This document shows, piece by piece, positions 1 through 64,000 of a DNA stretch of 64,000 bases. The stretch spans positions 5,024,001-5,088,000 of the forward strand of contig OY970166.1 in NCBI GenBank assembly GCA_963706595.1, written 5' to 3'. A program made the position numbers and the translations under genes. Source of the DNA: an uncultured cyanobacterium. Lineage in GTDB: Bacteria > Cyanobacteriota > Cyanobacteriia > Cyanobacteriales > Nostocaceae. The number at the start of each line of letters is the position of its first letter. Position 1 is the stretch's first letter. A model generated the notes under the pieces. That model did no database searches, was not told the origin of the DNA, and was given only the letters and a program-made list of their open reading frames with translations.

Positions 1-274
1 CAACATCATTGGTCGCGTTGGGTTGCGCTGCGCTTAACCCAACCTACGTCTAATGCACTACTTTAAGCTTGCCACGCCACTACAAACAAGGATTTGGAAT
101 AATTTAATAATTTGTGTTGTGTACACGCTAGTCCCATGCTCAGGTAGGAGCCAGAATCACACAGCGTTTAAGTAAGTTGGCAAGAACAATTTTCACTAGG
201 TGGTGAGAAATATTTTTGCCCACCGACTTTGCATGACTTTGGATTTCTGGCTAATTAGTGCATTGCATTTATAT

Positions 275-472
275 TTAACAGTTATGAAACAATGTTTCTA
301 AATATACACGGGCAGCGCGGCGATCGCTCTCGCCATTTTGAAGTAAAAACAAAGACAAGGCAGCCGTCAGCACTCGATTTTGATCCCAATCGGGGTGTGC
401 TTCTAAGTAATTTTTAAGGGATTCATCTAGTGTTTCGGGAATTTCTGTAAAGATACTAACTGTTGCGTTCAT
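275..472 (-). CDS. DUF2811 family small protein
   Basis: Motif EIPETLDESLKNYLEAHPDWDQNRVLTAALSLFLLQNG resembles this cyanobacterial family; ATG at 472 preferred over the upstream TTG. Confidence 0.75.
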   Translation of the reverse strand: MNATVSIFTEIPETLDESLKNYLEAHPDWDQNRVLTAALSLFLLQNGESDRRAARVYLETLFHNC

Positions 473-915
473 GAGTTTTTCCTTCTCTGAGGTCAATCAA
501 GAGAGACAAGTTGCTTCCAGTGATGCGGAATGTGGGTTACATAGTCCTGCCTTTAACTGACAATTTACACCAGCCTCTAAGGTGATTTTTGGTGTCAATG
601 GTTGAACAGACTATACAAGCCAGTCGCATCATTGTGCGCCAAGAGGGGGTGGGTTTGTCAATGCTGCGAAATGTTAAATCTGGTGGTATAAAAAACAAAT
701 CCTGACGCAATAATCAGGATTTGCGCCAATTTTTTGTTACGCAACTTCATATAAACTCAGTGACTCAGGCTGCTTGCTATTCTTAATCAACAATCCCCAA
801 TAAAACTGCAACTGCCTATTAGCTCGTAAAACATCTGTGGAAAACTACTAAAATCCCTGTGGAAACCCTGTGGAATTAGTGAGGAAAAATTTAGGTAATG
901 ATAAGAATTACAAAA

Positions 916-1008
916 CATTGGTCATTGGTCATTGGTCATTGGTCATTTGGAAGTTACCGTCTTCTCCCCCCTGCTCCCTGCTCCCTGCTCCCCTGCCTCT
1001 TTCCCCTG
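916..1008. repeat. STRR arrays (CATTGGT)n then (CTCCCTG)n-like
   Basis: Tandem heptamers directly 3' of the hisIE stop codon. Confidence 0.9.
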
Positions 1009-1659
1009 CTATCGCCTACGTTCTTGTAACTTGCGATATACTGAGTTTAAATCCACCTGATGATGTGCTAAGGCAACCAGCGTATGATAGAGTAAATCTG
1101 CAACTTCACCTGCGATCGCATCCTCCTCATCATCCTTAAACGCCATTACTACCTCAGCGCTTTCCTCGCCGATCTTTTTTAAAATTTTGTTATCGCCACC
1201 TGCAAATAACTTACAGGTATAAGAAGTATCCACCGGATTGTCACGGCGATCGCATATCACCTGAAAGACTTGAGATAATGTATCCCCTGGTGGGGCGACA
1301 ATTGTCCCTTCAACTTGATGAAAACAACTACGTTCACCAGTGTGACAGGCAATATCTCCTAGTTGCTCCACTCCAATGAGTAGTGCATCACTATCACAGT
1401 CATAACGGACACTTTGCACTTTTTGAATGTGTCCAGAAGTTGCTCCCTTATGCCATAACTCCTGCCGAGAACGACTCCAAAACCAAGTTTCCCCAGTTTC
1501 TAAAGTCTTTTTTAATGATTCCTGACTCATCCACGCCATCATTAAGACAGTGCCATCCAAATAATCTTGGATAATCGCCGGCACTAAACCCCGGTCATCG
1601 TAGCAAATCTTATCAATAGGAATAGACTGTGGTAGTGAATGCGGATCAGTAGAAAACAT
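1009..1659 (-). CDS. hisIE: bifunctional phosphoribosyl-AMP cyclohydrolase / phosphoribosyl-ATP pyrophosphatase
   Basis: HisI motifs [33 protein letters not shown]; HisE motifs [18 protein letters not shown]; start could be up to 1701. Confidence 0.95.
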
Positions 1660-1752
1660 ACCAGCTAATTTGTTCTCATTAAACATTATTGATGGATTCA
1701 CGATACCATTCTGAATAGAGCATCTGGTATGCTTATTTAAAATTCAACTTGC

Positions 1753-1951
1753 TCATTCAGCTTCAACAAAAGCACTGCTATTTGTAGTAGACTGCATCTT
1801 TACAGCACTTAAGGCTAGTTGGGGGGCTTTAGAAGCTTCTCCATACCAATGGATTGCCGAGTTCAAAGCAGGCCGGTAAAGATCCTGGCAAGCCTGGTGA
1901 TAATTTAGTGCGAATCTGTAAAAGCAAGCCTTCATCGGACTTGCATAACAT
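1753..1951 (-). pseudogene. ChaB-family gene with apparent +1 frameshift
   Basis: ATG at 1951 gives MLCKSDEGLLLQIRTKLS; the ChaB-like QDLYRPALNSAIHWYG continues in another frame; the span is 199 nt (3n+1). Confidence 0.6.
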
Positions 1952-2058
1952 ATTGTTATTTTTCTGGTTGGGATAACGCTATAAGGTAGAATTTCTCAAC
2001 AGTTTTTAACCCTATCCTAAGACAGAGCTTTTTATTTCCCATTATTTAGGAGAGAGCC

Positions 2059-3357
2059 TTGGTAAATACCACAATTAAAACCACAAAATCACAAGAAATT
2101 TTTGCCGCAGCCCAAAATCTCATGCCGGGAGGAGTGAATTCTCCAGTTCGCGCCTTCAAATCGGTTGGCGGGCAACCCATCGTTTTTGATCGAGTTAAAG
2201 ACGCATACATTTGGGATGTAGATGGCAACCAATATATTGATTATGTTGGCACTTGGGGTCCGGCTATTTGTGGTCATGCCCATCCAGAGGTCATCGCAGC
2301 GCTCCATGAAGCCTTAGAAAAAGGCACTAGCTTCGGCGCTCCTTCATTCCTAGAAAATGTTCTGGCAGAAATGGTAATTGATGCCGTTCCTAGCATTGAA
2401 ATGGTCAGATTTGTGAATTCCGGCACCGAAGCTTGTATGGCAGTGCTGCGGTTAATGCGGGCTTTCACAAACAGAGAGAAAATCATTAAGTTTGAAGGTT
2501 GTTACCACGGTCACGCTGATACATTCCTCGTCAAGGCTGGTTCTGGTGTAGCCACACTGGGTTTACCCGATTCGCCAGGAGTCCCCAAATCATCAACCAT
2601 CACTACCCTCACAGCTCCCTACAATGACTTGGAAGCAGTGAAAGTCTTGTTGGAACAAAACCGCGACGAGATAGCTGGGGTGATTCTGGAGCCAGTAGTT
2701 GGCAATGCTGGATTTATTACCCCGGATGCTGGTTTTCTAGAAGGTTTACGAGAACTTACCCATGAACATGGGGCTTTGCTAGTCTTTGACGAAGTAATGA
2801 CAGGTTTTCGGATTGCTTATGGTGGCGCTCAGGAAAAATTTGGTGTCACACCAGACTTAACAACCTTGGGTAAGGTTATTGGTGGAGGCTTGCCAGTGGG
2901 AGCCTACGGTGGTCGTCGGGATATTATGTCAATGATTGCTCCCGCAGGCCCTGTGTATCAAGCGGGAACTCTTTCGGGTAATCCCTTAGCAATGACGGCT
3001 GGGATTAAAACCCTGGAATTGTTACAAAGACCTGGAACTTATGAGTATCTAGATCAAATTACTCAGAAGTTAGCAAGTGGTTTAGTACAGATTGCCCAAG
3101 AAACTGGTCATCCAGCTTGTGGTGGTCAAATTAGCGCTATGTTTGGCTTATTCTTTACATCTGGACCAGTGCATAACTACGAAGATGCCAAAAAGTCAGA
3201 TATGGCTAAATTTGGTCGCTTCCATCGCGGGATGTTAGAGCGCGGTGTTTATTTAGCACCTTCTCAGTTTGAAGCTGGTTTTACCTCTTTGGCTCACACT
3301 GAAGCCGATATTGACCAGACTTTAGCAGTTGCACGAGAAGTTCTATCTAGTTTATAA
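2059..3357 (+). CDS. hemL: glutamate-1-semialdehyde 2,1-aminomutase
   Basis: [26 protein letters not shown] and PLP-lysine motif [18 protein letters not shown]. Confidence 0.97.
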
Positions 3358-3363
3358 GTCGTG

Positions 3364-3416
3364 AGTGCTGAGTGATGGGTAGAGAAATAACTCAGGTTTA
3401 GCCAGCACTCAGCACT
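3364..3416 (+). terminator. inverted repeat after hemL (STRR-derived hairpin)
   Basis: AGTGCTGAGTG ... CACTCAGCACT arms. Confidence 0.45.
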
Positions 3417-3495
3417 GTCCGAGGGCATCAGGGAACAACCAGGAAAACCAAGCAGTGATTCTGGGAATCCCCATCCCTCTATAGGTGGAGAGGAT
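3417..3495 (+). mobile_element. IS200/IS605-family right-end remnant (its terminal GTCAA is displaced to 3679-3683)
   Basis: GGAATCCCC..hairpin..GGAGAGGAT(GTCAA) resembles typical IS605/IS1341-group right ends. Confidence 0.6.
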
Positions 3496-3678
3496 TTGAC
3501 ATACCTCCTCTTCCTGAAGGAGAGAGGATTCCTTAACGCTTCATTGGGTTGTGCTATCGAAATAGTCTTACCATCCCTCGACGTTCGTTTAAAGTCTCCC
3601 AATGCCCTGTGGCGACTATATTCAAATTTTACCAGAAAGCCGTCCTAAAAGTACGGGGCTTGTATCCCATTATTCTCG
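3496..3678 (-). mobile_element. 183-bp non-autonomous IS200/IS605-type element (left-end hairpin, omega-RNA-like body, right end ...TCAA)
   Basis: Minus strand reads TTGAC | left end with hairpin GCCCCGTACTTTTAGGACGGC ... GGAATCCTCTCTCCTTCAGGAAGAGGAGGTATGTCAA; no target duplication; no transposase or TnpB ORF. Confidence 0.7.
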
Positions 3679-4240
3679 GTCAACAGCCACAGCCTTTATG
3701 GTTACAGCCTTTGATAGTTTTATGACCTTCAGCACAGCCTTCAGAACAATAGTATTGATCTTCTTTTTTGATGGCATCCTCAAGTGAAACAATACATAAG
3801 CAATTGGGACAAGCGCATTTCATTTGGGTTACGGTAGTCATATTTTTTTTCCATTCATGTTTGAATAATTATTATCTTACAATACCTGAACATATATTCA
3901 ACTATTCTTGATATATTTAAATTTGTGAAGATACAAAGCAGAGAAACTTAAGATGATTTGAGGAAATTACGTATATTTACTGTTGATGCCAAATTAACGG
4001 CCGATTAAAAATCTAAAATGGGTATTTTACACTAAAAGAAGAGCATGGACACTATTTGGGAGTGTAAGTATCAGAAATAATCTGGTTTTAGTAATTATCG
4101 TACGTAATCCTGAGTTAAGTTTAGGAACTCTTCAAAGAATTTACCGCAGAAATCACCTAGCAAGAGTGAATTAGGAGTGCTAATAATTAAAAGAGAGTGT
4201 AACGCTTCGAGTCATTATTCGTGCAGCGAGTTGACAGTGC

Positions 4241-5845
4241 ATGAGCTATTGCTTAAATCCTACCTGCCTTAGTCCAGAAAATCCGGCATATAGCCACAGG
4301 TGCCAGTCATGTGGCTCGCGATTATTATTGCGCGATCGCTATCGGGTGGTCAAACCATTAGGTCAGGGTGGCTTTGGAGCAACATTCTTAGCTCATGATC
4401 AAGCCTTACCAGGAGAACCAAGTTGTGTAATCAAGCAACTACGCCCTTCAGGAACCGCACCACACATCTTGCAAATGGCGCGAGAGTTATTTGAGCGAGA
4501 AGCCAAAACTCTAGGTAGGATTGGGAATCATCCCCAAGTACCAAGGTTACTTGACTATTTTGAAGAGCAAGAACAATTCTATTTAATTCAAGAATATATT
4601 AGTGGTGCAACACTGCAACAAGAGGTCAAACTCAATGGTTTCTTCAGCGAAACTGGAATCAAACAATTTTTGAGCGAGACTTTGCCGTTGGTGCAGTATA
4701 TCCACGAGCAAAAAGTCATTCACCGTGACATCAAGCCAGCCAATTTAATTCGCCGGACTCAAGATGCCAGAATGGTGCTGATTGACTTTGGTGCTGTCAA
4801 AAATCAAGTCAGCCAAGCTGCACTCAATCAATCGGGACAGACAGCATTAACTGCTTATGCCATTGGGACTCCTGGTTTCGCACCTCCAGAGCAAATGGCT
4901 ATGCGTCCAGTCTACGCCAGTGATATCTACGCCTTGGGTGTTACCTGTATTTATCTACTGAGTGGCAAAACTCCTAAAGATTTAGATTACAATCCCAAAA
5001 CAGGCGAGATGATGTGGGAACATTTGGTGCAAGCAAGTGACCATCTAACTACTGTGCTGCGAAAAATGTTAGATGTGTCAGTACGCAATCGCTACCAGTC
5101 AGCCGAAGAAGTACTCAGAGCCTTAGACATAGAACCTTATTTGGAAAGTTTAGCCCAGGGTTTGCTGGTTAAATCTGATTCTAGTGCGAAAGCGCCAACA
5201 TATAGCCGCCCGGAAAATTCTGCTGTTTTATGCAACAACTCTTCTGCTGCTGTTAGTAGTGGAGGTAGTGCAGCACAAATGGCGGCAGCAATTCGAGCTA
5301 GACGAGCCAAGAAAGCCGAAGCTGGGGGAATGGGTCAGGGAACTGTGGCAGGCAAATCAAGAACTTTTGACAGTAATACCAGTGTTACTGCACACACCAA
5401 AAGTTCTCAAGAGCGCAAATTAAATCCCCAAAGTTTACTAACAGCTTATCTCAAGGGAAGACGGGATTTTGCTCTACACAATTTAAGTTTTCTGAAATTA
5501 CCGAACGCTGACTTATCCGAAACAAATTTTCATTCTGCTCAATTCCAAGGTACTAATCTCCAAGGTGCTAATCTTTACAATAGCGACTTTGGCAGAGCTA
5601 GTCTCACTAAAGCAATTCTGAAGGATGCTAATCTGAGTAAAGCCTATTTCCACCATGCTGATTTAGAAGGCGCAGACCTACGAGGCGCAGACCTCAGCGA
5701 TGCCTATCTCCGAGGTGCTAATCTCCGAGGTGCTAATCTGTGTGGTGCTAATCTCACTGGTGCCAAGGTTTCTGATGAGCAAATAGCGTTAGCGAAAACT
5801 AATTGGAAAACAATACGTCCCAATGGTAAACGAGGTCTATTGTAA
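4241..5845 (+). CDS. Ser/Thr protein kinase with C-terminal pentapeptide repeats (SpkB-like)
   Basis: GQGGFG, HRDIKPAN, DFG and PPE motifs; N-terminal Cys motif; A(D/N)LxG repeats. Confidence 0.92.
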   Translation: MSYCLNPTCLSPENPAYSHRCQSCGSRLLLRDRYRVVKPLGQGGFGATFLAHDQALPGEPSCVIKQLRPSGTAPHILQMARELFEREAKTLGRIGNHPQVPRLLDYFEEQEQFYLIQEYISGATLQQEVKLNGFFSETGIKQFLSETLPLVQYIHEQKVIHRDIKPANLIRRTQDARMVLIDFGAVKNQVSQAALNQSGQTALTAYAIGTPGFAPPEQMAMRPVYASDIYALGVTCIYLLSGKTPKDLDYNPKTGEMMWEHLVQASDHLTTVLRKMLDVSVRNRYQSAEEVLRALDIEPYLESLAQGLLVKSDSSAKAPTYSRPENSAVLCNNSSAAVSSGGSAAQMAAAIRARRAKKAEAGGMGQGTVAGKSRTFDSNTSVTAHTKSSQERKLNPQSLLTAYLKGRRDFALHNLSFLKLPNADLSETNFHSAQFQGTNLQGANLYNSDFGRASLTKAILKDANLSKAYFHHADLEGADLRGADLSDAYLRGANLRGANLCGANLTGAKVSDEQIALAKTNWKTIRPNGKRGLL

Positions 5846-5852
5846 TTTCAAA

Positions 5853-5890
5853 TACAAAAGACTGAACCTATATCAGTCCAGTCTTTTGTA
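5853..5890 (+). terminator. intrinsic terminator-like hairpin
   Basis: TACAAAAGACTG ... CAGTCTTTTGTA just after the kinase stop. Confidence 0.6.
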
Positions 5891-5967
5891 GGAACGCATT
5901 CTTTTACAGCACATTTCATCTGAGTGAGGTACACAAGGGGGGTCATGATGCCCACCCCACAAGATTT

Positions 5968-6157
5968 TAGAACTTACGCACTTTACAAATTAATCAGGGT
6001 ATGCTTTCAATAAAATAGGTCGTTTCAGACTTTTATCCCCGATTATTTTGATTGTAAATAGACCAGCATTGTAGGGGTTTAGCATTGCTAAACCCTGACG
6101 AAAGATATGGTTTTTGACAATACATATTTAATATTAATTGTCAATGCGTAACTTCTA
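5968..6157. mobile_element. 190-bp MITE, copy 1
   Basis: Terminal inverted repeats TAGAACTTACGCA / TGCGTAACTTCTA; near-identical copy at 54353-54542. Confidence 0.85.
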
Positions 6158-6284
6158 AATTTATAGTATTATAGCAACCGCTAAGGTGCTTAGGACAAAA
6201 ACAGATTATAAAACCCTTGTAATTCAGGAGTTTTAAGCCTGCCCCCTGCTATAAAATGTGTGGCGTTGCTGAAACCAAGTTAGG

Positions 6285-6314
6285 TGTAGAGACATGACAT
6301 TTCACGTCTCTACA
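6285..6314. repeat. GTAG-type REP-like palindrome (TGTAGAGAC...GTCTCTACA family)
   Basis: Other copies at 24548, 27837, 50277, 52903, 54300 and inside ORFs at 23043 and 26119. Confidence 0.85.
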
Positions 6315-6324
6315 GGGGTTTTGA

Positions 6325-7398
6325 CTATTCTTCTTCTTCTAATTCAACTTCTTCTTCTTCCTGATTGGCTTTGGCTACAGAGTTAGCAGAAACAACAGCC
6401 CCCATATCTAGCTTTTGCCGCACCAGTTCCTTAATTTCGGCAGTAAATTCGGGCTTTTCTTCGAGGTATTTGATAGCGTTATCTCGACCTTGGGAAATGT
6501 TATCACCGTTATAACTGTACCAGGCTCCTTTGCGAACAATAACGGCTGTTTCTTCTGCTAAGTCCACCAGACAGCCCAAGGTGGAAATTCCTTTACCAAA
6601 GATAATGTCAAATTCCGCGATTCTAAAGGGCGGTGCAACTTTATTTTTGGCGACTTTGACTTTGACTCGGTTCCCAAATTCTTCTGTGCCTTTTTTCAAG
6701 GTTTGAATCCGGCGAATATCCAGGCGGACTGAGGCGTAAAACTTCAAGGCGTTACCGCCAGTTGTAGTTTCTGGGCTACCGTAAGTAATACCGATTTTTT
6801 GCCGTAACTGGTTGATGAAAATAACTGTGCAGCCAGATTTACCTATATTACCAGTGATTTTACGGAGGGCTTGGCTCATTAACCGGGCTTGAAGACCAAC
6901 GTGGATATCACCCATATCACCTTCAATTTCCGCACGAGGTACTAGTGCTGCTACTGAGTCAATGACGACAATATCAACTGCGGCGGAGCGCACTAGCTGA
7001 TCGACAATTTCTAAAGCCGATTCGCCGGTATCAGGTTGGGAAACTAGCAAATTTTCAATATCTACACCCAAAGCCGCCGCATAGGTAGGATCAAGGGCGT
7101 GTTCAGCATCAACGAAGGCTGCAACACCGCCATTTTTTTGCACTTCTGCGAGGGCGTGTAGGGCGACTGTGGTTTTACCAGAACTTTCTGGCCCATAAAT
7201 TTCAATTACTCGTCCTTTGGGTAGTCCTCCGCCCAATGCTAAATCTAAGGTGAGCGCCCCTGTGGAAATTGTCTCTACTCGCATCCGGGTAGCATCGCCC
7301 AGGCGCATAATTGCTCCTTTACCGAAGCTGCGCTCAATCTGGTTGAGTACGATATTTAATGCTTTTTCTTTGCCAGAAGTATCTGTGTTAATAGCCAT
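6325..7398 (-). CDS. recA: recombinase A
   Basis: GPESSGKTT Walker A, DSVAAL and [14 protein letters not shown] signature. Confidence 0.99.
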
Positions 7399-7460
7399 TA
7401 GGGACCTCTAAATATAGGAAGTTATATGGATGTCAGGAATCTTGGGCTGGGAGTCTGAGG

Positions 7461-7480
7461 AGAACAGATATACTATTGTA
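7461..7480 (-). promoter_or_regulatory. cyanobacterial LexA box adjoining the recA -10 element
   Basis: Minus strand TACAAT followed by AGTATATCTGTTCT, one mismatch to the RGTAC-N3-DGTWCB consensus. Confidence 0.8.
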
Positions 7481-7632
7481 ACCAGAATTTTCTAGAATAG
7501 AACTTTTAAAACAGAAAGGTGACTAAATCGTTATGCGATCGCTCTCAAATTAGGTGAGCAATACTACATAATTATAGGACAATTTTTTAACTCCAGAGCT
7601 ACGCAGACCAAACAAGACTTGAAGCTATTATC

Positions 7633-7825
7633 AGGCGATCGCTTGAATTTGACTACCTCCCAAAAAGCTGAGATTTTCTAGTTTAGACGAAAGCAAAGTG
7701 GTTTATTGGCTATTTATCTGCGACTAACTCCAGTTTACAGTCAAGCGCTCCACTGGCTAGGAGTAAGTTATGGAGAGCTTGAAGATTGTCAAGTTTTGTA
7801 TACAAAACCAGTGAGCATCTGTCCC
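7633..7825 (+). repeat. 193-bp dispersed repeat, copy A
   Basis: Ungapped alignment to the reverse complement of 39221-39413, about 31 mismatches by manual count. Confidence 0.9.
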
Positions 7826-7955
7826 TGTTTAAATCTTTCAGCCAACTGACGTTGAGAGCCTTCCTTTGTGAAGCAAGCTATAATCACACGACGACGCAAA
7901 TCACCTGAGTCCGATACTGGCATCGAATCTAACAATTACTCCTTTTTGAAATCGC

Positions 7956-8441
7956 CTAAATTCCTAGAACCTTTTTCAGGTTCTGCACAATTAATTGGGG
8001 TGGCTCAGAAACATCTACACATATAGCGTCATCTGGCTCCTCAAGGGCATCTAACTGGCTGCTGAGGAGTTTTTCTGACATAAAATGATTTTGCCGTCCG
8101 ATGAGTCGCTGTTGGAGCAAATCTAAACTGCCGTGGAGGTAAATTAGCTTGATGCATTCAGCATTTAATACTAAGTATTGGCGATAATCGGCTTTGAGTG
8201 CAGAACAGGCTAATACTACATTTTCGTTTTCTTTTAACCACAGTGCGATCGCTGTTTGCAAATCTTTCAGCCAAGGCTTTCTATCGGCATCATTGAGGGG
8301 AATACCCAGGCGCATTTTTTCAATGTTATCTATGGAATGAAATTCATCAGCGTCTTTAAATTCCCAGTCTAAGGCATCGGCTAATAGTTTACCAATTGTG
8401 GTTTTGCCGGCACCGGAGACACCCATGATGATAATTATCAT
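7956..8441 (-). CDS. gntK: gluconokinase
   Basis: MGVSGAGKT, DADEFH, PLNDADRKPWL, ACSALK, HFM..LLSSQ motifs. Confidence 0.92.
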   Translation of the reverse strand: MIIIIMGVSGAGKTTIGKLLADALDWEFKDADEFHSIDNIEKMRLGIPLNDADRKPWLKDLQTAIALWLKENENVVLACSALKADYRQYLVLNAECIKLIYLHGSLDLLQQRLIGRQNHFMSEKLLSSQLDALEEPDDAICVDVSEPPQLIVQNLKKVLGI

Positions 8442-8496
8442 TGTTTTTAACGCAGAGGTACGCGGAGGTAAGCGCGAAGGTACGCAAAGAGGAGAA

Positions 8497-9222
8497 TTAA
8501 ATTTTGAGCTTTGCTAAACCTATATAGCGTATGCCTTCTGGAGATACATCAAACCGACAGGGTAATACTTCTAAGCCGAGTGCGATCGCACTTCGCAATA
8601 GTTTACCATATACTGGGTCTGTAATATCACCAGGGGCAAATTCGGTACAATCACTCCGATTGATGAAGTACAACATCACCGCACGAGTTTGGGGTAAAAG
8701 TGCTGTTAATTCCCGTAAATGCTTTTGTCCTCTGGTGGTTTCGGTGTCGGGAAATAGGGCTAAACTCCCTTGCGCCCAAGTTGTATTTTTGACTTCTAAA
8801 TAAATTGGGCGTTCTTCGTCGCTACCTGTCAAGAAAAAATCTACCCGACTTTTTTTATCTTGTCCATAAACTACTTCGCCTTTAATTTGGGTATAGTCTC
8901 CCAATTCGGGAAAGAGGTATTTTGCTAATGCTAGTTTTATTATGCGATTGGGTAACATGGTATTCACTCCTACCCAAGTTGGTTGGTTATCATGTACCTG
9001 AATCAATTCTAAAGTGTAACCCAATTTGCGCTGGGGATTATCACTTTTAGACACTTGCACTGCACTACCAAGAGTAGATACTCCCGTCATTGGCCCTGTG
9101 TTAGGACAATGTGCTGTAACTATTTCGCCAGAATCAAGTTGAACATCAGCAAAAAATCTTTTGTAGCGCTTGAGTAGTATTCCCGAATATAGAGGTGGAT
9201 AGTTGTAAAGCCAGTCAATCAT
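8497..9222 (-). CDS. sfsA: DNA/RNA nuclease SfsA
   Basis: KRYKRFFADV, AHCPNTGPM, SRVDF, LEVK, FPDTETTRGQKHL; start placed at MIDWLY. Confidence 0.93.
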   Translation of the reverse strand: MIDWLYNYPPLYSGILLKRYKRFFADVQLDSGEIVTAHCPNTGPMTGVSTLGSAVQVSKSDNPQRKLGYTLELIQVHDNQPTWVGVNTMLPNRIIKLALAKYLFPELGDYTQIKGEVVYGQDKKSRVDFFLTGSDEERPIYLEVKNTTWAQGSLALFPDTETTRGQKHLRELTALLPQTRAVMLYFINRSDCTEFAPGDITDPVYGKLLRSAIALGLEVLPCRFDVSPEGIRYIGLAKLKI

Positions 9223-9511
9223 AAGAAGTGCTGAGTGATAAGTGATGAAACCGCCCACAATGGGAGAGTTATTTAGCATCCCAGAGGGGTTTGATCAAAA
9301 CTGTTTGCTGTTAGTGAATATACATTGATTTTTATCCCTTTGCCTTTATCGATAAATATCTTTCCAAAGGTGAATGAATTACATATCACAATTAGTCAAT
9401 TTATGTAGTCAATTTGACGACAATTTAATAAACAGCCGCATATACTCAGTAATATAAGCCTCTCATCCAGCAACAGGGGGGAGGATTGAAATATATAAGC
9501 AGGTAAATCCT

Positions 9512-10183
9512 ATGCAACAAGTATGGGAATCGACAGAATTAGAATATGCCTTTTTGTTTACCCTCAGAAAGGTAAATTCCATAAATCCAGAAAGTTTCAA
9601 CCCATTCTTTAATAATTTACCAGATGATCCCTATCTTAAAGGTAATTATCGTTCAAGAAGATTATCTAGGTTTATCGCTGCTGAGGATAAATTAATTAAA
9701 TTACCTCACGGCTACCTCTTCCAAGGTAAAGATTATAATCCATTATTAGGAGATATTAAAAGAGAATTTGCAGAATTAGAAGATGAACTTGTAGAACTGG
9801 ATAGTTTTAAAAATTTGGTTTTAGCATTTAGTGAATCTTGTAAACTGCATCCAGAAGCAGAAATAGGAGTGCATCAAATTAGAACCATCTGTTCGCCCCA
9901 TAACTTAGGAAATCCAGCCCCAGAAGGAATCCATCAAGATGGTACAGACTTTATTGGAATCTTCTCTGTAAATAGAGAAAATATTCAAGGTGGAGAAACC
10001 CACTTATATACAGCCAAAAAAGAGAAACCAGTATTTAGTAAAATCCTAAATTCGGGAGAAATCCTATTAGTCAACAATCATGAATTTTTCCACTTTACCA
10101 CACCCATCAAACCACAGATAGAAGGACAAGGAACTAGAGATGTTTTCGTCTTAACCTCTCCCAGCTTATTGATAGATTACTAA
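9512..10183 (+). CDS. 2OG-Fe(II) dioxygenase family protein
   Basis: PEGIHQDG (HxD), distal His in FHFTTPI and RDV motif. Confidence 0.85.
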   Translation: MQQVWESTELEYAFLFTLRKVNSINPESFNPFFNNLPDDPYLKGNYRSRRLSRFIAAEDKLIKLPHGYLFQGKDYNPLLGDIKREFAELEDELVELDSFKNLVLAFSESCKLHPEAEIGVHQIRTICSPHNLGNPAPEGIHQDGTDFIGIFSVNRENIQGGETHLYTAKKEKPVFSKILNSGEILLVNNHEFFHFTTPIKPQIEGQGTRDVFVLTSPSLLIDY

Positions 10184-10260
10184 TCCCATTTTCTCTCTTT
10201 CCTTCTTTCTTCCTTTGTGTACTTGGCGTACTTGGCGGTTCGTTAATCTTCATCCAAAAT

Positions 10261-11409
10261 TCAATCCACAGCAAAAATTTGACAATCAACAAGATAAGGG
10301 GAATTGAAACTAGTCATTTCCCCAGCTTTTTTATTTAGAATCGGAAATAATCTCGCCGATAGAGGCTTATTCAACTTAATAGCTAAAGTAGACAAATCGA
10401 TTAATATAGCAGCAATCTTGTCAACCGTAATATCACCGGGAATTGGAACCGTATCCAGCCCACAGCCACAAACAGCCGAATATAATAATAAATGAGTAAG
10501 ATCATAAGTTTGCTCATTAGCCCTAGTAGCTAGACCAACATCTTCGCATACAGGAAGCATCAAACCAGAATAACCGCAAATTTTCACAGAAACATTTTTT
10601 AAGACACGAGTCAACATCCCCGAAATAGCTAAAGTTCCTGGATGTCCAAACTTACCAGACATAATTTTTTCATAAGCAAAAGCAATACTATTTTCTTGAT
10701 CTAAAGATGGTGCTAGAGATGTATCAATCCCGTTGTATTTTACAGCCAATTTGGTAGATATTTCTTCAGCAATCTTGGCGATTTTGATTAATTCTGTTTC
10801 TAAAATTGACTGTAATTCTGTTTCTGCTGATTGCATATTATCAGCTTGGCAAAATGCTTGAGTTACTAATTCACCCAATTCTAAACCAATACCAAAAGAT
10901 GTTTCACCGATATGATATGCTGTAGGAAAGAATGGGATTCCTGGCTGGCAGTTTGCCCATGCACAATAGCGAAAGTTACCATAGCCATTTTCAGTTTCTT
11001 GGGAAATGCGTTTGATACTTTTAGCTGATTCCCAGGCATTTTTAAAGTTGATACCTGTTTCTTGATTACCCAATTGGCTGGAACAGTAAATAATTGATGT
11101 ATTATTAATAATTTCGGGAATTAAAGCTATGGTTTCCGGTTTGTTTGCATAGCCAATATTGAAAAAGCTGATATCTAGACTTTGACAGATTTTTTCTAAT
11201 GTTTGAATTTCGTGAAGAATATCAATATTTGATAAGTTTAATAAATATTCTTCCCATGAGTTGGTGGTAATTCTAGTTGTTTGAACTTCATATCCTTGTT
11301 GTGTAAAAATTTCCGTTGCTTGTTGGTTAAATTCATGGGCTTGTTTGATTTTATCGATGCTTTGGGGAGATGTAAGTGTGAGTCCTGTGGTGATGGTTCT
11401 AATTTTCAT
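10261..11409 (-). CDS. DUF711 (UPF0210-like) family protein
   Basis: MKIRTIT start, PFFP, GYSGLMLPVCED, SAVCGCGLDTVPIPGD, KPLSARL. Confidence 0.8.
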   Translation of the reverse strand: MKIRTITTGLTLTSPQSIDKIKQAHEFNQQATEIFTQQGYEVQTTRITTNSWEEYLLNLSNIDILHEIQTLEKICQSLDISFFNIGYANKPETIALIPEIINNTSIIYCSSQLGNQETGINFKNAWESAKSIKRISQETENGYGNFRYCAWANCQPGIPFFPTAYHIGETSFGIGLELGELVTQAFCQADNMQSAETELQSILETELIKIAKIAEEISTKLAVKYNGIDTSLAPSLDQENSIAFAYEKIMSGKFGHPGTLAISGMLTRVLKNVSVKICGYSGLMLPVCEDVGLATRANEQTYDLTHLLLYSAVCGCGLDTVPIPGDITVDKIAAILIDLSTLAIKLNKPLSARLFPILNKKAGEMTSFNSPYLVDCQIFAVD

Positions 11410-11510
11410 TTTTTATCTAACCGCCAAGTACGCCAAGACGCAGAGAGAGGAAATAAATTGCAATTTGGGAATTAGCTAAATTTACGCTGAATATTTAATA
11501 TAGATATGGG

Positions 11511-12800
11511 ATGTCTATCTGGTTGTTAACTATGAGTGACGAATTTTATCAACGGGGACTAAAAAAAGCTAAGGAAAAAGATTACGCTGGCGCTATTGAG
11601 GAATTTAGCAATTCTTTACAATGGACACCTTATTTTGCTGATGCTTTTTTACAACGGGGTTTGGCTTATTATCACTCAGGGAATATTCACCAATCTGTTT
11701 CTGATTATACAGAAGCGGTGCGGTTGAATCCTGGAAGTATGGATGCGTATTATTGTCGGGGTTTGGCTAGGGTAGAACTGAAAAATTTACCGGGGGCTTT
11801 GCATGATGTGGACATTGCAATTCGCCTCAATTATCATTATGCACCTGCTTATAATCTGCGGGGGATAATCCGGCGGAAACAGGGTTTTATTCCCGATGCG
11901 ATCGCCAGCTTTAAAAAAGCCGCAGAATTATATTTAGCACAAAAGGATGCAGAAAGTTGTCGTCTGTGTATGGAAAATATTAGACAGTTACAACCAAAAC
12001 CAAAACCTGTTGTCCAGTCAAGTAGTTCTACTAATACGCCAATCTTATCGACAAAGGCATATTTTACCCAGCTATTAGAAAAAGCCGAAACAGGAAATAC
12101 CCGTGAGGCGATCGCGGATGTAAACTGGATATTAAAAGCTGATCCGCAAGATGCCCAAGCTTATTGCTGTCGTGGAATAATCCACTGCAAACTGGGAAAA
12201 TATCAAGATGCGATCGCAGATTTTAATCAAGCGTTATCTCTCAATTTTACAGACGTGGCTGTTTATCGTAATCGTGGTAAAGCCCGTTCACTTTTAGGCG
12301 ATAATCCAGGCGCGATCGCAGATTTTAATCAAGCTATCAAAATTCAACCCCAGGATGCTTTAGTATATACCGCCAGAGGTAACGCCTACAGGAAATCAGG
12401 GAATTATTTGGATGCCATTCAAGATTATAGCCAAGCCCTACAAATTAATCCCCATGATGCTCAAGCTTACTACAATCGTGGCATTGCCTATACTTGTTTA
12501 GAAGAAATGCAAAATGCTGTTGCAGATTATCAAAAAGCTGCGAGTATTTTTTGTGAAAAAGAAGATTGGGAAAATTACCATCAAGCCTTAAATAGTTTAA
12601 AAAATATCCAAACATCAAGCCCTGAGTCAAAGAAGCAAAACTATAATTTATTGCGTCAAAAACTATTACGAATGGTGGGAGGATATTGGGATATAGCCCA
12701 AAGATTAATTGATCAACAACAAGAATACAAGCCGGGGATGTCAGACGAATGGTATTTACAAAAAGTCATCGCTGATTTAGAGCGCGATCGCGGTCGGTAA
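11511..12800 (+). CDS. tetratricopeptide repeat protein
   Basis: Multiple 34-aa TPRs (AYYNRG...AIADFNQA). Confidence 0.9.
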   Translation: MSIWLLTMSDEFYQRGLKKAKEKDYAGAIEEFSNSLQWTPYFADAFLQRGLAYYHSGNIHQSVSDYTEAVRLNPGSMDAYYCRGLARVELKNLPGALHDVDIAIRLNYHYAPAYNLRGIIRRKQGFIPDAIASFKKAAELYLAQKDAESCRLCMENIRQLQPKPKPVVQSSSSTNTPILSTKAYFTQLLEKAETGNTREAIADVNWILKADPQDAQAYCCRGIIHCKLGKYQDAIADFNQALSLNFTDVAVYRNRGKARSLLGDNPGAIADFNQAIKIQPQDALVYTARGNAYRKSGNYLDAIQDYSQALQINPHDAQAYYNRGIAYTCLEEMQNAVADYQKAASIFCEKEDWENYHQALNSLKNIQTSSPESKKQNYNLLRQKLLRMVGGYWDIAQRLIDQQQEYKPGMSDEWYLQKVIADLERDRGR

Positions 12801-12825
12801 AACCAGTACAATTGTCATACAAGTT

Positions 12826-13629
12826 TCAGTTCTCAGTATTCTCCTGTGCAGCAATTCGGACAACTTCTACATCAACATTGAGTTGTTGAGCAATTTGTTC
12901 TATACTCATCCCTGTTTTTAGTAACAATGGGACAGTTGCTTTCAATATCTCAGTCTCTCGTTCCAAGCGCCCCTCAGTTTTTGCGTCTTGATAAACTCTT
13001 GTTTCCTCTAAACTCAATCCCAGCATGGCTTCCACTTCCTCTCTACTCAACGAAGAAAACTTATAAACGGCAATTGTGGTAATAATATCTATGATTTCGT
13101 TTTTTAGCAGTGCATCCCTTGACTCTAATTGTACCCGCTCAATTAATTGTTTGGCTTGCTCTGCGATGCCTTTTTCTGAGGCAATGGTCAACTGCATTAA
13201 ATTGATACCTATTGACTGCTGATTGCGAGTACCTAACTCATCCAAATAAATTCGCTGTACTTGGTTGCTACTTAAAAACATTCTATGGGTTCTAGTATCG
13301 CTGGGTTCCAAGCTGCGTGATGGAAAAATTACCACACAATACCAGTCATCGTATTGAGACTGATTCCGGTTCAAATACATCAGCGACTCAGTAAAGAAAC
13401 GATGATACAAAGTTTCATCTCTCTGAAATTGGACTTCAGCAAATACGATAATTCTCGGTTTTGCATCCTCTGGAGGTAAAAAGACTCCATCAATACGAAA
13501 GGTGGTTTCTTTCACTTCAACAGATTCAAATCGATAGTTATGCGCCTGTTCAGTTCGGTAATCAATGAGTTCAAATATTAAAGCCGGAAAGCGTTTAAAA
13601 ATTTGATAATAAATGGAATCGCGTTTCAC
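12826..13629 (-). CDS. Rpn family recombination-promoting nuclease (DUF2887-type)
   Basis: KRDSIYYQIF, SVEVKETTFRIDGVF, FAEVQFQ PD-(D/E)xK-like core, ETRVYQDAK; GTG start assumed. Confidence 0.85.
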   Translation of the reverse strand: MKRDSIYYQIFKRFPALIFELIDYRTEQAHNYRFESVEVKETTFRIDGVFLPPEDAKPRIIVFAEVQFQRDETLYHRFFTESLMYLNRNQSQYDDWYCVVIFPSRSLEPSDTRTHRMFLSSNQVQRIYLDELGTRNQQSIGINLMQLTIASEKGIAEQAKQLIERVQLESRDALLKNEIIDIITTIAVYKFSSLSREEVEAMLGLSLEETRVYQDAKTEGRLERETEILKATVPLLLKTGMSIEQIAQQLNVDVEVVRIAAQENTEN

Positions 13630-13718
13630 GAAAATATGATCATAAGCTGAGTATTCAGTATTGATTGTATCATCTTTCAATCATTAGAGGGTGATTTAGC
13701 GGTATCTTTGGGAATGAA

Positions 13719-13856
13719 ATCATGTCCGTTTAATTAGTTACGATTACCACAATCATCTCACCCCACCCCCAACCCCTCCCCGCAAGCGAGGAGGGGAGAT
13801 AAAGCAAAGGTTTGGGAGGTTTTCGCGTTTCATAAGTATTCAACCGGACTTGAGAT
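13719..13856. mobile_element. ~140-bp MITE, copy 1
   Basis: Ends ATCATGTCCG / CGGACTTGA; inverted near-identical copy at 27884-28023; internal CCCTCCCCGCAAGCGAGGAGGG hairpin. Confidence 0.8.
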
Positions 13857-13946
13857 GAAATCAGTTAAACCCGCCAGCAGCCTACTGAGGCAAATGGCGG
13901 GTCTGTGGATGGGTTTAATGCAGTGCTACTAATACAGCAAATCACC

Positions 13947-13979
13947 AATTACGAATTACGAATTACGAATTACGAATTA
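13947..13979. repeat. STRR (AATTACG)4
   Basis: Abuts the NDH-2 stop codon. Confidence 0.9.
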
Positions 13980-15338
13980 AAGCTTAACTGGTTCCTTCTT
14001 TTCTGGAGTCTGGTAAGCACTGCTATTGTCAACGCTTTGTGCTTCTACAAAAGCTTCGCGACCTGTAATCAATCTAGAACGACGATTACGAGTAATATAA
14101 TTCCACGCCCACTGAATTACTACTACTACTTTAGTGTCGAATTCAATTAAGAAGTAGATGTGAATTAATAACCAAAATACCCAAGCAATAAAACCTTTGA
14201 GTTTGATTAAGCCTAAATCTACAACAGCTAAATTTTGCCCAATCATCGCCAAACTACCCACATCGTTGTAATTAAATTGTGGCAAAGTCTGATTTTTCAT
14301 CCGTTTTTGAATGAGTTTAGCTACATACTCTCCTTGTTGTTTGGCTACAGGTGCAACACCAGGTAAGGGTTGACCATTTTGATGGGAGAAGTTGGCTAAA
14401 TCTCCCACTACGAAAATGTTTTTATAACCCTTGATAGTCAAGTCCGGTTCTACCATCACACGTCCGGCGTGATCGCATTCTACATCTGTCGTGTGTTCTA
14501 GGACTTTCCCCATTGTTGAAGCTTTTACACCTGCTGCCCACAATATAGTTTTTGAGGCAACTTCTTTGACTTCACCGCCTTCCTTGAAAGTAACAATGTT
14601 ATTTTCAATATTTGTGACTCTGGCTTTAGTGTGGACTTCCACACCCAAGGATTCCAAAGCTTCTGCTGCTGCTTGCGATAAGTCTGGCGAAATATATGGG
14701 AGAATGCGATCGCGCCCTTGCAATATTAAAATTCTCGTTTCTGAGGTGCTGATATTGCGGAAATCTTCGTGGAGAGTTTTGTATGCCAACTCGGCGATCG
14801 CACCTGCTAATTCTACACCAGTAGGACCTGCTCCCACAACCACAAAAGTCAGCAAAGCCCGGCGTTTTTCAGGATCATTTTCTTTTTCTGCGGCTTCAAA
14901 TGCTGAAAATATCCGGCGACGTATTTCTATGGCATCTTCAACAGTTTTCAAGCCGGGAGCATATTCTTTCCATTCATCCTTACCAAAATAGGAATGGTTA
15001 GCACCTGTGGCGACAATTAATGTATCGTAAGGTATTACTTTATCATCCAAAATAACTTGTTGCGCTTTGGGATCAATATTATTTACCTCTCCCAATAACA
15101 CTCGTGTATTCTTGCTTTTTCTCAGTACAGATCGTAATGGTGAGGAAATATCAGCAGGTGATAGCGTCCCTGTGGCAACTTGATATAAAAGCGGCTGAAA
15201 TAGGTGAAAGTTACGTTTATCGATCAGAGTAATATTTACATTCGCTTTAGCAAGAGTCTTTGCTGTATACAATCCACCAAAGCCACCACCAACGATGACA
15301 ACCTTATGTGGTGCATTATTCTCAAGTGACGCTACCAT
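13977..15338 (-). CDS. type II NADH dehydrogenase (NDH-2)
   Basis: GGGFGG and GAGPTGVELAG dinucleotide motifs, FQPLLYQVATG; start placed at MVASLE. Confidence 0.9.
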   Translation of the reverse strand: MVASLENNAPHKVVIVGGGFGGLYTAKTLAKANVNITLIDKRNFHLFQPLLYQVATGTLSPADISSPLRSVLRKSKNTRVLLGEVNNIDPKAQQVILDDKVIPYDTLIVATGANHSYFGKDEWKEYAPGLKTVEDAIEIRRRIFSAFEAAEKENDPEKRRALLTFVVVGAGPTGVELAGAIAELAYKTLHEDFRNISTSETRILILQGRDRILPYISPDLSQAAAEALESLGVEVHTKARVTNIENNIVTFKEGGEVKEVASKTILWAAGVKASTMGKVLEHTTDVECDHAGRVMVEPDLTIKGYKNIFVVGDLANFSHQNGQPLPGVAPVAKQQGEYVAKLIQKRMKNQTLPQFNYNDVGSLAMIGQNLAVVDLGLIKLKGFIAWVFWLLIHIYFLIEFDTKVVVVIQWAWNYITRNRRSRLITGREAFVEAQSVDNSSAYQTPEKKEPVKL

Positions 15339-15470
15339 AATAAATATTTCCTGTGTTAAGACGTTTGTAACTATTCTTAACAAGAATCTAACAAAACTAT
15401 GGTATGTGTTGCGGTCTATTGAGAACATTTGAAAAAATCATGAAAGTAGCCAAAGTTATTGTTAAGAAGA

Positions 15471-18110
15471 TTAATCCATATTTTGCAACCCCATCGCAAT
15501 CTTACTGTGTTTTTCAATCTGCCCCATGACTTGTTTTGCGCGTTGAATTACCACATCTGGTAAACCCGCCAAACGTCCCGCTTCAATACCATAGGATTTA
15601 TCCGCACCACCCGGTTGAACTTGGTGTAGAAAAATAATTCTGTCGGGTAATTCCTTCACAGTCACCTGATAATTAGCTACATTCGGGAGAATACTAGCCA
15701 ACTCATTTAACTCATGATAGTGAGTCGCAAAAATTGTCCGCGCCCGAATATCCACAGCTATATATTCTGCAACCGCCCAAGCAATAGAAAGACCATCAAA
15801 AGTTGCTGTCCCACGGCCAATTTCATCTAACAATACTAAAGATTTGGCAGTAGCATGATTGAGTATATTTGCTGTTTCATTCATCTCCACCATAAAGGTA
15901 GATTGACCCGTAGCTAAATCATCCACAGCACCTACACGAGTAAAAATGCGATCGCACACACCCAACCTCGCCAACCGCGCCGGCACAAAACTACCAATTT
16001 GCGCCATCAACTGAATCAACCCCACCTGACGCAAATAACAACTCTTACCACTCGCATTTGGCCCAGTCAGAATTACTAAATCGGGGAGTGGGGAGTGGGG
16101 AGTGGGGAGTGGGGTATTTTCTGCTTCAGGGAGTGGGGAGTGGGGAGTGGGGAGTGGGGTATTTTCTGCTTCACTACTCCCTAATTGCGTGGAATTCGGC
16201 ACAAAAAAGCCCGCAGGTAAAGACTGTTCCACCACCGGATGACGACCATCCACAATCATAATTTCTCGTCCCTCAACCATTTCAGGACGACAATAGCCTT
16301 GCTGTACAGCCAATTCAGCCAAACCACACAACACATCAGCCGCAGCTACAGCACGAGAAATATTGCGAATAATTTCCGCCTGTTCTCCGACCTCTTCCCG
16401 TAACTCCACAAAAATCTCATATTCCAACTGATTTAAATCATCCCGCGCTGTGAGAATCCGTGCTTCCCGTTCTTTCAACTCTGGGGTGATGTAACGTTCT
16501 TCATTAGTTAAAGTTTGCTTACGGATGTAATTCTCAGGTACTTGGTCAGATTTAGAACGAGAAATACTAATATAGTAACCAAAGGTTTTATTAAATCCTA
16601 CCTTTAAGTTGGGGATACCAGTTTTTGCCCGTTCATCAACTTCTAAATTAGCAATCCATTGTTGGTCTGATTCTACAGTGGCTTTTCGCTCATCCAACAT
16701 GGGATTCATCCCTGCACGAATTAAACCACCTTCTTTAATGTGTATGGGTGGTGATTCTACCAAATGGGCGTGTAACTTTTGTGCCAGTTCTGATAGTTCT
16801 ACCGGGACTCTCTGCAAAGCTTTCAGGAAAGGCGATCGCGCATTGATCACCAAGTGGGATAATTGCGGTAAGCGTGACAGCGAATCAGCCAAAGCGACTA
16901 AATCTTTAGCGTTAGCAGTTCCAGAACCAGCCCTTCCCGTCAGCCGTTCTAAATCGTAAATTTGCCGTAATAACTGCCGCAAATCTTGACGCAGAGGTGT
17001 ATTTTCCATCAACTCTTGGATGGTATTTTGACGCGCCCCAATGCCTTTAGTATCAATTAGCGGTTGTAATAACCAGCGCCGCAACGCCCGCCCACCCATC
17101 GCTGTGCTACTTCTATCTAATGCCCACAGCAGGGAACCGTGAAATGTGCCATCCCGGACTGTTTGCGTAATTTCCAAGTTACGGCGAGTTTGATTATCAA
17201 CAATTAAATAATCAGTAATTGTATATGTGCGTAACCTTTGCAGGAAAACGGGGTTGACTCTTTGCATATCTTCCACATATTCCAGCAGACCACCAGCCGC
17301 CCGCACAGCTAAGGGAAGATGATCACAACCGAGTCCTTCAAGCGATCGCACTTTGAATTTTTCTAATAATTTCGGTCTTGCTTCACCTTGGGAAAAAGGA
17401 AGTTGCGATCGCAAGCTATAACAAAATGATGGTGGTAGACATTGGGGAAGATGGGGCGAAGTTTCTCCTGGACGCAACAAGCTACCCAAATCAGGGGCGT
17501 TTGTGGGAACTACCACCTCGGAAGGTTGCAACCGCATTAACTCCTGAGTCAGGTGTTCTAAATCACTACCTTGAGTTGTGAGAAATTCCCCTGTAGAGAT
17601 ATCTGCATAAGCCAAGCCCCAATGATTCACCGCAATTACCACAGCCGCAAGGTAATTATTACGACTGGATTTTAACATTCCCTCTTCTAGCAAAGTCCCT
17701 GGTGTGAGGATGCGGGTAACTTCGCGCTTAACTAAACCGACTGCTTCCGATGCGTCTTCTACTTGGTCGCATATTACCACCGCATAGCCTTTTTCCACCA
17801 ATTGGGTTGTGTAGCGTTCCCAAGCGTGATGGGGTACACCAGTCATGGCTACGCGACCAACTTCGCCACCGTGTTTACTGGTGAGAACAAGTTCCAATTC
17901 TCTGGAGACAGTCACAGCGTCTTGGAAAAAAGTTTCAAAAAAATCTCCTACCCGATATAGCAGCAAAGCGTGAGGATGTTTATCCTTAACTTCCACATAA
18001 TGCTGGTACATCTTACTCAGCTTGCTGCGGTCTACCAATTGAGTATCCACATGAGGCGCAGCAGGGATGTTGGGTTCCGTTGGTTGAGTTTCAGATTGAG
18101 AAGCAGTCAT
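15471..18110 (-). CDS. mutS: DNA mismatch repair protein MutS
   Basis: GDFFETF mismatch-binding motif, [31 protein letters not shown]. Confidence 0.98.
16084..16173. repeat. 2 x 45-bp in-frame duplication built from (GGGAGTG)n STRR inside mutS
   Basis: Encodes [15 protein letters not shown] twice, just before Walker A. Confidence 0.92.
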
Positions 18111-18136
18111 AATGCTAGGGGTGATGCACGGAGATT

Positions 18137-18198
18137 CCACAATACCTGATGATAGCGTGATGTGGGGGTGAGTAGGCGATCGCTCAAACTTTTGTCAT
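18137..18198. repeat. ~62-bp direct repeat, left copy (contains HIP1)
   Basis: Matches 20303-20365. Confidence 0.88.
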
Positions 18199-18209
18199 GG
18201 TTTCTGTTA

Positions 18210-18398
18210 AGAGGTTGTTTGAAAAGTCTAATTTATGACTAACTTGGCGACTAGAAGTCGCGGCTACACGGACGAAACCCGCCTGCGCGGGTTAATTTTT
18301 CATCAGTCCACGCAGGTGGACGTTGCTTGTGTAGTAGCGTATCGCTAACGCGAAGCGTAGCCATATTATATTCGCCCAAAACTTCTCAAACATCCTCT
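18210..18398. mobile_element. ~190-bp MITE
   Basis: TIRs AGAGGTTGTTTGAAAAGT / ACTTCTCAAACATCCTCT with several internal hairpins. Confidence 0.75.
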
Positions 18399-18970
18399 AA
18401 AGTCGTGAACAGGCGATCGCAGTATGGCGAAGCTTTGCGAATTATAGCCACATCTAGCAATTCCAAAAGCTTAGAGGCGTGTTTAATTTTGTGATACTCA
18501 GCCTTGCTAGTTTTACGCGTAGCAGCTTTGAGAATGCGTTCTAGATTTTGTTTATCAATTGTCTCCACATTTAAAGTTTTAGGAATGGCATTTTCTAGAA
18601 AATCCTTACCGTAAAATGTCTTTAGAGTTTCAATATCAGCAATAAACCAAGCCTCCATTGTTTGAACCATCAAATGACAGTGACTATCGTCAACTTCTGA
18701 AGGTTTATCCCAGTTATCCCTAAACTTCAAATGTCCCCAAGGAGAATTTATGGTTACAGGTGCTTCTGCGTCTACCAGCAAAATATTAAAAGCATTTGGA
18801 TAAGATTTTAAAGCATTTCTAAAATCACGAAAAGCATTATTACGAGAACCACAAATAGTAATATTCAATTTAAATTGTTTGAGAAATTGACTAAATCCTT
18901 TCCTAATCAAAGCTTTCGTATTTTTACCATCACCACCACCCTCTATATAAATCCGAATTTCTTTTACCAT
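18386..18970 (-). CDS. DUF4276-type TOPRIM-like protein
   Basis: IYIEGGG, LLVDAEA, MVQTMEAWFIAD and YHKIKHA motifs; overlaps the stop of the upstream ATPase. Confidence 0.75.
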   Translation of the reverse strand: MVKEIRIYIEGGGDGKNTKALIRKGFSQFLKQFKLNITICGSRNNAFRDFRNALKSYPNAFNILLVDAEAPVTINSPWGHLKFRDNWDKPSEVDDSHCHLMVQTMEAWFIADIETLKTFYGKDFLENAIPKTLNVETIDKQNLERILKAATRKTSKAEYHKIKHASKLLELLDVAIIRKASPYCDRLFTTLEDV

Positions 18971-20169
18971 CGATTCCCCCCAATTTCACCCATCCGCCAA
19001 AGGTCGCCGAGAGTATAATTTTCTAGCCAATCTTTCAGTTTATCAGGTTCCAGGCGGCGGAGGTGAGACCCTTTTTCATCTCGTTCACAAACTATTACTG
19101 ATTCGGGATATTCACTCAAAGCAGAAACTAAAGCATCAGAATGAGTTGTCACTATTAATTGTGTTCTCTGCGATGCTTCAATTAGCATTTCTGCAATAGT
19201 TGGTAAAATATCTGGATGTAAACCAATTTCTGGTTCTTCAAGACAAATAAGTGATGGTGGAGTGGGGTCAAGTAATAAAGCCATTAAAAATAAATAACGG
19301 AGTGTACCATCAGATAGCCGATTTGCAGGAATTGGTTGAATAAAACCCTCTTCACGAATAAATATCTGTACTGTACCGCCATATACTCTTACATTCAGTT
19401 CTTCTGCATTTGTATAAAACTTTTGAAGCTGTTCAGTAATTTTTCTACTACCTATTTGATGTTGTAAGTTATTTAAGACTAACCCAATATTACTTCCATC
19501 TTCCAAGAGGGGATATACAGGAAGGTCAGCTTGTTGAGGTCTACGGGGTTGGCAATTACGACCTATTGGTAAGTCTCTATACATAAGTATCCAGAGTAAT
19601 TTATGACGAAGGGATGTTATCTCTGGATATTTACGCACATCTTGCAATTGTGACAAAATTGACTGATTTGCTTGAAGCATTCCAGAATCCCAGACTTCTT
19701 CATGAATTGTTTCTATCCCTGAATCATTTCTTTCTCTAATTGTAGAAACTATTTTGCCCTTATTATTAAAGCGATAGAAGAAAAATACATCACTCTCATC
19801 TGAAGAGGGTTTTTCATTTTCTATAGATTCATCCACTAGAGAAAAATTTTGATAAAGTTCACCAAACTTCAATTTATAACGTATATTTTGTGAACTTTCT
19901 AAAGTTAATACAACCTCAATTTCTGCTTCAGAAGTATTCTTTTCACCTTTCCAGAGATAATCAAAAATACCCCCACCGTAACGTATAGCAGCTTGTAAAT
20001 CTCCTGGCGCTGCGCGTAAAATTCCAATTGCCTCTATTAAATTTGATTTACCAGAAGTGTTAGCGCCAATTAAAACATTTAGCGGTTCTAGTTCAATTTC
20101 TTCACCTTCATTACCATAGGAAAGGAAATTTTTTAACCTAATGTTATGAATGAATCTTTTGCCTTCCAC
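18964..20169 (-). CDS. ABC/SMC-like AAA ATPase (AAA_15/AAA_21 type)
   Basis: Walker A GANTSGKS, signature LSDGT, Walker B ICLEEPE, H-loop TTHS. Confidence 0.9.
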   Translation of the reverse strand: MEGKRFIHNIRLKNFLSYGNEGEEIELEPLNVLIGANTSGKSNLIEAIGILRAAPGDLQAAIRYGGGIFDYLWKGEKNTSEAEIEVVLTLESSQNIRYKLKFGELYQNFSLVDESIENEKPSSDESDVFFFYRFNNKGKIVSTIRERNDSGIETIHEEVWDSGMLQANQSILSQLQDVRKYPEITSLRHKLLWILMYRDLPIGRNCQPRRPQQADLPVYPLLEDGSNIGLVLNNLQHQIGSRKITEQLQKFYTNAEELNVRVYGGTVQIFIREEGFIQPIPANRLSDGTLRYLFLMALLLDPTPPSLICLEEPEIGLHPDILPTIAEMLIEASQRTQLIVTTHSDALVSALSEYPESVIVCERDEKGSHLRRLEPDKLKDWLENYTLGDLWRMGEIGGNRW

Positions 20170-20302
20170 TTGATTCTCCTAGTTGCTTAATTATCTAAAT
20201 TTTATGAGTTTTATTTGCTTTTACTCTCAGTTACCCAATAGAATTTGATCGGAGTTTCAGAGTGAGAATCAGTCACATCCTCTCAGATTGATACATAAAA
20301 AG

Positions 20303-20365
20303 CCACAATATCTCATGATAGCGTGATGTGGAGATTTAAGAGGCGATCGCTCAAACTTTTGTCAT
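20303..20365. repeat. ~62-bp direct repeat, right copy (contains HIP1)
   Basis: Matches 18137-18198. Confidence 0.88.
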
Positions 20366-21390
20366 CATAAAAATTGGAAAAAATTTATAGTAGGTAGAGG
20401 TAACTGGCGCAGGTAATGATTAATTTCCATCGATGCACTGAGTCCAGAAATCATTGCGTCTTCGGCGAGATAGCCACCACACCAATCACCACAACATACT
20501 AAAGGAGGGGAAGTTTTGGCAGATAATACAGGATGTAACCACGGACGACTAGGAAAAGCGTAACGCCAGCGATGTACTTGCATCCACTCTGGTTTTTCCA
20601 GCCAGGGAAGCGCTAACCTCTGGGCTGCTTGTTCCAACATCTCTTTCCCTACTGGTTGTAAATCTGGGGTTTCTAAATGCAGTTCGGCAAATTTAGCGCT
20701 ACTTTGCAATACAAATACAGGTTGCTGAGGGTGGGGACGTTTGCTACTATCTAAACCAATCCATCCCAGAACAGCGTCATCTGTAAATTTTCGCTCGTTC
20801 CAATGTGGTAGTGCTGTGGATGTGGCAGGATATCCCGCGATCGCACTCACAGAAGGGTAAAATTCTACAGAACTCAAATTGTCGATAAATTCTTTACCTA
20901 ATACAGGTTCCCCCAATGGTGCTAACAGTGTCAACGCTTGGGGGGCGGGAATGGCTAAAACTAAGGCTTTCGCTGTTAATTGTTCGTTACTTTCCAGAGT
21001 CAGACACCAACTATTTTCCTCTGTGGGGTGAATAGCTGTGACACGTTGATTGAGTTGGATTTGTAAACCTTGGGCGAGAAACTTGGCGATCGCACTCATT
21101 CCCGCAGGTACGATGTAACGGGGTGCAGAATCGGGTTGAGTCGCATCTGCCCACACTTCTACGATATGGCGATCGCGTAACAATTGCACAAAATTATCGA
21201 ATAATTCACCTTTAGGCTTTAAATAACACGCCCCATGATCTGCCCAAGTTCCATATAATCGGCGTGTAGCTAGTCGTCCCCCCAAACCACGGGACTTTTC
21301 CAGCACCAACACTGAATATCCCGCTTGAGTTAACCTTTGGGCGCAGACTAAACCCGCCATTCCGGCTCCAATTATTGCAATATCAGTCAT
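20365..21390 (-). CDS. renalase-like NAD(P)/FAD-dependent oxidoreductase
   Basis: GAGMAG, EKSRGLGGRLATRR, DHGA, HRWRYA, CGDW. Confidence 0.88.
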   Translation of the reverse strand: MTDIAIIGAGMAGLVCAQRLTQAGYSVLVLEKSRGLGGRLATRRLYGTWADHGACYLKPKGELFDNFVQLLRDRHIVEVWADATQPDSAPRYIVPAGMSAIAKFLAQGLQIQLNQRVTAIHPTEENSWCLTLESNEQLTAKALVLAIPAPQALTLLAPLGEPVLGKEFIDNLSSVEFYPSVSAIAGYPATSTALPHWNERKFTDDAVLGWIGLDSSKRPHPQQPVFVLQSSAKFAELHLETPDLQPVGKEMLEQAAQRLALPWLEKPEWMQVHRWRYAFPSRPWLHPVLSAKTSPPLVCCGDWCGGYLAEDAMISGLSASMEINHYLRQLPLPTINFFQFL

Positions 21391-21394
21391 ACAA

Positions 21395-21426
21395 TTTTAG
21401 ATTTTAGATTTTAGATTTTAGATTTT
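21395..21426. repeat. STRR (TTTTAGA)n
   Basis: Four tandem heptamers just upstream of the oxidoreductase start. Confidence 0.85.
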
Positions 21427-21541
21427 TGTTCCATCCACAGATTTATCTGGAGGCTTGTAGCACTAAGGAACTATTGGTCATAATTTATTAGTGAGTACGA
21501 ATACTCATAACCAGTGACAAATGACAAATGACCAATGACTA

Positions 21542-22441
21542 ATGACGGCTAATAGTAGAATAAAGTACATAAAGCCTGCACGCAGAGAGGAAGGGAAATT
21601 GGATGAACTGAGGGCGGCGCTGGAGTTAGCGACAGAAGAGGAATTGCAAGATTTAACCGCAATTCTGTTTAGTCGTAAATTTAATCCCCTAGATTATGTT
21701 CATACACCTGAACCGATTGAGGTTCAAAGCCAAAACCACAAAGCTTGGTTAGATACATTAGAAAATCGGTTTCGGTTTTTAGCCGCAGATGGGATAACGG
21801 TATTACGGGGGCGTACAAGTCAAGTAACTTACCGCCAAGCATTAATTCAAGTTTGTAAGTATCTGAAAATTCCTTATTCTGATGAATTGACAACCGTTGA
21901 TTTAGAAGCTGAATTATTTTTACATCTATTAGGACAGGTGTGGAAAAAATTGCCGGAAAATGAGAAGCAAAAATTAAATCAGCAGGTGCAACGTCAACTG
22001 TCTCAGTCGGACTTAAAACAACCGCTACCATTATTATTGCAGCGTGACCCGTTGGGACTACTGGTTAAAGGTGGTAGCGCTTTGGCGGTTACTTCTATTC
22101 TTCAGCCCTTGGTTTTGCAACAAATAGCCCGGCAATTTGCAATCCATTTTGCTAAATATCAAGTAGCTCAACAGACGGCAATTGCGGGTTCTCAAGCGGC
22201 TGCTAACCAATTTAAAGGCTATGTAGCTGTACAAATGGCGCGACGGGGTATGACGATGAATGCGGCTCGTTATGGGGCTGTGAGGAGCGTGTTTACCTTT
22301 ATTGGTCCAGTGATGTGGACTTGGTTCTTTGCAGATTTAGGATGGCGGGCGATCGCAACTAACTATGGTCGCATCATCCCCACCATATTTGCTCTAGCAC
22401 AAATTCGTCTCACCCGCGCGGAATATTGGGAGCCAGCTTGA
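21542..22441 (+). CDS. YaaW family protein
   Basis: LDELRAALELATEEEL, YRQALIQVC, ATNYGRIIP; true start may be TTG at about 21599. Confidence 0.7.
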   Translation: MTANSRIKYIKPARREEGKLDELRAALELATEEELQDLTAILFSRKFNPLDYVHTPEPIEVQSQNHKAWLDTLENRFRFLAADGITVLRGRTSQVTYRQALIQVCKYLKIPYSDELTTVDLEAELFLHLLGQVWKKLPENEKQKLNQQVQRQLSQSDLKQPLPLLLQRDPLGLLVKGGSALAVTSILQPLVLQQIARQFAIHFAKYQVAQQTAIAGSQAAANQFKGYVAVQMARRGMTMNAARYGAVRSVFTFIGPVMWTWFFADLGWRAIATNYGRIIPTIFALAQIRLTRAEYWEPA

Positions 22442-23793
22442 AGTTAGCTTTTAATCATCCCCATTCTCATTTACAAACCCCTTGGAATGTTACCCAAATT
22501 GGACTCCTGATTTTTCCCTTGAGTCCATTGGTAGGAGGTGTCAGTATACTTTTGGCAGCATTAAGAACTTGTCAATTAGAATACCGCCGTGTTATCCACA
22601 GTCCCCTAAATCGGGGATTTGCTTTGTTAAGTGTATTACTAATTATTAGTTGTAGCGTTGCTGATGACAAAATACCAGCTTTTCTGGGCTTGTTTAATTT
22701 ATTACCTTTCTTTCTAGTTTTTGCTGGACTCAGCACCTTAATTCAAACAACAGCCCAATTGCGGCAAATAGCGCTAATTTTCGTCATTGGTTCGGTTCCA
22801 GTGGTAATTATGGGCTTTGGGCAGATATTTTGGGGTTGGAGTTTCCAGTTACAGGTTTTGTGGATTTTATTGGATATAGGACTCGATTCTGGAGGAGATC
22901 CACCAGGACGCATGGCTTCTATTTTCATGCACGCCAACCTGTTTGCGGCTTATTTAGCGATCGCCTTCACCCTCGGATTAGGGTTATTGTTAGAACAATG
23001 GCCTTTAAGAATTTCAGACGTGGTGAAATGGCCGTTTAAAAAAGACGCGATGAATCGCGTCTCTACAAGGTTTTATCCCATTGTTTTAATGGTGTCGGTA
23101 ATTACTAGCTTTGTGGCTCTGATTTTAACTGACTCACGTAATGGGTGGGCGATCGCGATCGTTGCCTGTTTAGCTTATGCACTTTACCAAGGTTGGCATC
23201 TGATTATAGCTGGTGTTGGCAGTATAATTACTAGCGTCATGTTAGCAGCTTTCGCACCATCACCAATTGCAGAAGCCTTTCGGCGATTTGTCCCCGCTTA
23301 CTTTTGGGCGCGGTTAAATGATCAAATGTATCCAGATAGACCAGTGGCTTTAATGCGAACCACTCAATGGGAGTTTGCTTGGTCTTTGACTCAGCAACAG
23401 CCCTGGACAGGCTGGGGTTTACGCAGTTTCAGCGACCTCTACAAAGCCCAAATGCAGATTGATTTGGGTCATCCCCACAACTTATTTTTGATGTTATCGG
23501 CTGAAACTGGTTTACCCAGCGCCCTGTTATTTTTTGGCTGTGTGGCTTGGATATGGTTTGCAGGTGTGCAATTGTTGCAGAAACCCAACTATCTAGACAA
23601 AAAAGATAGATTGATATTTTTCAGTTATATTATTGTCATTTTACAATGGGTGATATTCAACACCGTAGACGTAACTTTATTTGACTTTAGGCTAAATACA
23701 ATTTCTTGGTTGTTTCTCTCTGCACTTTGGGGAGTTGTATATAGCAGTTCTCGCATAAATCGTTACGGTGAAGAATTAATTGACCACAGATGA
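22426..23793 (+). CDS. O-antigen ligase family membrane protein
   Basis: Multiple TM segments, LTDSRNGW, PWTGWG, HPHNLFL. Confidence 0.85.
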   Translation: MGASLKLAFNHPHSHLQTPWNVTQIGLLIFPLSPLVGGVSILLAALRTCQLEYRRVIHSPLNRGFALLSVLLIISCSVADDKIPAFLGLFNLLPFFLVFAGLSTLIQTTAQLRQIALIFVIGSVPVVIMGFGQIFWGWSFQLQVLWILLDIGLDSGGDPPGRMASIFMHANLFAAYLAIAFTLGLGLLLEQWPLRISDVVKWPFKKDAMNRVSTRFYPIVLMVSVITSFVALILTDSRNGWAIAIVACLAYALYQGWHLIIAGVGSIITSVMLAAFAPSPIAEAFRRFVPAYFWARLNDQMYPDRPVALMRTTQWEFAWSLTQQQPWTGWGLRSFSDLYKAQMQIDLGHPHNLFLMLSAETGLPSALLFFGCVAWIWFAGVQLLQKPNYLDKKDRLIFFSYIIVILQWVIFNTVDVTLFDFRLNTISWLFLSALWGVVYSSSRINRYGEELIDHR

Positions 23794-23995
23794 ACAAACA
23801 ACGCCAAAATTAAATTTCTTCACCTCTCCCTCTCTGCGACTCTGCGCCTCTGCGTGATTAAATCTTGGTTCAGCAACGCCTAATTCCAGAAGTAGAATTA
23901 GCTAAAAAATGAAACCTGGATCAAAGAGAGTCATGCTACTCGGTAAAATGGATGTGTCCGTCATCAAGTAAAATAGGCCTAAGTATCCCATCTGT

Positions 23996-24520
23996 ATGCT
24001 TACAACATCTGACTTTCTTCAGTATGCCCAATGGTCGGGTATCGCCACACTGGTATTCGGTGCGATCGCCGTTCTGGCTTTTTTACTCAAATGGGGTATC
24101 CGCTTTCGGCTGGTAGGTACAACTGGCTTTATGCTGGTGCTGACGGGTGGTTTATTTGCTCTCTCGTTGGTTCCTCTGAGTCGCACTGTCATTCCAGGCG
24201 CAGTAAAATACACTCTCGTTTATGATAATGCTTCTACACAAACTGTAATTGCAACATCACCTAATATTACCCCCGACCAATTAGAAGCAACTTTACGTCA
24301 AGCGGCTAGTAATCTTTATTCTTTCGGTCGCTTAGGTTCACGCTCAAACAATCAACTCACAATTCGCGCCCGTACTGTTATTCATCCTGAACCAGGAGTT
24401 TCCGTACCGCTTTTCTTGGGTCAAATTAAGCGCACATTGGAAAGCCGTGAAGATGCGGATATGGATATCGAAATTTACTTGGAAAAATTCGATCAATTAC
24501 CTAACTCGGCTACTTCATAG
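23996..24520 (+). CDS. Ycf51 family protein
   Basis: WGIRFRLVGTTGF, VYDN, LEATLRQAASNL. Confidence 0.8.
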   Translation: MLTTSDFLQYAQWSGIATLVFGAIAVLAFLLKWGIRFRLVGTTGFMLVLTGGLFALSLVPLSRTVIPGAVKYTLVYDNASTQTVIATSPNITPDQLEATLRQAASNLYSFGRLGSRSNNQLTIRARTVIHPEPGVSVPLFLGQIKRTLESREDADMDIEIYLEKFDQLPNSATS

Positions 24521-24634
24521 TTTTCATTAGACCTTTTTGACAAAGAATGTAGAGACGTTCCATGGAACGTCTCTACAACGGTTATCTCTTCGCTACAGGG
24601 GAAAAAAAACATTTATTTGTTACCAAAATCACAT

Positions 24635-24683
24635 AGATTTTTTGTATTACACTATACAAAAAATCTTAAGTTTAGATTAAGAT
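24635..24683 (+). promoter_or_regulatory. putative NtcA site with downstream -10 box
   Basis: TGTA-N8-TACA (24643-24658) within a 12-bp inverted repeat; TAAGAT 20 nt after TAC. Confidence 0.55.
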
Positions 24684-24839
24684 AGGACTTACGCAAAAAA
24701 CCGTACCCTTCGGGAAGCTTCTCCCAAGGGAGACGCTTCGCGAACGCTAACGGCTGACGCTCACGGCGAAGCCTCTCAAACTCTCATGACTCAGTGTCCT
24801 CTGTGGTTAGTTTTCTCCTAAATTCCTACATAACTCCTA
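24683..24839. mobile_element. degenerate MITE of the TAGGACTTACGCA family with nested small repeats
   Basis: Left end TAGGACTTACGCA; eroded right end TACATAACTCCTA. Confidence 0.5.
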
Positions 24840-24992
24840 TCAAATAAAAAGTATAAAGTATAAATATTCAAAAATTTGTAGTTCAGAACTTGAGAGGAAT
24901 GGGCATGATTAAAGCCAAGGGAAACGAAAATTCCTGGACATAAGTCTAAAATTTTATTAAGAAATATCAATATTTTGGCAAACTAGATTTAT

Positions 24993-26177
24993 ATGCCCAA
25001 TCAACTTTCTACTCAAACTGTGTCTACTCAAACCTCTAGCTCATTATTGACGCTGACGGTTGCTCCAGGAAAAATCATTCGTGGTTCTGGGGTATTACAG
25101 ACAGCATCAGCAGAAATTACCCGCTTAGGGACTCGTCCCTTAATTATTGCCGGGAATTCGACACTAGGGAACGCTCAAAACAATTTACAAGCAATTTTAA
25201 CCAAGTCAAACACGGCTCAGTCTAACTATGGTGTAGATTGCTGTGAAGCTAGTTTAAAAGCTTTAAAGAAAACAGCCCAAGAACATCAAGCCGATGTAAT
25301 TATTGGTATCGGTGGCGGTAAAGCCTTGGATACAGCTAAATTAGTCGCCGACCAATTACAGTTACCAGTGGTGACAATTCCCACCTCAGCAGCTACCTGT
25401 GCGGCTTGGACTGCCCTTTCTAATGTGTATTCTGAGTCGGGGGCTTTTCTCTATGATGTGGCGCTGTCTCGCTGTCCTGATTTATTAATCCTTGACTATG
25501 ATTTAATTCAAACTGCACCACAACGGACATTAGTAGCCGGAATTGGGGATGCGATCGCTAAATGGTATGAAGCATCAGTTAGCAGTGGTAATTCTCAACA
25601 AACTCTGATTATCTCCGCAGTGCAACAAGCGCGAGTTTTACGAGATATTTTATTACAAAAGTCAGCTACAGCCCTGAAAGAACCAGGTAGTCAGGTTTGG
25701 CGAGAAGTCGTAGATGCTACCGTGTTACTGGCTGGGGTAATTGGCGGACTCGGAGGGGCGCAGTGTCGCACCGTCGCCGCCCATGCCGTACATAATGGTT
25801 TAACTCACATTTCCGGACACAGTAGCATCCACGGTGAAAAAGTTGCTTATGGTATTTTGGTGCAACTGCGTTTAGAAGAAATGTTACAAAATAATCAACT
25901 AGCGGCATCAGCACGGCAACAGTTGTTAAAGTTTTACGCAGAGATTGGACTACCGCAAAATTTAAGTGATTTAGGTTTGGGCAACATTACATTAAAAGAG
26001 TTGCAAACATCTGCCGAAATTGCTTTAGATCCTCAGTCTGATATCCATCGACTACCATTTAAAGTTGCACTAGAACAGTTAATGGCGGCGATGGTTTCTA
26101 CCACTGCACCAACAGATAGTAGAGATGTTATAAATCGTGTCTCCACCAGGGGAATGAGTGAAGAGGTTTCAGAATGA
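24993..26177 (+). CDS. iron-containing alcohol / glycerol dehydrogenase family protein
   Basis: GIGGGKALDTAK, PTSAATCA, AGIGDAIAKWYE, AHAVHNGL, HGEKVAYG. Confidence 0.9.
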   Translation: MPNQLSTQTVSTQTSSSLLTLTVAPGKIIRGSGVLQTASAEITRLGTRPLIIAGNSTLGNAQNNLQAILTKSNTAQSNYGVDCCEASLKALKKTAQEHQADVIIGIGGGKALDTAKLVADQLQLPVVTIPTSAATCAAWTALSNVYSESGAFLYDVALSRCPDLLILDYDLIQTAPQRTLVAGIGDAIAKWYEASVSSGNSQQTLIISAVQQARVLRDILLQKSATALKEPGSQVWREVVDATVLLAGVIGGLGGAQCRTVAAHAVHNGLTHISGHSSIHGEKVAYGILVQLRLEEMLQNNQLAASARQQLLKFYAEIGLPQNLSDLGLGNITLKELQTSAEIALDPQSDIHRLPFKVALEQLMAAMVSTTAPTDSRDVINRVSTRGMSEEVSE

Positions 26178-27385
26178 GCTTGAATTGGATTACCCCCGCA
26201 GATCGCATACAACAGCTACCGCCTTATGTTTTTGCCCGTCTGGACGAATTGAAGGCGAAGGCGCGAGAACAAGGACTAGATTTAATTGATTTGGGCATGG
26301 GAAACCCGGATGGGGCGACACCACAGCCTGTAGTAGAAGCTGCGATCGCGGCTTTAAAAAATCCCGCCAATCACGGTTATCCGCCCTTTGAGGGGACTGC
26401 GAGTTTTCGCCGTGCTATCACTAATTGGTACAATCGCCGTTATGGTGTAGTACTTGATCCAGATAGTGAAGCTTTACCTTTACTGGGTTCTAAAGAAGGA
26501 TTAACTCATTTAGCGATCGCCTATATTAATCCTGGTGATTTAGTTCTAGTTCCCTCTCCCGCCTATCCCGCCCATTTTCGCGGTCCGTTAATTGCTGGGG
26601 GGAAAATTCACAACTTGATTCTCAAACCGGAAAATAACTGGTTAATAGATTTAGCAGCTATTCCCGATGCAGTTGCAGAACAAGCCAAAATTCTCTACTT
26701 TAATTATCCCAGTAATCCTACTGCTGCCACCGCCCCCCGTGAATTTTTTGAAGACATCGTAGCTTTTGCGCGGAAATACGAAATTCTGCTAGTGCATGAT
26801 TTATGTTACGCCGAGTTAGCTTTTGATGGTTATCAACCCACCAGCTTGTTAGAAATTCCCGGCGCGAAAGAAATTGGCGTAGAATTTCACACCTTATCCA
26901 AAACCTATAATATGGCTGGTTGGCGTGTGGGTTTTGTCGTGGGGAACCGCCATGTAATTCAAGGCTTGCGAACTCTGAAAACCAACTTGGATTATGGCAT
27001 TTTTGCAGCTTTGCAAACCGCAGCCGAAACCGCCTTGCAATTACCAGATGTGTATTTGCATCAAGTTCAACAACGCTACCGTACCCGTCGGGATTTCCTC
27101 ATAGAAGGTTTAGGAAAATTGGGTTGGGATATTCCCAAAACCAACGCTACCATGTATCTGTGGGTAAAATGTCCTGTGGGTATGGGTTCTACAGATTTTG
27201 CTTTGGATGTATTGCAGCAAACTGGCGTTGTTGTCACCCCTGGTAATGCCTTTGGGGTTGCCGGTGAGGGTTATGTGCGGATAAGTTTAATTGCAGATTG
27301 CGATCGCTTGGGTGAAGCTTTGCACAGATTTAAACAAGCTGGTATCCGCTATCAACCCGAAACCGTAGTTTCTAGTTCAAAATAG
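26174..27385 (+). CDS. class I/II PLP-dependent aminotransferase (aspartate / LL-DAP aminotransferase-like)
   Basis: NYPSNPT, HDLCY, TLSKTYNMAGWRVG; ATGA overlap with the upstream gene. Confidence 0.9.
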   Translation: MSLNWITPADRIQQLPPYVFARLDELKAKAREQGLDLIDLGMGNPDGATPQPVVEAAIAALKNPANHGYPPFEGTASFRRAITNWYNRRYGVVLDPDSEALPLLGSKEGLTHLAIAYINPGDLVLVPSPAYPAHFRGPLIAGGKIHNLILKPENNWLIDLAAIPDAVAEQAKILYFNYPSNPTAATAPREFFEDIVAFARKYEILLVHDLCYAELAFDGYQPTSLLEIPGAKEIGVEFHTLSKTYNMAGWRVGFVVGNRHVIQGLRTLKTNLDYGIFAALQTAAETALQLPDVYLHQVQQRYRTRRDFLIEGLGKLGWDIPKTNATMYLWVKCPVGMGSTDFALDVLQQTGVVVTPGNAFGVAGEGYVRISLIADCDRLGEALHRFKQAGIRYQPETVVSSSK

Positions 27386-27407
27386 AGATAGAATATATCC
27401 TGAAAAA

Positions 27408-27746
27408 ATGTCACTGATGCCTACCCCTTCTGCTACCAATTCTCATTTAATTGCTGCTGGCTTTCATGCTCTTTCTGATCCAATCAGGATTGGTGTATTG
27501 GAAATATTACGAAAGCGAGAACAGTGTGTATGTGACTTGTGCGATGCTTTGGGGGTGAATCAGTCAAAACTATCTTTTCACCTCAAAACTCTTAAAGAAG
27601 CTGGTTTAGTTAACGCCCGTCAAGAAGGACGCTGGATTTATTACAGTTTAAATTTGCCGCAATTTACTGTTTTAGAAGCATATCTAGCTGAGTTTAGCCA
27701 GAATCCATTCATTTCACCTGCGCGTCTTTGCTTTGATTCCGAATAA
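27408..27746 (+). CDS. ArsR/SmtB family transcriptional regulator
   Basis: ALSDPIR, CVCDL, SFHLKTLKEAGLV, GRWIYYSL. Confidence 0.92.
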   Translation: MSLMPTPSATNSHLIAAGFHALSDPIRIGVLEILRKREQCVCDLCDALGVNQSKLSFHLKTLKEAGLVNARQEGRWIYYSLNLPQFTVLEAYLAEFSQNPFISPARLCFDSE

Positions 27747-27883
27747 TTTTTACCTCGTCCTGAGAGAAACTTCAACGCTGAATTTTTCTGTAATAGACAT
27801 CTGGTGAAAATAAAATATGCATTATCACCGAACCGTTGTAGAGACGTTCTATGGAACGTCTCTACATTCGGAATTGCTGAATT

Positions 27884-28023
27884 ATATCAAGTCCGGTTGA
27901 ATACTTACGAAACGCGAAAACCTGCCAAACATTTGCTCTAACTCCCCTCCTCGCTTGCGGGGAGGGCTTGGGGGTGGGGTGACATGATTGTGGTAATCAT
28001 AACTAATTAAACGGACATGATAT
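27884..28023. mobile_element. ~140-bp MITE, copy 2 (inverted)
   Basis: Reverse-complement match to 13719-13856. Confidence 0.8.
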
Positions 28024-28143
28024 TAGACTATGAAATTCAAACTCTCAAACTCTCATTCTCTGCGTCTCTGCGCCTGGTGCGTGATACAAATCCATATTTA
28101 AAATCAGCAACACCCTACATTCTTTGTGGGAGATATCTAATTG

Positions 28144-29310
28144 CTATAAAATCTCACTGAGAACTGATACCAATTTCTCAATATGTACGGCTTGATGAGT
28201 AGCCATCACAGATATCCGTATCCGACTTGTAGGGACTGTGGGGGGACGAATAGCTGGGGCAAAAATACCGTGATTTCTTAACTGTTTACCGACCTTAAGG
28301 GCATCTGCTGCACTGGGTAATTGTAAACATAATATGGGTGATGCTGTTAGTAATAATTTGCAGTTAGGTAATTGTTCTGCAATTAACTTTTTTAAGTAAT
28401 CGACATTCCGCCATAGTTGCACAAGAAGTTGCGGTTCTTTCTGTACTATCCCAATTGCTGCTAAAGCTGCGGCGGTATCTGCGGGTGAAAGTGCGGTAGT
28501 GTAAATCCAACTGGGGGCGCGATTTCGTAAATAATCAATTAGGCTGGCGCTTCCCGCTACGTAGCCGCCTAAACTGCCCAAGGCTTTACTTAATGTGCCA
28601 ATTTGAATTAAGATTCTACCTGTGCTGTGAAAATGTTCTACGCATCCTGCACCAGTTTTTCCTAGTACTCCAGTACTGTGAGCTTCATCAATGAGCAGCA
28701 TACAGCTAAATTCTTCTGCTACATCTAATAATATCGGTAATGGACATAAATCACCATCCATACTGAAGACGCTATCAGTAATTATTAAACAACGTCTGTA
28801 GTTTTGGCGTTGCTGACTCAATTGAGTTTTTAACGCTTCCATATCACAGTGGGGATATTCTAGGATTTCTGCACCGCTAAGAATCGCCCCATTTTTCAGA
28901 CTGGAATGATTATACTGGTCAGATAAAATTAAATCACGTTTACCGGCTAAAGCGGCGATCGCACCCAAATTTGCCAAATACCCAGAACTAAATACTACAG
29001 CATCTTCTGTTTGTTTCCAAGCTGCGATCGCCTGTTCCAATTCCCGATGTAATTCCCGATGTCCACTAATTAAACGAGAACCAGTGCTACCAGTCCCCAT
29101 TTTTTCAGTAGCATAAATTGCCGCTTTAATCAAGCGTTCATCCCCAGCCAATCCCAAATAATCATTACTGGCAAAATTAATTACCTCTTCCCCAGCCAAA
29201 AGCACAGTAGCACCGGGGCGACCGTCGATTGTCTGTACACAGCGATACCAGTTAGCTTTGTGAATAGTTGCTAGAGATGCTTCTATCCAACCGTAAGGGT
29301 CTTGAGACAT
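28144..29310 (-). CDS. bioF: 8-amino-7-oxononanoate synthase
   Basis: [42 protein letters not shown]. Confidence 0.93.
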
Positions 29311-29318
29311 AGAGGAAT

Positions 29319-29380
29319 GCAGGGGAGCAGGGGAGCAGGGGAGCAGGGGAGCAGGGGAGCAGGGAGCAGGGAGCAGGGGG
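29319..29380. repeat. STRR (GCAGGGGA / GCAGGGA)n
   Basis: Tandem 7-8-mers immediately upstream of bioF. Confidence 0.9.
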
Positions 29381-29494
29381 AAGGAGGATTTTGCAGTTTT
29401 TGCAGGGATGCACAGAATGATAACTAATTAGGCGGACATGATATGAGCAATACCAATAAAATATAGATGCAATCCTGAAAACCCAGACGTTCTT

Positions 29495-29592
29495 AATTAC
29501 GAATTACGAATTACGAATTACGAATTACGAATTACGAATTACGAATTACGAATTACGAATTACGAATTACGAACTACGAACTACGAACTACG
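29495..29592. repeat. STRR (AATTACG)11 (AACTACG)3
   Basis: 14 tandem heptamers; supplies the ruvA stop codon. Confidence 0.95.
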
Positions 29593-30232
29593 AATGAGTA
29601 ACTTCTTCGCTGCTGCTAAGATGAGCGATCGCCTGTTTAATCCAATCTTCCACGTAAGCATCTTTTGTGAGTCCAATATCCTCACTGACGACGTGTAAAG
29701 CGTGACTAACTTCATCGGCGCTATATCCCAAAGCAAAAAGAGTCATTTGCACTTCTTCTAAAATCCCTGGTGCTGGTCCGCCTGTAGCGACGAAGAAGCC
29801 TGCTGATTTGCGCCACTCGACTAACTTGGTTTTCAGTTCCAAACAGATACGTTCTGCGGTCTTTTTGCCCACACCAGGAGCTTGAATTAAGATTTGGGTA
29901 TTGGCAGCGATAATGGCTTGGACTAAATCTGGAACTTCCAAAGTGTCCAAGAGTGCGATCGCACTAGCAGTACCAATACCGCTTACAGTCAGCAATTGGC
30001 GGAACAAATCACGTTCTGCGGGTGAACCAAAGCCGTAGAGAAACGGCACTTCATCACGAATTTGTAGATGGGTAAAAATTTGTGTGACTCCGCCCGATTC
30101 TGGCAATTGTTTTGCCAAGCGTTGCGGAATTTGCAAATCATACCCCAAATTATTCACTTCGAGAGTCAACATCATGCGACCCCCGCCAATTGTTTGAATA
30201 CCAGCGACAATCCCTTTGAGATAGCTAATCAT
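29588..30232 (-). CDS. ruvA: Holliday junction branch migration protein RuvA
   Basis: MISYLKG start, [30 protein letters not shown]. Confidence 0.95.
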
Positions 30233-30978
30233 TCTAAGAAACCAAAGTACTTTAAACCTTCGAGAATTCCACCAGCACAAACAGCTTGTGCCAGGTAACG
30301 ATAGTTAGCGGGATACTCGTTGTGCCACTTAAGTAACTCTGGACGTGCATTCCCAACTATGATTCCCCGTTCCTCGCCGACAGCGAATAAAGCAATATCA
30401 TTACCTGAATCACCGCAGACAACTGTTTGTTCTGCTGCAAAGCTCCACTTTTGACGGAGGAACTGCATTGCCTGACCTTTATCGCTGGTAAGAGGCACAA
30501 TGTCAAGGTCAATACCGCTACTATAGATTAATTTTATATTTAATTTAGATTTCAGCAACTCTGCCTCTAGTTGCGGTAAGACATTTCCTGCTACCTCTTG
30601 CTTTAAGAAAAAACTGACTTTAAAAGCCCGTTGTTCGGAATCTGGTTGCAGTTCCAACTCAGGAAAAGACTGAGCGATTTTTAATACCAATTCATTATCC
30701 CAACCAGAGGAGAGGATTTCTGACCAAGCCGCATCGGGGGTATCCTTACCGTCCAGATAAATTTCCGTCCCCACAGAGAGAACTAAAGCATCCGGTTCCA
30801 TGAGATTTTTTTCTTTTTGGAGTTCGCGGTAAAGTATAGGCGATCGCCCTGTAGCATAAACAATCTTAGAGCCGTATGCTTGACGATGTTGACTCAGTGA
30901 TTTTGTCAGTGTGGCTAAAGCGTTGTCATCACCTACGAAGGTGTGATCCAAGTCAGACACAAACAGAAATGGTTTCAT
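30229..30978 (-). CDS. spp: sucrose-phosphate phosphatase
   Basis: HAD motifs [26 protein letters not shown]; start placed at MKPFLF. Confidence 0.9.
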
Positions 30979-31147
30979 AATTTTGATGTATCCCAAGTTA
31001 GTAGTTGCAACAAGACCTGACAATTTTAAACTTGACTATGCATTCCGAGTTAATCTAGCAGATTTTAGCTCAAACAAAAAGCAGCCCCACGTCTGACATC
31101 AAGTGCAGGGTGGGGCAGAATAGTTGAGCGATGATATTTTTTCTTAG

Positions 31148-32536
31148 CTAAAAAGAAGTTTGTACTTGTTGACGTTTTCCGTCTTGAGAAGTCTGTGACG
31201 CAATTTGCTTAAGTTGCACCTTCAGTCCATGTTCTGGGCGCAAGGTAATTGAAGGCTGTGGCACAATGGGATAATCTGGAATTAAATCTATTTGGAACCT
31301 TTGAGCGATCGTTGCCAATAACAAAGCCGCCTCCATTTGAGCAAAACCTTTACCAATACAAATCCTTGGCCCATCCCCAAAGGGAATATATACTCCTTTA
31401 GGCAATTGCTTTTCAAACTCCTGCGTCCAACGTTCTGGTTGAAAAGCTTCAGGATTTTCAAAATACTGGGGATGACGATGCATCACCCACTGACTAATCA
31501 TCACTGTCATTCCTTGGGGAATTTCGTAATCGCCAATTTGGGTATCAACTGCTGCTTCCCGCCCCTGTATAGATACTGGAGGATATAACCGCATTGATTC
31601 TTTGATAATTTGCTGTGTATAAACTAATTGCCCCAGGTCTGCGAGTGTCGGTAAATTTCCTTGCAAAACTTGATTTAGCTCTAATTCTAATTTTTGCCGC
31701 ACGTCGGGATTTTGTGCCAAAAGCATCCACGTCCAGGATAAAGCATTGGCAGTGGTTTCATGCCCAGCTAACATCAGGGTCGCTACTTCATCGCGGAGCA
31801 GTTTATCATCCATTTGCTGACCTGTTTCTTCGTCTTTTGCTTCCATAAGCATGGTCAACAAATCATTGGTTTGCTCCTGACTGTGGCGACGTTCTTGAAT
31901 GAGTTTGTTGATAGCTGCATCCATTTGGGTAATAGCATGACGATAACGGATGTTTTCCGGTCTTGGGAACCACTCCCACACCAAAAAATTTTGCCGCCGC
32001 TTACTTTCAAACCACTGCATGGCTACATCTAGTGCATTAGCAACAACTTTGGCTTCCCCTTCATCCACCTCAGTGCTAAAGATGCACTTCATAATTATTT
32101 GCAGCGTCAACTGCATCATATCTGCATGAATATCATGAGTTTCACCATCGTGCCAAGTTTGCAGCATTCGGTTGGTGTACTCCACCATGACTTCACCATA
32201 TTTATTAATCCGTTTTTGGTGAAATACTGGTTGAATCAGGCGACGTTGCCAAAACCAGGATTCTCCTTCTGCGGTTAATAAGCCCTCTCCTAATAAAGTT
32301 TTTAAGGCGCGGGAACCTCGACTTTTGATAAAATCTTGGCGATTTTTGAGAACTTGTTCTACGTATTCAGGATGAGTCACTAAACAAGTAGGTGTTAACC
32401 CAAATTGTAAGGGAATAATATCACCATAGTCACGACAACGGGTCAGAAATCCTAACGGGTCTTGTCCCAGTTCAAGTAAATGTCCAACAATAGAGTTAAC
32501 TGGCGGCGCTGGTAACTCGAATACATCGCGAACCAT
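31148..32536 (-). CDS. cytochrome P450
   Basis: AGHETT, ESMR, PERW and heme motif FGDGPRICIG. Confidence 0.95.
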   Translation of the reverse strand: MVRDVFELPAPPVNSIVGHLLELGQDPLGFLTRCRDYGDIIPLQFGLTPTCLVTHPEYVEQVLKNRQDFIKSRGSRALKTLLGEGLLTAEGESWFWQRRLIQPVFHQKRINKYGEVMVEYTNRMLQTWHDGETHDIHADMMQLTLQIIMKCIFSTEVDEGEAKVVANALDVAMQWFESKRRQNFLVWEWFPRPENIRYRHAITQMDAAINKLIQERRHSQEQTNDLLTMLMEAKDEETGQQMDDKLLRDEVATLMLAGHETTANALSWTWMLLAQNPDVRQKLELELNQVLQGNLPTLADLGQLVYTQQIIKESMRLYPPVSIQGREAAVDTQIGDYEIPQGMTVMISQWVMHRHPQYFENPEAFQPERWTQEFEKQLPKGVYIPFGDGPRICIGKGFAQMEAALLLATIAQRFQIDLIPDYPIVPQPSITLRPEHGLKVQLKQIASQTSQDGKRQQVQTSF

Positions 32537-32631
32537 ACCAAAAATCCTCTAGGTTTGTATGTATTCGAGAAGATTAACTCACAGTTAATTTGAAATTCTT
32601 CATCAAATAGAGAGATTTCTCAAGGCAAAGA

Positions 32632-33501
32632 TTAATTATTTTCAGAAATCATTTGAGGCGTTTCCTGGTTCAATGTGGGATAAGAAAGACCATGTTTAGC
32701 AAACGCTTGTTTAGCTCGCCGCATTAAATCAGTTTGATAAATAAACTCATCCCTAGCATCCATTGGATAAGACTTGAGTTTGAAATGACTACACCAAGGT
32801 AATTCTGCCATCACGACAACAACGGGTAATTTTAACTGGGTATATCGACTACTGTAAGCAGCTTGGTATAAAAGTCGGATTACCTGGTCACAATCAACGT
32901 GATGATCTAAATAGAATTCTGTAACTACTTGTGCTTCTAATTGACCACTATTAGCATTAGAAATAGCATCTGTCCAAGTTTTATTGTGGGGAATGGTGAC
33001 AGTGTTATCATCAGGGGTTTGCAGTCTGAGTCCACGTAAACCGTAACCGATCACCTCGCCGTAATGTTCGCCAATGCGAATGCGATCGCCGACTCGATAG
33101 GGTGCTTCAAATAAAGTCACAACCCCAGCAATAATTGAACTTACATAGTCTTTAAATGCAAATCCTAATGCTACAGCAATGGTGCCAGTGAAAGCTAAAA
33201 GATTTCTTTGAGACAGATTTAGAAATAGATTGAGGAGGTAAACTATGGTGACGATCAAAATCAGTCCTTTCCAAAAAGGTACTGACTGTTTAATTGTGAG
33301 TCGGAACAGACGCGGTACTCGCTCAGATAACCAATTCACGAAAGATTGAATTGAGACAGAAATTCCGTAGGCGATGAAAATGCTAATTAGAGCTTTGAGA
33401 ATCTTGTTGAGCGTAATCTCAGTTAGGAGTCTGTCGGCTATTCCATTATCATCTAACAATTGAGCAAACAAGGTAGTAGAAATAGAAATAGACATAGACA
33501 T
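32632..33501 (-). CDS. MscS family mechanosensitive channel
   Basis: ALGFAFKD, PYRVGDRI, TIPHN. Confidence 0.88.
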   Translation of the reverse strand: MSMSISISTTLFAQLLDDNGIADRLLTEITLNKILKALISIFIAYGISVSIQSFVNWLSERVPRLFRLTIKQSVPFWKGLILIVTIVYLLNLFLNLSQRNLLAFTGTIAVALGFAFKDYVSSIIAGVVTLFEAPYRVGDRIRIGEHYGEVIGYGLRGLRLQTPDDNTVTIPHNKTWTDAISNANSGQLEAQVVTEFYLDHHVDCDQVIRLLYQAAYSSRYTQLKLPVVVVMAELPWCSHFKLKSYPMDARDEFIYQTDLMRRAKQAFAKHGLSYPTLNQETPQMISENN

Positions 33502-33503
33502 AA

Positions 33504-34688
33504 TTAGTCATCTCCAAGCAAAAAGTTGTTGTTAATTAACTCTGTTTTGAGTGAAGGATAGTAAGCAGGATAAATATTTAATTGATCACGTTGTTGGACG
33601 ATTACACCCGCACGCTGAAGCATTTGTACACGCGATCGCACAATTTGTTCACTTTCGCCTAAACTCAGAGCCAAATGAGTCCGAGTCATCTCACCATGCA
33701 GTAATAGAGAATGCAGCAGGTAGCGATCGGTCGCAGTTAAATCCGGTAAACTCGGCAAAATCGGCTTCGTTTGTTGGAGGTTAACAGGAATTTCTAAAGT
33801 TAAACCTTGAGGCGTAAGTGCAGGCTTGGACTCAGAAACAGCATCAGGGATGTCCGCCGCCCGAATCCGTAAGGCTTGCAGCCATAATTGAGCAGCCACG
33901 CTACTCACCCCAGAAGCCAGACTAGCAAGAGATTTCCAGTAAGTTTTACCCATATCCGCGTCGTCGTCTTCAGCAACTAATTCTTGGGTGACAGGTACTA
34001 ACCATTTTTGCAGTGCTTCCCCTTTTAATTTAGGTAGGGGGTGAACTTGTTCTAAGTAAGCACTCACCTGACAAACCTGATCGAGAAATGTCCAAGCCGA
34101 ATAATTGCAACCAATCAGCCAAAACCGAGATTTATCCTTGACAACGGCATTTTGCAGAAACTCGATACCTTCCCACCCCTGAATACATCGCAGAAAGCAC
34201 TGCGCCAAACAGGGAATCACGACTAAAGTCTGCCGTTCCGTCAGTTCTGGATTAGCATCACCGCGTTCATCTGTTGACTGAGACTCTGTTTCAAAACATA
34301 AAGCCTCACTAATTGCTTTTTCCAGAGATGAACAATTAGATGAACGTTGACACTGTGCTAGAGGATGGATAATTTCCAAACCTTTAGAGAACTCATCTGT
34401 CAAACTCTCCTGCACAATTTCAGCAATGGGTTCCACCGAACAACCTAGAATCACCAGACTATTGGCAGATGTAACATTTTGCTGCCAATCAGCCAAAGCT
34501 GAAGTCAGTGTTTCTTGGATAGAAGTACGATATTCCAGTGGAGAGGATAGTTGACCTAGTTTTTGGGAAAAATCCTGAATAATATCTTCAGGTGGTTTAT
34601 TGAGGAGATTATCGGGATTAGTTGTTTTAGCCTGGGAGAGCCAAGACTGAAACCAATGAATAGAAGATCGGAATTTTGCGCCTATCAT
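33504..34688 (-). CDS. hypothetical protein with degenerate NTPase-like fold and C-terminal winged helix
   Basis: C-terminal HTH-like LLHGEMTRTHLALSLGE; no intact Walker A; tightly coupled to mscS. Confidence 0.55.
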   Translation of the reverse strand: MIGAKFRSSIHWFQSWLSQAKTTNPDNLLNKPPEDIIQDFSQKLGQLSSPLEYRTSIQETLTSALADWQQNVTSANSLVILGCSVEPIAEIVQESLTDEFSKGLEIIHPLAQCQRSSNCSSLEKAISEALCFETESQSTDERGDANPELTERQTLVVIPCLAQCFLRCIQGWEGIEFLQNAVVKDKSRFWLIGCNYSAWTFLDQVCQVSAYLEQVHPLPKLKGEALQKWLVPVTQELVAEDDDADMGKTYWKSLASLASGVSSVAAQLWLQALRIRAADIPDAVSESKPALTPQGLTLEIPVNLQQTKPILPSLPDLTATDRYLLHSLLLHGEMTRTHLALSLGESEQIVRSRVQMLQRAGVIVQQRDQLNIYPAYYPSLKTELINNNFLLGDD

Positions 34689-34784
34689 TATTTAGCTGTG
34701 AAAGATACATACAGCACTTTGCAAGTAGATGAAGTAAACATTTTAATATGATAAATCTTGTGGGGGAGGGCAAAGATGCCCGCC

Positions 34785-34893
34785 TAGTACCGCAAGGCGG
34801 AAGTCAAAAGTCAAAAGTCAAAAATCAAAAAGCTTATAAAATGGGCTTTTCATGGATTTTGAATGGTCTGTTTATTTACGCCGACTTGTACTA
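34785..34893. mobile_element. short MITE with internal (AAGTCAA)n
   Basis: Ends TAGTAC / GTACTA; eroded relative at about 59507-59575. Confidence 0.55.
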
Positions 34894-34897
34894 GTAC

Positions 34898-35119
34898 CTA
34901 CTCATCCGTCAAAGTTTCAATTAACAGACTCACCTGTTGCTGTCGCTGCTGCAAAAAACTTTCACACTGACGCAAAGACTCAACAGCAGTAGAAAACTGC
35001 TCAAATACTGCTTCCAAATCCAACTCACCAGCCTCAATGCGAGCAATAATTTGTTCTATCTCCAGCACCTTCCCCTCATAACTCCAATCCGCCCTCGAAT
35101 CATCCTTACGCTTAACCAT
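34898..35119 (-). CDS. xseB: exodeoxyribonuclease VII small subunit
   Basis: YE..V.EIEQII..IE.GELDLE pattern; overlaps the end of xseA. Confidence 0.9.
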
Positions 35120-36368
35120 TCAACTCTCTGTGTCCTCTGCGCCTCTGTGGTTCGTTTTCCATCACCTTAACTGTAACCTCCCCCTGCCCCAACTGAATCA
35201 ACAAATCTTCCCCCACAGCCAACTCAGCAGCCGAACGAGCTATTTCGCCATTTTCCCGCCGCACCACAGCATAACCACGCTGTAACACCGCCTTGGGGTC
35301 AAGACTAGCCAACTTTTCCCGTAACAATTCTAAACGCTGCTGGGCTTGATGCGATCGCCCCAAAGTCACCTGTATCAATTGTTGTCTTTTCCAACTTAGC
35401 TGCTGCATCTCCTGCTGCACCTGTTTGTCTAATCCTAAACGCCGTAAGCGATCGCGTAAACCTTGCAACTTATCCTCAGCGATTTCCTGAAATTCCCCTA
35501 CCGCCTCACGTAGCGCCAGTATCCTTTGCCGATGCTGAAAATACAACTCTGCCAGAGATGGAACCACAGTTTCCGCCGCCGCCGTCGGTGTATGTACACA
35601 AGCATCAGCCACTAAATCTACCAAAGACTCATCGCGTTGATGACCAATACCAGTAATTACCGGGATAGAACAAGTAGCAACAGCCCTCACTACCCGTTCA
35701 TCATTAAAGCAAGCCAATTCCTCAACCGCACCACCACCCCGTGATAAAATCAGCACCTGCGCGCGACCATCACGATTGACGCGATTAATCGCCTTAACTA
35801 TAGAATCTGCTGCTTGCTCACCCTGCACCGTAGCGGGAGAAAATAACACCTGTAATCCTGGATATCTTTGCTTGAGCGTTTTTTGAATATCGCCCCAAGC
35901 CGCCGCAGTGGGTGATGTCACCACAGCAATAATTTGAGGATGCAGAGGAAGAGGACGTTTGCGTTCCGTATCAAATAAACCCTCAGCCAGCAATCGGTTT
36001 TTTAATTGTTGATAGCGTAGCGCCTGTAAACCAGCACCCGCAGGTATAGCTTGCCAAACAGATAATTGATACTCTCCCCGTTGCGGGTAAACTCTGATAC
36101 TACCCAGGATAATTAACTGCTCACCAGCAATTGGCATTTGAGCCAGTTTAGGGATTTGGCTTTTCCAAACCACACACTTAATACCGGCTGTCCCCTCTGG
36201 GTCTTGCAGGGTAAAAAATAAGCCACTGCGATGGTTGTTAGCACTGGAAACTTCCCCAGTTACCCAAACTTGACGTAATTGATCATCTTGCTCTAACAGC
36301 AAGCGGATATAGTCAGTTAATCCAGCTACTGAAAGCGCTGTATCGGGAATCAGAGAGTTAAAAGTCAT
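35112..36368 (-). CDS. xseA: exodeoxyribonuclease VII large subunit
   Basis: [35 protein letters not shown]. Confidence 0.95.
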
Positions 36369-36605
36369 CTGGGTGTGAGAGCATTGGTGCTGAAGCGATT
36401 CTAGCATTCTTCATGAATACCAAAATTTATCCCAGCGCTTTAATCTTTTTTAGACATCATCATCTAATAGCAATGAGAAACATAGGTGACGCTGCAAATG
36501 TTGGGGTTGAAAAACTGGTATCTAGTATTGTTACTGTTTCTATTGTCTTTTTTGTTAAGTCATAATTTACAGTAGTGGATTAAAAATAGCGCGGAGCAAA
36601 AAACG

Positions 36606-38981
36606 ATGGTTTTTGAGGTGCTGAAGCCGAATATGCAAGATTTGCAAGGTCATGTGATCGAATTGTTGCAGGGAATTAGTGCGCTGCTGAACCGTGCTAG
36701 TACAGCACTTAGTTCTGATGCTGCTGGTCAGAAATATGCAGTATTTGAGCAGCAAGTTAACGAGGAAATAGAGAAAGTCAAAAATCTTGAGTTAAGAATG
36801 GCAATTGTTGCACCGATGAAAGCAGGTAAGTCAACTATCACGAACGCCATCATCGGACAAGATATTTTACCCAGTCGTAACGCGGCGATGACGACGCTTC
36901 CCACTGAGATTATTTTTGATGCTGGATTGCAAGAACCAGTTTTAACTCTCAGTCCCGAAATAGTCACAGTTTTTCAAGAGACTTTATTGGCTCTACGAAA
37001 GCAAATTAATCAAATGGGGATTAAACAAGCACAAGCACAACTTGCTCAGTTTCCTCATTTGCAAAATATGCCAAAACTGATTCAACAAGCACTTGTAGAG
37101 TCAGTTCCTCATCAACCAAAAGGACGCAAAGATATTATTCTCACCTTAACTAGTTTGAATGATATTGTGCGCCTGTGCAGTATTCTTTATCCCAGTATAG
37201 ATCCTCTACAATCTCTGACAGAAGTCCCGCGCATTCGTACTCCTTTCTGGCTTTCCCAAGAAAATCAGCAATCAGAAACTTTAGGTAAATTAGTTATTGT
37301 CGATACACCCGGACCAAATGAAGCTGGGGAAAATTTACGACTTCAGACTGTAGTTGCTGAACAGCTTCGGAAAAGTTCAATGGTGTTGATAGTTTTGGAT
37401 TTCACCCAATTGAAAAATGAAGCCGCAGAGAAAGTTAAACAAGATGTTCAGAGGGTGATAGAACTTCGAGGTAAAGAAAGTTTGTATGTCTTAATTAATA
37501 AAGTAGATCAGCGTCGAGATGGTGACATGACACCAGAACAAGTGCGGAAATTTGTTGCTGCTGAATTTGGCATAGGTGAAGTTGGTGAGATAAATCGAGT
37601 ATTTGAAATATCAGCTAGGCGAGCTTTTACCTCTGCTAACTTTTTAATGGAATTACAGCAGCATCCAGGTGTTAAAGTTACTGAGCTGAAAACAGTGCGA
37701 GCGCTTGCTCAAGAAGTATTCGGTATTGACTGGGAAGAAGAATTAGAAGAAGCAACTTTAGAAGAGTTAAAAAAGAAAGCTGAGAGACTGTGGAAAAAAT
37801 CAGGTTTTGACCCATTTTTAAACGGTGCAATTACAGCACTTATGGCAGAAGCAGCACCACGTTGTATAGTGTCTGCACTCAAAATTTCCCTGGCTCGACT
37901 TGCGGAACTACAGGATGATGTGCAACTTCGCAAAAGTGCTATGGCACAAGATCAAGAAAAAGTTACTTTTGAAGTTGTTGCGTTAGAAACAGATTTGCAA
38001 TCTCTTGAGGATTGTCGTCAACGGTTGCAGGAGGTAGATAGGATTAAAAATAGTCTCTATCAACAGTTGAACAAAATCCTTGAAACTTTAAAGCAAGATG
38101 CTAAAGTCAGCCTTGAAACTTCTTTTACTGACAAAGAGTATCAACGTGCAGACAACATCAAAAAAGGAGGTATGGCTTTGACAAGTTTTTTTAATCGGAT
38201 TTCTAAAAAAATTAATTATCAAATAAAGCCTACAGGTACTGGTGTAATTGAATTTAACAGTTTGATAGAAGCGGAAGATTTTGCTAAACAAGCTATAGCT
38301 TATCCCAAGCAGAAAATTGACCTACTACTAGAGAATGTGCGGGAGCAAGTGCGAAAAATAATTGAAAAATCACGACTGGAACTAACTAATTTTTTGATTG
38401 AAGAAACCCAGCCTATTATTGACAGAGCGCGTCAACGATTAAATGAAGCTTTTAATATAAAGTTATCATTGCCAACACTAACCCTTGATTCTGAGGATAT
38501 TGATTTTGGTAAAGTTCGTGTTAAGAGTAATACTAGATTAGTAGATCAGGGATATGAAACTAAAGTAGTTTACAAAAGAAAATTTACGCATTGGTTTTTT
38601 TTAGTCCCCAAACAAGAAACTATTACAGTCAAGTGTCCTGATAAAAAAGAAAATTACTATACTGTCTCTATCCAAGAAATAATTGTTCAAGCTAATGAAT
38701 CGATTGAGCAAAGTGTCGAAAATATAAAACAGGGAATTAACCAATATTTAGATGAAGACTTCAAACAGCGAGTTAATATCTTTTTTAATGACCTTGATAT
38801 TTACTTGAGTAACTACCGTGAAAGTTTGATTCAATCACAACAAGACCAAAAATTGCAAGTGGAAGAAAAAGAAAAATTAGTCACTGAACTTAATTATCTA
38901 TTCTCAGAAACAAAAGAAAAAACTAAAAAAGCTGATGCTAGTTTGCAGCACGCAGGTGATTTAATCAGGAAAAAGCAATGA
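36606..38981 (+). CDS. bacterial dynamin-like GTPase (CrfC/YjdA-like)
   Basis: G1 APMKAGKST, G2 TTLPT, G3 DTPGPNE, G4 NKVD; long helical C-terminus. Confidence 0.88.
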   Translation: MVFEVLKPNMQDLQGHVIELLQGISALLNRASTALSSDAAGQKYAVFEQQVNEEIEKVKNLELRMAIVAPMKAGKSTITNAIIGQDILPSRNAAMTTLPTEIIFDAGLQEPVLTLSPEIVTVFQETLLALRKQINQMGIKQAQAQLAQFPHLQNMPKLIQQALVESVPHQPKGRKDIILTLTSLNDIVRLCSILYPSIDPLQSLTEVPRIRTPFWLSQENQQSETLGKLVIVDTPGPNEAGENLRLQTVVAEQLRKSSMVLIVLDFTQLKNEAAEKVKQDVQRVIELRGKESLYVLINKVDQRRDGDMTPEQVRKFVAAEFGIGEVGEINRVFEISARRAFTSANFLMELQQHPGVKVTELKTVRALAQEVFGIDWEEELEEATLEELKKKAERLWKKSGFDPFLNGAITALMAEAAPRCIVSALKISLARLAELQDDVQLRKSAMAQDQEKVTFEVVALETDLQSLEDCRQRLQEVDRIKNSLYQQLNKILETLKQDAKVSLETSFTDKEYQRADNIKKGGMALTSFFNRISKKINYQIKPTGTGVIEFNSLIEAEDFAKQAIAYPKQKIDLLLENVREQVRKIIEKSRLELTNFLIEETQPIIDRARQRLNEAFNIKLSLPTLTLDSEDIDFGKVRVKSNTRLVDQGYETKVVYKRKFTHWFFLVPKQETITVKCPDKKENYYTVSIQEIIVQANESIEQSVENIKQGINQYLDEDFKQRVNIFFNDLDIYLSNYRESLIQSQQDQKLQVEEKEKLVTELNYLFSETKEKTKKADASLQHAGDLIRKKQ

Positions 38982-39220
38982 GTAATCTTTTCTATACTCC
39001 TGACAGCACCTTAATCAATTTTGGAAAGAACTAGCCGAAACTGAGATTTTACGCCCCAACACAGGTGTGATTAGCCACATACTCACATCTTTTATCCTGC
39101 GCCCATTGAACAGTTATTACAGGAGTCAATCCAACTGAATTGCGGCGCGGGATTGAGTTATGGGTGACAATTCCAGGTTTGGGCTACATCTGGCTAATTG
39201 ATTTTGTCCTCGCCCGAACC

Positions 39221-39413
39221 GGGACAGATCCTGACTGATTTTGGATACAAAACTTTACAATATTTCAACTCGCCATAACTTACTGCTAGGGAGTGACGCG
39301 CTTCGCTGTAAACTGGAGTAAGTTGCAGATAAATAGCCAAGAAATCATGGTGCTGTGGTCTAAACTAGAGAATCTACCCTTTTTGGGAGGTAGTCAAATT
39401 TAAGCGATCGCCT
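39221..39413 (-). repeat. 193-bp dispersed repeat, copy B (inverted)
   Basis: Matches 7633-7825. Confidence 0.9.
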
Positions 39414-39577
39414 AAACCTTGCAACATATAACAAAGCGGTATTAGTATCAAGCCTCGCCATGATTGTAGCAGATTCTTCTCTCTTGTCTGTGTTGCGATC
39501 GCACCATTTCGGTAAACCCTCTCCAGCCAGGAGTATCAGCCGATTTTAGCTGATATCCCAGATGGATAGACTACTGC

Positions 39578-40555
39578 CTAAACTTGATGAGAAGACAGAA
39601 AAACATCAATTTCAGCCGCAGTCGGTTGAGAAGCGATCGCACCTGCTTTAATAGTAGTCAGCGCCCCAACTGCATTAGCATAAGCAACAATGCCTTTAGC
39701 AGTTTCGGCATCCTGCAAACCTTGAATACCATGTATACCTAGCTGGTGGATAAATCCAGCCAAAAAACTATCCCCAGCCCCAGTTGTATCCACAACCTCA
39801 ATCGGATAAGAAGGTAAATGACCTTCGTTTTCACCCAAGCAATAGGTGCAACCATGTTCCCCATCTGTCACCAGCACCCCATCAATAGAGTCCATTCGGT
39901 AAGTAATAGCACCTGGGTCTGTAGTATCAAATAACCATTCAGCCTCTTCTTTAGAGAGTTTGAGAAAATCAACTCGTTTCCATATCTCTTGGATTTTTTG
40001 GCGAGCAATATTTGCATCTTGCCAAAATACCGGTCGCCAGTTGATATCCAGAATAATCTTCAGGTCGTATTGTTCTGCTAATTCTAAAGCGCGGTGAACT
40101 GCCTGCTCACTTTCAGGATAGGCTAATTCCAGAGTACCCAATACCAAAAAGTCAGCCTCTTGAAACAGCGACTCTGGCAATTTTTTAGCTTTTAAGCGGG
40201 TATCAGCAAATTCAGAAGTGTCAAACTCACCAAATCCGGCAAAATTGCGATCGCCTGCCAGATCGCGCACCACATAAACTTGCCTCGTTGGTGCTGTAGA
40301 ATGGCGTTGCACCCCTGTTGTATCTACACCAACTTCTTCTAAAAGCTTAACTAGTTTATTCCCTGGCTCATCTTCACCAACCGCCCCAATAAAACCTGCG
40401 GGAGTTCCTAGTTTTACCAAAGCACAGGCCACATTAGCTGGCGCACCCCCTGGGTAAGGAGTCCAAGACTTCACCTCTTCTAGCTGTAGTCCCAATTGGT
40501 CAGCTAAACAATCAAACAAAATTTCACCAAGGCACAAAACACGGGGATTGCTCAT
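39578..40555 (-). CDS. PfkB family carbohydrate kinase (fructokinase-like)
   Basis: GGAPANVA, DINWRP, DTTGAGDSF. Confidence 0.92.
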   Translation of the reverse strand: MSNPRVLCLGEILFDCLADQLGLQLEEVKSWTPYPGGAPANVACALVKLGTPAGFIGAVGEDEPGNKLVKLLEEVGVDTTGVQRHSTAPTRQVYVVRDLAGDRNFAGFGEFDTSEFADTRLKAKKLPESLFQEADFLVLGTLELAYPESEQAVHRALELAEQYDLKIILDINWRPVFWQDANIARQKIQEIWKRVDFLKLSKEEAEWLFDTTDPGAITYRMDSIDGVLVTDGEHGCTYCLGENEGHLPSYPIEVVDTTGAGDSFLAGFIHQLGIHGIQGLQDAETAKGIVAYANAVGALTTIKAGAIASQPTAAEIDVFLSSHQV

Positions 40556-40911
40556 TTCATGAATCCAGAATCTGGGATTTTCGATTTTGAGTTACTAATT
40601 CCAGTATAAAATCTACAACACTCTTAACTCATCTGTCGCCAGTCCTCAACTCAACAAAATAGAACTTTTTGCTACGATCATCCCCACTATATCCTCCTTT
40701 ATCTCAGGTTTTATGTATGTAATTTTACGTTTATATTTTCAAACATTGTGTTAGAAATTACTAACCTTAAACACATCTGACTATCACCAGAAAATCTAAA
40801 AAAAATCTAGTCAATTCCATACTGCCATAACTTAAAACCCCTTCCAACAAAAGAATCTTCTAGAATTAAAAGAGGATTAAGTACATATACCAAGGGAGGA
40901 TAGAAAAAGTT

Positions 40912-41175
40912 ATGGCTGGTGGCGAGTCTCAGACCCCTGTTAGTCTGTCAGACAGAGAATTGCAAATCATCGACTTAGTGGCCGCTGGCTTAACTAACCA
41001 AGATATTGCAGTCAAACTGGAGATTAGCAAACGCACAGTTGATAATCATATCAGCAACATTCTCACCAAAACCCAAACCGACAACCGAGTGGCTCTCGTC
41101 CGTTGGGCTTTGCTGTGGGGTAAAATCTGCTTAGATGAGGTTAATTGCTGTCTTTTACCCCTCAAGAACGATTAG
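40912..41175 (+). CDS. pedR: small LuxR-type regulator, PedR-like
   Basis: LSDRELQII..GLTNQDIA..ISKRTVDNH, with conserved C-terminal cysteines (KICLDEVNCC). Confidence 0.8.
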   Translation: MAGGESQTPVSLSDRELQIIDLVAAGLTNQDIAVKLEISKRTVDNHISNILTKTQTDNRVALVRWALLWGKICLDEVNCCLLPLKND

Positions 41176-41361
41176 ACAATTTGTTGGTGTGTACTAATTG
41201 TTCTTCATCTCATGCCTTTGTTTTTTTAGTGAATCTCTAGCGTAAATTCTGCTCGGCATCGAAATCAAGCCATCATCAACAAAAATTAGTCACGATTTCC
41301 TGCCTCAAGCGTTACATTTATTAAATCTATTTGCTCCATCAGCGAGGAGAGCAGTGTTTAT

Positions 41362-42015
41362 ATGAATACTTCCGCTTCTGTTCCAGGTGGTTCGTCTACC
41401 TTTGATTTTTTTAGTTTTGATTTTACCGCACCGCAACCAACACAAGATGCCGATTTACTCAGACAGCTATCATTCATCCCAGGACTGAAAGAAATGATGC
41501 TGCTGCGGCAAGTTCACGCCCTAGAACACGCTACTGTTTGGGTTCTGAGTGAAGCCAACAGTGCCTATGCACCCAAAAGCAAACCCACAAAAGTACAAGT
41601 AGATAACGAACTATTAGGCGGCTTATCCACAGAACAAGGATTTTACCTTTACGGTGAAGTGAATATTAGTGATTTGCGGCGGGCGGTAACATTAGGCTTA
41701 AATCGTCTCATCAATGGTGAATGGGATTTGGCTGTGCATCCTCGCTGTGGTACAAATGCATCAGTAGCCATGCTGTTAACAGCCGGGCTAGCTGTCAGTG
41801 TCAACCTCTTACTACCATTCCGACCAATTGAGCAATTAATTGGCTTAGGAATAGCCGCCACCACAGCCGCAGAACTCGCACCTGATTTAGGTTCCATAGC
41901 CCAGCGCTACCTGACCACAGCCATTCCCTTTAACTTGACAATTGACAATATTACTCTGACTCGTGACCTTTGGGGACGACAGGGACATTTCGTAAAGGTC
42001 AGCTGGCAAGAATGA
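41362..42015 (+). CDS. DUF6391-like conserved protein
   Basis: HALEHAT and LAVHPRCGTN motifs. Confidence 0.65.
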   Translation: MNTSASVPGGSSTFDFFSFDFTAPQPTQDADLLRQLSFIPGLKEMMLLRQVHALEHATVWVLSEANSAYAPKSKPTKVQVDNELLGGLSTEQGFYLYGEVNISDLRRAVTLGLNRLINGEWDLAVHPRCGTNASVAMLLTAGLAVSVNLLLPFRPIEQLIGLGIAATTAAELAPDLGSIAQRYLTTAIPFNLTIDNITLTRDLWGRQGHFVKVSWQE

Positions 42016-42149
42016 GGCAGGGGGAAGAGGCAGGGGAGCAGGGTGCAGGGTGCAGGGGGGAGGGGGGATAAAGAACAAATACATTGATTTATGGTTGCCG
42101 ATTTTGGCGATTTTTCTCATTCCAGCACCGCTATTACCAAAATATTTTC

Positions 42150-43142
42150 ATGAGAAAGCTTTACTTCTTAGTTCCAGGTACTCATGGCAAATTTGCCTGT
42201 GGTGGACTTTGGGCAGAATTAAAAACAGTTAAACTAGCGCAGCAAATCTGTAGTGCTGATGTCGTCACTTATCGCCAAAGAGAAACAGACCAACTGTTTA
42301 TTGATGATGTGCTGACCGAAAAAAATTTAAATGAAGCAATATTTGTGATTAGCTGGGGATTTGATGTAGCTAAACTAGCTGCCAAGCTCAAGCAATATAA
42401 TGTTGTTTACCATGCCCATAGTGCAGGTTACAAATTTCACCTCCCTGCGAGTATTCCCATTATCACCGTTAGCCGCAACACAATGGGATATTGGGGGCAG
42501 AAATCTCCTAATTCTCTGATTTATTATTTGCCCAATCAAATTAGTCACGAATTTGACAATTTACATCTTCAGCGAGATATTGATATTTTAGTTCAAGCCC
42601 GAAAATCTTCTGAGTATTTAATGCAAGAATTGATTCCGGCTTTGCGGCAACAGTGTCAAGTAAAATTAGTCGATTCTTATGTAGAAGATTTACCAGGGCT
42701 ATTTAATCAAGCCAAGATTTACCTGTATGACTCTGCTGAATATTGGGCGCAACAGCTTGTGAGTGAAGGCTTTGGACTACAACCAATGGAAGCCTTGGCT
42801 TGTGGCTGTCAGGTTTTTTCCAGTGTCAACGGTGGACTTTCAGATTATTTAGATCCGGGATTTAATTGCTATAAAATTGCCGGATACTCAAAAGAGTATG
42901 ATATTCAACGCATTATCAAGGTGCTGAAATCCTCACAAACTATCGACTTACCAGAAGAGTTTTTTGCCGAGTATCGAACGGAAAATATTATCCAACGACT
43001 CCAAGTAATTTTGGCGGAATTAAACGAATTTTTTGATCACAAAATTCATTTTTTCGGCAATATTCAGAATTTGTCGCCAACTCGTGTGGCAAAACTACGC
43101 ATTCAGAGCATATATAAAAAAGTCAGGCAAAGGCTTTTTTAG
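42150..43142 (+). CDS. glycosyltransferase (GT-B / family 4-like)
   Basis: EGFGLQPMEALACG motif; start placed at MRKLYF. Confidence 0.82.
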   Translation: MRKLYFLVPGTHGKFACGGLWAELKTVKLAQQICSADVVTYRQRETDQLFIDDVLTEKNLNEAIFVISWGFDVAKLAAKLKQYNVVYHAHSAGYKFHLPASIPIITVSRNTMGYWGQKSPNSLIYYLPNQISHEFDNLHLQRDIDILVQARKSSEYLMQELIPALRQQCQVKLVDSYVEDLPGLFNQAKIYLYDSAEYWAQQLVSEGFGLQPMEALACGCQVFSSVNGGLSDYLDPGFNCYKIAGYSKEYDIQRIIKVLKSSQTIDLPEEFFAEYRTENIIQRLQVILAELNEFFDHKIHFFGNIQNLSPTRVAKLRIQSIYKKVRQRLF

Positions 43143-43568
43143 GAAATCTTGCCCTGAATATAATTAATCTCTGTATGATTTTACTACAAACTGGATTAGA
43201 TGTAAAATGTATAGTACAACGCAATTATCAATAAAACCTATCCTAGCTGACGCAAATTGCCATCATCAGTTTTATTTATGATTAAAAAGCAAATAAAAAG
43301 ATTTTTTTAATGTTCAAGTATTCTGGTATACATTTAGCATAAATAAAACTATTCAAAATCATCAGTTTGTCTCAAGTTTCATCTGAATTAGCGTCTGAAT
43401 TATCACTTTATATAAGTTATATTTAATTCTCCCCAGCAACTGGCTGTTACGAAAACTGTAACAGCCCAAAACATCGGTTGTTCTAAATGCAATAGTAAAC
43501 AAACGAAATATAATTTAGCGTCCATTTTATATAGACAGCTAAAAACGTTGGGCAAACGAGGTACCAGA

Positions 43569-44897
43569 ATGAATCGGCAGAAACTAAGTGGTGTGGAAAA
43601 AAAATTCCTACAAAGACGTTATGGTGTGAGTCTGGGAAGACGTTACGTTTTAGCAGCAGCTAGTGTGGTTCTGTTCGGTGTATTAGGCTGTTCCCAGGTT
43701 AGTGGTAATACAAATCCCCTGTCACAATCTGATTTACTTCATGCAGAGACTCGATTGCCAAAAAAAACTTTAATTTCTGATGCCAAACTGGTGGATGCTA
43801 ATAATAAATTTGGCTTCAAACTGTTTTCCGAAGTTTTGAAAAATAACAGTAGTGAAGAGAACATTTTTGTTTCTCCTTCAAGTGTCGCGATCGCGCTGGC
43901 TATGGCATATAATGGAGCCAGTGGTTCTACTCAACAAGCAATGGCTAAAACCCTAGAATTACAGGGGATGAGTCTACCAGAAATTAACTCTGCTTACGCC
44001 ACATTAAAAGAGTTATTAGAAAATCCTGACCCGCAAGTGCAACTGACTATTGCTAACTCCCTATGGGCAAATAAAGCAGCTACTTTGCAGCCTAATTTTC
44101 TCAAAAGCACTCAGGATTTCTACAAAGCCAAGGTTACGAATTTAGACTTTAAAGATGCCGACTCTGCCAATACTATCAATCAGTGGGTGCAAGATAGTAC
44201 GCGGGGGAAAATTAACAAAATAGTTGACCAAATTGAACCTGATCAGGTATTGTTTTTGATTAACGCCATATATTTTAAAGGGCAATGGAGTAATCAGTTT
44301 GATAAATCACAAACTGCTGAACATCCTTTTAAATCAACATCTGGAAAACAGAAGCAACACCCGATGATGTCGCAAACTGGCGAATATAGATACTATGAAA
44401 ACGACCAGTTTCAGGCGGTGAGTTTACCTTATGGCGAAGATGGCAAAGTCAGCTTTTATATCTTCTTGCCGAAAGAGGAATCTAACCTCCAAACCTTTTA
44501 TCAAAACTTGAATTTTGAGAACTGGGAAAAATGGATGTCTCAGTTGCGAAATCAGGATGGATTTATTCGCTTACCCCGCTTTAAAACAGATTATGATGTC
44601 ACACTCAATGATGCACTGAAGGCTTTAGGTATGGCAGAAGCTTTTAGCAATCAAGCCAATTTTTCCGGTATGGGTGAAAATCTAAAAATTAGTGAAGTTA
44701 AACATAAAACATTTGTTGAGGTAAACGAAGAAGGTACAGAAGCCGCCGCCGCCACATCAGTAGGAATGGTACCAACATCTTTTAGAGAAAAACTAGAACC
44801 TTTCCGCATGATTGTTGATCGTCCCTTTTTCTCTGCAATTCGAGATAATCAAACAGGCAGTATTTTATTTATGGGTTCCATTACAGACCCCCAGTAG
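43569..44897 (+). CDS. serpin family protein, predicted lipoprotein
   Basis: Lipobox VLGC, NIFVSPSS, NAIYFKG, EEGTEAAAAT hinge, DRPFF. Confidence 0.93.
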   Translation: MNRQKLSGVEKKFLQRRYGVSLGRRYVLAAASVVLFGVLGCSQVSGNTNPLSQSDLLHAETRLPKKTLISDAKLVDANNKFGFKLFSEVLKNNSSEENIFVSPSSVAIALAMAYNGASGSTQQAMAKTLELQGMSLPEINSAYATLKELLENPDPQVQLTIANSLWANKAATLQPNFLKSTQDFYKAKVTNLDFKDADSANTINQWVQDSTRGKINKIVDQIEPDQVLFLINAIYFKGQWSNQFDKSQTAEHPFKSTSGKQKQHPMMSQTGEYRYYENDQFQAVSLPYGEDGKVSFYIFLPKEESNLQTFYQNLNFENWEKWMSQLRNQDGFIRLPRFKTDYDVTLNDALKALGMAEAFSNQANFSGMGENLKISEVKHKTFVEVNEEGTEAAAATSVGMVPTSFREKLEPFRMIVDRPFFSAIRDNQTGSILFMGSITDPQ

Positions 44898-45004
44898 GAA
44901 AGTGCTGATATGAGGAACGAACCGCAAAGGACGCAAAGTACACAAAGAAAGAAATTCAGCGCAGCTTTACACAGCATTGGTATGAGTGCTGAGTAAGTTT
45001 CTTT

Positions 45005-45040
45005 CCCCCACTCCCTACTCCCTACTCCCCACTCCCCACT
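45005..45040. repeat. STRR (CCCCACT / CCCTACT)n
   Basis: Tandem heptamers abutting the AI-2E stop codon. Confidence 0.85.
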
Positions 45041-46199
45041 AAGGTAATCCCGGTTCCGAAACACCCAGAGAATTGTGAGGTTCAGATGTTGGTGATTTTT
45101 CTGTAACAACGGGTGCTGGTTTCTCTTCCGCTTCATTATTCAGCCCTTGAGGACGCAAGGCTGTTAAAGCCGTCTTAATAATTACAGCAGTGGGTACTGC
45201 CACAATTACCCCTAAAAGTCCACCAACTCTTGCCCCGGTCAGCACTGAAATTAGTATCCAAACTGGGTTTAAACCAGTAAAGCTACCTAAAATTCGGGGT
45301 GCAATTAAGTTTTCTAAAATTTGCTGCACGATTACAGCTGCGATTAAAACTTTAACTCCCATTGAGAAATCTTGCAGCGCGACTAGGGAGGTAGTCAGGG
45401 CTATACCTACCGAACCGCCAAAGGGAACCAGCGCCATGATGCCAATAGTTAAGCCAAATAACAACCCAAATGGCACTTTCAGCCATAAAAAGGTCGGAAT
45501 TAGGGCTGATGCCATACAGGTAGATAAAATTAGTTGGGTGATGAAAAAGTTTTGGAAACTCAGGCGGACTGTTTTAGAGAACGGGGCGCGAAATTTGGTA
45601 GGTAGCCATTCTACTAAACTCTGCCAGAGTTCACCGCCATGCTGCAAAAGGTAGAAAGTCAAAACCATTGTCAGGAGGAAATCTAGCAGGCTGGTGAATG
45701 TCACCACTGCTAAATTTAACACTTGTCCGGCGATCGCTTGCAATTGACTCTTGACGCGATCGTTAATTTGGACTACAAGAGCATCAAGGTTAATTGGTAA
45801 ATTCAGGGTTTCTGCTTTCTCATTTAACATCATTAACTGAGAACGGCCAGAGTCGATTAACTCTGGTAATCGCGCCACCAATTGCTGGGCTTGGGTGAGG
45901 GCGAGGGGAAACAGGGTGACACCCAGCGCTAACAGCACCGATAAGGCGATCAAAAACACTAAAATGGCAACTTGTTCTCGCCTAGCACCTTGACGCTCCA
46001 TCCAGCTTACCGGATAGTTGAGTAGAAATGCTAGAACTGAAGCTCCCACTAAAATAGCTATTAAGGAGTGGAAATAATGGAAAATAGCCGAAATCGCCCA
46101 ACCATTGAGAACTAAAATGGGGGCGCATAACGCGATCGCCCCAATGCGCGCTATGGGTGTAAATGTCTGCCACCAGTTGAGTAGCTTGCGTGTCTGCAT
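45039..46199 (-). CDS. AI-2E family transporter
   Basis: Multi-TM protein; QQILENLIAPRILG..GLNP, GLLGVIVAVP. Confidence 0.9.
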   Translation of the reverse strand: MQTRKLLNWWQTFTPIARIGAIALCAPILVLNGWAISAIFHYFHSLIAILVGASVLAFLLNYPVSWMERQGARREQVAILVFLIALSVLLALGVTLFPLALTQAQQLVARLPELIDSGRSQLMMLNEKAETLNLPINLDALVVQINDRVKSQLQAIAGQVLNLAVVTFTSLLDFLLTMVLTFYLLQHGGELWQSLVEWLPTKFRAPFSKTVRLSFQNFFITQLILSTCMASALIPTFLWLKVPFGLLFGLTIGIMALVPFGGSVGIALTTSLVALQDFSMGVKVLIAAVIVQQILENLIAPRILGSFTGLNPVWILISVLTGARVGGLLGVIVAVPTAVIIKTALTALRPQGLNNEAEEKPAPVVTEKSPTSEPHNSLGVSEPGLP

Positions 46200-46307
46200 C
46201 TTTAGCCGATTGCGGGATAGAACAAAATCAAATCTGTATCCATAGCTTATTATCTCTAACTACGTCATTAAAATTCATCTGTCTAGCTTAGGATTGGACT
46301 CAGACCA

Positions 46308-46700
46308 ATGGAAAACCTTGAACCAATTGAAAATTCCCAGTACACTCAAAACACAGCTACTTCCAAGAGACAGTTGCTTTTGTATCTAATTCCAGTCATT
46401 GGCTTTTTTCCATCCTTGTGGACTCTCTATCGCCACAGGGGAAGTCGGGAACAACTGGTTGTGAGTCGCCTGTCTATTACTTTGGCATTTACTTGGCTAT
46501 TGGGGTATTTTTTATTAGCAACTGGAACCGCGACTTCAGAATTTTTCACATTACGGATGTTAATCCTCAATAGTTTTCTGACATCTGGTTACTTTTTAGT
46601 CAGTGTTTGGCTAATTATTCGAGTCATTCAGGGGAAATCTCACCGTTTATCAGGGTTAAGTAGCTTTGCCGAACGAGTGTTGGGGAAGTATTTGTCTTAA
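46308..46700 (+). CDS. hypothetical membrane protein
   Basis: Three hydrophobic segments; plausible ORF. Confidence 0.65.
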   Translation: MENLEPIENSQYTQNTATSKRQLLLYLIPVIGFFPSLWTLYRHRGSREQLVVSRLSITLAFTWLLGYFLLATGTATSEFFTLRMLILNSFLTSGYFLVSVWLIIRVIQGKSHRLSGLSSFAERVLGKYLS

Positions 46701-46976
46701 TTTTGGCAAATTATTCCATTTGTTTAATCGTATTTTTACTGATTTTTTACCCAAATGCCACCTGATCTTCTATGAGGTCTAGTCAAAGTAACATATTGTT
46801 GTCATACTTCAATAAATTGTCTCCGGATTGGCCACCAACCAAGAGAAATCCTGGTATAAGTATTTTGGTTAACAAAACAGAAACAAGTCAGTAATGTTAA
46901 TTAAACGTTCATTTATGTAAGTTAGTTTGGTTGCTTAATAATTAGTCAGAAAATTTACCGAGTTTGATCAGTAAGT

Positions 46977-48401
46977 GTGAGGAAGTCTGTGACCAGTCAA
47001 AGAACTTCGGCGAAAGAAAAGCAGTTAGCGAAAGCCCTCAAATCGAAAAAGAAACATTCCCTCAACTCTAAGTCTGGACGTTGGCTGTGGTTCTGGCTGG
47101 GTATGAGTGGGATTGCAATGGTGTCAGCAACAGCAGGGGCGCTGTTAGCGGTTTCTTTGACCGATACCCCATTGCAGCAAGCACAGTTAAGTCCCCAGGA
47201 GGAGGCGGTTTTTGATGGCGATCGCATCTCTGGTAGTGGATTACGGTTCTCAGAATTAACTCGCCCCGTTAATCTCTTAGTAATGGGGATGAGCGTACTT
47301 CCATCTGACATTAATAATCCTCCTCTGGAATTGCAAAATCTGGGCTATGAACCCCAGGTAAATTCTTTTGATGGGCTGGCTGATGTGATGATCTTAATCA
47401 AATTCGATCCAGCCACAAAAAAAATAGCCATGCTGTCAATTCCCCGAGATACTCGGACAGAAGTTATTGGGTATGGAGTGAAAAAACTTAATGCTGCTAA
47501 TGTCGATGGGGGGCCAGCCTTAGCTGCCAAAAGTGTAAGTAATCTCCTGGGTGATGTCGCCATTGATCGCTATATCCGCATTAATGTTCTGGGTGTTGGC
47601 AAACTAATTGATGCTTTGGGTGGGGTGACAGTACACGTTCCCAAGGATTTAAAATACCAAGATGACTCCCAACGCCTATATATCAATTTAAAAGCAGGTA
47701 AACAGCATCTCAACGGCGATCAGGCTTTGCAACTATTACGCTTTCGCCATGACGAACTCGGAGACATTGGTCGGGTTCAACGTCAACAAATGCTGATGCG
47801 AGCCTTGATGGATCAGACTCTTAACCCGGCAACAGTCACCCAAGTGCCTAAAGTTCTCAACGTAGTTAAAGACAATATTGATACTAACTTAACAATTGAA
47901 GAATTATTAGCTCTAGCAGGTTTTGGCGTGCGAACGAACCGTGCCAATATGCAGATGTTCATGTTACCAGGTCGTTTTAGCCAACAGAATGAGTATATTG
48001 CCAGCTATTGGCTACCAGATAAAACTGGTATTTCTCGCATGATGTCTCAACACTTTGGTCTGGAATTAACTCGTGAACTCAGACAGGTGAATTTACGCTC
48101 GATGCGAGTCTACATTCAAGATAGTACAGGAAGCGATCGCTCTGAACTCATGCCTTTAATTAGAACTTTAGAAGAATTCGGATATCGCAAAATCCAGGTG
48201 TATCAACCTTGGAATGAACCTCTACAAGTATCTAATATCATCGCCCAGCAAGGAGACAGTGAGAGTGCAGAGTTAATTCGCAGCGCTTTGGGATTTGGGG
48301 AAGTGCGAGTGGAAAGCACTGGTATTATTGATTCTGATGTTACTATCCAACTTGGTCAGGATTGGTTACAACAAAAACGTCTCTTTGAAGCGACTTATTA
48401 A
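46977..48401 (+). CDS. LCP (LytR-CpsA-Psr) family protein with LytR C-terminal domain
   Basis: LSIPRDT, KLNAA, LRFRHDELGDIGRVQRQQ, DVTIQLGQD. Confidence 0.92.
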   Translation: MRKSVTSQRTSAKEKQLAKALKSKKKHSLNSKSGRWLWFWLGMSGIAMVSATAGALLAVSLTDTPLQQAQLSPQEEAVFDGDRISGSGLRFSELTRPVNLLVMGMSVLPSDINNPPLELQNLGYEPQVNSFDGLADVMILIKFDPATKKIAMLSIPRDTRTEVIGYGVKKLNAANVDGGPALAAKSVSNLLGDVAIDRYIRINVLGVGKLIDALGGVTVHVPKDLKYQDDSQRLYINLKAGKQHLNGDQALQLLRFRHDELGDIGRVQRQQMLMRALMDQTLNPATVTQVPKVLNVVKDNIDTNLTIEELLALAGFGVRTNRANMQMFMLPGRFSQQNEYIASYWLPDKTGISRMMSQHFGLELTRELRQVNLRSMRVYIQDSTGSDRSELMPLIRTLEEFGYRKIQVYQPWNEPLQVSNIIAQQGDSESAELIRSALGFGEVRVESTGIIDSDVTIQLGQDWLQQKRLFEATY

Positions 48402-48436
48402 TAGGTATCCCTTCTGTGAGAAATTTTCTAGAAATC

Positions 48437-48464
48437 AAAAGTGCTGAGTTCTCAGCACTTTTTT
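48437..48464 (+). terminator. intrinsic terminator
   Basis: AAAAGTGCTGAG-TT-CTCAGCACTTTTTT. Confidence 0.75.
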
Positions 48465-48531
48465 GTTAAAGGTTTACTTTAACCGGAAATTTTTATAAAA
48501 TGATTTTATCACCAGATTCGCAGAATTATAG

Positions 48532-50262
48532 ATGGATTGGATTACACTACTGCGATCGCTACAGTCTGATTTTATTAAAAGATTAACATCCGGTTTTTTA
48601 CTTCATTGTGAAATAGAAGGTCAATATAGTGAATTAACTGTTATTTCTGGAGACAGGTTAAAGGCATTACGAGAATTTTGCTGGCTGATGGCGGAAAAAT
48701 ACAAACGCACTTCGCCAGTACGTGACGTTTTTATTAACAACCTGAAAGGTAAACTGGGTGAAGAAGTTGTCAAAGAACGTTTAGCTGATTTGATCACAGA
48801 AGTTGATTATGAAACCAAATTCGGCGGCGATGGCAATATTGATTTTACCTTGAATTCTGACTCCAAAATTGGTGTTGAAGTTAAATCCCGTCATGGCAGT
48901 ATAGATAAAGTCAGATGGTCAGTTAGTTCTCAAGAAGTTGCCAAAAATGCAGTTGTAGTTTGCATTTTAATTCAAGAAGAAGTCAACGAAGCCCAACCTG
49001 AATATCACCTGTTTTTAGCTGGCTTTTTGCCCACGCAAATGATTAAGTTAAGAACTGGTAAAATCTCCTTCGGCATCAATCAATTATTATATGGAGGTGG
49101 TTTATGGTGCTATCTAGAACAGTTACAAACTTCTAATAATCATCAAGATTTTTCCTCTAATTCATCTCCAACTTATCAGGTAAATCCTGAGTTTTCACGC
49201 TCTGCTGAACAAGCAACGGGGAACCTAACCCCCCAACCCCCTTCCCTACAAGGGCAGGGGGAGAATTTAAAGCCTCTCTCATTACAAGGTCAGGGGGAGA
49301 ATTCAAAGCCTCTCTCCTTGCAGGAAAGAGGTTTGGAGAGAGGTTTTACAGATGACGTGAAAAGCCAGCAAGATTTAAATATATTTAATATCAAACTGGG
49401 TGATGAATGTTTTGCGAAAGGTGAATATGAGGCGGCAATTAATTACTATAACCAAGCCTTACAACTAAAAGATGATGCTGATATTTATTACAAATTAGGT
49501 TTAAGTTCCTATCAACTAGGAGATTATGAAGCAGCAATTATAAGTTTTTCCCAAACAATTCAGTTAAACTTTAATGATGGCAAAGCATATAATAAAAGAG
49601 GTTTAGCTCGTTATCAACTAGGAAATTATCAAGAAGCAATAGAAGATTATACCCAAGCAATTAGAATTAATCCTCATGTTGCCGTTGCGTATAAAAATCG
49701 GGCTGAAGCTCGTTCTCACATCGGAGATAATCAGGGAGCAATAGAAGATTACACTCAGGCAATCAAAATTAATCCTCATTATGCCGATGCTTACAAAAAC
49801 CAGGGAATTGCCCGTTATTTTATAGAATATCATCAGGGATTTTCTCAGGCAATTAAAGTTAATCCCCAGGATGCCGTTGCTTACAAAAATCGTGCTGATG
49901 CTCGTGCTGATTTAGAAGATTATCAAGGTGCAATTGCCGATTATACTCAAGCTATAAAGATTAAATCCAATTATGTAGATGCTTATTATAACCGTGGTAA
50001 TTCTCATTACGATTTAGGCGATTACGAGGGAGCAATTGAAGATTACACCCAAACTATTAAGATTAATGCTAATTATGCTAATGCCTATTATAACCGTGGT
50101 AATGTTTACTCCGAGCTAGGAGATAAACAGCTAGCAATTGCGGATTTTCGCAAAGCAGCAGATATTTATCGTCGAGAAGGTAAACTAGAAGCCCTTAAAG
50201 ATGCTCGCGAAAGAGTTTCTGATTTAGAAATCGGCGAATCATTAGACATTTTAAATTTCTAA
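48532..50262 (+). CDS. TPR protein with N-terminal PD-(D/E)xK-like domain
   Basis: GKLGEE..DGNIDF..VEVKSR at the N-terminus; multiple C-terminal TPRs. Confidence 0.8.
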   Translation: MDWITLLRSLQSDFIKRLTSGFLLHCEIEGQYSELTVISGDRLKALREFCWLMAEKYKRTSPVRDVFINNLKGKLGEEVVKERLADLITEVDYETKFGGDGNIDFTLNSDSKIGVEVKSRHGSIDKVRWSVSSQEVAKNAVVVCILIQEEVNEAQPEYHLFLAGFLPTQMIKLRTGKISFGINQLLYGGGLWCYLEQLQTSNNHQDFSSNSSPTYQVNPEFSRSAEQATGNLTPQPPSLQGQGENLKPLSLQGQGENSKPLSLQERGLERGFTDDVKSQQDLNIFNIKLGDECFAKGEYEAAINYYNQALQLKDDADIYYKLGLSSYQLGDYEAAIISFSQTIQLNFNDGKAYNKRGLARYQLGNYQEAIEDYTQAIRINPHVAVAYKNRAEARSHIGDNQGAIEDYTQAIKINPHYADAYKNQGIARYFIEYHQGFSQAIKVNPQDAVAYKNRADARADLEDYQGAIADYTQAIKIKSNYVDAYYNRGNSHYDLGDYEGAIEDYTQTIKINANYANAYYNRGNVYSELGDKQLAIADFRKAADIYRREGKLEALKDARERVSDLEIGESLDILNF

Positions 50263-50515
50263 ATTTTTGCGTCCCTTGTAGAGACGCGATTTATCGCGTC
50301 TTCTTACTGAACAGGAATATCACAGCGAAGCTACGGTATACGCACAAGTCAGCAAAGAGACCCCACCCCTAACCCCTCCCCGCAAGCGAGGAGGGGAACT
50401 AGATTTACGCTTAAATTTGGTTTTTAGGACTTTTCACACATCTGCTAAGAAAGAAATGGTATTAGCATTTGCGCTCAAGCGCAACTACAAACTAGGATAA
50501 TTTATTCATGCTGAT

Positions 50516-51961
50516 TTACTGAGCCGCTTTAAAATAACCGTGAAAACTATGAGGAATCACACTAGGTAAACCCAATCGACACACGGGTTCTGCATCTAGG
50601 CGATCGCTCTCAAATACCCAAACTTCGCTACTATGAGAATTACCATCATAAACCACTGTCAAAACCCAACTTTGTTCAGAGTTTTGGACATCTTGCACAG
50701 GTAAAGCTTCGGAAGGATAGCAATTTTCTGGTAAATTAGCTTCAGTGAAAGTTTCAGTCTGATGATCGAACCGTCCAAAGGTATTTAATATTTCTTGACT
50801 AATATCTGTGCCTTCTCGGAATGACGACATATAGGTATAACGGGAAGCTTTCCCTATATTTGGCTTCGGGACATGAGGAAATTCACAACTTCTGTCTGAT
50901 AGTTGCTGAATTGAGGTCACTTTAGCAGTTTGGGGTTGCAGATGAACTCGCGTCAGGGTACTTTTAGCTGGAGTGTGAGTTTTTCCTGTAACTACTTCTC
51001 GCAGATATTGATTTGTCTGGAAATCTTGATAACGGGCGAAATCTACCACCACAGCACCACTAGCATCTACATAACCATTACCAAAATGCCATTGATACCA
51101 AGGTTCAGTTTCTCCACGACTTACCAAAGATAAGGTTTCACGGTCGAATACTAAAATCTGAGTCCCCAGTTCCGGTTTCCACTGAAAAGCATCACAGTAG
51201 GTGCTGATACCTGCTATCACAGGAACGAGATTTAAGCGCAGCGCCGGAATGAAAAATATCAAATATTGTCCTGCTAAAACAAAATCGTGAATTAATGGCA
51301 CACCTTGTAATTTCACTTCAGCTTTTTGAATGATTTTGCCAGTAAAGTCACTTTTATAAACATTTAGCATCGCATTCAGTCCGGGACTGACACCAAAGTT
51401 AAAAATTTCCCCAGTTTGGTAATCCACTTTCGGATGAGCAGAATAGGCTAATCCTTGATTCAAACCATCTAAATCATCCAAACCTCGTGTTTCTAAGGTC
51501 TGGAGGTCAAGAGAATGGGGATTTCCACCTTCCCAAAGTGCCAAAAGCTTGTCAGGTAATGGGAGGACTGAAGTATTAGCAACATTCTTGACTGGTTTGA
51601 GCCACTGATTCCAAACAGGTCCGGGTGCAGTCATGCCATAATTACCGTAAAGCAGTTTACCAGCTGCGGCTTCTTCTTGATAGCCAACAGTCTGCACATA
51701 ACGATAAACTCCTGTAACACCTGCATCGGTAAAATTAACCGCCAAAATTGCGCCATCACCATCAAACCAGTGTCCCACAGGAATACCACCACGTTCTAAC
51801 CGTCCTGGTCCATTGCGGTAGAGTGTACCGCGCAAGCCTTCAGGGACTTTTCCACAGAGAATGGGTAAGGGGGTAAGGGGAAATTCTTTTGCAGGTTGAG
51901 CGATCGCACCTGCCCAGGTTTTATGAGTTAATGATGGAATAGTTGTTGTCATAATTTTCAT
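50516..51961 (-). CDS. carotenoid cleavage oxygenase family protein
   Basis: GTLYRNGPG, HWFDGDG, and four Fe-binding His (SAHPK, IHDF, WHFGN, HSFHG). Confidence 0.93.
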   Translation of the reverse strand: MKIMTTTIPSLTHKTWAGAIAQPAKEFPLTPLPILCGKVPEGLRGTLYRNGPGRLERGGIPVGHWFDGDGAILAVNFTDAGVTGVYRYVQTVGYQEEAAAGKLLYGNYGMTAPGPVWNQWLKPVKNVANTSVLPLPDKLLALWEGGNPHSLDLQTLETRGLDDLDGLNQGLAYSAHPKVDYQTGEIFNFGVSPGLNAMLNVYKSDFTGKIIQKAEVKLQGVPLIHDFVLAGQYLIFFIPALRLNLVPVIAGISTYCDAFQWKPELGTQILVFDRETLSLVSRGETEPWYQWHFGNGYVDASGAVVVDFARYQDFQTNQYLREVVTGKTHTPAKSTLTRVHLQPQTAKVTSIQQLSDRSCEFPHVPKPNIGKASRYTYMSSFREGTDISQEILNTFGRFDHQTETFTEANLPENCYPSEALPVQDVQNSEQSWVLTVVYDGNSHSSEVWVFESDRLDAEPVCRLGLPSVIPHSFHGYFKAAQ

Positions 51962-52080
51962 GGAAAAGGAATAATATTAGCAAAACCCTGAATCAATCCC
52001 AAAAAAGTTCCGCAGTTCTGCAACTAACGATATATTTTTAAAATCTAACCCAAACAAAATCACTGTTTTTTGTTGAATCT

Positions 52081-52893
52081 ATGAAATCTTATTTAGCCGC
52101 CGCTATTCAAATGACCAGTGTATCCAATTTACACAAAAACTTAGTCCAGGCAGAAGAACTAATTGACTTGGCTGTGCGTCGAGGTGCTGAATTAGTGGGA
52201 TTACCAGAAAACTTTTCTTATATGGGAGAAGAGAAAGATAAACTCGCACAAGCTGACGAAATTTACCGTGAATCTGCCCAATTTCTCAAAAAAATGGCGC
52301 AGCGCTACCAAGTGACAATTTTGGGCGGTAGCTTTCCAGTTCCTGTAGAAAATACAGGCAAAGTTTATAACACTACAATCCTGATTGACCCCAGTGGCGA
52401 AGAACTCTCCCGTTATTATAAAGTACACTTATTTGATGTTAACGTCCCCGACGGCAACACTTATCGAGAATCTAGCACTGTTGTAGCTGGTAAGGAACTT
52501 CCCGTAGTTTATTTTTCAGAACAACTGGGTAATATTGGACTTTCTGTTTGTTACGATGTCCGTTTTCCGGAATTGTACCGACATTTGTCAGATAAAGGCG
52601 CAGATGTGATGTTTGTGCCGGCGGCTTTTACAGCTTTCACGGGTAAAGACCACTGGCAAGTATTATTACAAGCCAGAGCTATTGAAAATACTGCCTACGT
52701 AATTGCACCTGCTCAAGTTGGCAATAATTACGACCGTCGCCACACCCACGGACACGCGATGATTATCGACCCTTGGGGTGTAATTTTAGCTGATGCTGGT
52801 GAAAAACCGGGAATTGCGATCGCCGAAATTAAACCCTCTCGTTTGGAACAGGTTCGCCGTCAAATGCCGTCCCTAGAACATCGGGTATTCTAA
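52081..52893 (+). CDS. carbon-nitrogen hydrolase (Nit1 / deaminated glutathione amidase-like)
   Basis: LPE, YYKVHLFD, VCYDVRFPE catalytic triad, ARAIEN. Confidence 0.92.
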   Translation: MKSYLAAAIQMTSVSNLHKNLVQAEELIDLAVRRGAELVGLPENFSYMGEEKDKLAQADEIYRESAQFLKKMAQRYQVTILGGSFPVPVENTGKVYNTTILIDPSGEELSRYYKVHLFDVNVPDGNTYRESSTVVAGKELPVVYFSEQLGNIGLSVCYDVRFPELYRHLSDKGADVMFVPAAFTAFTGKDHWQVLLQARAIENTAYVIAPAQVGNNYDRRHTHGHAMIIDPWGVILADAGEKPGIAIAEIKPSRLEQVRRQMPSLEHRVF

Positions 52894-52902
52894 ATATTGA
52901 AC

Positions 52903-52992
52903 GGAGACGCGATGAATCAAGACGCGATGAATCGTGGAGACGCGATAAATCAAGACGCGATGAATCAAGACGCGATGAATCGCGTCTCTACA
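52903..52992. repeat. tandem array of REP half-units (AGACGCGATRAATC)x5
   Basis: Five units, the last closed by GCGTCTCTACA. Confidence 0.85.
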
Positions 52993-53005
52993 AGAGTGAA
53001 GATTT

Positions 53006-54223
53006 ATGCTACCAAAAACTATCCAACTGCTAATCAGTCTTAGTCTCATGGGGCTTGTTTCTTGTAACGGTACACCAACCGAATCAATCGACAGCCAAAC
53101 CACATCACCAGTAAATGCTACATCGGTGAGTTCCGAAACTCCAGCCTGTAAATTTGTGGAAAACGGCGTTGGTTCCCCAGGAAAGGTGAAAGTACGAGCT
53201 GAGGAAGTAGTCACGGGTTTAGAGGTTCCTTGGGGAATTGCTTTTTTACCCAATAACAAAATGCTGGTGACGGAAAGACCAGGACGGGTAAGATTAGTGG
53301 ATAATGGAGAATTAAGGCGATCGCCTGTCGCTAATCTCAATATTACCGCTTCCGGTGAGGGTGGATTGCTGGGAATTGCCGCACACCCAGATTTTGCCAC
53401 TAACAGATTTTTCTACGTATACTACACCACCGATAAAAATGGTTCCCCAGTCAACCGAGTTGAACGTTGGCAATTATCCTCAAATGGACTAAGTGCATCA
53501 TCAGACCGAATTATTATTGATGATATCCCAGCAGCTCTATATCATAATGGCGGGCGTTTGCGCTTCGGACCAGATGGAATGCTGTATATTGGCACTGGTG
53601 ATGCTAGAGAACCGCAAAGTTCCCAAAATGTTGATAGTTTAGCCGGTAAAATTCTGCGCTTAACTCCAGACGGACAAGTTCCCGCAGATAATCCATTTCC
53701 AAATAATCCCGTTTTTATTACCGGTATTCGTAACACCCAAGGTTTTGACTGGTATAATCCATCAACGCTGTTTGTCACAGACCACGGACCGAGTGGAGAA
53801 TTAGGCAGAACTGGAGAAGATAAACTGTCTGTACTCCAAGCTGGTGAAAATATGGGCTGGCCTTCCGTAGAAAACTGTGAAGCTGAACCCGAATTTGTGC
53901 GTCCCTCACTGGTTTGGCGTGAACCAGCACCTCCAGGCGGAGCAGCAATTTATACTGGAGATTCTATTCCAGAGTGGAAAGGTAATTTAATTATTGGTAC
54001 TCTGCGTTCCCGACATCTGCATAGAGTTGTATTCAACTCAGACAACCCCAGTCAAGTGCAAACCCATGAAGTATACTTTCAGGGAAATTCCCCAAATGGT
54101 TTTGGGCGAATTAGGGATGTAATCATGGGTACAGATGGTGAGTTATACATCACTACCAGTAATTGTGATGGACGCGGAAACTGTCCCCAAGGTCAAGATA
54201 AAATTATCCGCATCACTCAATGA
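53006..54223 (+). CDS. PQQ-dependent sugar dehydrogenase (GSDH family), lipoprotein
   Basis: Lipobox LVSC, PWGIAF, GEGGLLG, HNGGRLRFGPDG, GIRNTQG, GRIRDV. Confidence 0.92.
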   Translation: MLPKTIQLLISLSLMGLVSCNGTPTESIDSQTTSPVNATSVSSETPACKFVENGVGSPGKVKVRAEEVVTGLEVPWGIAFLPNNKMLVTERPGRVRLVDNGELRRSPVANLNITASGEGGLLGIAAHPDFATNRFFYVYYTTDKNGSPVNRVERWQLSSNGLSASSDRIIIDDIPAALYHNGGRLRFGPDGMLYIGTGDAREPQSSQNVDSLAGKILRLTPDGQVPADNPFPNNPVFITGIRNTQGFDWYNPSTLFVTDHGPSGELGRTGEDKLSVLQAGENMGWPSVENCEAEPEFVRPSLVWREPAPPGGAAIYTGDSIPEWKGNLIIGTLRSRHLHRVVFNSDNPSQVQTHEVYFQGNSPNGFGRIRDVIMGTDGELYITTSNCDGRGNCPQGQDKIIRITQ

Positions 54224-54352
54224 CAAATGCTGAGTTATCCCAAAATTAACAGTAACTCTCCTAATATTGGCTCTTAGGATTAATACCAGAACTAACCCTT
54301 GTAGAGACTTTCAATGGAATGTCTCTACATTCTTTACCGGAAATGTATATTA

Positions 54353-54542
54353 TAGAATTTACGCACTTTACAAATTAATCCGGGTATAATTTCAATAAAA
54401 TACGTCGTTTCAGACTTTTATCCGCGATTATTTTGATTATAAATAGACCAGCATTGTAGGGGTTTAGCATTGCTAAACCCCTACGAAAGATATGGTTTTT
54501 GACAACACATATTTAATGTTAATTGTCAATGCGTAACTTCTA
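54353..54542. mobile_element. 190-bp MITE, copy 2
   Basis: Same length as and near-identical to 5968-6157. Confidence 0.85.
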
Positions 54543-54678
54543 TACAGCAAGTTCCAATTATATAAGGTACTCTTAGCCCCCTCCTCGCTTGCGGGGAGGG
54601 GGTTGGGGGTGGGGTTCTTGTACTTCATAACACCGGGAAGTGCTATATTGGTTAAAAATCATTAATCAAGTTGAAATT

Positions 54679-54933
54679 TTAGGTCTTTTGATTTTGTGAC
54701 TTAAATCTACCAGCAATAAAATCTCGTTCATGTAGGTGTTTAGTTTTGCGTGTAGTGACTCGCTTTCGCCACATTTTAAAACTAGATTCTTTCATTTCTC
54801 GCCGCATCAGGTTAATTACCTCTTTTTCTGATAAGCCAAATTGAATCTCAATGGCCTCAAAAGGTGTTCTATCTTCCCAGGCCATTTCGATGATGCGATC
54901 TATGGTTGCAGAATCTAGTTCGGGTAACTTCAT
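54679..54933 (-). CDS. TIGR03643 / DUF2805 family protein
   Basis: RIIEMAWEDRTPFEAI..SFKMWRKRV signature. Confidence 0.85.
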   Translation of the reverse strand: MKLPELDSATIDRIIEMAWEDRTPFEAIEIQFGLSEKEVINLMRREMKESSFKMWRKRVTTRKTKHLHERDFIAGRFKSQNQKT

Positions 54934-54995
54934 ATTTTTACAGATCCAGTAAAGTATATTTTACCAGATTTTGGTCTGCAAATAGACTGTATCGG

Positions 54996-55505
54996 TCAAA
55001 GCACCTGTTTTAAAAAGGATACTAAATCGTGAGGTTCTAAGGATTTGAGAGAGTTAAATACTTCTGTTGCAGGTTGAGAAAGGCTATAGTCATGGGGAAT
55101 ATCAATGATTGTAGTTCCCAATCTTTCGGCTAATAGAGACCAAAAAGCCACTTTCGCTTCAGGTTTCATTGCGCCATACTCACCTGTGGGAATTATGGTT
55201 CCGCCTTGTGCCAGTTCTACTGCGGCTTTGGTAGGATGTGGATCAAGCATAATTTCATCTTGATCATTTTTTGTAGCTGGTAGCAAGTCACGCAAAGCAA
55301 AAAGTTGTTCTTCTGGGGAAACTTGTTGAATTTGTGCTACTAACTCTGCTGCTTTTTGTGTTGGTAAGGCATCTATCATATTAGCAGGAAGTTGATTAGC
55401 AATTTGGGTATAAAGTCGCCCCATTACTGCTAGTTTATCGTCTATATCCAACTGTTTAAATTTGGATGCGCTTTGCTGAACAGGGTTAATATTGGTAGAT
55501 GTCAT
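54996..55505 (-). CDS. helical carotenoid protein (OCP N-terminal domain family)
   Basis: FKQLDIDDKLA, EEQLFALRDL, EYGAM..KVAFW..LAE pattern. Confidence 0.75.
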   Translation of the reverse strand: MTSTNINPVQQSASKFKQLDIDDKLAVMGRLYTQIANQLPANMIDALPTQKAAELVAQIQQVSPEEQLFALRDLLPATKNDQDEIMLDPHPTKAAVELAQGGTIIPTGEYGAMKPEAKVAFWSLLAERLGTTIIDIPHDYSLSQPATEVFNSLKSLEPHDLVSFLKQVL

Positions 55506-55844
55506 AAAAGCCTCCAGTTTGATGATATTTTTTAGCTAAAAATCTTTGGAAGTAGATTTTTAGCCTTTTTTAAGGTTAGAAATTTTGGTTCTATTTCAGG
55601 CACTATAGAAAGATAGAGAATTATTGCAAAGTTTAATATTTTGAAGCCATCCACGGGATGGATGAAATACCAGTATTTTAGGTTTGGTAGATTGATTTTT
55701 TGGGCGGGTATTTGGGTGATGGGGAAGAGAATCGAACCACAGAGGCGCAGAGGACGCTGAGGAAGAGGTAAGAGGGTGTACAGGCTAAATTTTGCCATCT
55801 GCCGTTAGAATAGGTTACAGGTGTAAAATTTATCTATATTTCTA

Positions 55845-57428
55845 GTGATGTTTAGTATTGACTCTGTGGTTAATGTACTTAAGGGTTTGGCTAAACCTGC
55901 GACTGCTTTGGTTATCAATCAAGCTCAACGTAATGAATCTGTAGTCAAGGTTTTAAAGGAGTTCAAGCTTGACCCGACGCAACCACCGAAGGATGTTGAT
56001 GGTGTGTATGTCTACTCTTTAATTGAGTATGGGGTGGGTAAAGATGAAGCAATTCTGAAAATTTTTAGGGAAAAAGAGATTAAAAATGCCTTTTGGAGTG
56101 CTTATACTGCTAATAATCCGTTGGGTTTCTGCAAGCACGTAGAATATTTTCTTGAGTGGAATGTGTTGGGGGATGAAATCCGAGAATTAAAAATTGATAT
56201 TCGCTCGGAGTTAGAGGAGTTTGGGGAAAGTTTTATTCAGGTTGCTAAAAGAAGTACATCGAAAGAGTTTGAGCCTTTCCCTGAATGGAATATGGATGAG
56301 TATCCAGGGGAATTTAAATCGTTAATTAAAGAGAAAATTCGGGCTTTTTGCGGTCGCAAGTTTGTGTTTGATCAGTTTAAGCAATTCCGCGAAAAAAATC
56401 GGCATGGTTATTTTACCATTGTGGGTGATGCGGGGATGGGGAAAAGTGCCATTGCGGCTAAATATGTCTGGGATCATAAATCACCTTGCTATTTTAATGT
56501 TCTCTCCGATGGTCGTAATCGACCGGAGTTATTTCTGGAAAGTATTCGTAAGCAATTAATTAAGCGTTATCAGTTGCAGAATGCTGATAAGTTTAATTTA
56601 GCGGAATTGCTAGAAAGCGTGAGCAAAAAGATTCCAGATGGTGAACGTTTGGTAATTGTAGTTGATGCTCTCGATGAAGTACAGCAAGAATCGGGAGGTA
56701 ATCTTTTAGATTTACCAAATGTACTACCAAAAGGCGTTTATTTTTTGTTAACGAGACGACCTTATATTAGAGAGACAAAGCGCTTGTCTGTTTCTCCAGA
56801 TGTGCCAGTTGAGGAGCTAGATTTAAGGATGAGTCAGTATCAAGCTTTGAGTCGTGATGATATCAAAGAGTATATTAGCTTATGTTTGAAGCATGATCCA
56901 GAGTATAAGGTTGCACTGAGACAATGGATTGAAACACGCAATATTTTGGAAAATGATTTTGTTGAGCAGGTGGCAAACAAAAGTGATAATAATTTTATGT
57001 ATCTGCGTTATGTTTTGCCGGAAATTGCTCGCGGTTTATATAATGACTTGAGTTTGAAAGAATTACCTGATGGTCTGAAAGATTATTATCAAGTTCATTG
57101 GGTGCGGATGGGGATGGATGAAAAACCCCAGGAAGTAAAGGTATTTATTTTGTTTATTTTGGTGGAGATTGGTACACCGATACCTTGTGAAATGATTGCT
57201 GAGATTGCTAACCATGATGAATGCGAAGTGCAAAATGTTTTAGATGACTGGGTTGAGTATTTGAAAAAGCCAAGTGTAGATGATGAAATCTGCTATGGCA
57301 TTTATCATGCCAGTTTCTTGGACTTTTTGCAGGGGAGAAAAGAACTGAAATCGAATAGAAAGCTATTACAAGATGTGAATCAACGCATTGTTGAATACTG
57401 GGAACGGGAGATGGGTGAAGATGAATAA
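55845..57428 (+). CDS. STAND/NACHT-like NTPase with N-terminal helical domain and no sensor repeats
   Basis: FCGR, Walker A GDAGMGKS, Walker B VIVVDALDE, LLTRR, NNFMY, LPDGL, YHASFLDFL. Confidence 0.85.
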   Translation: MMFSIDSVVNVLKGLAKPATALVINQAQRNESVVKVLKEFKLDPTQPPKDVDGVYVYSLIEYGVGKDEAILKIFREKEIKNAFWSAYTANNPLGFCKHVEYFLEWNVLGDEIRELKIDIRSELEEFGESFIQVAKRSTSKEFEPFPEWNMDEYPGEFKSLIKEKIRAFCGRKFVFDQFKQFREKNRHGYFTIVGDAGMGKSAIAAKYVWDHKSPCYFNVLSDGRNRPELFLESIRKQLIKRYQLQNADKFNLAELLESVSKKIPDGERLVIVVDALDEVQQESGGNLLDLPNVLPKGVYFLLTRRPYIRETKRLSVSPDVPVEELDLRMSQYQALSRDDIKEYISLCLKHDPEYKVALRQWIETRNILENDFVEQVANKSDNNFMYLRYVLPEIARGLYNDLSLKELPDGLKDYYQVHWVRMGMDEKPQEVKVFILFILVEIGTPIPCEMIAEIANHDECEVQNVLDDWVEYLKKPSVDDEICYGIYHASFLDFLQGRKELKSNRKLLQDVNQRIVEYWEREMGEDE

Positions 57429-59517
57429 GATTGCTAAAAAAACCAGAGCAACAACATCCTACTCCCAAAAAGCTCGACTGGGCAGGTATCCTTATAATCT
57501 CATAGAGTCGGGAAACTTAGCAAAGTATTATCAACTGCTGACTAATTTTAACTTTATCCAAGACAAAATTAATTATCCTGACTTTGGGATACAGGCATTA
57601 ATTGAAGATTATGATTTGATTGATAAATTGGCAGAGTCAGAACATCCAGAATATAACTCGGAAAAAGTCAAAACCCTGAAGTTAATTCAAGGAACCTTGC
57701 GACTATCAGCCCATATTGTAGCAGTGGATAAAACACAGTTAGTTAGTCAGTTGCATGGACGGTTATTAGATAAGAAAATACCGGAAATTAAAGCCCTATT
57801 AACACAAGCCCAGCAGCAAACCACTACACCTTGGTTGTGTCCCCTAAATGTTAGTTTAACCCCAGCCGGGGGTAACTTACTCCGCACCCTCTCTGGTCAT
57901 AGTGACACGGTAAATGCAGTAGCTGTCACCCCGGATGGTCAACAGGTGATTTCCGCTTCCTATGACCAGACGCTGAAGGTGTGGAATCTCCAGACGGGAA
58001 CGGAAATATTCACCCTCTCTGGTCATAGTGACACGGTATACGCAGTAGCTGTCACCCCGGATGGTCAACAGGTGATTTCCGCTTCCTCAGACAAGACGCT
58101 GAAGGTGTGGAATCTCCAGACGGGAACGGAAATATTCACCCTCTCTGGTCATAGTGACACGGTAAATGCAGTAGCTGTCACCCCGGATGGTCAACAGGTG
58201 ATTTCCGCTTCCTATGACCAGACGCTGAAGGTGTGGAATCTCCAGACGGGAACGGAAATATTCACCCTCTCTGGTCATAGTGACACGGTATACGCAGTAG
58301 CTGTCACCCCGGATGGTCAACAGGTGATTTCCGCTTCCTCAGACAAGACGCTGAAGGTGTGGAATCTCCAGACGGGAACGGAAATATTCACCCTCTCTGG
58401 TCATCGTGGCTGGGTAAATGCAGTAGCTGTCACCCCGGATGGTCAACAGGTGATTTCCGCTTCCTATGACCAGACGCTGAAGGTGTGGAATCTCCAGACG
58501 GGAACGGAAATATTCACCCTCTCTGGTCATAGTGACACGGTAAATGCAGTAGCTGTCACCCCGGATGGTCAACAGGTGATTTCCGCTTCCTCAGACAAGA
58601 CGCTGAAGGTGTGGAATCTCCAGACGGGAACGGAAATATTCACCCTCTCTGGTCATAGTAACTCGGTAAATGCAGTAGCTGTCACCCCGGATGGTCAACA
58701 GGTGATTTCCGCTTCCTCAGACAAGACGCTGAAGGTGTGGAATCTCCAGACGGGAACGGAAATATTCACCCTCTCTGGTCATAGTGACACGGTAAATGCA
58801 GTAGCTGTCACCCCGGATGGTCAACAGGTGATTTCCGCTTCGGATGACCAGACGCTGAAGGTGTGGAATCTCCAGACGGGAAAGGAAATATTCACCCTCT
58901 CTGGTCATCGTGGCTGGGTAAATGCAGTAGCTGTCACCCCGGATGGTCAACAGGTGATTTCTGCTTCCCATGACAAGACGCTGAAGGTGTGGAATTTCCA
59001 GACGGGAAAGGAAATATTCACCCTCTCTGGTCATAGTAACTCGGTAAATGCAGTAGCTGTCACCCCGGATGGTCAACAGGTGATTTCTGCTTCCCATGAC
59101 AAGACGCTGAAGGTGTGGAATTTCCAGACGGGAAAGGAAATATTCACCCTCTCTGGTCATAGTGACTGGGTATACGCAGTAGCTGTCACCCCGGATGGTC
59201 AACGGGTGATTTCTGCTTCCTATGACCAGACGCTGAAGGTGTGGAATCTCCAGACGGGAAAGGAAATATTCACCCTCTCTGGTCATCGTGGCTGGGTAAA
59301 AGCAGTAGCTGTCACCCCGGATGGTCAACAGGTGATTTCTGCTTCCCATGACCAGACGCTGAAGGTGTGGAATCTCCAGACGGGGGAGATGATTACTACT
59401 TTTACTGGAGAATCTCGCATGTACTCCTGTGCCGTTGCACCAGACGGCGTGACAATTGTAGCGGGGGATAGTTCAGGTATGGTGCATTTTTTAAGGTTAC
59501 AGGGTGGTACAGGGTGA
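57421..59517 (+). CDS. APAF-1-like helical domain + WD40 repeat protein
   Basis: LLTNFNFIQDKI..ALIEDY..LRLSAH..QLHGRL helical domain followed by 12+1 WD40 repeats; ATG at 57421 overlaps the upstream stop. Confidence 0.9.
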   Translation: MNKIAKKTRATTSYSQKARLGRYPYNLIESGNLAKYYQLLTNFNFIQDKINYPDFGIQALIEDYDLIDKLAESEHPEYNSEKVKTLKLIQGTLRLSAHIVAVDKTQLVSQLHGRLLDKKIPEIKALLTQAQQQTTTPWLCPLNVSLTPAGGNLLRTLSGHSDTVNAVAVTPDGQQVISASYDQTLKVWNLQTGTEIFTLSGHSDTVYAVAVTPDGQQVISASSDKTLKVWNLQTGTEIFTLSGHSDTVNAVAVTPDGQQVISASYDQTLKVWNLQTGTEIFTLSGHSDTVYAVAVTPDGQQVISASSDKTLKVWNLQTGTEIFTLSGHRGWVNAVAVTPDGQQVISASYDQTLKVWNLQTGTEIFTLSGHSDTVNAVAVTPDGQQVISASSDKTLKVWNLQTGTEIFTLSGHSNSVNAVAVTPDGQQVISASSDKTLKVWNLQTGTEIFTLSGHSDTVNAVAVTPDGQQVISASDDQTLKVWNLQTGKEIFTLSGHRGWVNAVAVTPDGQQVISASHDKTLKVWNFQTGKEIFTLSGHSNSVNAVAVTPDGQQVISASHDKTLKVWNFQTGKEIFTLSGHSDWVYAVAVTPDGQRVISASYDQTLKVWNLQTGKEIFTLSGHRGWVKAVAVTPDGQQVISASHDQTLKVWNLQTGEMITTFTGESRMYSCAVAPDGVTIVAGDSSGMVHFLRLQGGTG
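57886..59397 (+). repeat. 12 x 126-bp near-identical WD40-coding tandem repeats
   Basis: Exact 126-bp period read directly. Confidence 0.97.
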
Positions 59518-59587
59518 AGTCAAAAGTCAAAAAGTCTATAAAATCAACTTTTTATTGATTTTAAATGGTTGTGTTATCTCTAAAATT

Positions 59588-60883
59588 ATGAACTCACCAG
59601 CGAAACCACCTACTTCTAATCATCCCAGAGGAAAGCCAAAAGAGTTTGAGCAAATCATTCACGAAAAAAGCCACAATTTTGTCGGTCGTGATTTTGTGTT
59701 TACGGCTATTGATGAATTTATTCACCGTTACAACCGGGGTTATTTCACCATTATTGGCGCACCGGGTAGCGGTAAAAGTGCCATCCTCGCTAAGTATGCA
59801 CTAGATCATCCTCACGTTGTCTATTACAATGCTGAAGTTGAGGGGAAAAATTCTGTTGATGAATTTCTCAGGGTTGTTTGTCAGCAATTAAGCCACTGGT
59901 TGGATAATTTAAGAACCCCACCCCAGCCCTCCCCGCAAGCGAGGAGGGAGCAAGAAAATGAGTTTTTGAGCTTGTCTGGTGTTCTCCAGGAAATTAGTGA
60001 TCAGTTGGACGCTAATCAAAAACTGATTATTGCTATTGATGGGTTGAATTGTGTTGACCGTAATAGTCAACCCCCTGGGACAAATCTGTTTTATCTCCCC
60101 CGCTATCTCCCGGATGGGGTCTATTTTCTGCTGTCTCGTCGTCCTTTTTTACGGGAAAGGTCGGGTTTATTAATTGAAGCGCCTTCACAATGTCTGGATT
60201 TGGCAGATTATCCAGAGGAGAATGGGCGGGATGTTCAAGCTTATATTCAAGGGAACCTAACCCCCCTAACCCCCCTTCCCTACGAGGGAAGGGGGGGACA
60301 AGATGATGTGTATGATCCGTGTGGTGTCTTTCCTGACGAGGGAAGGGGGGGACAAGATGATGAGTATGATCCGCGTCGTGTCTTTCCTGACGAGGGAATG
60401 GGGAGACAAGAAAATTACTCCCCTCTCCTTGCAGGGGAGGGGTCAAATCTGAAATCTTGGCTGAGTAATCACCATATCACTGAGGGGGAATTTTGCGATC
60501 GCCTCACCATTTCCAGCGAAAATAATTTTATGTATCTAACTCAAATTATCGGTGCAATGACTGATAATCTTTACTCAGAACCCTTTGAATACAATCAACT
60601 CCCCCCAGCTTTAGCAGCATATTATCAGCAACATTTACGAAATATGCTCCCACCTGCACAACAGCAGGAATTAAGCCACGCCATTCTGAATATATTAGCC
60701 ACACAACAGCAACCAATATCCGCAGAGGCGATCGCTGATATCCTCGATATCGATGAATTTGCAGTTGAGGAAATACTAGAAAATTGGCTGGAGTTCTTAC
60801 AACGGCGAAAAACCGGAGATGAATACCAATACCAACTTTACCATTCCAGCTTTCGTGACTGGATTATTCAAATATGGAGCTAA
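59588..60883 (+). CDS. second STAND-like NTPase paralog (no N-terminal domain, degenerate Walker B)
   Basis: FVGR, GAPGSGKS, IIAIDGLNC, NNFMY, YHSSFRDW; start placed at MNSPAK because the upstream extension is repeat-derived. Confidence 0.8.
   Translation: MNSPAKPPTSNHPRGKPKEFEQIIHEKSHNFVGRDFVFTAIDEFIHRYNRGYFTIIGAPGSGKSAILAKYALDHPHVVYYNAEVEGKNSVDEFLRVVCQQLSHWLDNLRTPPQPSPQARREQENEFLSLSGVLQEISDQLDANQKLIIAIDGLNCVDRNSQPPGTNLFYLPRYLPDGVYFLLSRRPFLRERSGLLIEAPSQCLDLADYPEENGRDVQAYIQGNLTPLTPLPYEGRGGQDDVYDPCGVFPDEGRGGQDDEYDPRRVFPDEGMGRQENYSPLLAGEGSNLKSWLSNHHITEGEFCDRLTISSENNFMYLTQIIGAMTDNLYSEPFEYNQLPPALAAYYQQHLRNMLPPAQQQELSHAILNILATQQQPISAEAIADILDIDEFAVEEILENWLEFLQRRKTGDEYQYQLYHSSFRDWIIQIWS
60253..60442 (+). 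repeat. in-frame repeat insertion with a 54-bp period
   Basis: ACGAGGGAA units at 60282, 60336 and 60390, after an AACCTAACCCCCC motif. Confidence 0.8.
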
Positions 60884-60947
60884 GCGGATTCGAACCGCTG
60901 ACCTTCTCAATGCCATTGAGACGCGCTACCAACTGTGCTATAGCCCC
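60875..60947 (-). tRNA. trnA: tRNA-Ala(GGC)
   Basis: Full cloverleaf GGGGCTA..TCTCA-ATGGCAT-TGAGA..TTCGAAT..TAGCTCCA with G3:U70 identity pair; CCA not encoded. Confidence 0.95.
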
Positions 60948-61129
60948 ATGTGATGCCCTATAAAGCTCTCTCTATATAGCTTTCAGACTAATAGAGGACT
61001 TTCTCTAAAGTTATCCTGTAATTGATTATATGGCAGTTTATGTCAATTTGAAACAAGACTATTGTTAAGTTATGTAAAGAATGTTATTACTCATGGTTTT
61101 ATTTATAGCCTTATTCTATTGGGGTAAAC

Positions 61130-61158
61130 TTGACATCCTAAAATCTCAAGCTTAAGAT
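61130..61158 (+). promoter_or_regulatory. near-consensus sigma70 promoter
   Basis: TTGACA-N17-TAAGAT. Confidence 0.7.
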
Positions 61159-61460
61159 TGATGCAGGTTATAGTCCATCAAGTCAAGTTGAAAACGAAAG
61201 GTTAGTAAACTCTGGCTTACCCTACACCTGTGATGAAAACAAGTTTAGTAATCACAAGTGAATTGAATACCCAACCTACCTGGAGAGAAGTATACAGGTC
61301 AACTCTCCTATGGCTTTGTGCTGACTTTTGGGTGTTTTAGGGACTTATAATTTTCTTAATTATATTCAAATAAATCTTCTCACAATTGGTTAAGTGTATT
61401 TACTGATTGCATGGGGGTATCTGCCTGCTAGAGTTGCAAATAAACCAGGGTTAAAAACTT

Positions 61461-61793
61461 ATGCAAGTAGAAAAATCATATCCTCCTGTATGCAACGACT
61501 ATAAAGATATTGATCTTGAGGTAAAAACAGAATCAGCGACTTCAACTATCCAGTGTGCTTGGCTTCGTATTTATGGTGAAGAGTATGGTGAATACTACTA
61601 CTCCTGTGATGCCCATGCTGTAATTTACTACAGTGAGATAAATCGTATAAGACTTAATAATAAAGAAGTTAGCCCTGAAAATTATACAAGTTTTATTGAT
61701 GAAGACAAAGTAGCTTGGAAAATAATTACCCGTCAGGAATATAATAATATTCCATATCCACCTGGTTTGCAGTTTGCTTTAAAAAAACAATAA
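61461..61793 (+). CDS. hypothetical protein
   Basis: 110-aa ORF with no recognisable motif. Confidence 0.55.
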   Translation: MQVEKSYPPVCNDYKDIDLEVKTESATSTIQCAWLRIYGEEYGEYYYSCDAHAVIYYSEINRIRLNNKEVSPENYTSFIDEDKVAWKIITRQEYNNIPYPPGLQFALKKQ

Positions 61794-61812
61794 TACTTAT
61801 ACCAATTTAATG

Positions 61813-61877
61813 TGAAGTTGCATATAACTTAGAGGCTGAAACCCTTGTTAATTAAACAATCTTTATATGCAGCTTCA
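61813..61877. repeat. inverted repeat between convergent genes (terminator or MITE remnant)
   Basis: TGAAGTTGCATATAA ... TTATATGCAGCTTCA. Confidence 0.55.
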
Positions 61878-61889
61878 TGAAAAATTACT

Positions 61890-63542
61890 CTAACCAGCCC
61901 TCAGATTTAATAACTCATTTACCACCTGCTCTTCAAACAGGTCATCACCATACAGACTAGTATTCCTCCTTCTCTTCCAAGCATAAGCAGCTAGAGCTAG
62001 TGCCATCACGCAGTCAGTAGCCAACCCTTTATCATCCAGTTTATAGAACCTCAGCTCAGTCTTAAGCTGTTTCAATCTATCCTGCTCATCATAAGGAATT
62101 ACCAGCTTTGCTTTCTCAACCACACCAGCAAGATTACTCAGCATTAAAGTTTTGTGATTGTGCTTTTGATTCTTACCTGGTTTCTTTGTGCTGTTGATAG
62201 GGATACATAACTCAGCATCAGCAGCAGGTAGCTCCTTCTCTATTGACTCCTTCAGGTACTGTCCTGAGAGCGCTGTGGCATCATAATATAAGTCACCAGG
62301 GAATTGGGCTAACCTACGTTTAATCCTTTCTATGACTCCATTCTGGTCAAACAGAGGTGTCTTGCTAATTCTTTCAAAAGCAACAATACGCAGCTCTCTG
62401 TCAATATACTGTAGTGTGATCAAAACTGTGCTGTCACCATTAGTAGAACCTGCCACATCCACACCTGTAAAGAACTGTGATGTTGGTCCACCTTTAGGCA
62501 GGTATGGATATTCCAAACTAGCACCATGCTCAGGCAAGCAGTGACCTGTAACTGGATCATCTTCTGGAAAGAAGCAAGTATGCCTTTCACCATTCTCAAC
62601 AGCTTTGTCTAAATAATTACCAGCAAAGAAAGTAGAACCATAGTTAGCAAACTTGCCATAGACTTCTTCTCTGACTTGAGCTTGAGTCATGTTAACCATG
62701 TTAGCTCTAATGGTTTCTTCAGGGTTACATGGGTTATCAAACTGACTAAACTCAGCAATAACTACTGAGGTATCTTTTTTCAGCCTGCGTTCTTTAAACT
62801 CTGCCCACATCTTTCTGAAGTAAATAGCCCCGCAACCAGCACTATCACCTTCCCCTTGTGGAGTTGATATAAAATACTTACGTCCACTAACTTCAGTACC
62901 TCTGACATTAAGTATCTTCATTCTTAAATGTTCCAAAGCATACTCACTGGCAGCCTCATCTAAGGTGCTTATATCCAAATAGAAACCCAGAATAAATCTA
63001 CCTCTTTGAACAGTAGCTTGAAACCAAATAATACTGTTAAAGCAAGTTTCTATAAAAGGTTGCTGTCCATCAGAGATATGCTTAATGAACCCTATGCTAG
63101 TCAGGAAGGGGCTATCATTAACTAGGTTGAGTATTTCATCCTTCACTAACTTTGCTTGCTTTAGAGAAGGCGCACAGTTAATTGACTGAAACCTTTTAGT
63201 GTGATCACCATAGAAAGGAGAGCTAGTAGGTCTTTTCCTATAGAATAAAAACCATAAGTGCATGAGTGCAGTAACAAAAGTTTTACCACTTCTACTGCCT
63301 GCTTTTAGCACTCCTTCTTGTGCATTCACAGCTTGCTTAAGCCATTGTCTCTGCTTAGGATGACCTTTTACTATTGCACCTGTTTCAGGATGTACACGTT
63401 CAATTTCACTGAGGTAATGGTTAACCTTTTCACCTAGAAAATACTTTACAAATAAGTTGGGATCATTAGCACCAGCAATATACTGATATCTTAATGTATC
63501 TGATTTAAGAATACCTTCTAAATCACTTGGTATAGTTAACAT
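61890..63542 (-). CDS. terL: phage terminase large subunit
   Basis: Q-motif HPKQ, Walker A AGSRSGKT, Walker B STLDEAA, coupling motif ISTP, nuclease GVDVA..D.T, YDAT, DCVMALALA. Confidence 0.88.
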   Translation of the reverse strand: MLTIPSDLEGILKSDTLRYQYIAGANDPNLFVKYFLGEKVNHYLSEIERVHPETGAIVKGHPKQRQWLKQAVNAQEGVLKAGSRSGKTFVTALMHLWFLFYRKRPTSSPFYGDHTKRFQSINCAPSLKQAKLVKDEILNLVNDSPFLTSIGFIKHISDGQQPFIETCFNSIIWFQATVQRGRFILGFYLDISTLDEAASEYALEHLRMKILNVRGTEVSGRKYFISTPQGEGDSAGCGAIYFRKMWAEFKERRLKKDTSVVIAEFSQFDNPCNPEETIRANMVNMTQAQVREEVYGKFANYGSTFFAGNYLDKAVENGERHTCFFPEDDPVTGHCLPEHGASLEYPYLPKGGPTSQFFTGVDVAGSTNGDSTVLITLQYIDRELRIVAFERISKTPLFDQNGVIERIKRRLAQFPGDLYYDATALSGQYLKESIEKELPAADAELCIPINSTKKPGKNQKHNHKTLMLSNLAGVVEKAKLVIPYDEQDRLKQLKTELRFYKLDDKGLATDCVMALALAAYAWKRRRNTSLYGDDLFEEQVVNELLNLRAG

Positions 63543-64000
63543 TAGTCATCATTCTCCAACTCATATTCAATTTCTACATCTGCTGATTTAAGAGCAAGTA
63601 AGTCATCAACTCTAGCTTCAGGGTTAGCACTTAAGTATCCTTTCACTAAGTCCTGTATAAGTTCTTTGGGGTCTACACTTAGCTGAGTATAAAGGGCTTG
63701 AAGGGTAACTTCATTTTCATTCTTATCTCTCAAATCTTTTTTAGTTTTCAAGGTAGCATTGATTTGAGCTTGATGAATCTGAATAACTTTAGATAAATCA
63801 GTGATAGCTTTACTAAGACCATTGATATTATTAGTAATTACCTCTACTTCTCTAGCAGAAGAATCAGTTGCAGAAGTAGATAATTGTACTGCTGCTTCAT
63901 ACCTATCCATTAATTCTGTTTGATGATCAATGAGGCGACTTAGCATAGCATCAGATAACATAATGCTATTGTCTAGTAAAGTTTCTTTAGAGTAATCTGT
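63542..64000 (-). CDS. coiled-coil protein, possible terminase small subunit (5' end outside the window)
   Basis: TAATG stop/start overlap with terL; the frame stays open to position 64000 (TDYSKETLLDNSI-M). Confidence 0.5.
   Translation of the reverse strand, partial: TDYSKETLLDNSIMLSDAMLSRLIDHQTELMDRYEAAVQLSTSATDSSAREVEVITNNINGLSKAITDLSKVIQIHQAQINATLKTKKDLRDKNENEVTLQALYTQLSVDPKELIQDLVKGYLSANPEARVDDLLALKSADVEIEYELENDD

Follow-up and report, generated by a model that had tools for sequence, protein, structure and literature searches.

Among the closest described relatives of the element reported here are PATEs, which are protein-less elements with transposon ends, and the parts of one report that bear on them (10.1101/2023.03.14.532601) describe omega-RNA-bearing PATEs together with a homing role for the guides of IS605 elements. 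A PATE with IStron ends and activity in trans is described in a portion of a second report (10.1101/2023.11.20.567912), and the pertinent section of a third (PMC10691335) states that standalone omega-RNAs act in trans and that their biological role is unknown. For the TnpB protein of ISDra2, approximately 12 bp of TAM-proximal pairing is needed, and double mismatches in this region abolish cutting, as stated in a passage that covers double rather than single mismatches (PMC10097598).

Here we describe an element from a cyanobacterial genome (G000) that was examined within a window of 64,000 nucleotides, this being the whole stretch of DNA that was analysed (C1:5024001-5088000). The locus of interest lies between an ORF of 432 aa on the plus strand (2059..3357 in the ORF list), a putative hemL gene for GSA aminotransferase, and an ORF of 534 aa that starts at 4241. 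Directly after the upstream gene is an 18-bp inverted repeat (3364..3416) that may serve as a terminator on either strand, and similar repeats are present at this site in congeners. On balance, we judge that the element is probably a gene-less IS200/IS605 mini-element, one of ten in its genome, that is moved in trans by TnpA, carries its own predicted omega-RNA, and landed by chance in a leftover right end of another transposon family.

The element spans 183 bp (3496..3678) on the minus strand, where it is located directly 3' of TTGAC (3683-3679), terminates with TCAA at 3496, and lacks a target duplication. Its excision in silico reunites GGTGGAGAGGAT with GTCAA, the intact junction that a sequence-only reading of this DNA had reconstructed in this manner, and the insert is missing at the orthologous site in 10 of 10 congeneric genomes. 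The TAM (TTGAC, 3679..3683 on the minus strand) is the reverse complement of the GTCAA that terminates the host right end. Nine full copies and one right-end-only copy of the cassette are found in the genome with unrelated flanks, which confirms the boundaries given in the earlier description of a 183-bp minus-strand insert without duplication. TGAC is present upstream of all nine full copies (TTGAC for five, CTGAC for three and ATGAC for one), no target duplication is evident, and eight of the nine end with TCAA. The left end (3636..3678, minus strand) includes a subterminal hairpin at ~3637-3661, whereas the right end consists of a hairpin plus a TATGTCAA terminus. Thus, the left-end hairpin, the extended -10 and the TCAA-terminated right end noticed earlier can be placed at ~3637-3661, 3634-3626 and 3496, respectively. 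The element contains no ORF of at least 60 aa, and a generic promoter and terminator scan with a program that requires a -35 called nothing within it. The DNA hairpin energies of the left and right ends by themselves are not significant (z -0.65 and -1.43; z -0.4 to -1.4 across the DNA hairpins folded).

Profile searches of the genome yielded 39 TnpB-domain matches and six Y1 TnpA matches. Two autonomous elements, with tnpB at C1:449500 and C1:676011, each follow TTGAC and carry open frames for a TnpA of 132 aa and a TnpB of 405 aa. The RuvC D, E and D motifs of the cognate TnpB can be read from its sequence, and the protein passes NF040570 and is homologous to solved TnpB chains (E 1e-56). 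Over the left end of the element with tnpB starting at C1:449500, 45 of 48 nucleotides (TAM included) are identical to those of the cassette. The search for tnpA/tnpB elements that share the cassette ends thus returned two in the same genome, and the earlier label of 'orphan' must be replaced by that of a multi-copy family (nine full copies and one partial) with two autonomous partners. The view that this is a TnpB-less IS605-type mini-element is upheld by the ends, the copies and the absence of a protein gene. The cassette is a non-autonomous IS200/IS605 mini-element, or PATE, whose ends are common to an autonomous tnpA element, and the shared ends and dispersed near-identical copies make it likely that TnpA excises and integrates it in trans.

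Several other features of the copies deserve mention. Five of the nine carry a short repeat of ~23-28 nt within the loop of the left-end hairpin (C1:1428461, 4847235, 2015115, 1098255 and 350074), at a place that corresponds to window position 3651-3652. Two right-end-only insertions located after TTGAC in the genome (C1:3728624-3728722 and C1:3115823-3115918), of which one derives from the cassette and the other from its autonomous relative, begin at nearly the same point of the scaffold, just past TTAAA, and these near-identical start points suggest single-ended transposition from a cryptic cut site. In a congeneric genome (G004), 26 matches to our covariance model were found on several contigs, 11 of them with the identical score of 133.2 bits, which suggests a recent burst of the cassette.

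The portion of the element from 3496 to 3617 (minus strand) can be modelled as a 122-nt omega-RNA scaffold that consists of stem 1, a predicted pseudoknot (GGCAU/AUGUC), stems 2 and 3, and the right-end hairpin (~3506-3528). The body aligns to tnpB 3' ends as had been supposed, and among the 39 in this genome the best matches are those at C1:449500 and C1:676011 (scores 88 and 83; next 54.5), with 81 of 122 scaffold positions (66%) identical to the C1:449500 element. An exact right-end pattern was matched by 103 loci in cyanobacterial genomes and 59 in metagenomes, no match was found among viral contigs, and a plasmid search gave one match, to an autonomous relative. The pattern was built from cassette-specific letters, and the 3' third of the scaffold is partly fixed by it. 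Therefore, its matches define a separate lineage, of which an unseen autonomous form is possible. Among 118 entries examined with one TnpB query, there was no tnpB frame that runs into the scaffold, and four had a separate tnpB match located 313-1398 nt away. A TnpB gene whose own 3' end bears a cassette-type scaffold was also looked for in these 118 entries and was not found.

Structural conservation was assessed with an alignment of 53 scaffolds, comprising that of the window and 52 of 76 distinct others, from which near-duplicates, copies with large insertions and poorly anchored copies were omitted. Across these representatives, 96.5% of cells in a six-helix structure pair versus 89.4% after shuffling, and 9 of 29 pairs exhibit two-sided changes. 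Covariation reaches a score of 0.220, as against 0.086 for shuffled alignments (0/500), with slid controls at 0.059 or below. In helix 4, which lies outside what the search pattern fixed, two-sided changes are seen in five of six pairs. There is almost no variation in stem 1 or the pseudoknot, and covariation is therefore silent on both, which are predicted only by their likeness to the ISDra2 architecture. When the covariance model is applied to the genome, the 10 cassettes come first (107-145 bits), the two autonomous ends follow directly (91 and 89.5 bits), and host-like tnpB ends score no more than 25 bits. When folded as a single sequence, the element did not stand out from its shuffles (z = +0.60; 141 of 200 fold equally well), and so the 'hairpin-rich' character proposed for the body is not borne out in this way; structure is visible through covariation only. 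No Rfam family matches the element or its longer variants. Assignment of 3496-3617 as a candidate omega-RNA scaffold of the TnpB clade present in this genome, and thus as a putative standalone omega-RNA, is well supported by these comparisons.

Judged from their sequences, the cassettes are a distinct cyanobacterial lineage with a conserved, predicted extended -10 box between the left end and the scaffold. Longer variants of ~300 bp (L029, L052, L053, L054, L058, L089 and L099) occur in non-heterocystous cyanobacteria, and these begin with a TTAT-type left end and the -10 box, followed by an extra conserved module of ~120 nt and then the scaffold. The module matches nothing in Rfam and was detected in none of the 201 genomes that were sampled, and an 'IscB-like' label considered for it is unsupported on both counts. 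In other loci (L023, L040, L061, L091, L096, L115 and L276), the same scaffold family is joined to a left end that has TTAT, in place of TTGAC, before it. One of this set is an autonomous element on a plasmid, with a TnpB 67% identical to that of our genome, which implies a TAM switch within the clade.

The distribution of the cassette was compared with that of its presumed partner among 41 genomes, which include relatives that are not independent of one another. Cassette-grade hits (at least 115 bits, not every one verified as protein-less) are present in 17, and close TnpB proteins (at least 80% identity) are full-length in eight of these, broken in four and not found with this query in five. 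None of the 24 genomes that lack cassette-grade hits has a full-length close TnpB, a pattern that fits dependence of the cassette on this TnpB clade. Given that 9 of the 17 have a broken close TnpB or none that was found, cassettes can outlast their partner. TnpB proteins of ~41% identity in genomes without the close clade were considered as hidden partners and rejected, as they have their own, different RNAs (30 bits or below).

Immediately upstream of the scaffold is an extended -10 box, TGGTAAAAT (3626..3634, minus strand), with a predicted start site at ~3617-3620. Of 47 distinct upstream 30-mers that come with a left end, 38 have the consensus TGnTAnnnT ending 4-9 nt ahead of the scaffold (mean 1.15 and maximum 5 after shuffling), a proportion that overstates independence because these 30-mers are related to each other. 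In the window copy, the box occupies 3634-3626 and the first scaffold position is 3617.

Six RNA runs were examined (X1-X6, those of X1-X20 with more than small shares), and four of them, from two studies, yielded contigs that are identical to the window and bridge the 3495/3496 junction, namely X1 (3334-3603), X3 (3445-3682), X4 (3413-3608) and X6 (3442-3596). These contigs carry no strand information, and it was by means of this stretch that the runs had been selected. The other two runs gave contig X2, which carries the flank of another copy, and X5, which stops at 3476. The contigs that cross 3496 show that the nested allele is present in RNA libraries, which is a separate matter from the firing of the predicted promoter; they could stem from residual DNA or from transcripts that run on from the upstream gene. 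The suggestion that the cassette yields an omega-RNA is thus favoured by the scaffold, the conserved -10 box and the contigs across the junction, and it is tempered by the unstranded nature of the contigs and by the selection of runs with this stretch. Contig ends at 3596-3608 were dismissed as a start-site signal, since the copies differ at 3609 and this would interrupt the assembly graph. No other long RNA contig maps to window positions 1-9500, an observation to which the choice of runs gives no evidential weight. Contigs X1 and X2 also join the short repeat of the left-end loop to the flank of this locus and may represent either an allele or an assembly chimera.

The host of the insertion is located at 3422..3495 on the plus strand and is completed by 3679-3683. 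It aligns over ~80 nt with right ends in L213 and L125 and with the 3' end of tnpB at C1:3791584, and it therefore belongs to another IS605-type family. This had been described as an intact IS200/IS605-like right end, which is correct for the tip, but what remains is a fragment of ~75 bp without a left end or tnpB. Of the 10 congeners, a single one (L009, from G004; z 5.8, 0/300 shuffles) has a decayed ortholog of the host at this site, and the other nine failed, including a candidate relic in G007 that was rejected by the shuffle test (38/300). Since the congener with the decayed ortholog is free of the insert, the host fragment likely predates the cassette. More generally, window positions 3358-3690 and the orthologous regions (L002-L011) carry different small repeats in nearly every congener and vary in length from 84 to 361 bp, and this gathering of varied repeats indicates that the intergenic region behaves as a tolerant landing site.

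A right end that finishes in GTCAA reads TTGAC on the opposite strand and is automatically an insertion site, which is why nesting of this kind can arise at all. We estimate that ~24 of the 14,490 TTGAC sites in the genome (0.17%) belong to such right ends, a value that represents the 29 hits of a strict detector minus five considered false on visual inspection (with control end-motifs, 3-7 hits were obtained). This strict count was used as the base rate because a loose detector fires on 150 of the 14,490 sites (1.0%), mostly as false positives. By chance, ten insertions in a single genome would therefore include such a case with odds of ~2%, and ~0.2 events would be expected among 137 flanks, whereas right-end-like sequence is observed at 1 of 137 distinct cassette flanks (the window copy alone) and at none of 23 autonomous-locus flanks. 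Most likely, then, the window cassette landed in the leftover right end of the other family by chance.

A reciprocal arrangement was found in G002 (L181:~410-2240, equivalent to G002:C1:~1305310-1307140), where an autonomous tnpA+tnpB IS605 element is inserted tail-to-tail at the TTGAC within a right end of the cassette family. The predicted guide of that nested element is the right end of the cassette, which is the only full copy in G002. Because two tail-to-tail events are known, a modest bias toward right ends may exist. The stronger proposal, that TnpA favours TTGAC at the right-end hairpins of other elements and that tail-to-tail nesting is a regular route, draws on the independence of these two events and their occurrence at the same TTGAC position. 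It must be set against the flanks of the remaining 136 cassettes and the 23 autonomous loci, none of which is right-end-like, when only ~0.2 events would be expected by chance among 137, and we regard such directed nesting as very improbable.

From the OMEGA biology outlined in part of PMC10691335, the guide of the window copy is predicted to be the 3' flank of the right end, ATCCTCTCCACCTATAGAGG (3476..3495, minus strand), and the unstranded RNA contigs noted above bridge its junction with the scaffold. This guide is the reverse complement of a right end from another family, as had been proposed. The sequence-only reading took this further by suggesting that a TnpB supplied in trans is sent to the right ends of that family, where it would cut or block them. 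Certain data are in keeping with this idea. The two best sites with a TAM and seed in the genome, C1:3791416 (11/12 seed matches, 12/20 overall) and C1:3562668 (10/12 and 13/20), each fall in a genuine right end of a tnpB element, and at the former the mismatch, which affects position 7, would be a U-G wobble. Furthermore, exact matches to the TAM and 12-nt seed occur at five sites, distributed over 4 of the 251 genomes of the family, all five of which are right-end-like, and two of which have full tnpB genes 86-88% identical to the proteins encoded at our best guide sites. Given that TnpB binds TAM sites despite little seed match, according to part of 10.1101/2023.03.14.532601, weak binding or cutting at C1:3791416 is possible. 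Another short fragment that resembles the host right end (C1:188525-188558) is the third-best guide site (9/12).

Other results do not favour such targeting. The search for TTGAC followed by the guide found no exact match to the TAM and 12-nt seed among the 14,490 TTGAC sites of the genome and none in its 10 congeners, and none of 13 guides from the cassette family and its autonomous partners in this genome reaches 12/12. The best site matches at only 12 of 20 positions overall, ~12 bp of TAM-proximal pairing is required for cutting (PMC10097598, in a passage where double mismatches are covered), 57 of 400 random guides taken from TTGAC flanks also reach at least 11/12, and the element at C1:3791416 persists with a 402-aa open frame. 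Nesting in right ends is not enriched (1/137), the host is an old fragment rather than a live element, and in the reciprocal case from G002 the host cassette has no second full copy beside it. Efficient cutting would also constitute self-targeting of the chromosome, which would be hard to reconcile with the persistence of both partners. The claim that the guide cuts or silences sibling elements thus finds no exact target in this genome, and we hold inter-transposon targeting to be improbable. An extension of the same idea is equally doubtful. It posits a spontaneous form of spacer acquisition between transposons, wherein a tail-to-tail landing captures a guide against another family, the window copy binds or weakly cuts C1:3791416 (11/12, one wobble) and exactly matches incoming relatives such as L212 and L216, and the absence of exact targets here and in G002 reflects their past removal.

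It is also conceivable, though unlikely, that the cassette is an inert passenger, mobile by means of TnpA, with an RNA that none of the TnpB proteins encoded in this genome still uses and a guide that is idle. The scaffold is only 66% identical to those of the resident elements, and both cognate TnpB copies carry an in-frame insertion of 10 aa (L144:~720-750, residues ~40-49) that is missing from six homologs. Moreover, cassettes persist in the five genomes without a close TnpB that was found and in the four with a broken one. Nevertheless, compensatory changes and the -10 box have been kept across orders in protein-less copies, which goes beyond what mobility by TnpA needs, and the two cognate tnpB genes in the genome retain open frames.

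We therefore return to a TnpA-mobilized mini-element with its own predicted omega-RNA, for which the following sequence of events can be proposed. The shared ends would be recognized by the Y1 TnpA of an autonomous relative, which would paste the cassette 3' of TTGAC. Transcription would start near 3618, and the RNA would cross the right end into the flank. The resulting omega-RNA would be loaded by the TnpB encoded at C1:449500 or C1:676011, although the 66% scaffold identity and the 10-aa insertion in both TnpB copies count against this predicted step. The sequence matched by its guide would be the cassette's own empty site next to TTGAC, such that, after excision or on an uninserted copy of the chromosome, TnpB could cut this site and recombination could copy the cassette back. 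By analogy with the described systems, homing to its own empty site is the likely role of the guide, and the resemblance to other right ends would then be a by-product of the landing place.

The element in the window probably belongs, without special features, to a class that is already known, rather than serving as a weapon aimed at other transposons. The family nonetheless offers a natural example of a standalone omega-RNA with a predicted promoter that is widespread in cyanobacteria and has TnpA and TnpB partners in the same genome. It could serve as a test case for the role of standalone omega-RNAs, which is called open in the section of PMC10691335 that deals with them, and the covarying alignment provides a 122-nt scaffold model that is absent from Rfam. 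In the unlikely event that the nested guide does cut the ends of the other family, transposons would be acquiring guides against one another, a precursor-like step toward CRISPR adaptation. A partial literature search, which did not extend to supplements that may list such elements, found no report of this cyanobacterial lineage or of right-end nesting as inter-element targeting.

As far as the relevant portions of two reports describe them (10.1101/2023.03.14.532601; PMC10691335), PATEs resemble the cassette in having both ends, no protein gene, a scaffold that ends at the right end, and a guide in the flank. They also need TnpA and TnpB in trans and have autonomous relatives in the same genome. 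The cassette differs from the published PATEs, as covered in those portions, in that its lineage is cyanobacterial and carries a conserved extended -10 box, and in that the window copy lies tail-to-tail within a right-end fragment of another family. The omega-RNA of ISDra2 TnpB, as presented in part of PMC10097598, is similar in scaffold length (116 nt versus 122 nt for the cassette), right-end hairpin and TTGAN-type TAM, and the 5' stem of the cassette is ISDra2-like in that a pseudoknot is predicted between its loop and the final bases that precede the guide. Unlike that system, the cassette uses TTGAC rather than TTGAT as its TAM, its RNA lies outside any coding 3' end of tnpB, and its predicted pseudoknot is invariant. 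The autonomous IS605 elements at C1:449500 and C1:676011 share with the cassette the left end (45/48), the TTGAC TAM and the fold of the scaffold, including what appears by eye to be a swap of GG..CC for CC..GG in the 5' stem. In contrast to these elements, the cassette lacks both genes, is 66% identical in its scaffold, differs in the sequence of its right-end hairpin, and has a -10 box that was not seen at corresponding positions in the autonomous element.

Follow-up and report, generated by a model that had tools for sequence, protein, structure and literature searches.

NLR-type receptors are normally built as one chain, in which an arm and a sensor hold the switch shut in cis. The closest precedent for the locus reported here is the cyanobacterial paired-STAND/WRAP operon, which likewise has two STAND ATPases in one operon, only one of them with an output domain, and a recently amplified, often broken WD40 sensor, with a proposed innate-immune role; unlike in our locus, its propeller sits at the C-terminal end of a STAND chain, and a TIR output sits on the other STAND. 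In NAIP/NLRC4 (PMC10803261), an output-less NACHT paralog engages an output-bearing NACHT via one face, an arrangement that resembles the one proposed below. An arm and a WD40 sensor homologous to those found here occur in APAF-1 and in its single-chain orthologues from cyanobacteria (NB-ARC, APAF1_C, and WD40; PMC13581612 and PMC8891106). The bNACHT/Avs proteins (bioRxiv 2022.07.19.500537; PMC13581612) share with our locus the NACHT signature, a propeller sensor, an expansion in cyanobacteria, and swappable N-terminal outputs (NNH, HEPN, kinase, EAD, and HTH).

ORF calling on the window (the whole 64,000-nucleotide stretch of DNA analyzed) identified three co-oriented ORFs on the forward strand at 55848-60883, with ATG starts at 55848, 57421, and 59588. 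Gene 1 (55848..57428), referred to as A, encodes a 526-aa switch consisting of an NNH5 domain (aa 4-138; E 7e-51), a NACHT-type ATPase with Walker A and B both intact, helical domain 1, a winged helix, and, at its end, another helix (aa 505-525). The STAND ATPase behind NNH5 gave NPHP3_N, NACHT, and AAA matches; the NACHT match (E 1e-5, 25.9 bits) lies just under the Pfam cut-off of 26.7, and the NPHP3_N match exceeds its own. The NACHT Walker B signature D[GAS]hDE, as defined in bioRxiv 2022.07.19.500537, was present in 54/54 aligned A rows, and NB-ARC matched neither gene 1 nor gene 3 at E up to 0.05. The gene 1 model (pLDDT 88) matches STAND/NLR chains over aa 148-526 (for example, 9h2l with Z 17.9, rmsd 4.6, and 325 aligned residues) and has the nucleotide-binding AAA+ domain, helical domain, and winged helix that define STAND proteins, which gene 3 has by homology. 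It aligns with APAF-1 (3j2t) up to residue 472 (Z 12.8, rmsd 5.5, 319 aligned), and aa 505-525 correspond to the helix that opens the APAF-1 arm (HD2). Sequence searches against solved structures gave only weak APAF-1 matches for A (E 0.008) and no useful match for the arm. For NNH5, no fold match was found among 48,161 chains (best Z 5.2), which is not proof of a new fold, and its Atlas matches were unnamed clusters and NNH2.

The original prediction held that gene 1 stops where the sensor half would start and that gene 2 begins within its last codons. The second point was correct: the ATG of gene 2 overlaps the gene 1 stop by 8 nt in a different frame. The first was nearly so, in that the chain is cut there, but beyond the winged helix gene 1 keeps one further helix, the first of the arm. 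This terminal helix and an acidic tail (57360..57425, forward strand; approximate, with helix limits from the model) form a putative docking piece for the sensor. Separate arm-plus-WD40 ORFs lie within 700 nt of the gene-1-type ORF at 52 of 60 related loci, and at 40 of these 52 within 30 nt. None of the 60 gene-1-type ORFs carries ATPase, arm, and WD40 in one frame. The junctions vary among the 52 loci, with overlaps of 4, 8, or more nt and gaps of up to 548 nt, and two independent metagenome contigs span the gene 1-2 junction without indels. An assembly error or frameshift between genes 1 and 2 was thus ruled out by the 52/60 split loci and the intact junction in independent contigs. By genome, 23 of 60 related genomes have the split pair and 13 the linked triad. 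At E of 1e-15 or lower, the ATPase part has matches in 1,601 database proteins (289-921 aa), and database labels for the family parts are limited to NACHT, AAA, or WD40 proteins.

These data also bear on the possibility that the locus is a decaying single-chain receptor, in which genes 1 and 2 are separated by a frameshift and gene 3 is a dead duplicate. Single-chain relatives in which the A tail runs into the S start do exist (P0007 and P0009), and broken copies turn up often, also within the genus. The decay explanation is nevertheless extremely improbable given the frequency of separate ORFs, their varied junctions, the junction-spanning contigs, and purifying selection on A and B; P0009 is nested among split forms and therefore looks like a re-fusion. 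In fused cyanobacterial APAF-1s, the arm begins ~20 residues before the part matched by gene 2. Comparison of these sequences shows a receptor chain that is cut inside the arm, with A keeping the first arm helix and S supplying the rest. No RNA run spanned half of the stretch; the one aligned, from a strain without genes 1 and 2, reaches just gene 3 and the gene 2 end and is uninformative on transcription of the intact operon.

Gene 2 (57421..59517, forward strand), referred to as S, encodes a 698-aa sensor that has the remaining APAF-1-type arm at aa 1-150 followed by ~13 WD40 blades; the original prediction named an APAF-1-like helical domain and WD40s. Its own APAF1_C match (E 0.0026) is below the Pfam cut-off, but APAF1_C is matched by 30 of 49 family members at E of 0.01 or lower, the best at 1e-9, and the family profile retrieves NB-ARC-APAF1_C-WD40 chains. 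The WD40 array (57885..59384, forward strand; 126-bp units, 11.9 copies, 94% matches) comprises 12 near-identical units and one divergent final unit. Differences between units cluster in six codons per unit, and every one of them changes the residue. At these six codons, chosen from the window's own repeats, pN/pS was 0.40/0.41 compared with 0.11/0.30 elsewhere (23 genes), so that pN approximately equals pS and does not exceed it. Sensor frames range from 150 to 1119 aa, and sensors are often frameshifted. The charge of the A tail is inversely related to that of the S start (Spearman -0.46, 51 pairs), and distances of the two stretches correlate (0.80, partial 0.63); we place little weight on the charge match because kin are not independent and the stretches are adjacent DNA.

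Gene 3 (59588..60883, forward strand), referred to as B, was originally described as a paralogous NTPase without the N-terminal domain, which agrees with its 35-36% identity to the ATPase part of gene 1. It encodes a 431-aa ATPase without effector and arm, with an intact Walker A (its lysine is K63), a Walker B that lacks its last acidic residue, and an invariant surface at aa 169-175 and 193-197. A 54-bp in-frame tandem insert (60275..60411, forward strand; 2.6 copies) lies in its helical domain 1, and other strains have no insert or a different version. B is linked to 33 of the 52 split pairs, so that both the split and the triad, whose conservation in other cyanobacteria had been proposed as a check, recur well beyond this genome. 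The B family is one clade (support 100) with dN/dS of 0.20-0.29 in three groups. All 37 complete B rows keep Walker A, lack the arm helix, and are invariant at both surface motifs. The last Walker B Glu is lost in every one, so that none carries the NACHT signature, and the full Walker B motif is found in 0/37 rows compared with 54/54 in A. The B chain ends 13-23 residues past the winged-helix motif, compared with 23-51 in intact A. A WD40 ORF is upstream of 37 of 38 full-length B genes, and 11 of 14 long relatives of B are S-B fusions with B at the sensor C-terminus, from at least four origins according to a quick tree. Ten deeper-branching A proteins are without a linked B, indicating that B is not needed by the basic design. 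By sequence, B is a dedicated third subunit that lacks an output domain, an arm, and a complete Walker B.

These features affect the original proposal of a modular receptor in which a sensor can pair with each of two NTPases, taken here to be of equal rank and to give two receptors. B always adjoins a sensor and has repeatedly been fused to one, and A and B have a common winged-helix end motif, which speaks for such a scheme. It is very unlikely, however, since B is without the arm helix by which the helical domain of the sensor is completed, the fusions place B behind the propellers and not ahead of the arm, and B has no output domain that a B-S receptor could fire. B distances also follow those of the A ATPase body (partial r 0.55) more closely than those of the sensor arm (0.38), in 30 triads whose kin are not independent. 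The modular reading itself stands; the equivalence of the two NTPases is disfavored by the missing arm helix, the lost Walker B Glu, and the modeled position of B on the ATPase of A.

That position comes from a complex model of A (aa 148-526), the S arm, and B, in which B scored 0.73 and the best of three controls 0.00. The mark applied is reached by 116/157 solved complexes and 2/215 mismatched pairs, a calibration that holds only roughly for three chains with custom alignments, and close cousins of a true partner also pass it (10/12 colicin pairs). Runs share at least 73% of contacts, partner pLDDT is at least 72, and all listed contacts of B involve A. The pass may stem from solved STAND oligomers memorized by the predictor. 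A control with gene 1 replaced (B and S arm, no propellers) scored 0.00, which neither supports nor contradicts binding of B to the arm. In the model, B packs one invariant face on the nucleotide-binding side of A. On the B side of this interface, which includes both invariant motifs, conservation is higher in B than in A (+0.17), a difference reached by 0 of 20,000 random column sets. With NAIP/NLRC4 face numbering from PMC10803261, the B interface maps to the catalytic side and the A interface to the receptor side, by fold position and not by superposition; conservation of the receptor side of B is lower, but not significantly so (p 0.28).

We tentatively propose, with somewhat less than even confidence, that the triad is a three-protein NLR-type conflict or immune receptor that works in the manner of NAIP/NLRC4, with B as a one-faced primer and S as a detachable inhibitor-sensor. 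S would dock on the last helix of A and keep A shut. B would bind ATP and hydrolyze it poorly, and because it has no arm it would stay open. The trigger could be a ligand on the propellers or the displacement or destruction of S; B would then prime A as NAIP primes NLRC4, and primed A would oligomerize, clustering its N-terminal domains. The putative output in this copy is NNH5; in relatives, a HEPN nuclease, a kinase, EAD adaptors, or HTH domains take its place. A protein from a phage or another invader is the most likely trigger, although this step has the least support. We infer both the direction in which B acts, as primer or brake, and the anti-phage role, and B is probably a primer.

As a brake, an effector-less B would act as a decoy on the nucleotide-binding face of A, blocking A-A assembly or resetting A and so raising the firing threshold of the same triad. 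We regard this as unlikely, although B has no output domain and is modeled on the face that A needs for ring closure, dyads without B indicate that A and S can work alone, a detachable and often frameshifted sensor creates a need for a safety catch, and death pathways commonly use paralogous pro/anti pairs (PMC8195603). A chain-terminating cap should retain the receiving face, whereas the face kept by B corresponds, by position, to the donating (catalytic) side. Among 10 genomes of the same genus, 5 keep B as a broken remnant and have lost A and S; such remnants fit either role and do not point to a brake.

If B is instead a primer, NAIP/NLRC4-style nucleated activation would have arisen independently in bacteria. 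A more specific version, which we consider doubtful, is an inflammasome-like bacterial machine with sensing, priming, and output on three exchangeable proteins, in which the sensor doubles as the inhibitor and B is an always-open, ATP-locked primer. Were this so, sensor binding or sensor loss would suffice to fire, so that sensing could be of the direct and of the guard type, and sensors could be exchanged or provided in trans. The natural, widespread cut inside the arm offers a direct test of the sensor half, of sensor swaps, and of firing tuned by a sensor-less paralog.

Output domains swap among relatives of A. The N-terminal scan identified HEPN, kinase, EAD4, EAD10, and HTH domains, and no TIR in gene 1 or in any of the 20 N-terminal regions that it covered. 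Several A proteins, and many close database matches, begin with HTH domains of the XRE/Cro and LuxR types. HTH outputs are compatible with a purely regulatory role. The neighborhoods are mixed: recurrent neighbors of related loci are mostly housekeeping genes in stable neighborhoods rather than defense islands, and some loci have conflict-system neighbors (VMAP/EAD10 genes and a TRADD-N-associated membrane gene). The relative L059 adjoins VMAP genes. Within the window, the neighbors of the triad are an orange-carotenoid N-terminal gene and a tRNA.

Such observations raise the possibility of a MalT/AfsR-like ligand-sensing regulator, with parts that tune transcription or signaling in development or stress and not in defense. 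The HTH-headed proteins, the housekeeping neighborhoods, the agreement between the A tree and the B tree at the tRNA-Ala site, and the interspersion of defense and non-defense STAND clades (PMC13581612) agree with it. We nonetheless think it improbable: HEPN, EAD4, and EAD10 outputs and VMAP neighbors are conflict-system features; an arms race fits the homogenized WD40 arrays whose binding positions vary, the repeated loss, and the frequent breakage; and HTH outputs are also found in bacterial NACHT defense proteins (bioRxiv 2022.07.19.500537).

The tRNA-Ala(GGC) gene (60874..60948, reverse strand) overlaps the gene 3 stop codon with its 3' end, in line with the original placement of the triad next to a tRNA. 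The suggested link to a prophage was not supported. A 44-bp direct repeat (60904..60947), with a second copy at genome position 5105171 outside the window, flanks a 20.3-kb prophage-like element that lies beyond the tRNA, and the triad lies outside it; the prophage is a separate, later insertion. The triad as prophage cargo was ruled out, as the att repeat lies beyond gene 3. Genes 1 and 2 indeed contain no HIP1 site, but this is within chance: 938 of 11,132 genome windows of the same length (8%) are HIP1-free, as are 2,308 of 11,135 (21%) when repeats are counted once. HIP1 absence was accordingly dismissed as evidence of transfer. A recent transfer is likewise not supported, given the occupation of the same tRNA-Ala site by the triad in Nostoc genomes and the broken remnants in the same genus, where 4 of the 10 genomes had no match. 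The locus looks vertically inherited.

PADLOC and NCBIfam returned no system-level match, with PADLOC matches covering the ATPase or generic WD40 only, and no description of the triad architecture was found in the accessible literature, consistent with the original view that it is not a recognized named defense system; these proteins may be listed in the clade tables that supplement PMC13581612 and the bNACHT paper. The Avs1b model scored 22.8 bits against a cut-off of 1500, and Avs1b/Avs2 matches were weak and confined to the ATPase region. The iSTAND vWA-MoxR ternary systems (PMC7159879 and PMC8195603) differ in that the window has no vWA/MoxR neighbors and B keeps Walker A.

The described systems each share part of the design. 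APAF-1 has the same fold order once A and S are joined, and the APAF1_C arm followed by WD40 is found at the family level, but the arm is on another ORF than the ATPase, A has a NACHT-type Walker B in place of a same-chain NB-ARC, the chain is cut inside the arm, and there is a third subunit. The bNACHT/Avs proteins are described as single chains, rarely in operons, whereas a sensor fused behind the ATPase was found in 0/60 A ORFs. NAIP carries its own sensor, whereas here the sensor is a third chain that would dock on the output-bearing partner, and close sequence kinship is lacking (the structural match to 8fvu_B has 10% identity). Fungal HNWD/HET-E and highly repetitive prokaryotic WD40 proteins (PMC4986451 and PMC5587647) resemble S in their near-identical units, few variable positions, and changing repeat number, and S has the highly repetitive WD40 of the WRAP/HNWD type, but in those proteins the repeats are fused to NACHT. 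Green-algal stand-alone APAF1_C/WD40 proteins (PMC8891106) have the free arm-plus-WD40 architecture of gene 2, but are derived from NB-ARC-type chains, and the parts of that source covered here report no adjacent ATPase partner. The two linked STANDs, one with output, of the paired-STAND/WRAP operon are found in 33/52 dyads; the propeller behind a STAND and the TIR are not. In the triad, a free propeller protein completes the arm of the output-bearing ATPase, the second ATPase is without arm and sensor or hung behind the propellers, and the outputs are NNH5, HTH, HEPN, kinase, or EAD instead of TIR. On sequence evidence, the NLR-type receptor of many cyanobacteria is divided among three proteins, of which one is the signaling switch, another a rapidly changing sensor that can detach, and the third a reduced copy of the switch that probably primes it.

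Three ORFs in the same orientation were found in the window. Gene 1 (A; 55848-57428, forward strand, 526 aa) encodes a STAND ATPase preceded by an NNH5 domain. Gene 2 (S; 57421-59517, forward strand, 698 aa) begins 8 nt within the end of A in a different frame, and gene 3 (B; 59588-60883, forward strand, 431 aa) encodes a protein with 35-36% identity to the ATPase part of A. Each of the three is single-copy in the genome. The model of A had a pLDDT of 88, and structure comparison matched NLR and apoptosome chains across aa 148-526 and gave no clear fold match for NNH5. S carries 12 near-identical WD40 units of 126-bp preceded by an APAF-1-type arm, which was matched weakly in the window copy alone and matched APAF1_C in 30 of 49 family members. 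An Orange carotenoid protein N-terminal-domain gene (54996-55505) is divergent from A, and deletions of genes 1-2 in other strains terminate in or near it. Short in-frame repeats are inserted into helical domain 1 of B (60275-60411), an insertion hot spot since other strains skip 76-121 nt here. Genes 1-2 contain no HIP1 site, as originally remarked, but 8-21% of comparable genome windows likewise have none.

The split between A and S was analyzed in 70 fetched loci (L031-L100, one duplicate removed) and the window, a set biased to close forms by selection for likeness to A. Among the 60 A-type frames that reach 330 aa, 52 had a separate arm-bearing ORF at most 700 nt away, and in 40 of those 52 it lay at most 30 nt away; the remaining eight were rearranged or broken, or lay at the end of a contig. 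None of the 60 held ATPase, arm, and WD40 together in one frame. Two metagenome contigs read through the junction of A and S without a gap, each differing by 11 substitutions, so genes 1-2 are separate rather than one frameshifted ORF. The anticipated linkage of B also held in other genomes: 33 of the 52 split loci contained a B-type frame as well. By hand count, the split pair occurred in 23 of 60 related genomes and the linked triad in 13; the pair was at a contig end in four of the ten pair-only genomes. Database proteins of 289-921 aa matching the ATPase part numbered 1,601. A search at 922-2,630 aa, weak by design, returned 43 matches, of which only P0007 and P0009 were close complete single chains; in the tree, P0009 sits within the split forms and P0007 outside them. 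The A/S split is real and old.

Intact A proteins extend 23-51 residues beyond the winged-helix end motif. In the model of A this extension is a last helix (505-525) whose alignment with APAF-1 reaches residue 472, and the APAF-1 arm starts near residue 452. The APAF1_C match in cyanobacterial APAF-1s that are single chains begins ~20 residues ahead of the S-matching part. Together, this alignment and offset assign the first arm helix to A and the remainder of the arm to S. The chain is cut as originally noted, but not at the winged helix, since the arm's first helix stays on A. S probably docks at this last helix. In P0005 and P0008, A-type ATPases retain the last helix, followed by a CHAT protease domain in place of the sensor.

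B is a specialized subunit. All 38 B rows (one sensor-fused) formed a single clade with support of 100, nested among A proteins, and ten A proteins branching deeper had no linked B. Walker A was retained in 37/37 B proteins; the last Walker B glutamate was present in 0/37 B versus 54/54 A. The dN/dS values in three groups were 0.27, 0.29, and 0.20 for B and 0.23, 0.43, and 0.13 for A; B is under purifying selection. Five of 10 same-genus genomes retained broken B remnants alone beside the same tRNA, with A and S deleted. A WD40 ORF lay upstream of B in 37 of 38 full-length cases. Of 14 long B relatives, 11 were sensor-B fusions in which B follows the propellers. The tree needs five changes to explain these fusions, and well-supported branches make at least four of them unavoidable. 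B stops 13-23 residues past the winged-helix motif and has no arm helix; we regard pairing of S with either ATPase, as first proposed, as very improbable. One locus (L053, 5356-7617) encodes a 749-aa protein in which a truncated A is joined to a B without an intervening sensor.

A complex of A(148-526), the arm of S, and B was modeled, with B as the scored chain. B scored 0.73 (best control, 0.00); 116 of 157 solved complexes reached the mark, as did 2 of 215 mismatched pairs, and these counts are only rough for a job of this composition. Contact agreement among runs was at least 73% and the pLDDT of B at least 72. Resemblance to STAND oligomers of solved structure may account for this pass. 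The contacts listed join B 127-138, 161-176, and 189-199 with A 154-162, 218-223, and 408-420, and the B side contains two motifs invariant in 37/37. Columns on the B side of the interface were more conserved in B than in A (+0.17), a value reached by 0 of 20,000 random sets, although these columns are contiguous; conservation loss on the other face of B was not significant (p 0.28). As described in parts of one NAIP/NLRC4 study (PMC10803261), the donating side engages through basic residues that flank the sensor-1 arginine. Its receiving counterpart uses the nucleotide-binding domain start, a loop following Walker A, and the first winged-helix helix. By position rather than superposition, the B face would correspond to the donating side and the A face to the receiving side.

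STAND switches are described as kept shut by arm and sensor (PMC6468293). S may keep A shut in trans, and B, which lacks an arm and whose hydrolysis motif is damaged, may stay open and ATP-bound, poised to prime A. Ligand binding or loss of S would expose the receiving face of A to priming by B, and primed A would oligomerize and cluster its N-terminal domains. We offer this whole scheme tentatively, at slightly less than even confidence. The contact between B and A could instead make B a brake on A, which we consider unlikely. We are much more confident that A, S, and B make up a single receptor system than we are about which way B acts or what the trigger is.

Every difference at six codons per unit among the window's 12 WD40 units alters the residue. 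In the 23 sensor genes that contain four or more regular repeats, pN/pS was 0.40/0.41 at these codons versus 0.11/0.30 elsewhere, which shows relaxed or diversifying change and falls short of proof of positive selection. Comparable variation is reported in repetitive WD40 proteins of fungi and bacteria (PMC4986451, PMC5587647). A domain scan of 20 N-terminal regions (19 from A, one from B) assigned A proteins HEPN_Swt1, kinase, EAD4, EAD10 (twice), HTH types, partial NNH5, or nothing above cut-off. VMAP/EAD10 or TRADD-N-associated genes adjoin some loci, and most of the recurrent neighbors, read by eye, look like housekeeping genes. A non-defense regulatory role for the three genes seems improbable.

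The loci also varied in gene content. EAD10-headed A+S pairs in L058 and L059 have more EAD10 genes on their flanks, and L059 adjoins VMAP and NB-ARC genes. In one triad subgroup, a small gene encoding the TRADD-N-associated two-helix membrane domain of cyanobacteria lies ahead of the triad (L047 816-1187, with the Pfam match checked in this locus alone; L048-L052; L067). An antisense Uma2-type endonuclease gene lies between S and B in L031 (6738-7313), L037, L065, L074-L077, and L079. L045, L090, and L032 have two tandem arm-bearing sensor genes, the first broken in some. A phage-lysozyme/peptidoglycan-binding gene takes the sensor's place beside a truncated A in L093 (8628-10157) and L094 (9574-11109). 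In genome G025, A has no adjoining sensor (L035 3287-4858), and a sensor, an additional WD40 gene, and B are on the opposite strand 12-17 kb away (L111 1342-6712), which may reflect an inversion or action in trans.

The stop of B overlaps a tRNA-Ala gene (60874-60883 shared), B's final codons and stop being antisense of the tRNA 3' end. A 44-bp att repeat, which copies the tRNA-Ala 5' part rather than its 3' end, recurs 20.3 kb onward. The region between the repeats, a prophage-like element (window 60904-64000, genome to 5105214; L121, L122), contains terminase, head, tail-fibre, and antirepressor genes and an ORF that is integrase-like by eye; weak portal and adaptor matches fall in two ORFs that overlap and may be a single broken gene. 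The originally noted adjacency to the tRNA was confirmed, and A, S, and B all lie outside the element.

A literature search limited to article texts returned no receptor that is severed within its arm and accompanied by a third paralog lacking a sensor and impaired in hydrolysis. Known precedents are free arm+WD40 proteins in algae (PMC8891106), cyanobacterial operons of two STAND genes carrying amplified WD40 sensors, as given in a secondary summary, and NACHT and APAF-1-like receptors as single chains (bioRxiv 2022.07.19.500537, PMC13581612). The A/S/B system differs from the paired operons and single-chain receptors in its cut within the arm and its third, sensor-less paralog.
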